A stretch of DNA of 63,325 nt, the filler included, from Octopus bimaculoides (lineage: Eukaryota): assembly GCF_001194135.2 (NCBI RefSeq). It is 3 parts of 3 records of this genome, joined end to end, with 100 filler letters (N's around TTAATTAATTAA, not from the genome) between each part and the next. Parts side by side here need not be neighbours in the genome. Positions count along the whole stretch, not along the records: positions 50,151 to 63,325 come from NC_068981.1; 2 more parts are not named here. One strand, 5' to 3'. The notes beneath the pieces are model-generated. The model saw nothing but the letters and a program-made list of their open reading frames with translations, made no database searches and was not told the DNA's origin. The translations under genes were made by a program, and so were the position numbers. Of this stretch, positions 1 through 63,325 are shown piece after piece (the stretch's first letter is position 1; each line of letters begins with the position of its first letter).

Positions 1-598
1 ATAACACGTTGCCCTAAAATTATAAATATGCCTAACCGACTTTGTCAAAAACAATGAGACTGAAGACTGTTCAGTTTTCTCAAATCTATAGCCTATGATA
101 AGTCATATACTCTACTTTCTCAAGTATATCCTATTGATTTAGTTTCACCGGCCGGCAACATCTAAGTTACAGGCTGGGTTGTCCTTCATCTTCTATCAAT
201 TCTCCTTCACTGAGTATTGATTATGTGAGCCACTTCATTGAACTGTAACAAACAACCGTTTCCAACACGTGCTTTTTTACTGTTGAATAAATATAACCTC
301 ATACATCCAACAGTAAAGACTTGTTTTCATTTAGAGTAGACAGTTACTCTACTCTCAATGAAAACGAGTTTACTGAGTTACCATACGATTCTACTTCGCT
401 GTATTTATTTATCACATTATATATGTTGTCTGTCTGTCCAGGTAATTTCTACCTGCTCTCTATATATTTAGATGATTGTATGCTCTATATATCTAGTAAT
501 TGTATACACATTGAATGTGACTGAGTTTCTTTCAGTTTAGTACCTCTCTCCTAATCATATATCTCTTTAACCAATTCTCTTAACTATCTATTTCTCAG

Positions 599-751
599 GA
601 ATTCTATGGTCCCATCAAAGAAGCTGGTCTTATCAACAACCAACAACTGACAGAATTGTTCTTGAACTTGGAAGAGCTGGTGGACGTTAATGAGAACTTC
701 ATTGAGCAGTTGAACCGTGTCTTGAACAGTTCACCTCTTCATAATGATAAG
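599..751 (+). CDS. RhoGEF exon (DH): EFYGPIKEAGLINNQQLTELFLNLEELVDVNENFIEQLNRVLNSSPLHNDK
   Basis: tttctcAG acceptor at 597-598, AAG/GTAAGA donor, 153 nt, phase 0-0. Confidence 0.92.
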
Positions 752-3700
752 GTAAGAACAACATTTTATTACATCACATCTCTTGCTCTTGCTCTTTCTC
801 TTTCTCTCTCACACTCTCTTAATATATATACATGCATACATATATACATATATACATACATATGCATGCGTGCATATGTCTGTGTATATATATATATACG
901 TAGAGAGAGTTGTAGGCGTAGATGTATGGAGGCGCATAGCTTATATATATATATATATATAATATTGTCTACTCTATTTCCTACATTCAGTTCAGTGTGC
1001 CATGTGCCAGTATCACAATTTTACTGTTATAACCTGCTGTTAAAATACTGTGTTCTACAGACTCCTACTTCGAGGAAAGTTAAATATTGGTCTCAGAATA
1101 CCTTAAGATGTAATAGAATTGTTTACACTTAAAGTTTGGAGTAAATTCTGGGTGTAACTTGCAGTGGGCCAAAAAATATTGTTTATCTTTACAACTATAT
1201 TTGCGAGGAAAATATTCACTAGCTTCAATGATTATATTTTCCTAGTTTACTCTATCAATTTAGAACAGACTTAATGACATGTATTACATGCTAATGTTGT
1301 TCTTTTCAATCAATCTATGTTATCGTCTGCTATATTTTACAGGAGGTTGACTGTGTTAATATTGGTCAATTGTTCCAAGAATCAATCCATATGTTCAAGG
1401 CCTTTGAGAAATATTGCGTCAAACAGGTTGGTAATCTCGATTTCCCTTTTTTTTTTTCACTTTTACGTTCTAACGTTCTATCTCTATCTTTTTCTTTGTC
1501 TTCCCTCTTACACTATATCGGTCTATCTCAGTTTCTATCTGTCTCACTCTTACACTGTTTCTGTCTGTTCCACTCCCTCACTATATCATATATTTCACTC
1601 CCATATTAGATCTATCATTATTAGATCTCCTTCCCACACTACATCTGTCTGTCTATCTCCTTCCCGTACTATTTCTGTCTATCTCACTCCCACACGATAT
1701 TCGTCTAGTTCCCCCTACGCTAAATCTGTTTGTCTATATCCTTCCCACATTTAATCTATTGACTTCCTCCCCATACTACATATGTCTGTCTATCTCCATC
1801 CCGCACTATTTCAGTCTTTCTCACTCTCACACTATATCTGTCTATCTTCCTCCCACACAATCATCCTATCTCCTTCCCACATCAGACTTGTCTATTTCCA
1901 TCTATTTTGTTATCACATATCAATTCTCTACACCTCTCTCTCTCTCTCTCTCTCCCTTTATCTCTCTCCCTCTCTCTCTCTCTCTATCTCGCTCTCTCTC
2001 TCTTTCTCTCTCTCTCTTTCTCTCTCTCTCTCACACGCATACTATCACCCACCACACTTCTACCACTACACATCAATTACATTCTCCACTTCCATATTTT
2101 CTCTACCATTTCACCTCGGTGTAATATCTTTTAACCCCTTTATTCCGCCAGAGTGACGCCATGGACCTACTGGAGAAATTAGAGACAGAGAACGACATTC
2201 TGCGAGCGTTCCTGCAAGTAACACAGGCTGAGAACACTACAGTTCGTCGCATGAGTCTAAAGTCATTCCTTATGGTTCCTGTTCAAAGAGTTATGAAGTA
2301 AGTAAATTGATGTACCTTGTGACGAACTACTTATAAACTGGGTTCATTTTGATTTTGATCGTTCCGGGTTTTATAAAATAGCAACCAGTTATACATCTGG
2401 GAAGATGTGGAGCTAATGAGTAAGAAAATAAAGGACAGTCGTGGGCAACCTGCCGCTCGAAAATTTACCTTGAGATGTTTTTTATTAGTGCAACCCGCCT
2501 AATGATGACCTGTGTCTCATGCGGCTCGCTTCTCGGAAAATGTTTGCCCTTGTCAGGTATTAGGACAATGAGCTCATAGTACGAGAAGTTCAACTTTAGT
2601 ACAGCCAATTCACGGTTATATATAGGCATTTAAATTTATTCTTAATCACCTCAATTCATGCAACTATCAGGAATATAATATAACAAATTGCCCGGGGGAA
2701 ATAGTTTAAAGTAGACTAGCACTAGAGCCATAGAGAGGGTTATTTAAATCTTATCTGTATATTGCTAACGAAATAGAGATTAACTACTAGACCCTTGGTT
2801 TCTTTTGACTTTTAGAAATATTAATTAATAAAAATAAAGTTAATTGATTAAGACCCCTGCTCTGTCGATAGATGTTGTTAAAAAATCTCGATTATAAATT
2901 TCTGACTAATGAGTTTTTCTTTCTTTTCGTTTTTCTACTCACTAGGTATCCATTATTGTTAAATCGATTGTACAAGTCAACTCCTCAGCACCACCGGGAT
3001 TCCATTCCGCTTCACGAATCATTAGTTGGCTTAGAACGAATTTTGGAAGAGATTAATGCTGTAAGTAATTATTCATCTCTCCATCCCTGATTTTACATTT
3101 CTTTTCTAAAATATACTCTCCTACATTTTCTACAATTCTCTTCCATCTATCTGCTAGACTTGCAAGGACCCTCTTCCAAAATTCACTAGTCCATGACGAA
3201 AAATACTCCTCCAGTACTGTTCTGACCTCGTCTACAGAATTCATATTTTTTACCGTCCAAATGACTTTGAAGACTACGGAATAAATGATAATCAGATGGG
3301 GCAATGTTTGGCGAATATGGTGGGTGGAACATCGTTTCCTATTCAAACTGTTCCAGCCTTTAAAATGTCATCCTCACTGTATGTGGCCGAGCATTTTCCT
3401 GGTGGAAGAACACCTTTCGTCTTGAAACCCATGATAGTCGTTTCTCTCCTAACACTGACTTAAGCCGCTCAAGCTGCTTGCAGTAGATCTCCTTTGTTTG
3501 GTTTGGGTTTAAAAGTTCAAAGTGGACTAAACCTTTCATATCCCACCAAACAGGTGGGTGAAGACTTTCTTTAGCCTGGAGTGCCGGTGTTTTTCCGTTC
3601 GCTACCCACTGTCTTCAGTGCTTGACATTTTTTATAGAGAACTCATTTCTTGTCATCAGTCTCTATTCAGTCCAAAAATTGGTTCATTCGTGAGACGTGA

Positions 3701-6340
3701 CAGCAAAGAAGAGCATACATTCATTCTCTGTGCGCAATTACTACCTGCTTTTATAGCAAGTTGATGCAGGTAGTTTATCCCGTTCATGCAATTGAAGAAA
3801 ACCACATTATTTATGGGTTGACCAAATATTTTACGAGCATGAAACTTAGTACACTTCTTTTCTCTATTTTTCTCATCTTCTATATCTGTGTATTTATTTT
3901 TGTTTCTTTCTCATATATTTCAGAAAATCCAAGGAACTAATACTCTGAGACTAACTCGCAAACGGTCGGAGCTAAGACGACACAGTTCTTCTGACAAGTT
4001 CGAGCTCATCAAGGTAAAAATTATTCTTTCTCAAATTTCTATAGTGACACATATTTTGTTGCTCTTCAGCGGTAACGTTTGTAGCATTCTATATTGCCAT
4101 AGTCCCTCTCAGATTAAAGTAACACATTCTCTATGTCATCATCATGACACACGCTTGTATGTTCTACTGTAACACAGCCCGCTTGCTCTCTTATACATTA
4201 TGATAATACTCGATAGCAATATATTCCATATTATTACGATATGATACGGAAGCTATTGCTCTGTAGAAACTCTGGTTATATTATGTCAGCCTTTGATACA
4301 ATATACAGTATATAATAAACTAGTATGAATGCTCTCGTGGTTTTCTGGTGACATTGCCCTGCAACTCAACAAATGGACAGAATTAATTGTTCTGGGGTAT
4401 AAAATGTCTTATTGCTTTATAATATACTGGAGTTTGTATTATTCTACAGACGTTTTTAGTCTATTATGATACAAATACGGGAGTGCCTGTATGAGTATAC
4501 ATGCATACAGCAAAAAAGGATCAAAGGTTCTTTCCGAGCTATAGACCCATAAGGCTGGTTTTCTGAATTATGTGACGTACATATCATACAAACACCCACC
4601 TGGACGGGACACCAGTCCGGTGAATGATTACTCACTTTTTCCGGCTGAGTGGACTGGAACAGCGTGAAATGAAATGCTTTGCTCAAGAACACAATGCATT
4701 GGCTAGCCCAGGAATTGAAACCACAATCTTACAATCATAAGTGCTCTACCCTTAACCATTAAACCACACGCCTCCACAATTTTCCTTGTTTTCTAATAAA
4801 TACTTGATCGTTGTGACGTTCCTGAATATAAGTTTCCTGTGAAGGTTCCCAACTTGTGCTTAGAACTAATAACATCCATTGTGTAAATCCTATGCATTTG
4901 GTTCAGATAGTATACTTTGTGTAGGTTTTATAAGCATAATAAATTTATGTTTTGTATATTGACAGCGCATATGAACAACACTTTAATACTTCTTCCCTTT
5001 TTTTCTTCGTGCTTTCAGACTGCTCTCAGTCATTTGAATTGGAGCCAAGAGGAGATTCATGACATACTAGTCAGTTCTTTACTGACCACTCAACCACAAG
5101 ATCATTTCTGGACTGGGAAAAAAATCAGCAACTTGAAGTTTTCTCAGATACACGCTGTCCTTTTAACACGTGGAGAGGTATGTATAATTTAACACTTGAG
5201 ATGGATCTACAGATTTTTATTAGATTGTCTGTGTGTCTGCGGAAGTTTGTTACTCATCAAAATGAGAGAAATGATTGGTTTACCTAAAGCTTTTTATAGC
5301 AATATATGCAGTACCTTTTACATGACACGGAGCTATATTTAATGGATGCCCTACTAAACAAAAAGTGTGAGATTGGCAGAATCGGTACAGCGGCGAAAAA
5401 TATTTTCTTGTATTTTTCTCCTTTTCTCTACTAAGTTCAAAACTTGCCGTGGTCTACTTTGCTTTTCATGCTTCCGGGGTCATTAACATAAATACCATTA
5501 ACGTACTATACACTTTCCGGAAAATTCATGAATTTGACTCTTGGGTACGTTTGGTGAGCTTCGTTTTATTGCAAGCCAGGCAAATTCCCTATTTTAGGAT
5601 GCTTCATCGCTTCCATCAGTTTCGGGAGCCTTGACGTTTGTTCCTGAGAGATCAAAAAAAAATTTTAAGTATTTTAGGAGACACTTTTACTTTTTGAACT
5701 TTAACATTGAAACAATTAATTTGTGACCTTTAGGATTATATTCTAAATATGTTGTTCTCTTCCTTTCAGCCTCAGCCAGAAAGTAGCATTACCAAGAAGT
5801 TACTCTTTACTCAGCAGTCTCCCATTCAACAAGCAGCCTTGGTCACACTTCGCTGCAAAGGCAGTAGATACCAACTAGTCCGGGTAAGTTTTCATCATAC
5901 GACTTTCTAGATTGTTAACAGGATTTTACGGGATCATGATATCTAACGACATCAACAGTTTCTTCAGAGCGGAACATAAAAAGACACACGCATAACCCAA
6001 AGAGTAGGCCACAAGGAGGTCTCTTTACTTCTTACGGATAGTAGCTAATTTTCACTCAATTAAAACGATATAGGAAATATAGGAAGGACTCATAAGAAAA
6101 TTTAATCCTAGATATCTCTTAAAAAGGTGGGATTGTCATAGCTAGAATAGCTTTGATCACAGGTTTCACGGATCAGGACTGATCTGATGCGAAGAAACGC
6201 AGATGAACAGCAACACTACACGCATGCATATGTAATGTAGTTTGTTCAAAAACTTTGATTAACAAAGCTTATCCATGAAACTAGTAGACAAAACTCCCTT
6301 GAGATGATTCTTCATATGAGATGCATTAGTTGTATACGCA

Positions 6341-6384
<44 letters not shown>

Positions 6385-6413
6385 TAGATAGAGAGAGATG
6401 CAGACAGGCAGAC

Positions 6414-6500
<87 letters not shown>

Positions 6501-7264
6501 CTGGTAAGCAGCCAGCCAGAGAACTGAATCTGTACACAGGCTGGATTCTCATTTGAGCTCTTTAACATGCTTCTAAAACTTCTAATTATTGGACACAGTC
6601 CTTACCAAGAAGACGGGAATCTGACTTGCCACAGTATCGTACTTAAAAGCAATGTCTTCGATTTATAGTATATTGATAGATGTTGGGGTGAACAGATAAA
6701 TGAGTAGTAGGATGGAATTGTGTATGAATGAAATATTGAGTATATCAGAAGTTTTGATTTTATTTTGTTTATGGTTTTTCAGGAACCCCTGTTTTTGGAC
6801 AAATGTGTCATAACTCTAAATTCAGAATTGTCTGAAAATATATTTGAAGTCCAAGATTGGAACAAAGAAACTTACTTGTTTAAGGTAAATATCACTCTAT
6901 TTATCTATCTATCTATCTATCTACATAGGATATATANNNNNNNNNNNNNNNNNNNNNNNNNNNNNNNNNNNNNNNNNNNNNNNNNNNNNNNNNNNNNNNN
7001 NNNNNNNNNNNNNNNNNNNNNNNNNNNNNNNNNNNNNNNNNNNNNNNNNNNNNNNNNNNNNNNNNNNNNNNNNNNNNNNNNNNNNNNNNNNNNNNNNNNN
7101 NNNNNNNNNNNNNNNNNNNNNNNNNNNNNNNNNNNNNNNNNNNNNNNNNNNNNNNNNNNNNNNNNNNNNNNNNNNNNNNNNNNNNNNNNNNNNNNNNNNN
7201 NNNNNNNNNNNNNNNNNNNNNNNNNNNNNNNNNNNNNNNNTGTATATAAATGTGTGTATATGTA

Positions 7265-7297
<33 letters not shown>

Positions 7298-7326
7298 ATA
7301 TATCCTATCTCTATCTTTTTCCTACG

Positions 7327-7375
<49 letters not shown>

Positions 7376-8202
7376 CATTTCTCTCCATTATTTCTTATAC
7401 AATTATAGATTGTAACCTATGAAATATATCCGTGACTAAGGAATAGATAAACAAGTAAATCCAAAGATCACTGTTCCATATCTCGCTAGAACAGTGCAGA
7501 TACTCTACACATCTATACAAATCTACGTCTCTGTATCAAATGTATATAATTTCCTTTAAATCTCATTTAAAAACTTCATTCCTTACTTTTCATTATTTCA
7601 TAACTTTCACTAACACGCACCATCCACACGCAATCTATACACCACACACCAAAATTTCATCGACTTTACACGGTTCCAATGAGATCTACAATGGTTATAG
7701 TTGACACTTAAATCTGTTTGACAGGAACTTTATTTATAAACCTATTATTCTAATATATAACCGTTTTCAAACATACCGCAAAGGGAACTCTAAGTCTCTT
7801 TCGAAACACATTTCTCAAATGAATACGAGGGAGAGAACAGACATGTCGTTGTCCATTTTGGAAAAACCACTCCATATAACAATAGTTCAAATTGGGGCAA
7901 TTATTTTGATCTAGAACTTATCACATTCTTAACCATCCCATATCAATAATGAACCGAAAAACAGAACTAATGTACACGTGCATGCACTGTGTGAAATATC
8001 TGCTGTCTCTTTTTAAAGAAACAGACAAAGCAATTTGTAGCATCTGAAACTTGTCACCATCTTTTCTTTGCTTCAATAACTATGACAGAGTATGGTGGAG
8101 CTGGATGTATACAAATTCTTACATACAAGCATGAAGCTATGAAGCGAAAATAACTACGGGGTTTATCTATCTATGTCTGTCTAACTTTCTCACTCTCTCC
8201 CA

Positions 8203-8263
<61 letters not shown>

Positions 8264-8590
8264 NNNNNNNNNNNNNNNNNNNNNNNNNNNNNNNNNNNNN
8301 NNNNNNNNNNNNNNNNNNTATATATATATATATATATATGAGAGCGAGAGAGAGAGAGAGACAGGTAGGCGGATAGATTGTAAAGTTTAGCTTCTTTATT
8401 GCATAATTTATCTATGATTGATTTGTTTCTTACTTGATGTCTAAATTTGACTTCTTTGTACTTACAGGGAGAAGACGACAAAGAAACCAAACGATGGGTT
8501 GAGCACTTGAAGAGGTTGAGTCGAAACCTTGGTGTATTTTGGAGACGTCGAAACGCCCTCCCAGATATTAATAGCAACAGCAAAGGGTAG
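599..8590 (+). CDS. 3' part (9 exons, 361 aa visible) of a Dbl-family DH-PH Rho guanine nucleotide exchange factor; possibly PsGEF-like; 5' exons lie upstream of the window
   Basis: Manual splicing of 599-751, 1343-1426, 2152-2297, 2946-3060, 3924-4013, 5019-5177, 5770-5883, 6783-6884, 8468-8590 gives 1086 nt of uninterrupted frame, all introns GT-AG. DH hallmarks: ELFLNLEELVDVNENF, LKSFLMVPVQRVMKYPLLLNRL. PH-like end: ENIFEVQDWNKETYLFK, GEDDKETKRWVEHLKR. Orthology to PsGEF is from recollection only. Confidence 0.93.
1343..1426 (+). CDS. RhoGEF exon (DH): EVDCVNIGQLFQESIHMFKAFEKYCVKQ
   Basis: ttttacAG acceptor, CAG/GTTGGT donor, 84 nt, phase 0-0; IGxxF...F..Y.KYC DH motif. Confidence 0.92.
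1490..1910 (+). repeat. degenerate intronic minisatellite, unit about 28-32 bp (consensus close to ctatatctgtctatctccttcccaca), grading into (CT)n at 1935-2030
   Basis: recurring tgtctatctc and cccacact motifs, more than 10 diverged copies. Confidence 0.7.
2152..2297 (+). CDS. RhoGEF exon (DH): SDAMDLLEKLETENDILRAFLQVTQAENTTVRRMSLKSFLMVPVQRVM(K)
   Basis: ccgccAG acceptor, GTAAGT donor, 146 nt, phase 0-2; LxSFLxxPVQR motif. Confidence 0.95.
2436..2560. mobile_element. possible hAT/Charlie-like MITE remnant
   Basis: left end cagtcgtgggcaacctg, internal gcggctcgc and degenerate right end atgtttgcccttg. Confidence 0.3.
2946..3060 (+). CDS. RhoGEF exon (end of DH): (K)YPLLLNRLYKSTPQHHRDSIPLHESLVGLERILEEINA
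   Basis: actAG acceptor, GCT/GTAAGT donor, 115 nt, phase 2-0; KYPLLL motif. Confidence 0.95.
3095..3830 (-). mobile_element. decayed mariner transposase fragment in a RhoGEF intron
   Basis: minus-strand frames give WWDMKGLVHFELLNPN, FHQENARPHT, HPPYSP..PSDYHLF-like segments and SVDEVRTVLEEYFSS...RWKRIVENVGEYI; several stops and frameshifts. Confidence 0.85.
3924..4013 (+). CDS. RhoGEF exon (DH-PH linker): KIQGTNTLRLTRKRSELRRHSSSDKFELIK
   Basis: atatttcAG acceptor, AAG/GTAAAA donor, 90 nt, phase 0-0. Confidence 0.85.
4522..4777 (-). mobile_element. tRNA-headed SINE, family B (near full length)
   Basis: minus strand: gtggaggcgtgtggtttaatggttaagg (A box), ggtttcaattcc (B box), then ttgtgttcttgagcaaagcatttcatttcacgc..ccagtccactcagc central domain; related copies at 26660-26820, 34720-34850, 62020-62185. 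Confidence 0.75.
5019..5177 (+). CDS. RhoGEF exon: TALSHLNWSQEEIHDILVSSLLTTQPQDHFWTGKKISNLKFSQIHAVLLTRGE
   Basis: long pyrimidine tract + ctttcAG, GAG/GTATGT donor, 159 nt, phase 0-0. Confidence 0.88.
5770..5883 (+). CDS. RhoGEF exon (PH): PQPESSITKKLLFTQQSPIQQAALVTLRCKGSRYQLVR
   Basis: tcctttcAG acceptor, CGG/GTAAGT donor, 114 nt, phase 0-0. Confidence 0.88.
6345..6500. repeat. compound microsatellite (CA)n-(GATA)n
   Basis: direct reading. Confidence 0.95.
6783..6884 (+). CDS. RhoGEF exon (PH): EPLFLDKCVITLNSELSENIFEVQDWNKETYLFK
   Basis: tttttcAG acceptor, AAG/GTAAAT donor, 102 nt, phase 0-0. Confidence 0.88.
8468..8590 (+). CDS. RhoGEF terminal coding exon: GEDDKETKRWVEHLKRLSRNLGVFWRRRNALPDINSNSKG*
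   Basis: ctttgtacttacAG acceptor; PH C-terminal helix with conserved Trp; TAG at 8588-8590. Confidence 0.88.
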   Translation, partial: GEDDKETKRWVEHLKRLSRNLGVFWRRRNALPDINSNSKG

Positions 8591-10470
8591 TTGTTCGTAA
8601 TGAAATCTTTTCCAAACGCTAAAAAGAATATTTCCAATTCTTTGTATGTTTGTTTGCTGCTTCCGAGCAGAAAACATCATTCAACTATATTCCCTGTACG
8701 GACAGTTGCTTGTTGAAAGTTAAATGAAGCGGACCGCTGCCTTCAAACTGAAAGACAAAAGAGAAAAAAAAATCAGAAAATATTTCTGAAGTGCCAGGTT
8801 TAGTCGATGTTAACGAAATTTTGACACTAAATCTACGCTGGTTTCTACTTGTTTTTATGATTTGCTCTAAACTAGCCATTCGATTGAACAGCTTTGTTGA
8901 TAAGAAGGAAGTCACCCTCAGTGAACAGCTTCAACGACACGGCACGAGAATACACGCAGCCGGCACAAATACTAGATCAGTTATATTTTCTGATATTTAA
9001 AACGGCGTTGTTATTTACAGTTGTGATATCCAGCATTGGGGATATACAATACGTAGATATCTCATCTGAGATTATTAGAACATTGAAATCATTTTAAATT
9101 ACAAAATGGAGGAACTATTTTCAAAAGGAGAAAATGTGGAGGGAATTTGAACTTTTGATGAAAAACATTCGGAAAGAAGAATCTATATTGGTTAAATATA
9201 TGTTAACCACCTCAAACGTACACATTTTATACTTCTACTCCCTCCTCAGGGAATCTTTTAAAAATCCTACATAGGCTTGGTTGTGGAAAAAAAACAAATT
9301 GACTCGTATAAAACTCATATATAAACTAGTGTAGCAAAGAAATGTGTGTATTTCTTTCTGAAGCCTTCTTTCTCGTTTTTGTTTTTAAATTCGTTATATC
9401 AGACGAAAAATCATATTTTGAGTGAGAGAAGCGTTGATGTTATTGAAGATAGCTGAGGAAGCTAATCTTGACCGATTTGTGGCCGAAGAAACTTCCACGG
9501 ATGATATTTATATATTATTTTGTCTCACCTTATGCCACTGCCACAGACCTCTTATCCCTGACCTCTACAATTTGGCTACTGATTTCAGTTGCAAAGAGGA
9601 TAGATCGCACATTTTTAACATTCCTGTATTTTTTGTGATTGCATAATTGCGTAAATAACTTGCCTTTAGTTACAATCCACTGATTTAAGGTGAGAGAGGA
9701 GAGCTGAGATGGAAGCGTCAATGTTTTTTTTTATTGGCTTTTATTTTTAATTTTAATTCAGTAATATCTCTTTTTATTTTTTTTTTTTCCTTTTTATTTC
9801 TTTTATCTCCCCCTACCTTAATTAATTTTCAAGAGGCTGGATTTTTTTTCCTTTTACAATTTAATAGCTAAAGCATACAAAAGCTTTAATGTCTTGCCTG
9901 ACAATTTTCTACCGATGTGCTGTTATGTATGTGCGGGAGTGGGGAGTGGGATGACGTGAGGAGGAATCGCACAAACACTGTAATGATGGAAGTGAATGAA
10001 ATCAGAGATAGAAATTTGATGGAATATGGGAGAATCAGCCACGGTACGCCAATTTCTGTGATGGTAAAAACTTATTGGTTATGAGGGACGAGTAAATGAT
10101 GAGGAGGGGGAGGATGATGATGACGAAGACGATGATGAAATAATTACATTTGTTTTATGATACCAAATCAATATCGCACATTATATTTCTTATTATATGT
10201 ATTTCGAGTGGAGTTCATGTTATTGTTTTTGTTCGTTTGTTTTTTTTTTGGGGGGGGGTTGAGATTTTGAATTTTTTTTTAATGCTAATATGCTTGCACA
10301 GATACGTATATATCTAGAACGATACAACTTCAGAGAACTATAAACCATAGAAAACTCTACAACAATGCACATATTTGCAAATGCGTGACAATTATACATA
10401 CACGCTTGTATATTTACAAGTAGACGCGCGCACACGAACTTATATATGTATATTATATATATACTGTGTG

Positions 10471-10541
<71 letters not shown>

Positions 10542-10800
10542 NNNNNNNNNNNNNNNNNNNNNNNNNNNNNNNNNNNNNNNNNNNNNNNNNNNNNNNNNNN
10601 NNNNNNNNNNNNNNNNNNNNNNNNNNNNNNNNNNNNNNNNNNNNNNNNNNNNNNNNNNNNNNNNNNNNNNNNNNNNNNNNNNNNNNNNNNNNNNNNNNNN
10701 NNNNNNNNNNNNNNNNNNNNNNNNNNNNNNNNNNNNNNNNNNNNNNNNNNNNNNNNNNNNNNNNNNNNNNNNNNNNNNNNNNNNNNNNNNNNNNNNNNNN

Positions 10801-10846
<46 letters not shown>

Positions 10847-11402
10847 GCTCACAAACTCACTCACATTTGTAAACATATTTGTTACGTTAAACAGATCAGT
10901 CCCTAAAAATGGCTGTTAAAGTCCGAGGCTGCGTCAAAACTGTGACCACGTGACTATGACTGTGGGAAAGATGACGGAAGTGTTGCTGGTGTTTAGACAA
11001 CCTAATCATTGTATTGACAACGATTTCATGATGTAGTTATACCAACGATGTTATGTAGTCAAAAGCCCGGACCCAGACTGATTTTGATTAAATAGTGACA
11101 TTGTCATCTGTGATGACTCAGCGACCTGTTTAAACTTTTCTAAGACATTAAAACGCTATTGATTTTATGTTCGACCAATATTCGAGTAGATTTGACAGGA
11201 TTTAGCACAAAATGCTTTAAAACCAAACAAAAAAGCAAAATCGTTAGAAAAACTTCCGAAAAAAATCTAAACTGTATTTGTAAACTGCTTTCAGATTCGA
11301 CTGATAAAATTGACACAAATATTCCAGGTTCAAACTCTACGTATATATCGTGCCTTCCTGGGTTGGTCGGTCGGTTTGTTGATGCTTGGTTCAGACTGGC
11401 TT

Positions 11403-11460
<58 letters not shown>

Positions 11461-11468
11461 CAGCAGCA
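11403..11468. repeat. (TAG)n microsatellite turning into (CAG)n
   Basis: direct reading. Confidence 0.95.
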
Positions 11469-12147
11469 ACAGTGGTAGCACCAGCATCACTGGCTATGTG
11501 AGGGAGAATTCCTAACGGTGCTATATCGTCACCTATCAACTAAGACAATGATAATTCCACGTTACAAGTAGAATTCTTTTTCTTCTAAGAGCTACAGTTT
11601 TCGCTCAACTTTAAACAGGCGCATGCGTCCACATATACGCCCATATACACACACATACATAATCATGCAGTGCATAACATTAATTCATTTAAATAATGCT
11701 GACACAGCACATATCATTTAAACTCCACCCAAGAAATATATAACACTTAAGCTGTAGATGCACAATTTAATGTCACTGCACATTCCTGGCCATTCTTGTC
11801 AGATATTCCGATGTGCTTTCTTTACAATGTATACCTGGATCATGATATGAATGTAGGTACATGAGTGTGTTTGTAAGTATATCTATCTAAATATATAGAT
11901 ATATATCCGTTAATATCGAATAATGAGAATGAGTGCTCAACACCGCATTGGTGAATAAATATTCTTTATTTGTGGGTTAACCAGGCTACCATTGGTTTTA
12001 TGTTGTATGTTGTATGTGTATGTGTGTGTATGTATGTATGCATGTATGTATGTATGTATGTATGTATATACACAGATATACATACAGTGTGTTATTATAT
12101 ATATATATATAGTGTTATGGTATATACATATACACACAGCATGTTAT

Positions 12148-12191
<44 letters not shown>

Positions 12192-13334
12192 CAGTGTGTT
12201 ATGGTATATATAGATATATNNNNNNNNNNNNNNNNNNNNNNNNNNNNNNNNNNNNNNNNNNNNNNNNNNNNNNNNNNNNNNNNNNNNNNNNNNNNNNNNN
12301 NNNNNNNNNNNNNNNNNNNNNNNNNNNNNNNNNNNNNNNNNNNNNNNNNNNNNNNNNNNNNNNNNNNNNNNNNNNNNNNNNNNNNNNNNNNNNNNNNNNN
12401 NNNNNNNNNNNNNNNNNNNNNNNNNNNNNNNNNNNNNNNNNNNNNNNNNNNNNNNNNNNNNNNNNNNNNNNNNNNNNNNNNNNNNNNNNNNTATATATAT
12501 ATATATATATATGTATGTATTAAAATGTATACTTACGTACATGAAGGCTGAGTAAGGTGCATGTTTATGTTCGTGTATTGTTTAGTTTTCATACACTTCA
12601 TGTGTGTGTATATATATATACATATATATATGATACGTATATTATCCTGCTAGATTGCTCCCTAAGTGAGCTCCTAATGATGGTATATGTACTGCTTAAG
12701 TATGTATACCTATGCGTATGTGACTATATTTACATGCCATCGAATTGTATACGCACTTTTGATGCCGTCAATATATATTTTTACAATTCTGAACTATTTT
12801 TCATTGAAAACCATTTATTTCAATAACAGTCAATCTTACTGTGACTTCAGACAACACAAAAGTATCCAACGAACTCTTAAACTGGATATCATTCCATTGT
12901 TAGGAATTCATTGTTTGTGTGTTCCAATATACCTGTATGTATGTACGTATGTATGTATGTATGTATGTATGTATCACGTATATATGTGTGTGTGTATGTA
13001 CGTGTGTGTATTTATATATACGATACACACACACATACATATATATATATGATATGCGTGCATGTACGTTTGTAAGGCCAATATGACATAAATATAATGT
13101 AAATACTGCAACCAAATACATAATGTCCACCATTCATTTTTATACTTTTTTCTTAAAGGGACATTATTATATTTCGTACAGCTGCCATATGTACAGATCC
13201 CTCCTATATTTCCCCTACTGACCCTTAAAACATTACTAATCCCTGATGTATGCTGGATGGATTCATTACCCTTGATTTTTCCCCATCCAAACCCAAATAC
13301 CTTCCTTTGTTATCCGTTCTTCTGTCACGTTATG

Positions 13335-13769
13335 TTTCAGAGGTGTATGTGTCTAGTTTCATCTACTCTGCTAGTTTTGATACTTCAGATGTGTAATTAT
13401 AAGGCATCTGTTGTATTAACACCTTGTCCGATTTATAATCCAGTGACATTTGTTGTATTAACACTTCGGGTAGGTGATGTCTTTTTAGTGTTATCTGATG
13501 TCTTAACACTCCAGATATGTAATATTAGAAATATCATCTGTTGTATTAATATATCAGAAAAGTAATATTTCCTGTGGCACATGTATTAACTCTCCAGATG
13601 TGTAAAATTTCTAAAGCCATATTCCGTATTAATACACCAGATGTGTAATATTTCTAGCGTCGTCTTAACATTCTAGAAGTATAATATTTTAGTGTCAACT
13701 GCTGTATTAAGACATCAGATTTGTAATATTCCAATATTCCATTGCGGTTTAATGTCTTAACATTACAGA

Positions 13770-13770
<1 letters not shown>
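13335..13770 (+). repeat. degenerate minisatellite, unit about 40-45 bp (consensus close to ccagatgtgtaatatttctagtgtcatctgttgtattaacact), about 10 copies
   Basis: recurring cagatgtgtaat and gtattaaca motifs at near-regular spacing. Confidence 0.75.
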
Positions 13771-13804
<34 letters not shown>

Positions 13805-14263
13805 NNNNNNNNNNNNNNNNNNNNNNNNNNNNNNNNNNNNNNNNNNNNNNNNNNNNNNNNNNNNNNNNNNNNNNNNNNNNNNNNNNNNNNNNNNNNNNNN
13901 NNNNNNNNNNNNNNNNNNNNNNNNNNNNNNNNNNNNNNNNNNNNNNNNNNNNNNNNNNNNNNNNNNNNNNNNNNNNNNNNNNNNNNNNNNNNNNNNNNNN
14001 NNNNNNNNNNNNNNNNNNNNNNNNNNNNNNNNNNNNNNNNNNNNNNNNNNNNNNNNNNNNNNNNNNNNNNNNNNNNNNNNNNNNNNNNNNNNNNNNNNNN
14101 NNNNNNNNNNNNNNNNNNNNNNNNNNNNNNNNNNNNNNNNNNNNNNNNNNNNNNNNNNNNNNNNNNNNNNNNNNNNNNNNNNNNNNNNNNNNNNNNNNNN
14201 NNNNNNNNNNNNNNNNNNNNNNNNNNNNNNNNNNNNNNNNNNNNNNNNNNNNNNNNNNNNNNN

Positions 14264-14350
<87 letters not shown>

Positions 14351-14789
14351 AAAGTACTCTAAGGCGAGTCCGGTTCTCCAGAAATGGAAAAGGATTGAGC
14401 GAGGGGTTGTAAAGCCTTCGCACAGAAAAACTGACAAGCCACTTGAACATCTGAGGACAGCACGATAAATACTAATTCATGGAAAATAAATAAAGATAGA
14501 AATAAGATTAGTAGGTTAGTAAAGTAACTGGAACGAAAGCTTGTCGGAAGAAATATCATACTGTGTTTTTCCAAGTCGTTTTATATTTTGAAAGCAAATC
14601 TTTTGGAAGCTAGCTTTGTCTTCCAATTTTCCTGGACAAATAAATGATAGAGTGGTGGTGTATAAATTTTCAATTCTTGTTCAGCTATAAACCAAAGATT
14701 AGCCACTGCAATACATCTATGTGTCAGTCACGTGTGAGTATACGTGTGGGCTCGTGTGCATGCGCATAAACCTATACATAAGACAAGAA

Positions 14790-15030
14790 GGTTCTAGCTG
14801 AAACAATGATCCAATCAGTACCAGAGAATATAACACCACACTGCCATTATGGTTTCCTCAGGTACCAAAGCACAGTACACAAGATCTTTGATATAAGGCA
14901 GCTACATGAGAAATGAAGGAACCAGTATTAAGACATGGTCATTGCATTTTAGGATCTATTAAAAGCTTTTGAAATAATAAACAAGAAAATTTTACAAGGT
15001 TTGGCTTCCTGCTCAAATTTGTGAATCTCC
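14790..15030 (+). mobile_element. RTE-type LINE reverse transcriptase fragment, degenerate
   Basis: reads YGFLRYQSTVHKIFDIRQLHEK*RNQY*DMVIAF*DLLKAFEIIN, matching the GFRxxRSTxDxIFxLRQLxEK...AFxDLxKAFD region of non-LTR RTs. Confidence 0.75.
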
Positions 15031-15637
15031 CAGACCAGTTCCCTCTAAGAATAGTAGTCCAGATCTATATTGAAGGGTTGAAATCTGAAACCGTCATAAT
15101 AAAGGAAGCAGTGAGACATATTCGCATGCTGGCTCCTGCATTGTTTATTATTTTCTTAATCTATGTGACAACACTTTTGCACTGAAGAATGGAAAGCTGG
15201 GAGTCATCTATAAACTTTCGACTCAACATCCAAAGACAGTTAGTCAACACTCAGCGCAGTTTTGAACTGATCGTCGAACTACAGTGTATAGATGACTTCT
15301 CGAGTAACTCAGACAGCGAAAGTCCTACGATATTCTATCTCAGCCGTTATTATAGCTTGTAAAAGAATACAGCCTCCAGAACACTTAGGTCAATAGCATT
15401 CAACTAATCTGTCCACTTACTTAGTACAGCAGCCACAACTACTCACGCCCACCCAATTCAGACTCTTAGCTTGATTTCCCATCGCTATACGCTAGATGTA
15501 TATTAACACATGGCCTTTCCAAACATTGATATGCTTCGTCTCTGGTTGAACCAGCACATCAAGGATTGGGATGTGCAGTCATCAAAAGATCTGCAACTTA
15601 AGAAGTAAATGAATTCGATAGACAACCAGCGTAATGC

Positions 15638-15683
15638 ATGTATGTATGTATGTATGTATGTATGTACAGACAGACAGACAGAC

Positions 15684-15740
<57 letters not shown>
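15638..15740. repeat. compound (TATG)n-(GACA)n-(GATA)n microsatellite
   Basis: direct reading. Confidence 0.9.
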
Positions 15741-15749
<9 letters not shown>

Positions 15750-16379
15750 TTAGATAGATATCAGGGATCTAGTTTTTTTCATTCGCAAAATATCCAATTT
15801 TTAAAAGACAGTAAAAAAAACTTGAAAATCGGCTATAATAATAAAGTTTTCCAGTTTAATTGCTATGCAGATATGATGTTGTGGAGAAAAAAATTGGAGG
15901 AAAAAGTTACAGAAGTTTAAAAATCGAAAAATTGTATATTTTTAGCCAATAGCGAGACAAATTTTCTGCGTTTAGCGGGGAGGTGTCAACTTTAAGGTTG
16001 TACCCTGTGAAATTTATGCTTTAGTGTCTATGAAATGACCTCTTCGTTGTAAAGAATTTGTCCGAAGAAAAAGAATAACTGTAACTTATATATTTTTGCA
16101 GGCAGAATTCAAAAATAATGTCGAATTATCTGTACTAAGTTCACACATTCCATTCACCTTCATAACGCCCAGAGACCGTATAAACATCGCAAACAACTTT
16201 TGCTATATATGAACAATATGTAAAATATTAAGACAATTGACGAAAAATATCTATAAAAAAATTCTAATTGATAAATATAAATTTTAATTAAAATAAATCA
16301 CGCGGTTGAAGTAAATTTCGTGGTGTGAAGAATCAACGCATGCGGATGAAACAGAACACAACGTTTCACAACTTTCCGA

Positions 16380-16538
16380 GTTTTTTTTGTTTGTTTTTAC
16401 AGGCCTTAGAAAAACTGAAGAATCGCTGCAATAAGAGTGTGAATCTGGGAGGGGAATGTGTTGAATAAAATAATAACTAACTGATCCACTTGTATTTTCT
16501 TTTACCCAAAGCCAGGAACTTTTCAGCACCCCTTCGTA
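16380..16538 (+). mobile_element. 3' end and right terminal inverted repeat of a mariner-like transposon
   Basis: LEKLKNRCNKSVNLGGECVE* resembles the mariner transposase C-terminus; ends ccaggaacttttcagcaccccttcgTA (TIR plus TA target). Confidence 0.65.
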
Positions 16539-17100
16539 TGTACTTGTATAGAGCTAAGAAAACAAAAGTTTTCTCCTGTGTCCGGAAATTTTTGATATTG
16601 AAGTCAAATCAGTAAATGCTCTTGAAGCAGTTCTACGAGATGTCCTTGCATATCACAGTAGCTACCCAAAGTTATTATCATTCCCAGATGTACACTTCAA
16701 GTAACGAATCTGGTCCAAATTTTCATAAATATGCCAGAAATGACATTTTTTCTTCGTCAAACAGATGTTCGTACATTCCTTTGTCTCGCTTTTGTGAATA
16801 TCAGTGAAAATATCTAGTGCCAGCCAATTCAGAAGCAACAGATCACGTTACCAAATCATTACACAGAGATTTTAAAACGAAACTAAAAACAAAAATGACT
16901 CACCTGAATTTCTTTAGTTTTAATCGATTTTTTTGCCGACTTGAAATATGAAAACTACTTGGAAATGAAGTTCAACATTTGAGTGAAGTCGTAGCTCTCT
17001 AAATGTCAACAAAATAAATTTATCTCTTTGCGAACAACTATTATCGGCAGTTTACTTAAACAAAGGACATCTGTGGCTATGTGGTAAGAAGCTCGTTTCC

Positions 17101-18100
17101 GGTACTGGAGAGTTCAGTGTGCTTCTTCCTGCGAGCCAGAGTGGATGTGAGTCTGTCGCGCTCCATCCCCCCCCCCAAAAAAAAGAAAAAGAATAAGAAC
17201 AAGAACAGATAAAGTCGTCGAGGTAGGTGATTTTGTTTGTCTGAGCTGGGAGTAATCTGTCGTACTGTTAATTTTTGATAATAAATTGCGCCCAGCTCTG
17301 AAACAATTTCGCCTGCTCTCGGCGGCTGCTGTGTTTTTGTAAATTGTGAATTCTTTGAATTCAAAAAAGGGGGCGTATCCCCACCACAAGAATTGCTTCT
17401 ATTTTTCGGAATTTTCTGAAAGACTTTTTTGAATGATTTTCAATGACTTTGTTTGGCAATTTAAGCCTAAAACTTTGTGTGTTCGTTTACGAACAATTTC
17501 TGTTTGCTGTCTGTGGTAGGCGTGTTCGCTTCACCACAGCAGTGAAGTTTTTCTGGCGTCTTGCCAGAAACCATTGGAGTACCTTCTTGGAGTACCGTTG
17601 TGAAGAGCCCTGGAATTAAGTGTCTATGATTTTCTTTTATTTATCTTTTGGACTATCCGTTTTTCTATTCTGTTTCTCCTTTGTTTTCATTTTTTTCTTC
17701 TGCCTTTTTATTTTGAGAACTGTTTTGGCTTATAGAACTGTTGTTTATTTCATTTTTTGAATGGACATGGCGTCCCAGAAGGATACGGTCTTGGAGTGGG
17801 AGGCTGTCCCACCCAAGCAGTGGATTGCAGAGACAGAGGAGAGGACAGTGATCTTGCGGACCTATTCCAGGTCATGCAACGCAATTGCCCTCTGGACCCC
17901 AGTGGCAGTAGGAGACATGCTGTTTCCAGACTTTGAAAATGGCCGGGTCCAGGTACTCTGTGAGGCTTGAGGGACGCCCCCAAGTGTCACCGGTGCATGA
18001 AGCCTGGCCATATAAGGAAAAACTGCCCTAGGAGCCGTGGAATGGCCCCGGAGCAGGATGAAGAAAGTGCCCCCCCCCCATTGGAGGGGGAGATGATGAA
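17101..18100 (+). mobile_element. 5' part of an L1/Tx1-like non-LTR retrotransposon: pyrimidine-rich leader plus gag-like ORF1 with CCHC zinc knuckle, cut by an assembly gap
   Basis: ORF from ATG 17761, 1-nt frameshift near 17967, then CHRCMKPGHIRKNC (Cx2Cx4Hx4C); GC content well above flanks. Clade assignment is inference. Confidence 0.6.
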
Positions 18101-18144
18101 NNNNNNNNNNNNNNNNNNNNNNNNNNNNNNNNNNNNNNNNNNNN

Positions 18145-18156
18145 TTAATTAATTAA
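18145..18156. other. artificial scaffold-join spacer TTAATTAATTAA inside a 100-N gap
   Basis: 12-mer with stops in all six frames, centred in the 18101-18200 gap; identical construct at 50095-50106. Confidence 0.9.
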
Positions 18157-18353
18157 NNNNNNNNNNNNNNNNNNNNNNNNNNNNNNNNNNNNNNNNNNNN
18201 ATTATTATTATTATTACTATCATCATCATTATTATTATCATAGCTATTACTAATATTTTGTTTATTTCAGGTTGTTTAACAAATGTGATTTTTGCTAAAT
18301 TATTATATTCCTTGTTGACGTCTTAATCTACCTTAAAAAAGACATTAATAATG

Positions 18354-18435
<82 letters not shown>

Positions 18436-18814
18436 TGATGATGTTGATGATGATGATGATGATGATGATTCTTTATTGGCCATAAGGACCCGAACGAGGA
18501 GACACGACAACGACCAAATAGAAAATGCGAGGGCGTTACGTCTACATTATAATAGACATTTTCAAAGTGTATAATTATGTTATAAAACGTATGATTTCCC
18601 GTTTGATAGAATCACCTAAAAGAGTGTTATGTACAGAGAATATATCAGGCAAACTCTTCATAGGTGGAAGCCCCTATTCATTTCATTCGGTATTGGAAAA
18701 TAGGAATTGACAAAGCCACATATTGAATACTTATCATTTTCGTGATCGTATGTTTCATAATAATGAAATTTTTTATTGTTTCTTTCTCTCTTTTTCCTTC
18801 ACTTTCTCCCCATT

Positions 18815-18888
<74 letters not shown>

Positions 18889-19749
18889 NNNNNNNNNNNN
18901 NNNNNNNNNNNNNNNNNNNNNNNNNNNNNNNNNNNNNNNNNNNNNNNNNNNNNNNNNNNNNNNNNNNNNNNNNNNNNNNNNNNNNNNNNNNNNNNNNNNN
19001 NNNNNNNNNNNNNNNNNNNNNNNNNNNNNNNNNNNNNNNNNNNNNNNNNNNNNNNNNNNNNNNNNNNNNNNNNNNNNNNNNNNNNNNNNNNNNNNNNNNN
19101 NNNNNNNNNNNNNNNNNNNNNNNNNNNNNNNNNNNNNNNNNNNNNNNNNNNNNNNNNNNNNNNNNNNNNNNNNNNNNNNNNNNNNNNNNNNNNNNNNNNN
19201 NNNNNNNNNNNNNNNNNNNNNNNNNNNNNNNNNNNNNNNNNNNNNNNNNNNNNNNNNNNNNNNNNNNNNNNNNNNNNNNNNNNNNNNNNNNNNNNNNNNN
19301 NNNNNNNNNNNNNNNNNNNNNNNNNNNNNNNNNNNNNNNNNNNNNNNNNNNNNNNNNNNNNNNNNNNNNNNNNNNNNNNNNNNNNNNNNNNNNNNNNNNN
19401 NNNNNNNNNNNNNNNNNNNNNNNNNNNNNNNNNNNNNNNNNNNNNNNNNNNNNNNNNNNNNNNNNNNNNNNNNNNNNNNNNNNNNNNNNNNNNNNNNNNN
19501 NNNNNNNNNNNNNNNNNNNNNNNNNNNNNNNNNNNNNNNNNNNNNNNNNNNNNNNNNNNNNNNNNNNNNNNNNNNNNNNNNNNNNNNNNNNNNNNNNNNN
19601 NNNNNNNNNNNNNNNNNNNNNNNNNNNNNNNNNNNNNNNNNNNNNNNNNNNNNNNNNNNNNNNNNNNNNNNNNNNNNNNNNNNNNNNNNNNNNNNNNNNN
19701 NNNNNNNNNNNNNNNNNNNNNNTCAGAGATGCTGGAACATAAATTAAAA

Positions 19750-21092
19750 CCATGAGACATTAAACATAAATAACAACAACAACAACAACAACAGCAACAA
19801 CAACATCAGAAAGAACGCCACCACCATCAGTACCAACGGTCATAGGAGAAGCTAGAGTAATAACATCAATAATAACAACAAAGAAGAAAAGAGCACCATT
19901 AGCAACAAGAACAACAATAGCAACAAAAACACCTAAGACAAGAAAAGATTCAGCAGAAGAAACAACAAAATCTAAATTCTCAATTACAACAACAACAAAA
20001 TTTGCAACAACGGAGACATCAATAACAACATGAACACACCATCGAGAAAAAAATGTTTACAAAATTATGAGTAAAACTACAACTACTGCGAAACCACTGT
20101 GAGTGACAGAGGCAACAACAACAACAGTAATAGAAACAAGAATAACACTAAACATAGCAGCAAGAACATCAGAAATCAAATCAGGTGCAAAAGCACAAAT
20201 ATATTAAAAGCGAGCTAAAAAACTTCAATAGTAAAAACATGAAGATAAACAATAGTTGTAGTGACAACAACAGTAATAGTGAGAGTGTCACGTTCAACGG
20301 CAATAGCAACGACTATCGCTGCAATGACTAAAATATCAACACAAACAACAACAGCAACACAAGCAACGGCAACAAATATAACACCAACAACAGCAATAAC
20401 AATTATCATAGCAGCCACAACAAAAATAACAAACTGAGGTGAAGGAACACAGAATCAAATATATCAATGGTATCAACATGAAAACAAACAACAGCAGAAA
20501 TGACATCAGCAGCAACACGAACAAGAAGAAGAAGAACAACAACAACAGTTGCACGATCCGCAGTAGCAGCATATACCATAGTAGTAACAACATCAAAAAC
20601 AACAACGAAAAAAAAGAACTGAAACAAATAATTAAAAAGAAAAACAGACAAAAACCTCATATATAAATTTTAAAAAATGGTAGCACAAACAACAACAACA
20701 CCAGCAGTAACCCTCGCAGCCACAAAAACAATAATAACAAGAACAAGCAGAACAGAAATAAAAAATAAGTGCAGTAACCAAAAAAAAAAAACATCAATAG
20801 TAACAAAATAAAAGAAAATAACAGTAGCAATGACAACTAACAGCAACAAACACAGCATTTACAGAATCAGCAAAAATAAAGCAACATAGCATTTAATATT
20901 TGAAAAAAGCAATTGATCGTCATCACATTGTTTAATACCGACTAATTGTCATTTGATGAAATTTGGCTTCCATTTTGTTTTATGTCTTTTGTGTCAAATA
21001 TCGGCTCCATCAACACCTCTGATAACAATGTTAATGTTAATAATAATAACAACAACAACAACAATAATAAGGACAATAATAACAACAACAAC

Positions 21093-21154
<62 letters not shown>

Positions 21155-21307
21155 TAAAAATAATTATAAAAATTTAGACAATAATAATAATAGTAATAAT
21201 AATAATGATAAAAATATAGACAATAATAATAATAGCAAAAACAACAAAATATTAATAATATTAATAATAATAATGATGATAATAATAATAACAGAACTGA
21301 CAACAGC

Positions 21308-21344
<37 letters not shown>

Positions 21345-22130
21345 GCTAAATCAAAATTAAATCTTCCCGTGTCATCATAATCATCGGCATCAGCAGCGTA
21401 ATCGCCAACATAAAAAAAAAACAGAAGAAATATTTGTAACGCCGTCGTCAGCCTGTACACTTCCGACAAAACCAACATCGGCAACAACTACAAGAGCACC
21501 ACACCACCAGCACCACCACAAACAAATATTTTCGCGGAAAACAACATCGCACCCCCACNNNNNNNNNNNNNNNNNNNNNNNNNNNNNNNNNNNNNNNNNN
21601 NNNNNNNNNNNNNNNNNNNNNNNNNNNNNNNNNNNNNNNNNNNNNNNNNNNNACCCCCGATAAAATAAACTACAACAACGAAGAAAAGAAATTAAAACAA
21701 AGCAAAAAAAAAAAAATACTACGTGAGTATCACTGAAAGCGACAACGCTAACATCGACAACACGAACATCAAAGACAACAACAGCAACATCTACAACATC
21801 AGCAACAACACCAGCACAAGTAAACGACAGCACCATGCGAGCACTCATAGCAAAAAAGTATATATAAAATAAAAACAGCAATATGTCAGAAACTAGCGAA
21901 AATATAAACACTACGAGAAGCGAAATTGCAACCAAAAGCCACCACGATCAACGGAACAACATCACGAAAATAAATACCAACAACAACAGCACACAAACAG
22001 CAAACAACAACATTCCAAACAAACGTTCGTACCAAAAAGTCACAAATAACAACGAGTCATTGGTGGAGTCCTGTAAATTGTCAATAAACGTCTTAGAAAT
22101 AGCAACCAAATCTTTCCTATGTCAGATGTA
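19750..22130 (+). repeat. long degenerate A-rich trinucleotide mosaic (ACA/GCA/AAT/AAC)
   Basis: strong 3-nt periodicity and strand bias; Thr-rich frames broken by stops. Confidence 0.75.
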
Positions 22131-22245
22131 AGAGGAGATTATATTGGCAAACGGAATACAGGTCGTACTAGGAAAAGACGAGGAGGGAAAACGCAAGGCT
22201 GGCTGTAAACACGCCTAGTTATTCAAATGCATAATCAATTAAAAT

Positions 22246-22306
<61 letters not shown>

Positions 22307-22357
22307 TGTTGTAGTAGTAGTAGCAGCAGCAGCAGTAGTAGTATAAGGAGGAGGGGT

Positions 22358-22547
22358 TATATACGACGGGCTTTTTCAGTTTCCGTCTACCAAATCCACT
22401 CACAAGGCTACGGTTAGCCCGAGGCTATAGCAGTAGGCGCCACGCAGTAGACGCCACGCAGTAGACGCCACGCAGTAGACGCCACGCAGTAGGACTGAAC
22501 CCGGAACCGTGTGATTGGGAAGCAAGCTACACAGCCACTCGTGCGCC
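22358..22547 (-). mobile_element. SINE family A, 5' half, with internal 14-bp tandem expansion
   Basis: matches 52915-53075; cacgcagtagacgc repeated about 4.5 times at 22431-22492. Confidence 0.85.
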
Positions 22548-22785
22548 TTATATATANNNNNNNNNNNNNNNNNNNNNNNNNNNNNNNNNNNNNNNNNNNN
22601 NNNNNNNNNNNNNNNNNNNNNNNNNNNNNNNNNNNNNNNNNNNNNNNNNNNNNNNNNNNNNNNNNNNNNNNNNNNNNNNNNNNNNNNNNNNNNNNNNNNN
22701 NNNNNNNNNNNNNNNNNNNNNNNNNNNNNNNNNNNNNNNNNNNNNNNNNNNNNNNNNNNNNNNNNNNNNNNNATATACTCATATA

Positions 22786-22818
<33 letters not shown>

Positions 22819-22835
22819 TTATTTATTTATTTATT

Positions 22836-22883
<48 letters not shown>

Positions 22884-23589
22884 TATGTGACATATAGATA
22901 CATATGCATACATATGTGCATACGTACACACAGGTTACAAGTGCATTCTTCCGGGTAATCTTTTATGTACGGACATGCATATTTATATGCTGATGATCTC
23001 TTATGCACAATCACGTACACGCAGTTAAACCAGTACACAAATCTCTACACCTGTATATACATACACAAATACGAAATTACACATCCTCGCCTGAACGCAT
23101 GAACATCCGAAAAGATGCAAACCGGTGCATTCACATAGAATATACAAAAAAAAAAAAAAAAATCCACAGACATACAAAATTTTTAAGATTTGAGACTAAA
23201 TGGTACGGAGATCTAAATAAATGTTCGGTGAAAGTGATGCATCAATTTTTCAGTGGTACAGTAGAATGCTTTATGGATCCAAAATACGAAACACTGAATA
23301 ATTTACCGCCTTCTACACATACATACATACATACATACATACATACATACATACATACATACGTACATACGTACATACATATATACATACATACATACAT
23401 ACGTACATACATACATACGTACATACATACATACGTACATACATATATACATACATATATACATGCATACATGTATACATACATACATACATGCATACGT
23501 ACACATATGCATACATCATACACATAAAGAGCGAGTGATAGATCGAGAGAGACGTGTGTGCGTGTGTGTGTCCATGACAAACAATTTTC

Positions 23590-24298
23590 GACAGCTTTTG
23601 AAGGAGGATTGTTGTCATGGTGGTGGTATTGGTGGTGGTGGTGGTGGTTCAATTGTTGTTGTTGTTGGTAATGGTGTTGGTGTTGGGGTGGTGGTGGTGG
23701 TGGTGGTGGTGTTGTTGTTGTTGTTGTTGTTGTCGGTGGTGGTGGTGGTGGTGGTGGTGGAGGCGGCGGAGGAGGAAGTGGAGAACGAGGCGCAGAAGGC
23801 GGACGTGGAGGTGCAGGAGAAAGACGCAGTCCCTGGTGATGCTGATGGTGATGCTGACAGATTACTAACGTCGCCATCGATGACGATGATGCCGAGCAGA
23901 GAGAAAGAAGAGGAGGAGGTAGAAGAGAACGAAGATGATGGGGGACGATGAGGATGAGGATGACGACAAAGATGAAATACCTGATGCAGAGAACGAGTAT
24001 TTAGCAATAATTTGAGATTTGGTCGACAATAGTTAACGGTTTGTATTAAATTGATAAACTTGTAAAGACATTTTTAAAATTGTGAAATTTTAATAAAGAT
24101 TAAAAGGTCATCATAAATGCAAAACAAATGGATAATTAAGAAAATAAATAATTGAATCAATATTAAAAAAACAAAACAAAGTAAAGCATCGTATTGAAAG
24201 TCTAAATTAGAAAAAAAAAACTAATTAACTGAATCAATACAAAATTGTAATTAAAATATATAAATATGTATATATATGTATATACTACTGCTGCTACA

Positions 24299-24363
<65 letters not shown>

Positions 24364-24507
24364 TAATAATAATAATAATTGGGAGAGGAGGAGGAGAAGA
24401 GCATCATCAGCATCGTTCTCATCATCAGTCATCACCTCATCACCACCATCATCATCATCATGATAATACTAACAGCAACACCAATAATAATAATGATGAT
24501 GATGATG

Positions 24508-24582
<75 letters not shown>

Positions 24583-24720
24583 GAAATAGTAATGATGATG
24601 AAGATGGTGATGACGAAGATGATGACGAAAATGATGATGTAAATGATGATGATAATGATGATTCGATAAATAACAAAAATGTAAACGAAAAATGTTGAAG
24701 ATGTAAAGACGGCACAATAA
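23590..24720. repeat. trinucleotide microsatellite mosaic (GGT, GTT, GAG, GAT, AAT, CAT)
   Basis: direct reading; produces the poly-amino-acid ORFs in the track. Confidence 0.85.
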
Positions 24721-25372
24721 TTACTCTGCTACATAGAGGTCACATGACAAGTGACTAAAAAAATATGTGGGTGGGTGGTATAAGAATTTACGGTGGTTGG
24801 GCGATATAAACAAAAGCATAGTTGAGGGTAAACAATTTAGGGCTACATCGTGTAATGCGCAGCATAGGTGTGCTACTTGTATGAACTAAGAAAAATACTA
24901 ATCGAAGTGATGTGCTGCTTAAAAGAAGCCGGCTGTTGATATTAATACATAATTCTGTAAAAAACTAAAGAGAAGTAAATGTGTGTCCGAGCGTGATATG
25001 GTAAATGTCGGTTATGTGGTCGTAAGGACGTCATCGGTGCTAGTTGGTTTAGATGCTGTTGCCAAATGAGCATTAGTTTATACAGTAGGTACTTGGGCCT
25101 CAGCATAGAAACGTGTGTAATACGCTTATATATAGAATCAGTAACTGCAGCCATGTTGTTTTCAGCATAACCGTAACACATCCAATTGACGAGTATATAG
25201 GAAAAGTTTATTCACTCTAACATCAACGAGATGAAGTGGGGGAAAGTATATAATGCCTTAATCAACTTCACCTTGAAATGGATATTATTACACTTTGACT
25301 GACTAGATTTGAATAAATTTAAACATTTCTTCCGGGCTTCATTGAATTTCGCATCTACAAAATACCACCAAA

Positions 25373-25415
<43 letters not shown>

Positions 25416-25418
<3 letters not shown>

Positions 25419-25528
25419 GACAAGTTCCTTTCAGTTCCTGTCTACCAAATCCACTCACAAGGCTTTGGTCGGCACGTGGCTATAGCAGAAGACAATTGCC
25501 CAAGGTGCCACACAGTCACTCCTGCGCC
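25416..25528 (-). mobile_element. SINE family A, 5' half with internal deletion of the B-box region
   Basis: ctaccaaatccactcacaaggctttggtcggc...caaggtgccacacagtcactcctgcgcc. Confidence 0.85.
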
Positions 25529-25563
<35 letters not shown>

Positions 25564-27983
25564 GTACATATAAGAGAGAGAGAGGAAGAGAGAGAGAGGA
25601 AGAGAGAGAGAGGAAGAGAGAGACATAGATAGACAGACTGATAGATAAATAGATAGACAGACATACAGATAGATAGATATTTGTCATGAATTTTTAGCTT
25701 AGATGTCTCGAACACGTAACTTTCTGACAGGAAAGTGTTGAGCTGTTTAAAAAAAAAAACATTGTAAAATATGAGTCAAAAGATACATTCCATTGGGAAC
25801 ATCACATGACTAATGACAGCCAAGCACTTGTTTGTGATAATTGCTTTCTGTGTGCGTGCGTGCGTGCGCACGCGCGTGTGTAATTGTGTTATTGACACGC
25901 TATCAGAGCTTGCAAAAAAGAAAGTAAATAAATACCAGCAAGCGACTTAATATCTGTCAGTCTGTCAGTATTCACTCTCACAAACAGATACTAACAACAC
26001 CCGCATACTTTCATGCTATCATTAAGTTAAGCACGCTTTATTTAAAAAAAACTGCTAGGAATTTTTCCTTAGTAAAATGCTGTTAATAATGAAGTATGAC
26101 TTACTTGAATATTCCCAAATGAACTTGTAAATACTTTAACGGAATTTTGTCGCATTCAGTTAAGTTATTAATTTGTAAGCCTTTGCTATTTATCTATTTT
26201 AGCATTCATATTTGGTTTATTGCGCGTACCTTCATCGTTTCTATTGACTAAATTTCCTTGTTTTGCTTTTGCTTTTGCTTTTTCGTTGTTTTTTTTTTAT
26301 TTTGTTACTATGCACATAATCTCACCTCTTGTTCGACAATCATTCAGGCGCAGACTTGCTTAGTAAATTGAATTGTTCAACAGAAAAGTTTGATACTAAC
26401 AACAGGTTACTGTCTACTAACTGTACAGAAAATTTGTTTCATACGATTAAATAAAATGTGTCACGAATAAAAAAAAAAAACGATATTGGGAATATTTTTT
26501 TATGTTTGAAGTGAAGTTGTTTCACGATAAAAATCTACGCGAATTGTAATCACTTCTCAGAAAAACAAGGCCGTTAAACACGCCAGCCACATTATTATTA
26601 TTATTAATAGTAGTAGTAGTAGCAGCAGCAGTAGTAGATGGATGAAGAGGAGGCGTAGTTTGTCTCCAGTTGCCATGGCGCATGTATGTAGATTACATCC
26701 CCTGCCCTCGTGAATGGGACGCCGGTCCGTCGCAGGATTGACTCATTTCTGCCAGCTGAGTTGAATGGAGATTCTTGATGAAGATCACAATGCGTGTTCT
26801 GGTGGAATTACGAACCCAATCCCTTATTTGAATAATGGGGTACTCTCTTCTCATTCCTAAGGTACTCCTTTTTGCTGACGTTATTTTTTTCTGTTGATTT
26901 TATTTCCCAAGACCCTGCCAGGGATTGAACTCAGAATCAGCAGTCCACGCTCTTATCCACTACCCAATATGCCAGTAAGTTAATTATAAAGTGAATTTTG
27001 AGGCTTTTCAACCTAATATTTTATCTCTTCTTAATACTACTCTCATATTACGTTCATGTCTGCACTGGTCTGCTTAGGAAGTTATTTGTTGTATCCTAGC
27101 ATGTTTACTTCAAAGTCATGAGTTCGATTCCTGACTGTGTATTGTGTTCTTGAGCAATACATTATTTCACGTTGTGAAGTGGTGCATTATAATATAATAG
27201 TACATCAGGTTGTGTACTCCGGCGTTGTGTGGTGCTTTATATACAGTGAGAAGAAAGGTTCTAAGGTACAATGATCTGTGAAATAGTGAAAAGCTTCTAA
27301 AACCTTTAAGTTATGGCATCGAAAAACACTTCAAGTTGCTACACCATCATGGCTGCAGTCCAATGACTGACGCATATAAGAAATAAGTCATAATGTTTGT
27401 GGCGGCCCAATGTTTCGTCGTATAATGTGTTGCAGGTGATGGTCAAGCGGGCGGTCCGGACTGTTACCAAGTGTGATGTGATACAGTCTCGTATAATCAG
27501 TTGTGTTGCAGAGTCTATTATTGCATGGTAGGGTATGACGCCTTGTGTGCTACAGTATGATGTAATTGTTCCATAATGTGTTGTGGTGCAGTGTTGCGTA
27601 GCATGGTGGTGGTGGTGGTGGTGCTGCTGCTGGTGACGGAGGTGCTGGCTTGGAGATAAATGTAATCAACGCACCGTTCATTTTCTCATTAATTAATTTC
27701 TTATTTAGCACCAAATCAAAAAGTCATTTAATCGATCTCTTTGAAGGTATGTATGCACCAGGATTCGATCTTTATTCTGCTATTTTACACTGATCTTTTT
27801 TTATGTTCTTGTGTTTTTACTATTAGTGGTTTCGATGGGTGTTTTAGTGTGATTTTTTTTCTTCAGTTTTTATTGTGCTTTCATTTAATTAAGCTTAGTC
27901 GGGGTTTTTTTTTGCTTCTGATTTTAGTATTATCTTGCATCAGATTTAAATGCGCGCGCGTGTGTATGTGTATGTGTGTGTGT

Positions 27984-28015
<32 letters not shown>

Positions 28016-28868
28016 NNNNNNNNNNNNNNNNNNNNNNNNNNNNNNNNNNNNNNNNNNNNNNNNNNNNNNNNNNNNNNNNNNNNNNNNNNNNNNNNNNNNN
28101 NNNNNNNNNNNNNNNNNNNNNNNNNNNNNNNNNNNNNNNNNNNNNNNNNNNNNNNNNNNNNNNNNNNNNNNNNNNNNNNNNNNNNNNNNNNNNNNNNNNN
28201 NNNNNNNNNNNNNNNNNNNNNNNNNNNNNNNNNNNNNNNNNNNNNNNNNNNNNNNNNNNNNNNNNNNNNNNNNNNNNNNNNNNNNNNNNNNNNNNNNNNN
28301 NNNNNNNNNNNNNNNNNNNNNNNNNNNNNNNNNNNNNNNNNNNNNNNNNNNNNNNNNNNNNNNNNNNNNNNNNNNNNNNNNNNNNNNNNNNNNNNNNNNN
28401 NNNNNNNNNNNNNNNNNNNNNNNNNNNNNNNNNNNNNNNNNNNNNNNNNNNNNNNNNNNNNNNNNNNNNNNNNNNNNNNNNNNNNNNNNNNNNNNNNNNN
28501 NNNNNNNNNNNNNNNNNNNNNNNNNNNNNNNNNNNNNNNNNNNNNNNNNNNNNNNNNNNNNNNNNNNNNNNNNNNNNNNNNNNNNNNNNNNNNNNNNNNN
28601 NNNNNNNNNNNNNNNNNNNNNNNNNNNNNNNNNNNNNNNNNNNNNNNNNNNNNNNNNNNNNNNNNNNNNNNNNNNNNNNNNNNNNNNNNNNNNNNNNNNN
28701 NNNNNNNNNNNNNNNNNNNNNNNNNNNNNNNNNNNNNNNNNNNNNNNNNNNNNNNNNNNNNNNNNNNNNNNNNNNNNNNNNNNNNNNNNNNNNNNNNNNN
28801 NNNNNNNNNNNNNNNNNNNNNNNNNNNNNNNNNNNNNNNNNNNNNNNNNNNNNNNNNNNNNNNNNNNN

Positions 28869-28928
<60 letters not shown>

Positions 28929-29532
28929 ATGTGTATACGCGAGAGAATATAAAACCGAATATAAAAACCTATCGAGACAAATAGAGGTAGGAAGGTCGCT
29001 TTGAACTTCTTCGAAGTCGCTTTCCAAATCAATCAATCAATCAATCGACCTCTCTCTCTCTCTCACCCTCTCCCTCTCTCCCTTTCTTGCTCTCCTTTCT
29101 CTCTCTTATTCTCTCTGTTTCTCTCCTTGTCTTTCCATTTTTTTCTCCCTCATTATTTTCCGCAATGAGTAAGAAACCTCGAAGTGCTGTCTGGATCTGC
29201 ACGAAAGTGCAGCCAAGTCTTACCGAATGAAACTCACAACATCTTCTGGAAATACCTGTTATATTTTATATGTACGTCAATCTACAAAGGAGCTATTTCA
29301 CTGTTATCAACTTGCTAGAAATAACAGCGAAAATTCCCTCCCATCACTACCTAAAGACTTAAAATAAGCAACATTCAGAGACTATAGAACTACATATATA
29401 TTACAGAGGTTAGTTCGACTAGAATACGTTGATAATCATTCCGTGCCAACCAAATATACACACATATGCACACACACAGAGATATACATGCATATATGTA
29501 TACACATACACAAGCATAATATAGATATGCGC

Positions 29533-29591
<59 letters not shown>

Positions 29592-29624
29592 TATTATTTA
29601 AAAGCAGCAAAAATATCACAAAAA

Positions 29625-29662
29625 CTGTTACTCGGAGTTTCACGTTCCCGTTCGTCGAACAT
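29625..29662 (-). ncRNA. second minimal hammerhead motif on the opposite strand (core UCGACGA)
   Basis: minus strand tgt-tcgacga-acgggaacgt-gaaa-ctccgagt-a-acag; stem III actc/gagt. Confidence 0.5.
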
Positions 29663-29692
29663 TTTTGTTAGAATGGTTCCATTCTAACAAAA

Positions 29693-29730
29693 TTGTCCGA
29701 CGAACGGGAACGTGAAACTGTGAGTAACAG
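29693..29730 (+). ncRNA. minimal type I hammerhead ribozyme motif (variant core CCGACGA)
   Basis: stem I ttgt/acag; core CCGACGA; stem II acg-ggaa-cgt; GAAA; stem III act-gtg-agt; GUA cleavage triplet ending 29726. Confidence 0.6.
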
Positions 29731-30246
29731 TATTTTGTGATATTTCTGCTGCTTTAAAAAAATATTACTCTAACTCTGGTATTTGAGTTCTCTTTTTTCC
29801 TAGTTTAACATTTATGTGCTTACTGAGGTATATATATATATATATATACATATACATAAGGTAAAGAAGTTGGGATTTAGAAACCATGCAGGTTCCTTAT
29901 TAGCACTCTGATACAATCCAGATCTGGCTAACCACATCGAATGATAAGTAGCGTACAGAAATATACTGACAAACAATTACAAGGTACTTCCCTCGATACG
30001 TGAATTCTGAGTTTCCTTCATTGGATATCACATAGCGTTCAGAGTATTTATAATGAAGACATCTTAAATGTACATAAATACTACGTCAAAGGACATTGAC
30101 ACTTATCCATCGAAAATTGGAATTTAATGTAAATTTAATGAGAATAATACGGTAATAAACAAATTTTGCAGATGTATAAGTCTCCATTTTTCCATGTATA
30201 AACATTTGTGTGTTTGTGTGTGTATGGGCATATATGCATGCATGAA

Positions 30247-30306
<60 letters not shown>

Positions 30307-30456
30307 TGTATATGTGTGTGTGTGTATGTGTGTGCATATAGGCATGTATTTATATATGCATATAAAGTCATGGTCTGTTGACAACTTAATGTGGCTCTCC
30401 CAGATAGATAGATAAATAGATAGATAGACAGACAGACGGGCAGTCAGATAGATAGA

Positions 30457-30621
30457 TACGACAAGATTCTAATAGTTTCCGTCTGCTAAATCCACTTACA
30501 TGTCCTTGGTCGGCCCGGGGTTATAAAAGAAAACACTTGCTCAAGGTGTAACGCAATGGAACTGAACCCGGTGCCTTGTAGTTGTGAAGCAATCTTCTTA
30601 CCACATAGCCATGCCTGCGCC
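30457..30621 (-). mobile_element. SINE family A, diverged 5' half
   Basis: aligns by eye to 52915-53075. Confidence 0.75.
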
Positions 30622-30740
30622 TATACATACATACTTACATATATGCATACGTGCACGCATATATAAGAAATACGTATATACATACATGCTTGGATGTATG
30701 CATTCATCCATCCATCCACTCATCCATCCATACATATATA

Positions 30741-30850
30741 CATACGAACAAAAATACCGTGTTGTTGTTGTTGTTGAAATTCCAATAAAGGAACTTTGGA
30801 TCTAGGCTAGAAATCTTGAAATAAACTGAATAACGACACACATACAGACA
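30741..30850 (+). mobile_element. 3' terminal remnant of an R4/Dong-like element ending in an ACAT-type tail
   Basis: ttccaataaaggaactttggatctaggctagaaatcttgaaataaactgaataacga matches the 3' UTR at 46547-46632 that follows the RLE C-terminus. Confidence 0.7.
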
Positions 30851-30851
30851 T

Positions 30852-31328
30852 AAAACAAATGGTTACCTGCTAGGATCTTCAACTGCGACAAATATCAACG
30901 TGATTCGTAATCTCTTTGTAAACGACCTGAAGATTTATGCTAAGAGTGTTAAGAATGCCAAAATCAACTGGAATTAATTACATTTTCAGTTGATATAGGC
31001 ATGGAATTTGGCCAAAAGAAATGTTTATATTTGGTTATAGAACGCGGCAAGCCAATTCCCCAAACCAAAAACCTGTGCATCAACGGTCTCTCTATCTCCA
31101 CCATTCTACAGAAAGAATGTTACAAGTACCTAGGCATAGGCGAAAAGGTATCATATAAAGGCACTATGAATAAAAATAGAGTGACCCGAGAATATTACAC
31201 AAGACTTAGTAAAATATGACAGTCGGAACTCTCCCCTTACAACAATACAATATCCCACAATGCATTTGCAGTACCAGTGGTGATCCCAACATTTGGGATA
31301 CTTAACTGGTCTCTCTATCTGTCTTTAG

Positions 31329-31385
<57 letters not shown>

Positions 31386-31590
31386 GTTTCTAAATTGGTC
31401 TGTAGAGGAAATCTGTAGAGGAAATCCATTCCATAGATATCGAAACCCACAAAATCCTGAGAACAACTGGTAACTTCCACAGAAACAGTGATATTGACAG
31501 GCTCTACCTAAGAAGAAATGAAGGTGGTAGAGGCCTGAGATCAGTGCAGACGGTCTTCAAATGCCGTATGGTATCACTCAGGCAACACCT
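30852..31590 (+). mobile_element. R4/Dong-clade RLE retrotransposon RT/thumb fragment, degenerate, interrupted by a microsatellite insert at about 31312-31400
   Basis: LFVNDLKIYAK, DIGMEFGQKKC, YKYLGI, AFAVPVVIPTFGILNW, NFHRNSDIDRLYLRRNEGGRGLRSV. Confidence 0.9.
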
Positions 31591-31885
31591 GCACACAGAC
31601 ATACACATACGAACATAAATACACACACACACAAAGTCATACATATACAAACATAAATACACACACACAGTCATACATATACGAACACAAATACACATAC
31701 ACAAAAAGTTACAAACGAACATAATTATACACACACAGACACACATAAGTCACACACATTCGAACATAAATACACAAACACAGTCGCATACATACGAACA
31801 TAAATACACACATGCACACATAGTCACACTCATACGAACATAAATATACACACACACAAACACAGTCGCGTACATACGAACGTAA
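31590..31885 (+). repeat. degenerate minisatellite, unit about 35-40 bp (cagtcacacacatacgaacataaatacacacaca), about 8-9 copies
   Basis: recurring tacgaacataaatacac and agtc motifs. Confidence 0.8.
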
Positions 31886-31944
31886 TTGTCCATACATGCA
31901 TGCATATATTTGCGACGAGATTCTACACATAATCAGTCTAACAA

Positions 31945-32085
31945 ATTCACTCACAAGTCATCAGTTTGTCGGCTGGGAATACGTTTAGAAGGTACTTGCT
32001 CAAAGTGCCGCGTAGTGGAACTGAACACGAGCCCAAAGCACGTGATTGCTAAGCGAACTTCTGAACTACAAAGCCACGTCAGCGA
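31945..32085 (-). mobile_element. old SINE family A 5' half
   Basis: aaattcactcacaag...gtacttgctcaaagtgccgcgtagtggaactgaac. Confidence 0.55.
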
Positions 32086-33104
32086 CTATATTGTGAATAT
32101 GCGTAGTTATATAAAATTCCTCTAAAGCTGCCTGCAAATTCTTCGTTTTTTTTGTTTTTTTTTTGCAGCGTTTCTCTCTTAATTTCGAGCAACATATCTT
32201 GACGCCGATATTAAAGCACTTTCGCCATTAACAATAATTTTTATCTTGTCGATCAAATTTGTCACAGTTAAATTAACATATCACCACATAGAGACTATAT
32301 TTTCGCCTTGGTCTTTGATTGTAAAAGAATAAAAACATCTTTATTAATTTATCCTCTATTTCATCTTTTCTACACACGTATGTTAATGTGAGTATGAAGA
32401 GTGGGTGTGCGTGTATGTGTGTGTTTGTGTGTGTGTGTGTGTGTGAGTTCGTGGGTTATACAAGGATCGAGATCAGTATTATATGATTAAAAGCTACAAT
32501 TTGCCAATGTACCGTCACTACATACATATTTACGAGCGACTGGTTCGGAGATGAATGTGGCCCACAAAGTACAGCGGAAAAATATCTCTGCCAGTAAAAC
32601 AATAATGAGGTCAATTTTAAAAAATAAAGAAAGAATAATATAAAGGTATCTACCTATAGCAATATAGTATTTAAAATGCCTCTGTCGTTCTCTCTGACTC
32701 TCTCTCTCTCTCTTTCTATATATCTCGTTATCTCTCTGTCTAACAAGCTTTTTATTTATCTCTCTCTCACATACACACGCACACGTTCAATGACCCACTT
32801 TTTTCTCTCCAGTTTAAAGAATATTTTTGTTTGATCTTTGATCTTTGACGATAATGTTTACGACAAGTTCTGTCTATGACCAACGTGGATGGCAATAGCA
32901 CTATTAATGGATATTCGTCGCCATAGGGTGTGTATATATATTTAGAGACACTCACACACACACGCACACACATATATACTTATATATAATTTATATATAT
33001 ACATATATGCATGTGCATATGTGTGCATGCAAATGTTTCAAGTATGAATATATATATATAAATATATATATATATGTGTATGTATATATATATATATATG
33101 TATG

Positions 33105-33159
<55 letters not shown>

Positions 33160-33970
33160 GAGAGAGAGGGAGAGAGAGAGGGGGAGAGAGATAGATAGAT
33201 AGATAGATAGATAGATACACATATATGGATATAAGTATTTGTGTGTGTGTTAATGTATATATGTGTGTACGCATTTATATATACATTTACACGTGCATTT
33301 ACACATATAGGTATATGATTAAAATCGAAATAAGCAACAGGATATCCAGAGGTAATGCTGTACGATCGTTTCAGGTGACTCTATATAATTGAACAATGCA
33401 ACCATGACATCAATTTAAATGCAGAGCAATCCTCAGTCGCATATGCATATGAATATACTGATAGGTGTGTTCTTACGTGTCCAGGCAGACGTTAAACAAT
33501 TAGAAAGTATTCTTGGTTCGTTAATCAAACCAAAAACAATTCTATAATATATATTATAATATTTCCTGATGTTATAATATTTCCTGATGTTAGCATATTT
33601 GCGATCAAACATGTATGTTTGAAATAGAACTGCTCTCTGAAACTACATATATATATACATCACACACACACACACACAAATACACACGTATGTACGTATG
33701 TATTTATGTATGTATGTATGTGTGTATGTTTTGAAATATTCAGTTAACTAAGATAAATTGAAATGGCTTCGTTGATATATTTATATGTTTCCTGAAGCAG
33801 CTCGTTCTTCAATATTCCACGATTCTTGACGATTCTTGTGAAGAAACTCAAACAGACACGCACACATATACTACACACGTGTAGACACACATACACATTA
33901 CACACACACACACACAGAAGGAAAACATAAAACGCTTACACATCATATATGTGTGTGTGTATGTGCGTGT

Positions 33971-34014
<44 letters not shown>

Positions 34015-34157
34015 ACCTATATATATATATATATATATATATAAACACATATATGTATGCATATATGTACATATACACACACACATATTTATATATATAT
34101 GTAAAGGTATGTTTATCAATATGTCTATATAAGTACCTACCTATATACACATATATG

Positions 34158-34212
<55 letters not shown>

Positions 34213-34457
34213 TTATACATGTATTTATATGTACATATATACATACGTAAATATACATATATTTGTTCTGTGTTGGGGTATTGACATGTGCGTATGAATA
34301 TGCATCTGTGTGTTTGTGTGTGTTTGTGTGTGAGTGTGTGTGTCTTTAGTTGCCTCAATTCTGAAATACCTACAATTCATTGATTCCAAATCTGTCATGT
34401 ATGTTTTATTTTTCCCTTCACTCCAAGCATAATCACTCCAAGCATAAGAACCCCTCC

Positions 34458-34510
<53 letters not shown>

Positions 34511-37114
34511 CACACAGGCATACACATCCAACTTCTTCCGCTCTTTTTTATCTCCTCTTTCCCGCTTCACTCCCACTCCCTCTATTTCTTTCAGTGTGAA
34601 TTTGTATCTAACTTTATAAATATGTTTATATACATTAATTTGCAAGTAAATAGAAATATACAAGTTCATATTTTATGTATGGTGTGTTTTTCTGCATTGC
34701 ATTGTTTGCAAGAGTGTTTTACTGATCGTGGCGAATATACATATTCGAGGTGACACTGAGTGTGACACAGCTGGCCTTTTGAAATGCAAGTACGACTCAT
34801 TTTTGGCAGCTGAGTGGACTGGATAAAGAGGAAATGTAGAGAATTGCTCTGGAACTTTTAACCTAAGTGCTAAAACGCTTGTGACCCTGAGATATTTACA
34901 GATTATAAGAAAGGCTTTCCGACATTGCCATGTATTCATAAGAAGAACTTGCAGTACGTCTGCGTAGCTCCTGCAGTTGTTTCCATGTAACGTAAAACAT
35001 CTCTGACACATATTTTATCCTAACGAAACCTGTCCTAGGGTCAAAGAGAGGCGATGGCGGAATGGGAGCCAGTTCGGTAAATTAGCCCTGTTGAAATCAA
35101 GAATGACCAAAGAGTCAGGAGAAATTCACGAGGAACGCAGTGGAGAAACACCGCTTAAGACGAGCCCTAATGGTAGCCAAAAGCAAAGTAGGGCCTGAAA
35201 GAACCCTATTTTGTAATGCCTCTTTCGTTTCCACCCCATGAGCTGAGCTGAGCATCAAGCAAAGACCTAAGTCTAAAGTTAAAATTTTGTAAATCCATGG
35301 AAACCGTGCTTCAGCCGTCTTGGTTACTAGCCTGTATTTCACTAAATACCTATCGTCGTTATTGATTGTTGGTTTCATTCGAGCAAATAAAACATATTAC
35401 ACCATTCTATTTGATGGTTAATTAAACTAATTCTACGGTTGTTTTCGCACTTCTACACGTTTCTGTTCTTTGGCATGACATGGTTATAACAATTGATTCT
35501 GTCGATTTACAATGAATTTCTGTGACATTTTCACCTCTCCGCTTTAATAACTTTGCTTTTATGTTATCAGTTCCAGGTGATTAGTTTCTTAATTGCTCGT
35601 GTAACATCTCCCCTTCTAATGATTTCTGGCTCTTATGGTCAACTAATGCGACATTATTATCTAACTCTGATTTCTGACTGTAATGTCCCTCACACAATTT
35701 TACAATTTCAAGTTGTTTCATTTACTTCGGTTAATTTGTTACGTCATATGTAGACACACACTCACACATATTATGTATATATCGAAGTGTTCAGTATTAT
35801 ATATCCATTACGGCCGATCTTACCAATCGCTTTCGCGCTAGACTTTCAATGAAGTGTTAGATAAGAGCTCGATTATGTATCTCTGTTGAACCCCTAGTGC
35901 GAAACTAATTGGTAAGATCAGCTGCAATGGATATATAATACTGTACACTTCGATTAATATACCCACTCTACTGACAAATATATGAGAGCATAATTCATAA
36001 TCTTCCTGACTTAAGGAGTCTTAGAAGATGATATGTGTGTGTGTGGCTGTCTGTCTGGGCTTCCTAACAATTTGTGTCTAATTAATCCATTGATTGTCCC
36101 GTGGTAGATTAGAAGACCTGCTTACAAAGTGACGAGATTGCACAGCCTTACCTTCAGGAAAAACTTGTCACTTTGCGAAGAAGAAGAATTCTCTTGCTTC
36201 GTATTGCATATTCAAAGGATTCAGCAAATTCTTCGAAACGGTTTCTAATTCTTCCATGAGGATATACGTGTCTGCGGAGTGCTCAACCACTTGTACATTA
36301 ATTTTATGAGCAGCAGGCTGTTCCGTTGAACGGATCAACAGGGACCTGCGTCGTCGTAACCGAAGCAGTGCCACGTTATATAAATAAATATATATATATA
36401 TATATATATATGCATGTATGCGTGTATGCATGTATGTATGTATGTATAGGTATTCCTCAGCAAGTATATCTACATACATATACTAAATTATAAATAACAA
36501 TATATAACTATATATGTGTGTGAGAACAAGAGAGAGGGTCGGTGTATGTGCGTTCGTATGCGCATGCGTTCGTACGTGCCTGTGTGCGTGTGAGTGTATA
36601 AGACATCATCTATTTGACAAAGGCAATGCCAACCAAAGTAAAGGAATGTCTCTGATATTCAAAGCTGCACCAATTTTTGAACACTAATAGACAGCAATGA
36701 ATATGTTACGTTCATGACGACACTACAAGTTCATACATTTCACCAACTGCCATGTGCATATATATATATATGGAGAAAGAGAGAGAGAGAGAGTGGGGTA
36801 TAGATAATCAACGTTCAGTGCAGCTGGTTCAACTGTCGTACTGTTATTTGTTAATATTAATTCGGATATAGTTGCATATTTCTATGAGTTTATGCATAGA
36901 GATAATGCTATTATCGTCCAATGAATTATACATAAGCAAAGAGCAATATATGTTATAATACAGGAACAAGGTACAGAAAAATTGTTTGATTAAAACAAAA
37001 CCCCCCAAAAAACTATTAAACTCTGATACTGTAATTGAGTACAGTATCAATATACATTACTCTCGAGAAAATACATCTTTCAACACGCACAGACACATAT
37101 CAGTATATGTGTAT

Positions 37115-37145
<31 letters not shown>

Positions 37146-38102
37146 NNNNNNNNNNNNNNNNNNNNNNNNNNNNNNNNNNNNNNNNNNNNNNNNNNNNNNN
37201 NNNNNNNNNNNNNNNNNNNNNNNNNNNNNNNNNNNNNNNNNNNNNNNNNNNNNNNNNNNNNNNNNNNNNNNNNNNNNNNNNNNNNNNNNNNNNNNNNNNN
37301 NNNNNNNNNNNNNNNNNNNNNNNNNNNNNNNNNNNNNNNNNNNNNNNNNNNNNNNNNNNNNNNNNNNNNNNNNNNNNNNNNNNNNNNNNNNNNNNNNNNN
37401 NNNNNNNNNNNNNNNNNNNNNNNNNNNNNNNNNNNNNNNNNNNNNNNNNNNNNNNNNNNNNNNNNNNNNNNNNNNNNNNNNNNNNNNNNNNNNNNNNNNN
37501 NNNNNNNNNNNNNNNNNNNNNNNNNNNNNNNNNNNNNNNNNNNNNNNNNNNNNNNNNNNNNNNNNNNNNNNNNNNNNNNNNNNNNNNNNNNNNNNNNNNN
37601 NNNNNNNNNNNNNNNNNNNNNNNNNNNNNNNNNNNNNNNNNNNNNNNNNNNNNNNNNNNNNNNNNNNNNNNNNNNNTATATATATATATATATATCTATA
37701 TACATATATATATGCACACATACATAGATATATATATATCATATAACTTTACTGCAAACTTTTTCCCAATTGTTACATGTGTTCGCCAATTTTTGATTAA
37801 ATAAAGTATTTCAAAGAGCGAAGGCGTCTTGAATATTTGAATGTTATATTTTTTCACGATATTATATTTCGTCTCATTGACGAGATACTAAATTCAATCA
37901 AAACCTTTTCCATATTATATTTGTATTGAATATATTTACACTGTAAATGTTAATATATTTCAATGGCTTTGCTATTTTACCGTTGCGTTTGTGATTATTT
38001 GGGAGAGAGGTCTCGAAATTGTCATTAAAATAACCAATATGAAAGTCTAGAACACTGTTCTTCGATTTGATCTAAGAATCTGAAATGTTTCAACTTTTAT
38101 TT

Positions 38103-38240
38103 TTTACTTGCTTCAGACATTGGACTCTGGCCATACTGGAGCACCGTCTGAAGAATTTTATCCGAACTAATGTTTTTTAGTCCTGGTATTTAATGTATTG
38201 GTCTCTCTTGCCAAAAACACAAATACAGGTTGTCAAGCGG
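38103..38240 (-). mobile_element. diverged 3' half of SINE family A abutting a (TA)n/(GATA)n tract
   Basis: ttttacttgcttcagacattggactctggccatactggagcaccg...ggttgtcaagcgg. Confidence 0.65.
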
Positions 38241-38259
38241 TATGTGTGTAAGGCACAAA

Positions 38260-38395
<136 letters not shown>

Positions 38396-38423
38396 TACGT
38401 ATATATATATATATATATATAGG

Positions 38424-38455
<32 letters not shown>

Positions 38456-39170
38456 TAGACAGATAGATAAATAAATAGATATACATTTACATACATACAT
38501 ATAATATTCTTAAACGCACGTCCGCGCACATACACACACATACACACACACACGGGCATGTATACATGCATATTTTCATACGTACAATCACATATAACAT
38601 TCCGTGATGTATAGTACATCGCTTCATCTACACTCACCAAGTCTTTACGCTTTTCTTTCTTCTTTATTTATAGCACGCTACATGAGAAGACGTTGCTTGC
38701 CCTTAGCGGAAACATCCTCATTTGAGCAGAAGGAAATGTTAAGTGATCCTCAACGACCCTTTCACATTATATTGAGAAGTTGCGAGAGAAAGACAAACAG
38801 AATTGAGAGGGTGATACGAGAGGAAGGATGCGCTTTCATACGGATGTATACGTAGGAAGTTACATAATTGCTAGAACTAAAGATTTATCTATTATCATTG
38901 CCTTTTCACGCGTTTCATGATTAGATTTTTTTGTTCACTATTTACGCCGGTCGATCTCTGATGAAGATGATAATTAGATCGAATAATTATAGCACGCGTG
39001 TTGCTTCATCAAAGGATTCGTGACCTCATTTAGGTGCAGCCTTTGGGGAGTGCGTATGTGCTTTCATGTGTGTAGGTATATATATATAAATATGCATGCA
39101 TATATATATATATATATATACATGCATATATATATACATACATATATATGCATATGTACATATATATTTC

Positions 39171-39202
<32 letters not shown>

Positions 39203-41421
39203 TGCATATTCATATGAAGGTATACACATATAAATTTATCTATCTGCATATATCAATCAATTTATNNNNNNNNNNNNNNNNNNNNNNNNNNNNNNNNNNN
39301 NNNNNNNNNNNNNNNNNNNNNNNNNNNNNNNNNNNNNNNNNNNNNNNNNNNNNNNNNNNNNNNNNNNNNNNNNNNNNNNNNNNNNNNNNNNNNNNNNNNN
39401 NNNNNNNNNNNNNNNNNNNNNNNNNNNNNNNNNNNNNNNNNNNNNNNNNNNNNNNNNNNNNNNNNNNNNNNNNNNNNNNNNNNNNNNNNNNNNNNNNNNN
39501 NNNNNNNNNNNNNNNNNNNNNNNNNNNNNNNNNNNNNNNNNNNNNNNNNNNNNNNNNNNNNNNNNNNNNNNNNNNNNNNNNNNNNNNNNNNNNNNNNNNN
39601 NNNNNNNNNNNNNNNNNNNNNNNNNNNNNNNNNNNNNNNNNNNNNNNNNNNNNNNNNNNNNNNNNNNNNNNNNNNNNNNNNNNNNNNNNNNNNNNNNNNN
39701 NNNNNNNNNNNNNNNNNNNNNNNNNNNNNNNNNNNNNNNNNNNNNNNNNNNNNNNNNNNNNNNNNNNNNNNNNNNNNNNNNNNNNNNNNNNNNNNNNNNN
39801 NNNNNNNNNNNNNNNNNNNNNNNNNNNNNNNNNNNNNNNNNNNNNNNNNNNNNNNNNNNNNNNNNNNNNNNNNNNNNNNNNNNNNNNNNNNNNNNNNNNN
39901 NNNNNNNNNNNNNNNNNNNNNNNNNNNNNNNNNNNNNNNNNATATATATATATATATATATATATAAACACACACACACACACATATATATATATACATA
40001 CGTATGAATGCATGTATGATTATATAGAAACACACGTTTTATATGCGTAAATGTATGTGTATGTGCTTGGGTGTGTAGATATGTATGTGTGTATGCATGT
40101 ATTTATGAAATGTACTTATGTGTGAATGTTTATGTGTATGAGTTTGTGAGTAACTAGATGCATTATGTATACATGTGTGTGTATTTATATACTGATACTT
40201 ATTAAAATGCTATTTAAATTTTGATAATTAAATTATATCTTAATTCATTGCTCCTTCCATCCCTCCCTCTCCACCAAATATATTCATGTACCAACATATA
40301 CATGTATATACATAAACACATACATACACCTATCATACATCCGTGTATGCTTACATACATACATATATGCATATATACATACATATATTCGTGCGCAATC
40401 TACTCCTATACATACGTACATACGTGCATATCTACATGCACTCAAGCACGCACCAGTGAATTCACCCTCTTCATACGTGTCTCTCCTCCCCACCAACATC
40501 ACCACCACCACCACCACCACCACCACCACCACCNNNNNNNNNNNNNNNNNNNNNNNNNNNNNNNNNNNNNNNNNNNNNNNNNNNNNNNNNNNNNNNNNNN
40601 NNNNNNNNNNNNNNNNNNNNNNNNNNNNNNNNNNNNNNNNNNNNNNNNNNNNNNNNNNNNNNNNNNNNNNNNNNNNNNNNNNNNNNNNNNNNNNNNNNNN
40701 NNNNNNNNNNNNNNNNNNNNNNNNNNNNNNNNNNNNNNNNNNNNNNNNNNNNNNNNNNNNNNNNNNNNNNNNNNNNNNNNNNNNNNNNNNNNNNNNNNNN
40801 NNNNNNNNNNNNNNNNNNNNNNNNNNNNNNNNNNNNNNNNNNNNNNNNNNNNNNNNNNNNNNNNNNNNNNNNNNNNNNNNNNNNNNNNNNNNNNNNNNNN
40901 NNNNNNNNNNNNNNNNNNNNNNNNNNNNNNNNNNNNNNNNNNNNNNNNNNNNNNNNNNNNNNNNNNNNNNNNNNNNNNNNNNNNNNNNNNNNNNNNNNNN
41001 NNNNNNNNNNNNNNNNNNNNNNNNNNNNNNNNNNNNNNNNNNNNNNNNNNNNNNNNNNNNNNNNNNNNNNNNNNNNNNNNNNNNNNNNNNNNNNNNNNNN
41101 NNNNNNNNNNNNNNNNNNNNNNNNNNNNNNNNNNNNNNNNNNNNNNNNNNNNNNNNNNNNNNNNNNNNNNNNNNNNNNNNNNNNNNNNNNNNNNNNNNNN
41201 NNNNNNNNNNNNNNNNNNNNNNNNNNNNNNNNNNNNNNNNNNNNNNNNNNNNNNNNNNNNNNNNNNNNNNNNNNNNNNNNNNNNNNNNNNNNNNNNNNNN
41301 NNNNNNNNNNNNNNNNNNNNNNNNNNNNNNNNNNNNNNNNNNNNNNNNNNNNNNNNNNNNNNNNNNNNNNNNNNNNNNNNNNNNNNNNNNNNNNNNNNNN
41401 NNNNNNNNNNNNNNNNNNNNN

Positions 41422-41470
<49 letters not shown>

Positions 41471-41706
41471 ATATACATCCCGCCCTTTTTCTCCTCTTCC
41501 CTCAATTTATTTCAGTATTACTTTCCCTAGATCTGTTTTGTATGTATTCATGAACTAATATATCTCAGTGTGTGAGTGTGTATAAAAATATATATATATA
41601 TATATGTGTGTGTATGTATGTATGGTATACATCCATACACACACACACACACTTATATATATGAACATTTACATATATTGAAGCACATATATACATGTAT
41701 ATACAT

Positions 41707-41749
<43 letters not shown>

Positions 41750-42169
41750 AAAAATGGAGACTTAAGCGTACGTTTACTAAAATATCATTTCTAAGTTAAT
41801 AACTAAAGATTTTAAGCTATCAATATACTCCTAATTAATACCGTTATAATCAGTTCTAATCTACTTTGATTTTTCAATAATCTTCCTATCGTTCCTTTCC
41901 TTGTTATCTAAAGACAGCCAGCAGAAATTCATAAACCTATCAGTCATTCGAAATTGCCGTTTCGCACCCGAATATAAAAGTATATCTAGGTAGCTTTACA
42001 CAGAAAAAAAAGTATGTGTAACTTACTCGATTTTCAAGATTTATGCCATATATGTTTTGTATGAAGAAAATCTCACTCATATATATACATATATATATAT
42101 ATATACATATATAATTATTGAGTGTAGTATTCAGCACACTGTTCTATAACTTAACAAAATACAGGGTGT

Positions 42170-42600
42170 TAGCATGAAAGGAAAAGAATATACTTTCCCA
42201 TCCCAAAATAAAAGGTAAAAAAATATGGATTCGTGACAACAGTTTTCTCAAAGTTGCTATCCTCACATTCCACCTCGGCTTCAAGATATTTAGGGAACTT
42301 GGTGTATGCGTTCCTCACCGTCTCTGGGAAAATCTTGATCATCATTTCGGCATTGGTGTTTCAGATAGTGCAGTCATTATCTTTTTAGACAGTGCACATA
42401 CGTCGTAATCCGATCCATGAAATTACAATGTGGAGTATAAGGAGAACAGACATTGCTGCTAGGAGAGTAGTAGAAATTCTCCGACAACCCTTTCTGATTT
42501 TTTCTGGAGGTATAGTAAGGAGCGAAATTTTGCTTCTACATATATAGCCTTTTATTAGCAACCTTCTCCAGTCAGTTTTTAACCACAATCTCCAGCAGCA
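42170..42600 (-). mobile_element. Tc1/mariner-superfamily transposase C-terminal remnant
   Basis: minus strand KQNFAPYYTSRKNQKGLSENF...NVCSPYTPHCNFMD and TVRNAYTKF..LEAEVECEDSNFE, decayed forms of QDxAPxHTS...WPPxSPDxNPxD and ...RLxAxxxAEGGYFE. Confidence 0.7.
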
Positions 42601-43902
42601 TCACATTGCCGGCTGAATTCAGTCTAATGCTCTGTCGAATGGTGTTGGATGAATTCTAGCGTGCGAACGTAGTCAGAATGTCGACAGCAGTCGAAAGGGT
42701 TAAAAGACTTATAAGATATGTTAAATTAATGCTGGGGTACATAAAAATTAATAAATGAAATCAAGAATAAAGTAAAATAAATAAAACAAAATAGAGTAAA
42801 AATTAAAAATAGAGTAAAAATAATTAAATTAATAAAGACTTACAAAATATAGCCTTTCACCCCTTAAAAATTCATTATTGAGCTAGACTAATAAAGATAA
42901 GGAACTATTGAACAAAAATTTTTTAATTAATAAATAATAATTTGTTAATTATCTCTCTATTTTCTTATTTTATTATAATCAATATATATATATATATATA
43001 TATAAACCACGGTTTATGTAGTTACCTTGCAGTAGAGTATCAACTGTAGTGTTCAACGTTCTTGGTATAGCTAACTAACCAGTACTTTCATAGGATTTTG
43101 CTATCCCTCAATGAGGTTTGTAACCTTTGTTTGTATGTATATATATANNNNNNNNNNNNNNNNNNNNNNNNNNNNNNNNNNNNNNNNNNNNNNNNNNNNN
43201 NNNNNNNNNNNNNNNNNNNNNNNNNNNNNNNNNNNNNNNNNNNNNNNNNNNNNNNNNNNNNNNNNNNNNNNNNNNNNNNNNNNNNNNNNNNNNNNNNNNN
43301 NNNNNNNNNNNNNNNNNNNNNNNNNNNNNNNNNNNNNNNNNNNNNNNNNNNNNNNNNNNNNNNNNNNNNNNNNNNNNNNNNNNNNNNNNNNNNNNNNNNN
43401 NNNNNNNNNNNNNNNNNNNNNNNNNNNNNNNNNNNNNNNNNNNNNNNNNNNNNNNNNNNNNNNNNNNNNNNNNNNNNNNNNNNNNNNNNNNNNNNNNNNN
43501 NNNNNNNNNNNNNNNNNNNNNNNNNNNNNNNNNNNNNNNNNNNNNNNNNNNNNNNNNNNNNNNNNNNNNNNNNNNNNNNNNNNNNNNNNNNNNNNNNNNN
43601 NNNNNNNNNNNNNNNNNNNNNNNNNNNNNNNNNNNNNNNNNNNNNTAGACATATAAATATACATTTATTTACCTATTATTTGTATTGTTCCACAGAATTG
43701 CTAGCGCGTCGGAAAGAAGGGTTCGACGGCATATCTTTCGGCGCTTGATATTCTGGAATCAAAACACGCCGAGTTCAAGTTTTCCCTTTTCTCATTTCAG
43801 GGTTGATAAAATGAAGTGCCACTAAGATACTGGGCTCAACGAAATTCTCATGGCTGGCCTGGTGTCAAGAGACGAAAGAATTGATGTAATTTCGAACTAA
43901 GA

Positions 43903-44110
43903 GTAGGAAGCTGGCAAAATCGTTAACCCGCCGTGCAAAATGCTTAGCATCATTTCCTCAGTCTTCGCGATCTGAGTTCAAATTCCACCCGGATCGACTT
44001 TAGCCATGCATACTTTCAGGGTCGATAAAGTAACACTAATCGAGCACTGAGTTCGAGCTAATCTCATTAACCATTCTCCGAAAGTGCTCACCTGATGCCA
44101 AAATTTGGCA
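43903..44110 (+). mobile_element. SINE family C (diverged), with a second partial copy upstream at about 43760-43850
   Basis: gctggcaaaatcgttaacccgccgtgcaaaatgcttagc...ctgagttcaaattcc...tcgacttt...gggtcgataaa; homologous to 62423-62622. Confidence 0.75.
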
Positions 44111-44857
44111 TCTATATTATTTTAACTACTATTATTACAACTTTGATATATCTCACCATATGCAAATATCGATATTTAGATACACGCACGCACACACACA
44201 CATACACACGCACGCACATACACACACACATATATACACAAATACATGCATACGTGTGTGAGTGTGTGTGTGCAGAATGGTGCATCAAATTATATGCTGA
44301 CAATCTAAAAACGTAATATCAATAAAAGAATAATAGAATTGAAATAAAAACAGGTTTTTCAGATTACAAATCTGTATGTACTTGTATGTTTGCGAGAGTA
44401 TACAAATATATGACTAATAAATAACTAGGTGTCTATATGCGTATTTATGCCAGTGTAAATCTTTCTATCACTCCCTCTATCTCCATTATACATATAAGTA
44501 CATGTATATATGTATATATGTATATGTGTGTGTGTACGTATGTCTGCATATAGGTATATATGTTCATGTGCGCATGTGTGTATGTACACATGCCAACTCC
44601 TACACGGGCACTTACATACATACACACATACACACAGACTTATATATACACTTATATATATATATATACGCGCGCACACACATATGTATATATGTATATA
44701 CATACATATTCATTTTCCAAGTTAATAGGAGAGGATGTCAGTTTAATATGAATGTGTCACATACGTTCAATTATTTATTAATCCACATATATAATGTTTT
44801 ATACGTAATAAAAATCTCATGAATATTTATGTTGCGAAAAACATTGTGTTTTTTCTC

Positions 44858-44905
<48 letters not shown>

Positions 44906-45892
44906 NNNNNNNNNNNNNNNNNNNNNNNNNNNNNNNNNNNNNNNNNNNNNNNNNNNNNNNNNNNNNNNNNNNNNNNNNNNNNNNNNNNNNNNNNNNNNNN
45001 NNNNNNNNNNNNNNNNNNNNNNNNNNNNNNNNNNNNNNNNNNNNNNNNNNNNNNNNNNNNNNNNNNNNNNNNNNNNNNNNNNNNNNNNNNNNNNNNNNNN
45101 NNNNNNNNNNNNNNNNNNNNNNNNNNNNNNNNNNNNNNNNNNNNNNNNNNNNNNNNNNNNNNNNNNNNNNNNNNNNNNNNNNNNNNNNNNNNNNNNNNNN
45201 NNNNNNNNNNNNNNNNNNNNNNNNNNNNNNNNNNNNNNNNNNNNNNNNNNNNNNNNNNNNNNNNNNNNNNNNNNNNNNNNNNNNNNNNNNNNNNNNNNNN
45301 NNNNNNNNNNNNNNNNNNNNNNNNNNNNNNNNNNNNNNNNNNNNNNNNNNNNNNNNNNNNNNNNNNNNNNNNNNNNNNNNNNNNNNNNNNNNNNNNNNNN
45401 NNNNNNNNNNNNNNNNNNNNNNNNNNNNNNNNNNNNNNNNNNNNNNNNNNNNNNNNNNNNNNNNNNNNNNNNNNNNNNNNNNNNNNNNNNNNNNNNNNNN
45501 NNNNNNNNNNNNNNNNNNNNNNNNNNNNNNNNNNNNNNNNNNNNNNNNNNNNNNNNNNNNNNNNNNNNNNNNNNNNNNNNNNNNNNNNNNNNNNNNNNNN
45601 NNNNNNNNNNNNNNNNNNNNNNNNNNNNNNNNNNNNNNNNNNNNNNNNNNNNNNNNNNNNNNNNNNNNNNNNNNNNNNNNNNNNNNNNNNNNNNNNNNNN
45701 NNNNNNNNNNNNNNNNNNNNNNNNNNNNNNNNNNNNNNNNNNNNNNNNNNNNNNNNNNNNNNNNNNNNNNNNNNNNNNNNNNNNNNNNNNNNNNNNNNNN
45801 NNNNNNNNNNNNNNNNNNNNNNNNNNNNTATATATATATATATAAATACATACATATATATATATACATACAAGAATATATATGTATACTTT

Positions 45893-45975
45893 TAAGTTAG
45901 AATCCGGTTCTTTTTCTATTGACAAGAAATCTTGAAATAAACCGAAATATGACATACACACATACATACACACAC
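45893..45975 (+). mobile_element. 3' terminal remnant of an R4/Dong-like element plus (ACAT)n tail
   Basis: ttagaatccggttctttttctattgacaagaaatcttgaaataaaccgaaatatgacatacacacatacatac. Confidence 0.7.
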
Positions 45976-46039
45976 ACATACATGCATGTATGCATCCAAC
46001 CGTCCATCCATCCATCCATCCATATATACATACATACAT

Positions 46040-46635
46040 GTTGTAGCTAGGACACTGTATAATGAGATCCGTCGGAAGGACAACCCCAACGTCAAGGAAA
46101 TAATAACGTACGGTATGGTTTCAAGCCATAGACATTCATAATAACAACGAGTACAGAATGTCCCAGTGAAAACTTCAATAAAATGTAAACATAATAGACC
46201 AGACATAGTAATTTGAAATAGTGAAGAGAAACTGTGTAGTTATGGAAGAGAAAATACCGACGCTAGACTATTGAGGAATCTACAGCTACTCTATGCAGGT
46301 GACAATTTCAGGTGTATATCTGTATTTATTGGGATATGTAACACACAGCATAAATAGGAATCGTGAGAAATTCCGCTTCTCAAAACCAGAAAGGAGAAAG
46401 TTAATTCGAAGACTACAGATCCAATCCATCGCTGGAACTATAAAGATCTGTAAAATTTCCATAAATTTATCATTCAAATATATATGAACATGTCTAGACA
46501 TGCAACTATAGGCATGAGAATACATAAAACAAAACATTTAAATCTGATTCCAATAAAGGAACCTTAGATTTGGGCTAGAAACTGGCTCTTTCTCTATTGG
46601 CAGGAAATCTTGAAATTAAACTGCATAACGATATA
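46040..46635 (+). mobile_element. 5'-truncated R4/Dong-clade element: restriction-like endonuclease region plus 3' UTR
   Basis: VVARTLYNEIRRKD, VPVKTSIKCKHNRPDIVI, LLRNLQLLY, LGYVTH...RKLIRRLQIQSIAGTIKICK; homologous to 55270-55740. Confidence 0.85.
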
Positions 46636-46950
46636 AATATATACGGTATATGGACGGAAAACTCAATAATGCTATGAATATCGACAAATATGTCGATATT
46701 CAAACCACAAACACATAAAACCGTATGTTAAAAGAAAAAAAATGCATCCACATATTGATGTGTTCTTGTTTCTTTGTGTGTGTAGTGTATATGCATGTAT
46801 GTGTGTATGCGTGTGTGCGTACGTGTGTGTCAGTGTGTGTGCGCACTTTTACCGGTTCCAGGAATTGGGTTGTGGCTTATACTGGGTCACCGTAATTTAT
46901 TGACATACACACAAACACACATATGTATATATATCTTCGTGTGTTTGAAT

Positions 46951-46987
<37 letters not shown>

Positions 46988-47477
46988 GTGTGTATAAATA
47001 TATATGTGTCTATGCACATATGTGTGTGTGTATTTATNNNNNNNNNNNNNNNNNNNNNNNNNNNNNNNNNNNNNNNNNNNNNNNNNNNNNNNNNNNNNNN
47101 NNNNNNNNNNNNNNNNNNNNNNNNNNNNNNNNNNNNNNNNNNNNNNNNNNNNNNNNNNNNNNNNNNNNNNNNNNNNNNNNNNNNNNNNNNNNNNNNNNNN
47201 NNNNNNNNNNNNNNNNNNNNNNNNNNNNNNNNNNNNTTCCGATCTTGTGTGTGTGTTTACATATGTGTAGATGCATATGTGTGTGTGTGTGTATAATGTA
47301 TATCATATATCTATGGCTATATATTTCTATATCTTTATGCGTATGTTTAAGCGTGTGTGCAGTGCAATATTTGGAAAACGATCTGATAAATATCTATATA
47401 GGTCTTTACTTCACTATCTAAATATTTATCAAACTGTCAAAGTTGTTCCAATATAAACTTATGGATATTTAGCCTTC

Positions 47478-47517
<40 letters not shown>

Positions 47518-47731
47518 CACACACACACACACACATACATACACACACACATACACACATAGATACATACGCAGACACAGACACACAAACACAAACAGAC
47601 ATATATATGTTTGTGTGCGCGCGCATATGAATGTATATATGCGCGTATATCAAACAGACAAAATGTATATTATTCTTTAATATCTTAATGTTTCTTCCTT
47701 CATCTTCATCTTCTTTGTATTATTACTATTA

Positions 47732-47784
<53 letters not shown>

Positions 47785-47824
47785 ATCGTTATCATTATCA
47801 TTATTATTATTGTTTATTATTATA

Positions 47825-47866
<42 letters not shown>

Positions 47867-48617
47867 TTCTCGCTTTTCTTTCTCTGACCGCTGCTCCCTC
47901 TTGAGTATTATATCATTTTTTTTTCTTTTTTATCAGAGCTTTGTAAACTTCCTGCTTGACCTCTCTGTCAATTTTTTTTTTCTGGGTAAACGGGTGCTCT
48001 GCCGTATATCCTTCAATAACCATCTAAGAAAGCACTTAACCAAACCAGACTGACAGAAAGATAAAAATATAAAAAGAAAAGAGAATAGCGTGAGAGAATA
48101 TAAAGAAGTCGGGGATAGAGAGAGAGAGAGAGAGAGAGTGAGAGAATAAGAGAAATAGATACAGTGAGAAGTGAAAATAGAGAACGAGGAGAAAGAGAAT
48201 GTAGAAAATATAAAAAGAAACGGAAGGCAAGAAACGTCTGACGACCCACGGTGGTTATCTTTTATATATCGATACCAGAATAAAACACAATGCAACGGTA
48301 TTGGGGGAATTAGAACTCGGTACACAAAACTCCGGCACAAACACCACAAGACATTCAATCCGATCTTCTAACGACCCTGCCAATTCGCCTCCCAATCTTT
48401 CGTTTTTCTTCATTAAATTGTTCTTTTCATCATAAACGCATCAATGCTGTGTATGTGTGTGTTTACGTGGATCGCTTGGTCCTATAAAAATAGCAGCCAA
48501 ATAAGCTTTAAGCAGAACATAATGTTATATCAAATTAGAAGGACACATGTTGAATAGTTTAAAAGTGGATTGATTATACGAAATATGGACTGGAGTGGTC
48601 ACTTTCTTTTTTCTGCT

Positions 48618-48735
48618 TTCGCTTGTTTCAGTCAGTAGAGTGCGGCCATACTGGGGCACCGCCTTGAAGAATATTTTATTGATTTTAGCCGAACCACTAA
48701 GTTAGAACGACATAAACACCAACACTGGTTGTCTG
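48618..48735 (-). mobile_element. 3' half of SINE family A with internal deletion
   Basis: ttgtttcagtcagtagagtgcggccatactggggcaccgcc...gccgaaccactaagtta...aaacaccaacactggttgtc. Confidence 0.65.
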
Positions 48736-50094
48736 GTGTTACATATATATATATATGTCATGTTACATATGTATATATATATGTGGTATTATTATAAACA
48801 GGGCAAATTTTTCAGCAGGCCGACATATTCTATGTCCTTGTTTGTCATCTACTTTGTCTCTTTTTACTCCCACTCTCTCTCTCACTCTCCTTCACTCCTA
48901 CTTTCTTTCTCTCTCTCCGTATGTGTTTTCGTCTGCCTCACTTTCTGTCTAGGTCACACCTCCCTCCATATTGTCAATACATCCCTTAGTGTCTACCAGT
49001 CTCAAGAGTTATCTCCTCCTCCCTCTTGTCTTTCTTATTGTTCTGGAGATGTTTATCTCTTCCGCCATGATATAATCTCGTTGATACTTGGATATTAATA
49101 TTTTGATTGTCACATTTACAACCCAGCCACAGATATGTGTACGTACGTATAGTGATATACGATTACATATATATNNNNNNNNNNNNNNNNNNNNNNNNNN
49201 NNNNNNNNNNNNNNNNNNNNNNNNNNNNNNNNNNNNNNNNNNNNNNNNNNNNNNNNNNNNNNNNNNNNNNNNNNNNNNNNNNNNNNNNNNNNNNNNNNNN
49301 NNNNNNNNNNNNNNNNNNNNNNNNNNNNNNNNNNNNNNNNNNNNNNATATATATATATATATAATATATATGTATGTGTGTATGTATATTTGTATGTATA
49401 CACACTCAAACATACATACGTACATAATTCATATATATACATATATATGTATATGCAAACACATTTATGAATATATGTTCTTACATATGTACATATAAAC
49501 CAGTAGGGAAATCGAAAACGAGCCAAATTCACAAACATCTACTGAAAACACCTAATGCCTAAAGGGATTACTGCACTTTCCAATGTCTACAACGACTTCT
49601 ACTGATATTGGCAACATCTCACTATCTAGAAGCTGGTTAAAATCTTTAAAACTTCTTCTGTACAACATAATTGTAAGAGAGGTAGCATCTTACAAACCTA
49701 GAAACTTGATACGCCCAAACTCAGAAAATATACTAGAATGTTAACATTGGCATTATAAATTCACACTTTTCCCACTCAGACGCATACAAGGACGTTAGTC
49801 CGCTATATTCAACTATAGTCGAAACCATTGTGATATCTGTTCGGGCAGCTGAAGATGGGAACGTACATATATTTGAATAAGAATTATTCAGATTGTAGTT
49901 TCGTTATTCTGCATTGTCCTTCATTACTGTAAATATATATAGTAAGAGAGAGACCAAAGTGTACGTACGCCGGTATATGTGTATGTATTCTTTTTTGTAT
50001 TCTTTTTTATATATATATATGTGTGTATGTATATATATATATATATATATNNNNNNNNNNNNNNNNNNNNNNNNNNNNNNNNNNNNNNNNNNNN

Positions 50095-50106
50095 TTAATT
50101 AATTAA
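50095..50106. other. artificial scaffold-join spacer TTAATTAATTAA inside a 100-N gap
   Basis: same construct as 18145-18156; gap 50051-50150. Confidence 0.9.
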
Positions 50107-50934
50107 NNNNNNNNNNNNNNNNNNNNNNNNNNNNNNNNNNNNNNNNNNNNAAATTCCCCCCCCCCCATCGGAACCATGTGGTAGGTACATCAAGGATTGC
50201 ATCTCCCCAACTTACACCTCCCCCCACTTAACTTACCATCCTCATCAACTTCTTCGACTCCTTTTATTTATCCTTTGAGTTTACTTCCACTATTTCCTCC
50301 TCCTCCTCCTCCTCCTCCTCTAGCGTCTTTTTAACCATTGACTAACTAAAACTCTTTCTAGGGACGTTTTCAATTAAGCCAACAGACTCCCACTCTTACC
50401 TCAATTTCACCTGTTGCAACTCCAACTACTCTAAATTTTGCCTCACCGTTTTCCTTTCACAATTTTTACGCCTTCGCCTTCGCCTTCTCCCACCACCTTC
50501 ACCACCTTCGCCGCCTTTGCAGCTATGATAACATGCATCGAGATTATTGAAAGAAAATATTGCGTAATATCATACTCGAAAAGTGCAAATCATAATTCAA
50601 CGCCAGTAAGTGTAAAGTTTGTTAAGCATTAAAAAAATAGATTATCATGAAAAATTCTTTCCAGCCAGGGCTCTTCCCGAACTCTGAAAGCTAAATTTTC
50701 TTCTCTTGTTTTCATAACCGGGAATAGATTTTAGTCAAAGGTCAGAAACATCCAAACAAATAACGCTGTTTTTTCCTCCTATTTGAAGTAGCCTTACCAT
50801 AAAATGTTGTTTTCCTGAAAACCCAGCGCTTGTACACATCGACACATACACTCGAACATGTTTCTAAAAAACTTCCCAACCTCTTTTGCTTCCTCTCTTT
50901 CTGGCTCTCTTTCTACCTTGAGAAGAAGATACAT

Positions 50935-51900
50935 GAGCGGCAGGTACATTGATGACATCTTTATCATTACGTCCTCCAGGGATGAGGCCATTAACATACA
51001 CCGGACCTTCAATAACACCAACATAAACATCAAATTCGAAATTGAACATCCAGATGAATCCGGAACCCTCTCTCTACTCGACTTTCAACTCAGGGTCATA
51101 GAAGAAGGCTCCATATTTACCAACTTCTACAGAAAAGCCGCTGGTAGAAAACTTTTCGCCCACTACTAGTCAGCCTTACCCGTCAGCCTTACCCACATAG
51201 GTGAGAAACGAGACTGCACGTATAAACAACAATTGCTGCGATGTGACAGACAAAGCTGTCAACACCAAGCAGTTCCTCAGAGACCTAATCCTGAATGGCT
51301 ACACACAATCTTTAGCTAAAAAACGGTGCCTGAAGAACATCAGGATCAACAAACCCCGGAAGAATCATCATACTCCAAATTCCGGCACATGTTTCCTAAA
51401 GCTACCACATTTTGACGACAGAACTACTGCAGCGATACAACACGCAGTCCGCAGGGAAGGACTCGACATACAGATAGTGCACACCAGCTCTTCCCTGAGA
51501 AAAGCACTGTCCAAAAACAACACCGCTCACTACTCCGAGGAGTGCACATTATCAAACTGCCCCATCAATTGACTATAAATTGTACCAGAGGACCTATGTT
51601 GTATACGAGATCATCTGTGGCAAATGTGGCCCATCCTACATAGGAAGCACAACAAGAAAACTCCATATACGCATTAAGGGACACATGCAGGCAGACACTT
51701 CTGTGAAGAAACATCTACGGAAATGCCAGACCCGGGAATTCACAGTGCTCATCAAGGCAACACAGCGGAACAGGGGCAACCTTAGAATCCTTGAAGCCAT
51801 CCTCATACACCAAAAGAAACCTAAGATGAACAACAGAAGAGAGTTACAGGAAGTTAGCTGGTTGCTATAGCAACACCTTTCTGTGCATGTCCACTCCACA
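50935..51900 (+). mobile_element. 5'-truncated Penelope-like element: RT C-terminal part, linker and GIY-YIG endonuclease; pseudogenised
   Basis: RYIDDIF, LSLLDF, FYRK, LNGY, LKLPHF, Cys-rich linker CTLSNCPI, VVYEIICGKCGPSYIGST...RIKGH...LEAILIHQKKPKMN; stop at 51167-51169 and a 13-bp tandem duplication gtcagccttaccc (51169-51194) causing a frameshift. Confidence 0.92.
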
Positions 51901-52305
51901 CACGCTCACATACGCGCAAATCGGCAACATTCGTTAATTTCTTGAAAATAGAATCATAATTGCGAAATACTGAACACAATCTACATTAATTCGTATATTT
52001 GTTTTCTTTTGATTTGCCTTGCATTTGCTTCATATTGTTCTTTCCTTATCCACGATACTTTATACAATGTATTCTACACAAAGCTTCATAGTATATATAT
52101 ATGTATATATNNNNNNNNNNNNNNNNNNNNNNNNNNNNNNNNNNNNNNNNNNNNNNNNNNNNNNNNNNNNNNNNNNNNNNNNNNNNNNNNNNNNNNNNNN
52201 NNNNNNNNNNNNNNNNNNNNNNNNNNNNNNNNNNNNNNNNNNNNNNNNNNNNNNNNNNNNNNNNNNNNNNNNNNNNNNNNNNNNNNNNNNNNNNTATATA
52301 TATAT

Positions 52306-52347
<42 letters not shown>

Positions 52348-52914
52348 CTACATACTTAAACACACTGGCACATACACTCACACACATTCATTCTGTCTCA
52401 TCAAAGAATTTGTGAAATTGTTTAATCACAGAAATCAATCAAACAATCTGAATCGTCCTTAATAACAGCTGCCTTTAATTGTTCATTGTAAACAAACATA
52501 ATTATTATTTTAAAAGTAAAACACGATACCTATTGATGCCTTGCCAAATACTGAGATGATTTTCTTCGTGATTGCCTTATAAGGAAATTTGCCTAAATAA
52601 TTAATACATATGAAGGTGAGATTTTATTTATATTTACACGTGACGTTAGAGTATTTTATCATTATACTGAAAAATACGTGTATTAAATTGGCGGTATCGG
52701 TAGTGCGTTTGGCAGTATATAGATTGACAGTAACGGTATTGCCATGCATTAGTTAGTTGTTCGGGTTCTTTATGTTTTCATGTTCAACTCCCACCAACGT
52801 CACTTTGACTTTCTTGATTCTGTAGTCAATAAAATATACGACCAGTGAAGTACTGGGTATCAATATCATCGCATCTTTCCTTTCCAATAATTGCTGATCC
52901 TGTGCCTAGTTTTA

Positions 52915-53354
52915 GGAGTGGCTGTGTGGTAAGTAGCTTGCTTACCAACCACATAGTTCCGGGTTCAGTCCCACTGCGTGGCACCTTGGGCAAATGTCTT
53001 CTACTATAGCCTCGGGCCGACCAAAGCCTTGTGAGTGGATTTGGTAGACGGAAACTGAAAGAAGCCCGTCGTATATATGTATATATATATGTGTGTGTGT
53101 GTCTGTGTGTGTGTATTTTTGTGTGTCTGTGTGTGTGTATTTTTGTGTGTCTGTGTTTGTCCCCCCAACATCGCTTGACAACCGATGCTGGTGTATTTAC
53201 GTCCCCGTAACTTAGCAGTTCGGCAAAAGTGACAGATAGAATAAGTACTAGGTTTACAAAGAATAAGTCCTGGGGTCGATTTGCTCGACTAAAGGCGATG
53301 CTTCAGCATGACCACAGTCAAATGCCTGAAGCAAGTAAAAGAAAGTAAAAGAGA
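52915..53354 (+). mobile_element. SINE family A, near full length, with internal (TA)/(TG) microsatellite at about 53072-53158
   Basis: A box tggctgtgtgg, B box ggttcagtccc, body ggcaccttgggcaa...gaagcccgtcg, 3' part ccccccaacatcgcttgacaac...cagtcaaatgcctgaagcaagtaaaagaaagtaaaaga. Confidence 0.9.
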
Positions 53355-54208
53355 GCAAATATTATTCGAAAAATAATGATTTGTATGCATGTTTTCTTAG
53401 CTAATATTTACACAATTCTTGCGTCCTGACTTTCAATCTTGCAGACATTGTCTGTAATAGGTTACGAAAACTTTACGGGCGTAGTTCAACTGTTGTTGAC
53501 TCTGGATTCCAGAAAGTTCTTGTAATTGTGTGCATGCATTGATGTATATTAAGTCTGTTCTATAGCACAATGCGTAAAACGGAGTATTTTAAATGTTTTG
53601 CTAATTATTCAAAGACCTAGAATATCATGATACTTTAGATCGAAACTTTAAACTCTCGAGTAACACCTGTTGTGTTTTCAGCTGAAAAACTAGTATTTTC
53701 ATATATATATATATANNNNNNNNNNNNNNNNNNNNNNNNNNNNNNNNNNNNNNNNNNNNNNNNNNNNNNNNNNNNNNNNNNNNNNNNNNNNNNNNNNNNN
53801 NNNNNNNNNNNNNNNNNNNNNNNNNNNNNNNNNNNNNNNNNNNNNNNNNNNNNNNNNNNNNNNNNNNNNNNNNNNNNNNNNNNNNNNNNNNNNNNNNNNN
53901 NNNNNNNNNNNNNNNNNNNNNNNNNAAAACATACAACCGATGTTTCTCGAGCGTCTAAAGTTCCGTTTCCAAGTATGAATCCTAGATCTTTGAATAATTA
54001 ACAAAACATTGAATATACTCTGCTGTACGCATTGTCATAGTTATCCTGTTTGAAAAACAAACTTAGCATACATACATACATACATACATACATACATACA
54101 TACATACATACATACATACATACATACGTACGTACATGCATACATACATACGTACGTACATACATACATACATACATACTTACATACATACATACATACT
54201 ACATACAT

Positions 54209-55920
54209 AAAAGAACAGAATTAATGTCACCCACACATTTATCGTTGAGGACCTAAAATTATATTCTGGTAATATGATCAACAACAAGAGACAATTAGAA
54301 CTACTCACAACATTCTCACAAGATATAGGAATGGAATTTGGGCAAGATAAACTCACGTACACGATAGTCAACCGATGAAAGATTATCGACCAGAGATGGC
54401 TTGTTTATCTCTCTTATCTAGTTGAAAGCTAGAAGTACCTTGGAATCGATGAGAATGTTGCATACGTTGGTGCTGTGACTAAAGCCAGAATAACAAAAGA
54501 GTATTTCTCTAGACTCCGGAAGATACGGAATTCAGGGCTGTCTATATTTAACAAGACCATATCTCACAATACTTTTGTAGCACCAGTACTAGTGCCAACA
54601 TTTGAGATATTGAACTGAACACTCGATGAGATATGCAGCCTGGATATCAAAGCCAGAAACGTACTGACCACCGCTGGCAACTTCCACGTTAACAGCGACA
54701 CCGATAGGATTTATGTGAGATGAAGTGATGGCGGTAGATGCATAAGGTCAGTTCAAATAGCCTTTAAATGTCGCATTGTATCACTCAACTACTACCTGCT
54801 GAACAGTAAAGAAAGAAATGAGTACATTCCATGCATACTCTAAAGTGAGACAACATCTGCAGAGTTGGAGAAGAACTACTGTGCAGGTACTTTGAGAATA
54901 CAATTGTCTCATGCAACCCAAAAGGGGCTGGACTGGCCTACCTAAATAGAAGCTTGGGGAGAAGCAGGTATCATATCAACAAAAAGCAATGCATGGATGC
55001 ATATCTCGTATGCTATAGGGTAACAACAGCATTGACAGGAAGAGTAGCCTTTCCTGGACCTCTAATAGATAGATTACATCTCACCTAAAAGGATATGCCT
55101 TCGCTATCCAGGAACAGCAAACAGCTGCTATATACCTGATAAATAAGAGGGACAAAGATACCACTTATCTTGCAAAATGTAATAAAAAAAATGTCAGCTC
55201 TGCTATACTAGTGCCACAAAATGTCTGTAGGGTACTACCTGCCCCTGAGGCATGATATATTGCAAAGATCATTTACAATGCTATCCGCAGGAAGGACTGC
55301 GCTGACGTATACATCAAAGGCTTGTCAGAACCGGCAGGTATTCACACCTTTAAAAACAAAGAATACTGTAGAACACCTAAATAAAAACATCAATTCGGTG
55401 CAAACATAACGGACCTGATATAGTTCTATGGGACTGGGAACAAAAGTCATGCACTGTTGTAGAGGGCAGGTGCTCAGCAGATGTGAATATGCATAAGTCC
55501 TGGGAAAAGAGAACATTGATGGCGAATTAATGCGGAACTTACAGCTTTGGTACCCTGACTATGAATTCCCATTTGTACCTATCGTCATAGGTACATTAAG
55601 TACCAACAAATTTACACAAACACTTAGAAATACTCGGTATGACAGAGAAGAGCGAAAGAAACTGACACGAAATTCTCCAAATCCAACCTATTAATGGCTC
55701 TTTGAGGATTTGTAAGACATTCCAAAACTTTTCCATGCCAGATTATGTGAATATATACACACACTTGGGTGTATGCATCGACAGTTCAACCAACTAACGA
55801 ACTCAACCACATATTTACAAACACCTGGAACTCTCTTAACCTAAAAGGTCTAGTCACTTTGTTAGCGACGGCTTGAACTCTCTCAAGAACTTAAATAAAA
55901 CTCAAAGCTCATACATATAT
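54209..55920 (+). mobile_element. 5'-truncated R4/Dong-clade RLE retrotransposon, degenerate, from the RT catalytic motif to the 3' end
   Basis: FIVEDLKLYS, DIGMEFGQDK, KYLGIDE, NFHVNSDTDRIYV, GYAFAIQEQ, YYLPLRHD, CKHNGPDIVLWD, LMRNLQLWYPDYEFPFVPIVIG; starts immediately after (TACA)n at 54066-54208 and ends in catacatat. Confidence 0.9.
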
Positions 55921-56482
55921 GCTGGTTGTCTACACCTTATGCAGAGTTTGACCACCTCCTGTGTCTACACCTTAGCACCATCATGGCATCTGATGTGGCT
56001 TTTTAAACCAGACAATGTTCTGAAAGGACATCCACATAGATTGCACCTCCGATTTGGACCACCAAGAGCTGCAGATTTATGGATCGTAAAATGTTTTTTG
56101 AAGCCTCCGTTGGATTTGCAAACCTTCTGGCATACATTGCATTCAAAGGTGTGCACAGACATAAAGGCAGAATAGTTGGTGGAGGTTCGTTTTCCATGCG
56201 TTCGCAAATGAAATTTGAGCCCAGCAAAAGAAAGGCATGGTCTGTCACAGACAGTGCGCACAAAAAGGTTATTGTCATTCACCTTGTCAATCGTAACATT
56301 CTTCCTTAGATCTCTTTTGGGTCTTACTTGCGTTATCCTGGCCTCTTTAAATGCTTTCACTCCACTCCGCACCTTTGTTCGCCATCTAACTCGATCCGAA
56401 GCAAGGGTTTTTATATCTTCTGGAACCATTCCAAGTGACTTCATAGTAGTCCTTATGCCGTCCTTAAACCTTTTTTTTTTTA
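55920..56482 (-). mobile_element. 3' end of an RTE-clade LINE with three C2H2-type zinc fingers
   Basis: ORF 55965-56507: KRFKD...LASDRVRWR...G...F..AR...KR..RK (RTE C-terminal signature), then (R)TVCDRPCLSFAGLKFHLRTH, CNVCQKVCKSNGGFKKHFTIH, CNLCGCPFRTLSGLKSHIRCH. Confidence 0.8.
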
Positions 56483-56485
56483 GGT

Positions 56486-56612
56486 TTACCCCGACTTTGC
56501 CTGTCATCCTTTCGGGGTCGATAAATTAAGTACCAGTTGCGTACTGGGATCGATCTAATCGACTGGCCCCCTCCCCAAAAATTTCGGGCCTTGTGCCTAG
56601 AGTAGAAAAGAA
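56486..56612 (+). mobile_element. 5'-truncated SINE family C copy, little diverged
   Basis: cgactttgcctgtcatcctttcggggtcgataaattaagtaccagttgcgtactggg...ccttgtgcctagagtagaaaagaat. Confidence 0.8.
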
Positions 56613-59173
56613 TAATTTTGGTGGAAAGTATCGCTTTATCCATTTATATAAATGAATATGCTACCTGTGCCAATCAGTCTTATGCTATTATTTAACACAT
56701 TGACAATTCATATTTCACCCTTATACAAATCTAACAATATATATATAAAGTATTATTTAACCGTAAGTCAGTAATTGGTTCTTCTAGTACTGGTCTGAAA
56801 TTTGAAAGGAGGAGGAATGGTAGATTATATCAACTCCGGTATTTGAATGGTACTTTGTTTCATCGACCACGAAAGGAGAAAGTCAATGTTGACTCGGTGC
56901 AGGGCATTAAACCCAAGATGTTAGAAGAAATATTGAAAGATATTTTTCTCCAACGCTCTAACAATTCTGCCTATCTTTCATCTTTACTAAAGATCAATAG
57001 TAAGAACTGTTCTTTATCGATAGAGTATGAACAACTTATAACTATAATAATTACTAAAGTATAATTTACAGCACAAATCCCTAGGAATACAACATCTGTT
57101 CTCAAAGCATGAAATCGAAATATGTATGAAATATCTTTATAATGTGATTCCATTGATCAAACTAATAATTAATTTCTTCTTACATATATTATTTACAGAT
57201 ATCCTGCGTAGTAGTGGTAGGAGAGGCAGAAACGAAACAGAACATAAGTAAGCAAGTATTAAGAGCTTGTGAGTGCTTATGTACCTTGAGGTAGCCATGT
57301 TTACATGCGATTTGAAATTATTATGTGTATAATACCATTTTAGGTATTATACGCAGAATTTTAATGAGTTATACTTGTAGCTTGTAAATACTCAGACTCT
57401 GCTCAGATCTGAGGTGTGTACGGGCCCCGAAGACATTGGTTAGATTTTAGGTTGTACCCATAAAAATATTACAGATTTCTGATCGCCATGAAGTTATCGT
57501 CAAAGTGTGGGGGATATACTGAGTTGGTAAAATTTGTGAATGTTTTTCTTGCCTTTTTATAGTTTGTACTTTGATAAATGTATAATTAGAATTATGATTA
57601 GAATTGAAGTATTATTTAATTTCCTGTATATTGTTTCTTTGTCGCCAAGAATATTATATCACTATTTGGCGTTCATATACAGAAATACTTTAATATTTGT
57701 GTTTTCTGTTTTATTTAACGTATTTCTATGTTGTCTTTTCTTCTTGCAATCGATTATTAGTGTTTGCAATTGCGTTAAATATATAATATACGAATTAATT
57801 GAGCTTTGTGGTTTGTTTGCGATATATTTCATTCGCTACATCTGTCGTGTAAGAGATAGTTTTGAATAGCAATGGATTACCTTAATATTTCTTTATTGAA
57901 TTTTTAAACATTAATTGGACTGAATTTATTGCGCAGTTGCACAACTTAAACCCAGTTTTCATGTGCAAATATATACATATCACTGAATTGATATAGGTAT
58001 GTATTACATGATGTCTGGCGTTTTTCTGTAATTGTCAAGACTGACCGCTGTAAATGATGTGATTGATTACTTTATTTTGATTGCGTAGTCTACATTTAAT
58101 TGTATCACTGGTCAGCCATTGATCTCTCTGCAGTTAAAATCTAATTTTCTGTTCCAACATTTAGTCTATAACTTTGTGCTCTTGTTAGCTTTCATATATA
58201 TATATATATATATATATACTTACAATTTATTTTTCCAGGCTTATAAGTAGAAATTCAGCAATATATAATATCATTTTAGCGCTATGCTTTTGAAATCTCC
58301 CTCATAAATATATCTTTATCTATTTTATAACAATTTATCATTAGAAATAACTATTGTTATCTTCCTCTTTGTGCATGCTACAATGATTTATTGCAGATAC
58401 TTCTATATTGGATTTTTCTCTCTTAAGAGTACATCGATAAAACACCCTAATAACATAACGTAACGTGAACTGAATACAAACAGATGAATGTAGAAAAATA
58501 TATGGAAAAATTCATGGATATATATATATATATATATATANNNNNNNNNNNNNNNNNNNNNNNNNNNNNNNNNNNNNNNNNNNNNNNNNNNNNNNNNNNN
58601 NNNNNNNNNNNNNNNNNNNNTATATATATGCATGTATGTATTTATATATATATATATAAACACGATGTTGAACAAGAAGTTGTATATAGACGATATAACA
58701 TGAATGAAATATAAGGAAGTAGAAGAAAAGTTAGAATTTAACCAAAATCCAAAAATAACAGTTCGCATCAACTATAGCCAAATTTAACCTTATTCTAAAA
58801 ATCTCAGCTAATCACTCTCCAACTTGTAATGTTTAAATGCTAATATGATGACACAGGTAAAACGTTTTATTGAAGTAAAGGCTGTGACTCAAAAAAGCTG
58901 ATAACCACGTGGTTATATTTTATTCCGAATTTAAAGGAGAAACAAAGAGCGAAATGCTTTTCATTTTGTCATTATCAATAAAATCAGAAAACAATTTCTC
59001 AGAGCACTTGTAAAATCATGTTGAACTGGCGGTTGTCTGCTTTGAGACATCAGAACAGTATAACTTTTCGTTGAATTTGATGTTCTGAAAAAAAAAAAAG
59101 AAGTTATATATTAGGGGGTTACTCTATAATTTTCTAGAGCGCAAGTTTATTTTTAAACAAGAATGTTGTTGAG

Positions 59174-59216
59174 AGTGACTTCGAGGTTTCGGCCATTTAC
59201 GCCATCATCGGACAGC
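59174..59216 (-). ncRNA. minimal Penelope-type hammerhead motif, variant core CCGAUGA, probably decayed
   Basis: minus strand tgt-ccgatga-t-ggc-gtaaatg-gcc-gaaa-cctcgaagtc; stem III one change from the palindrome acttcgaagt; GUC triplet; stem I weak. Confidence 0.45.
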
Positions 59217-59561
59217 GATGCATTAGAGTTAATCTTGGGTTTATATTGCCTATGTTGAGTTAAAGCCCTCCTTATGTCTGTGGGTTTGAGTGGGGTGGTA
59301 ATTAGGTTTCAGGGTGAGTTGTTATGGAGAGGTGTTTGTGAGAATTTTTTATCGATTAGATTTGGGGTTATTGTTTAGAATTTATTTATGTATATAGAGC
59401 TCTGACAGCAAGTGCGTATGTTTAGATATGTCGCTTTGTTCGGTAGGCACTGGATGTGTTAGCAGTTTAGTTATTTTTGGTTTTATTAGATTTAATTCTT
59501 TGTTTGGCAATTTAAAATGAAAGGCAGAAAGTCCACTGTTTGGGACCTTAATAACTTGGGA

Positions 59562-60062
<501 letters not shown>

Positions 60063-60351
60063 GTATGTCAACTTTGTTGTAATGAATGTTTTTAGAGGTT
60101 CACGAAAGAAAGTAAGTAGGTGGTATGTTTTAGCGGGTTAATTTTATAACCTGTTGTTGCTATTATTTAGAGTATTTGCTATTTTTATTTGCAAGGTGGG
60201 GGTCATTACTTGGGCATGTCGCGATGTTGTTAGTATAGAAAATTGTTTCTCTCCTGCTTTGGGGTTCACATAAGGATTTAGTTAGGTGAAGAGTTTGTTG
60301 ATCTGCATGTTTCTCCTTAAGTCTTTATTGTTCTGTAAACAATTTCATTAA

Positions 60352-60640
60352 CCCATTACCTCCCATAATTCTATTAACTGGAATTTTTTTTATGAAACTG
60401 ATTTCTAGCATAAAACAGCCTTAGAAACACGTTGGAATGATCAAAATAACATTTCAAAATAACATTTTAAATAGAAATAAGCGAGATATTAGGTGAAAAA
60501 TTAGCGAACCTCATTTGAATATCAGAGAAATATACCTAGTAGATATAGCAAAAGGGTTAGATATGTGTAAATATTGACAGATAATTACGAAATTTGTAAT
60601 TTTTAAGTGAGCTCATATGAGATCACTGGTAGGTAATGGG
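60352..60640. mobile_element. 289-bp MITE with TTAA target duplication (piggyBac-type)
   Basis: TTAA(60348-51)-cccattacct ... aggtaatggg-TTAA(60641-44): perfect 10-bp TIRs. Confidence 0.8.
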
Positions 60641-61086
60641 TTAATATAGAGAGATTCTAGCCCTTGTGTTTTATAGAGGCTGGATTTGTGGACTGTGTGT
60701 TAATAAATATTTCTTCTATTGTTTCAGACGTGGGCATTTTATAAGGTGTTATTTTAAGGACGGCGGTGCTATTTCAACAACATTAACATGGCAGCAATAT
60801 ATAAACACATACATGTTATGTAAATAATCAAAAAACATCAGCGCGCATATACATTCATATATGAATATTAACAAGCACATACGCACACACCCAAACACAC
60901 ACATACATACACATACATGCATTATAACACAAAATATGTCAAAACAGTAATTTAACTAGTAGAAGATCAATAATTTGTTTAATTCACCAAAATAGATTAT
61001 ATACCGATATATTTTGATGCAACAAAAAGGTGAGCCATAAATTCCACCGCGGAAGCTGCAGAGGATGTCACTAAGTGGTTTTAGAT

Positions 61087-61245
61087 TCAGAAGGTGGGGA
61101 TGCAAGCTGAGATTTGTTCATCTACGACTGGGTCAACCGGGCGAGTGTGAGGTCTGATGCTGAAAGACTCAAAATCTCTTATGACTCTTTCCCAGGAATA
61201 ACGAATATTACTGATGATGTGCCTCAGAACATTCGCGTGATGTGT
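61087..61245 (-). CDS. probable third coding exon: THHANVLRHIISNIRYSWERVIRDFESFSIRPHTRPVDPVVDEQISACIPTF*
   Basis: atatttccaAG acceptor, phase 0, 52 open codons of non-repetitive sequence; candidate ATTAAA polyA signal at 60978-60983 (minus). Confidence 0.55.
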   Translation of the reverse strand, partial: THHANVLRHIISNIRYSWERVIRDFESFSIRPHTRPVDPVVDEQISACIPTF

Positions 61246-61387
61246 CTTGGAAATATATACATATATATAACTCATAAATAAGGGTAAAAGAGAAAAATTC
61301 CTATGCCGAGAAATAGACTTTAAATCGTCAATAACCACATATAATTCAACACTGAGAAGAGTATAATCGAAGAGGAAAAGCCCATAC

Positions 61388-61506
61388 CTCTGCTTTCTTC
61401 AATAATTTCGTTGCCACAACTCCCACTATTGAGAAAGCATACTTTGAGGAAATAAGGTAACATGCTACTTTCTACAAAAAGTACCGGGTTGCACAGAATC
61501 CTTTTT
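61388..61506 (-). CDS. second exon of the secreted Cys-rich gene (119 nt): as assembled KKDSVQPGTFCRK* (stop 61465-61467); with one extra A, 40 open codons
   Basis: gtccttccacAG acceptor, GAG/GTATGG donor. Confidence 0.6.
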
Positions 61507-61650
61507 CTGTGGAAGGACATTCTCTTCAAAGTTTTGTTCTTGTCAGCAGTTTTGATGGCTTTTATTCAGTCACACGGACAATTATATAGTCATTGTTTAA
61601 TAGACTTGACAATTATGTTAATGTAATACGTTTGAAGCTTCGCTACTTAC

Positions 61651-61815
61651 CTTTGACCTCAAGCATTCACATTTGCAATTATTTTTGCAAGCTTGGCTAA
61701 AATTTTCCGAGCACTTTGTCACAATACATCTCGAGGTGCAATTCGGTGGAACTGCTTCAGATCCAACGAAGAGAACCAAAGATATCAGCATCAGTTTGAA
61801 GATTAGATTGTTCAT
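61651..61815 (-). CDS. first coding exon of a secreted Cys-rich protein: MNNLIFKLMLISLVLFVGSEA-VPPNCTSRCIVTKCSENFSQACKNNCKCECLRSK
   Basis: acceptor tatttacAG 3 nt before the ATG (exon starts 61818); hydrophobic signal ending in S-E-A; 7 Cys; AAG/GTAAGT donor, phase 0. Confidence 0.8.
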
Positions 61816-61878
61816 ATTCTGTAAATATATGTATTAACATAAATATTGAAAATAAGTTGGGAAAATGTATGTCTGTAT

Positions 61879-61913
<35 letters not shown>

Positions 61914-62019
61914 AAGACGACGTGTGAGCATTCAGCTTTTGCCGAACGACCTGCACAAATGATTTGTTTATAATGATCAAATGTTCGTGCCGCTCATTAT
62001 CTCAATCTCTCCATCCAAA

Positions 62020-62185
62020 CGACATTGGTTTCAACATGTGCACTGTGTACCACGCAGTGTCGAAGCGAGCGCAGAGCAACATGAAATGAAGTCTTTTGCT
62101 CAAGAACACAGCGTACCACCCGGTCTAGGAATTGAAACCACAATCTCGCGATAGTGAGTACAACACCCTATCCGCTTGGCCATAA
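62020..62185 (-). mobile_element. SINE family B, 5' part
   Basis: tRNA-like head (ggtttcaattcc B box on minus) plus gtgttcttgagcaaaagacttcatttcatgttgctc. Confidence 0.7.
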
Positions 62186-62422
62186 ATATATTTTTTGATG
62201 ACATAAGAACTTATAAACATTTGAGAGAACGCAAAATAGTTCTTTTTTTGGAATAATAGGTGTCGAAGCATACATGAACTTATAAATAGTAGCATGTAAA
62301 TACTGGGTTGTAAAACCCTTTGGGACAGAAAAAGTTGAATGCACGAGTAACCTTCAGCTTTTTCTATTTAAAAGAGTTTTTCAATCCAATATTTACATAC
62401 TATTAGTTGTAGCTTTTTCGAA

Positions 62423-62622
62423 GGCGGTGACCTAGCAGTAATCATTAGCATACCAGGCGAAATGCTTAGTGGTATTTCGCCCGTCGCTACGTTCTGAGTT
62501 CAAATTCCGCCGAGGTTGAATTTGCCTTTCATCCTTTCTGGGTCGATGAATTAAGTACTAGAGTCTATGTAATCAACTACCCCTCATCCCACCCCCTTGT
62601 ACCTATAGGAGAAAGGATTATT
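62423..62622 (+). mobile_element. SINE family C, full length
   Basis: ggcggtgacctagcag...gaaatgcttag...gagttcaaattcc (B box)...tttgcctttcatcctttctgggtcgatgaattaagtac...ccttgtacctataggagaaagg. Confidence 0.85.
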
Positions 62623-62973
62623 TATAGCTTCTTTGTGTACTTCGATATCCATTGTTCCAAAAGAGATATAAAAATATTCATTAATACGTATATATGAAGC
62701 ATATTCTTATTATAAGCAAACAATACCCAGCATTACATACAGGACGAACAATTAGATCTACATTGTATATTTGGGATCGGTTCACCTGTTTTCTTTCGTT
62801 AGGGGGGAAAGAATAGTGTCTAATATATTTAATAATAGTTTAACTACAAAAAATAATTATAACAGTAATTTAACAAGAGTTGCGATGGAGAAATTTGCCT
62901 TTATTTTACATGCAGCATAGACGAATAGGAATAACCCTCAAACATTATAAGATTTTTATATTTTTTCTAACGC

Positions 62974-63029
<56 letters not shown>
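62974..63029. repeat. (AAT)n microsatellite, apparent target site of the adjacent retrotransposon
   Basis: direct reading; abuts RT-coding sequence. Confidence 0.95.
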
Positions 63030-63030
<1 letters not shown>

Positions 63031-63325
63031 GAATTTCATGTGGCATTTTCCAGGGTGACTCACTATCACCACTCCTCTTCTGTCTAGCCTTAATGCCTCT
63101 CTCAAAATTGCTCAATGATGCACAGTATGGTTATAAAATATTTGATAAAAATATAAATCATCTCATTTACATGGATGATTTGAAGCTATTTGCAAAGAAT
63201 GACCAACAACTCAAAGGCCTACTAGCGATTGCTAAACAATTCAGTGATGACATCAGGATGCAATTTGGCCTTGATAAATGTGCAAAAGCTAACTTTATCA
63301 AAAGAAAAATGACAAAAACATCTAA
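63030..63325 (+). mobile_element. 5'-truncated R4/Dong-clade retrotransposon RT, frame intact to the window edge
   Basis: 98 open codons: RISCGIFQGDSLSPLLFCLALMPLS...NHLIYMDDLKLFAKN...FSDDIRMQFGLDKCAK. Confidence 0.93.

Follow-up and report, generated by a model that had tools for sequence, protein, structure and literature searches.

The window analysed here is a stretch of 63,325 nucleotides of Octopus bimaculoides DNA, filler included, and its last piece (positions 50,151 to 63,325, from NC_068981.1) carries on the minus strand a short open reading frame with a signal peptide and a dense array of cysteines. The initial annotation read this frame as the start of a compact three-exon gene between 61087 and 61818, encoding a secreted cysteine-rich peptide whose ends resemble those of the mussel mytilins. 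Two questions follow from this reading: which gene the frame belongs to, and whether its product is related to the antimicrobial peptides of mussels. The piece itself is eukaryotic DNA with abundant microsatellites, assembly gaps, SINE-like repeats and fragments of retroelements. An Rfam scan of the piece gave no match.

Identity and structure of the gene

When the 68-residue product proposed in the initial annotation was used as a database query, a single cluster was returned, with 100 % identity across the 55 residues of exon 1. The matching protein is XP_014779420.1 (LOC106875685), which is the same as UniProt entry A0A0L8GNH2. It has 77 residues, and residues 1–55 are matched exactly by exon 1. 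On the strength of this match, the minus-strand exon is exon 1 of the RefSeq gene LOC106875685 of O. bimaculoides, and the gene had therefore already been annotated. The locus lies on CM046601.1, with a CDS span of 138,300,164–138,302,963 on the reverse strand, and agrees with the window both in the region of the ATG and over 60 bases at the end of the piece. One protein isoform is named in the annotation. The O. sinensis ortholog is XP_029640520.1. LOC106875685 is catalogued as an ‘uncharacterized protein’, and the gene itself is no discovery; the expectation that automated annotation could easily miss it did not hold, as RefSeq and UniProt both contain it. A search of the literature with gene, protein and accession identifiers, peptide strings and SRA runs found no description of the octopod gene or of its family.

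Coding exon 1 covers positions 61651–61818 on the minus strand. The exon, MNNLIFKLMLISLVLFVGSEAVPPNCTSRCIVTKCSENFSQACKNNCKCECLRSK, is read from the ATG at 61815 over 55 codons, and the open reading frame from this ATG divides into the signal peptide MNNLIFKLMLISLVLFVGSEA and the mature part VPPNCTSRCIVTKCSENFSQACKNNCKCECLRSK. An acceptor (ttacag) is located 3 nt before the ATG and is followed by AAT, which places the start of the exon at 61818. A perfect donor (AAG/gtaagt) directly follows 61651. The predicted signal peptide occupies the first 21 residues (61753–61815, minus strand). Its features follow the n/h/c layout, with K7, a hydrophobic stretch from L8 to V17, S19 at position −3 and A21 at position −1; cleavage would occur after Ala21. 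The remaining 34 residues encoded by the exon (61651–61752, minus strand) are the first part of the mature peptide and contain seven cysteines (C26, C30, C35, C43, C47, C49 and C51), which are invariant in eight family members. Exon 1 is 94.6 % identical to O. sinensis at the nucleotide level. The signal peptide is unchanged in that species (dN = 0), and the ortholog keeps every exon-1 cysteine. The array C-x3-C-x4-C-x7-C-x3-C-x-C-x-C behind a signal peptide, and the donor that follows it, are exactly as first described and are matched by the annotated protein.

The annotated C-terminus, NIKFNEKLYCSDVSKQTTASST, is encoded by 59084–59019 and is followed by TGA. Coding exon 2, which includes this stop, comprises 59016–59084 on the minus strand and is an exact match to residues 56–77 of XP_014779420.1. 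The intron is therefore 61650–59085, a phase-0 intron of 2,566 nt (gtaagt ... tttttttttttcag) that encloses the second and third exons of the initial annotation. The acceptor of exon 2 is strong, with a polypyrimidine tract of 13 T followed by cag. The eighth cysteine, C65, is encoded in this exon (codon 59057–59055). O. sinensis has this exon too, ending in the same stop, at a nucleotide identity of 92.8 %. A likely polyadenylation signal, AATAAA, lies 92 nt after the stop codon at 58919–58924 on the minus strand and may be the one used; it is kept in O. sinensis, and a second AATAAA at 58871–58866 is not. The intron also holds, at 59570–60059, an interspersed SINE-like repeat with an (AC)n/(AT)n microsatellite. 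This repeat is an inverted copy of 52914–53343 (85–88 %), and many copies of it occur in related loci.

The RefSeq models of the two species splice 61651 to 59084, a position beyond the range of the initial annotation. In the paralog LOC106875686, an acceptor likewise precedes the ATG by 3 nt, and the intron, again of phase 0, interrupts the gene at the same point, four codons after the CxCxC motif; the last exon of the paralog begins EVRLNKENC and includes the eighth cysteine. NP1 of Hapalochlaena maculosa, a protein deposited from mRNA, reads continuously over the same junction. The eighth cysteine and the N-E/K motif that precedes it are common to all complete family members. Comparison with these annotated and deposited sequences shows that the structure with two coding exons, in which 61651 is spliced to 59084, is the true model of LOC106875685. 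The O. sinensis model consists of three exons, namely a 5′ exon and the two coding exons. The O. bimaculoides counterpart of the 5′ exon is approximately 7.2 kb upstream of the ATG, beyond the piece.

Only exon 1 of the compact three-exon gene was right. The other two proposed exons are intronic, and the last exon is at 59084–59016. The proposed exon 2 (61465–61506, minus strand) encodes KKDSVQPGTFCRK followed by a stop. Neither RefSeq model includes it, no equivalent is seen in the paralogs, and its TAG stop is TAC in O. sinensis, giving a different and longer tail. The proposed exon 3 is the 3′ part of an 83-codon open reading frame at 61087–61338 on the minus strand, for which no Pfam match was found. 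In O. sinensis its TGA stop reads TCA, and the frame differs between the two species by eight nonsynonymous and three synonymous changes (dN/dS 0.76). The canonical splice sites, phase 0 and the 68-residue product of the 61651/61506 junction could all be reproduced, but not the status of the second exon as a real one. When 61506 is read in phase 0, a stop is reached after 13 codons, so a three-exon product of any length cannot be made through that junction. Only one all-phase-0 model of 147 residues keeps the whole of exon 1, with its donor at 61651, and terminates at 61087; its other splice sites are 61523, 61476 and 61317. This model is one among 30 GT-AG combinations in the 730-nt stretch 61815–61087 that yield exactly 68 or 147 residues, and finding one such model is thus no evidence for it.

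It could be argued that the compact model describes at least a minor isoform, in which the 61651/61506 junction gives the 68-residue peptide with an eighth cysteine from the tail just described, or in which splicing continues to an exon ending at 61087. We regard this as highly improbable. In its favour, both splice sites are canonical and in phase 0, O. sinensis keeps the acceptor ccttccacag, and the tail provides a cysteine at a similar distance that is retained in that species. The stretch 61650–61087 is approximately 92 % identical between the species, compared with 86–88 % for the remaining intron. Nucleotide identity, however, does not separate real from proposed exons (the two proposed exons stand at 90.5 % and 92.5 % against an intron background of 86–88 %), and neither does dN/dS, at 0.54 for the real CDS against 0.76 for the proposed exon 3, with few substitutions in each. 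The isoform is found in neither the RefSeq models nor the UniProt model, a single protein isoform being named, and O. sinensis retains neither of the stop codons of the two proposed tails. According to the paralog gene and the NP1 cDNA, the eighth cysteine belongs to a distal exon that carries an N-K/E motif, like the one at 59084–59016. With the thirty chance combinations, the impossibility of a three-exon use of 61506 and a reading frame that lacks a family match added to this, nothing supports the compact model, even as a rare isoform. The correct structure of LOC106875685 illustrates that a plausible GT-AG, phase-0 model drawn from raw sequence can fail where introns are kilobases long.

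The octopod NP1-like family

When 1.84 billion representative proteins were searched exhaustively with HMMER, only four real relatives were found, all of them from octopods, with E-values of 3e-11, 1.1e-5 and 4.5e-5 among these. One more, NP1 of H. maculosa (ACJ22656.1, UniProt B6Z1Y7; E = 7.5e-31), emerged from a profile search. The family includes LOC106875686 of O. bimaculoides, which has orthologs in O. sinensis and O. vulgaris, and A0A0L8GPL3, also of O. bimaculoides, whose position on the genome was sought and not located. A further member is an exon-1 reading frame on short octopod genomic contigs; being unspliced, it contains only seven cysteines. No match from squid, cuttlefish or other molluscs was found among the 1.84 billion representatives. 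A match of 226 residues that resembled the spliced 5′ junction came from a crustacean-metagenome contig and was rejected as chance. The initial annotation had suggested a cephalopod family of secreted cysteine-rich peptides, and this was right: the family is lineage-restricted and without characterised function. It can no longer be called undescribed, as its members include LOC106875685 / A0A0L8GNH2 and, in GenBank, NP1 of Hapalochlaena maculosa (ACJ22656.1).

The family array, which follows the signal peptide, is C-x3-C-x4-C-x7-C-x3-C-x-C-x-C-x12/13-C, and LOC106875685 conforms to it. The eight cysteines are invariant wherever the sequence is complete, and the signal peptide is near-identical. 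The window and two further loci (L002 and L004) agree in their gene structure, with an acceptor that precedes the ATG by 3 nt, an intron of phase 0 four codons behind CxCxC, and the eighth cysteine in the last exon. Across the family, a core of 39–40 residues with a net charge of +4 to +7 is followed by a polar or acidic tail whose net charge lies between 0 and −4. The core of LOC106875685 has a charge of +5 and its tail a net charge of 0, whereas the tails of the paralogs range from −2 to −4.

LOC106875685 and LOC106875686 are approximately 46 kb apart on the same strand, and their O. sinensis orthologs are approximately 44 kb apart. Judged by position and alignment, LOC106875685 is one of a pair of tandem paralogs in a small, octopod-only ‘NP1’ family. 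NP1 and the orthologs LOC106875686 / LOC115217762 share with LOC106875685 the signal peptide M..L.LK.MLISLVL..G.EA, the eight-cysteine array, the position and phase of the intron, and the tandem neighbourhood. They are, however, only 36–41 % identical to it and form a separate subfamily, which begins MVSLTLK... compared with MNNL... in LOC106875685. Their tail is longer, acidic and rich in His and Pro (EHGGFE...NYPH), unlike that of LOC106875685, and they have CRTPW after CxCxC where LOC106875685 has CLRSK. The dN/dS of 0.54 between O. bimaculoides and O. sinensis is based on only 14 substitutions. As estimated from these two sequences, a ratio near 0.5 is a sign of neither positive selection nor strong constraint.

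Comparison with mytilins, myticins and TIL proteins

The initial annotation described mytilin-like ends with a different spacing in the middle. The resemblance is closer than this reading allowed, as the register was one cysteine off; when it is shifted, six cysteines align. The mature octopus peptide can be aligned without gaps to mytilin B (PDB ID: 2EEM), and octopus cysteines 1, 2, 3, 5, 6 and 7 then fall on mytilin C2–C7 (x3, x4, x11, x1, x1). This is the case in every family member. The canonical mytilin array is C-X3-C-X3-C-X4-C-X11-C-X-C-X-C-X2-C (PMC7168163). The mytilins and the octopus peptide share the CxxxC...CxC motif, by which the CS-alpha-beta bridge pattern is defined. Mytilin also has LR after the last CxC of the array, and this CLR/CLK match is seen in the subfamily of LOC106875685. 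The two precursors have in common a signal peptide, a cationic core that has eight cysteines and is similar in size, and a C-terminal extension, which is neutral (net 0) in LOC106875685 and anionic in the mussel AMP precursors. Mytilin C1 and C8 are replaced by non-cysteine residues in every octopod member; unlike mytilin, the octopus peptide has an extra cysteine in the x11 loop and a distal cysteine 12–13 residues after CxCxC. Mytilin genes are made of four exons and three introns, compared with three exons in the O. sinensis model, and the hosts are mytilids and octopods, respectively. Mytilin adopts the CS-alpha-beta fold with disulfides C1–C5, C2–C6, C3–C7 and C4–C8; the octopus peptide may have a similar fold.

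The mytilin-like HMM of Greco et al. 2020 was rebuilt from the supplement (PMC7168163). With the rebuilt model, mytilin B scored 39.5 bits and the myticins scored 42–45 bits. The published E-values range from 1e-25 to 1e-43 for mytilins and lie between 1e-13 and 1e-17 for myticins (PMC7168163, supplementary table 1). Every octopod member aligned to the HMM in the register described above; LOC106875685 scored 17.6 bits and the octopod family 12–26 bits (nominal E = 4e-10 to 1e-5 in a single-sequence search), below the members of either group. Composition-matched shuffles of the core equalled the observed score in 0.15–1 % of trials. Judged by these shuffles, the nominal E-values are inflated by several orders of magnitude. 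When the cysteines were kept fixed and the other residues were shuffled, the observed score was equalled in 5–34 % of trials; thus, the likeness to mytilin is essentially that of the cysteine framework. The non-cysteine residues add little to it. Neither the mytilin array nor an HMM score at the level of accepted members was found for LOC106875685, and the earlier decision not to claim mytilin homology was sound. On these alignments, the resemblance is a match in cysteine spacing that falls short of family membership, and it could be the result of convergence.

The only Pfam match was to myticin (PF10690, Myticin-prepro), at 20.3–21.4 bits, below the gathering threshold of 28.5 bits. It was seen in four of the eight family members at E ≤ 10 and fell to 11 bits when the signal peptide was removed. 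Comparison with real myticins in hhalign aligned the end of the signal peptide alone, with a probability of 13 %. This end is similar in the two (..AGTEA/H in myticin and ..VGSEA/V in the octopus peptide), and C-T-S then follows. Local alignment to the core of myticin A was no better than that of shuffles (p = 0.1–0.7), and the myticin cysteine array was absent. Membership of the myticins was rejected: the match traced to the signal peptide, it was below the threshold, and the cysteine array could not be aligned.

These comparisons bear on the possibility that the peptide is a true, diverged member of the mytilin/myticin group, that is, of a homologous molluscan CS-alpha-beta antimicrobial family that was retained in octopods. 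Six of the eight cysteines are in exact register, with CLR/CLK matching in the peptide's own subfamily, and the order of the precursor (signal, cationic core and tail) is the same. The mytilin HMM matches of 12–26 bits and the sub-threshold myticin match (E about 5e-4) would also fit such an origin, but real mytilins and myticins score far higher on the same HMM, the shuffles show the E-values to be inflated, and the myticin match is carried by the signal peptide. The absence of mytilin C1 and C8, with two other cysteines present instead, argues against homology, as do the three exons compared with four in mytilin genes. According to published work, mytilins arose within the Mytilidae. We consider such membership unlikely, and it is to the same degree doubtful that octopods carry lineage-restricted mytilin-like CS-alpha-beta peptides that share ancestry with the mussel mytilin/myticin/defensin group. 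A shared CS-alpha-beta-type scaffold, whether through distant ancestry or convergence, is a reasonable hypothesis.

UniProt gives three family members the automatic name ‘TIL domain-containing protein’, which implies a trypsin-inhibitor-like protease inhibitor. Proteins with TIL domains are small, secreted and cysteine-rich, as is the octopus peptide, and the spacing of TIL cysteines 2–9 is loosely similar to the octopus array. However, none of the eight family members matches Pfam TIL (PF01826) at E ≤ 10, and the octopus peptide has eight cysteines compared with ten in TIL. When PDB sequences were searched, neither the mature peptide nor the family profile returned anything relevant, and no solved TIL inhibitor was matched by either. 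A protease inhibitor of the TIL type seems very unlikely.

Proposed role of the peptide

The product of LOC106875685 is most likely a secreted, disulfide-rich defence or salivary peptide. The 77-residue precursor is predicted to lose its 21-residue signal peptide, which would leave a secreted peptide of 56 residues. Its 40-residue core, from C26 to C65, has a net charge of +5 and is probably locked by four disulfides. The core would most likely form a CS-alpha-beta-like arrangement of helix and strand, with the CxxxC motif (C26, C30) bridged to the CxC motif (C49, C51). By analogy with mytilin C2–C6 and C3–C7, the bridges C26–C49 and C30–C51 would tie the helix to the strand. AlphaFold2 gave no usable model: the pLDDT was 52.7 with an alignment of two sequences and 46.5 with an alignment of eight. 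With values below 53, the proposed fold and disulfide pairing are guesses. The cationic, disulfide-stabilized peptide would act outside the cell, probably in saliva or venom, in haemolymph or in mucus. It may be either a toxin directed at prey or an antimicrobial or defence peptide that is active on membranes. Taken as a whole, we think it probable, though by no means certain, that LOC106875685 encodes a secreted, disulfide-stabilized cationic effector of the octopod NP1 family.

As a prey-directed salivary (venom) toxin, the peptide would act on an ion channel or receptor and not as an antimicrobial. NP1, the only named member of the family, is from the blue-ringed octopus. We take NP1 of H. 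maculosa to have come from a venom-gland cDNA library and to be one of the ‘novel putative toxins’ of that library, and such an origin fits a salivary or venom role. Toxin families usually combine a conserved signal peptide with loops that vary, and the octopod members show this combination. PMC5554399 mentions ‘novel putative toxins’ of a venom-gland library, and according to a 2026 preprint the salivary glands of cephalopods have 27 superfamilies of short secreted proteins with no known function. However, the dN/dS of 0.5 gives no sign of an arms race, and the Pfam and PDB searches revealed no similarity to any known toxin family. A toxin is possible but, on balance, rather doubtful. The design of the precursor and its cysteine framework favour a membrane-active defence peptide, and on our analysis this mode of action is slightly favoured over that of a prey-directed toxin.

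To our knowledge, few cysteine-rich host-defence peptides have been described from cephalopods. With six cysteine positions shared with the mussel mytilins, the tandem, octopod-only, cationic family is therefore a reasonable and cheap candidate for synthesis. If the CS-alpha-beta fold and the activity prove true, they would bear on the reach of this molluscan defence scaffold. Shared ancestry, if true, would extend a family thought to have been born within the Mytilidae to the cephalopods, and octopus saliva or haemolymph would gain an unrecognized class of antimicrobial or toxin scaffold.

Conservation and size of the intron

The two coding exons of LOC106875685 (minus strand, 61818–61651 and 59084–59016) are separated by an intron whose conservation is uneven. 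The start of the intron, 61650–61087 (~560 nt), holds the segments that the initial annotation had taken as exons 2 and 3, and it is about 92% identical to the orthologous O. sinensis locus (L001). The remaining intron is 86–88% identical to O. sinensis. A 60-nt block in the better-conserved start, 61185–61125, shows perfect identity between the window and L001. This conservation might reflect a regulatory element or merely local rate variation. The spacing between the coding exons is 7.8 kb in O. sinensis versus 2.6 kb in O. bimaculoides, because the O. sinensis intron carries about 5.2 kb of additional sequence (L001 15649–20876) and another insertion of ~370 nt.

The 5′ exon and its upstream ATG

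The 5′ exon of LOC106875685 lies 7.2 kb 5′ of the ATG and beyond the window, at about 2757–2792 of the O. bimaculoides genomic locus L003; its counterpart is L001 10001–10036. It contains an in-frame upstream ATG that is kept in O. bimaculoides and O. sinensis (MLDFTWYGIRLE and MLHFTWYGIHLE, respectively). If used, this ATG would add 13 residues ahead of the signal peptide. It is used by the O. sinensis model and unused in the O. bimaculoides model. In O. vulgaris, too, the paralog is modelled with an N-terminal extension.

Mobile elements and repeats around the gene

Three ORFs in succession on the plus strand at 50858–51870 belong to a degraded retroelement. They include a reverse-transcriptase fragment with a YIDD motif (RVT_1, 17.9 bits, under threshold) and a GIY-YIG endonuclease domain (26.5 bits, over threshold). 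This pairing is the hallmark of Penelope-like elements. A 180-aa ORF with C2H2 zinc-finger motifs and weak Pfam matches (55965–56507, minus strand), downstream of LOC106875685, is probably a piece of another mobile element.

A SINE-like interspersed repeat with embedded microsatellites is present as an inverted pair of copies (52914–53343 and 59570–60059; 85–88%), the second of which is located within the LOC106875685 intron. Related copies are common in the O. sinensis locus and also flank the family exon in short octopod genomic contigs. Assembly gaps (N runs) adjoin microsatellites at about 52100–52300, 53700–53900, and 58520–58620; the "perfect repeats" called there by the repeat finder are artefacts.

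A probable chance match and the calibration of E-values

An 809-nt contig labelled crustacean metagenome (L010), which encodes the 226-aa database match P0006, codes for three tandem copies of ...WHGIHLENMNNLALQCLK... This repeat is similar to the spliced 5′-exon/ATG junction of the O. sinensis model (E = 2.6e-4, 1.84-billion library). We judged the match to be probably due to chance and set P0006 aside.

Composition-matched shuffles showed that HMMER overstated significance when short Cys-rich peptides were scored with a Cys-rich profile: its E-values came out three to six orders of magnitude over-optimistic. This inflation bears on every scan that flags "defensin-like" matches.
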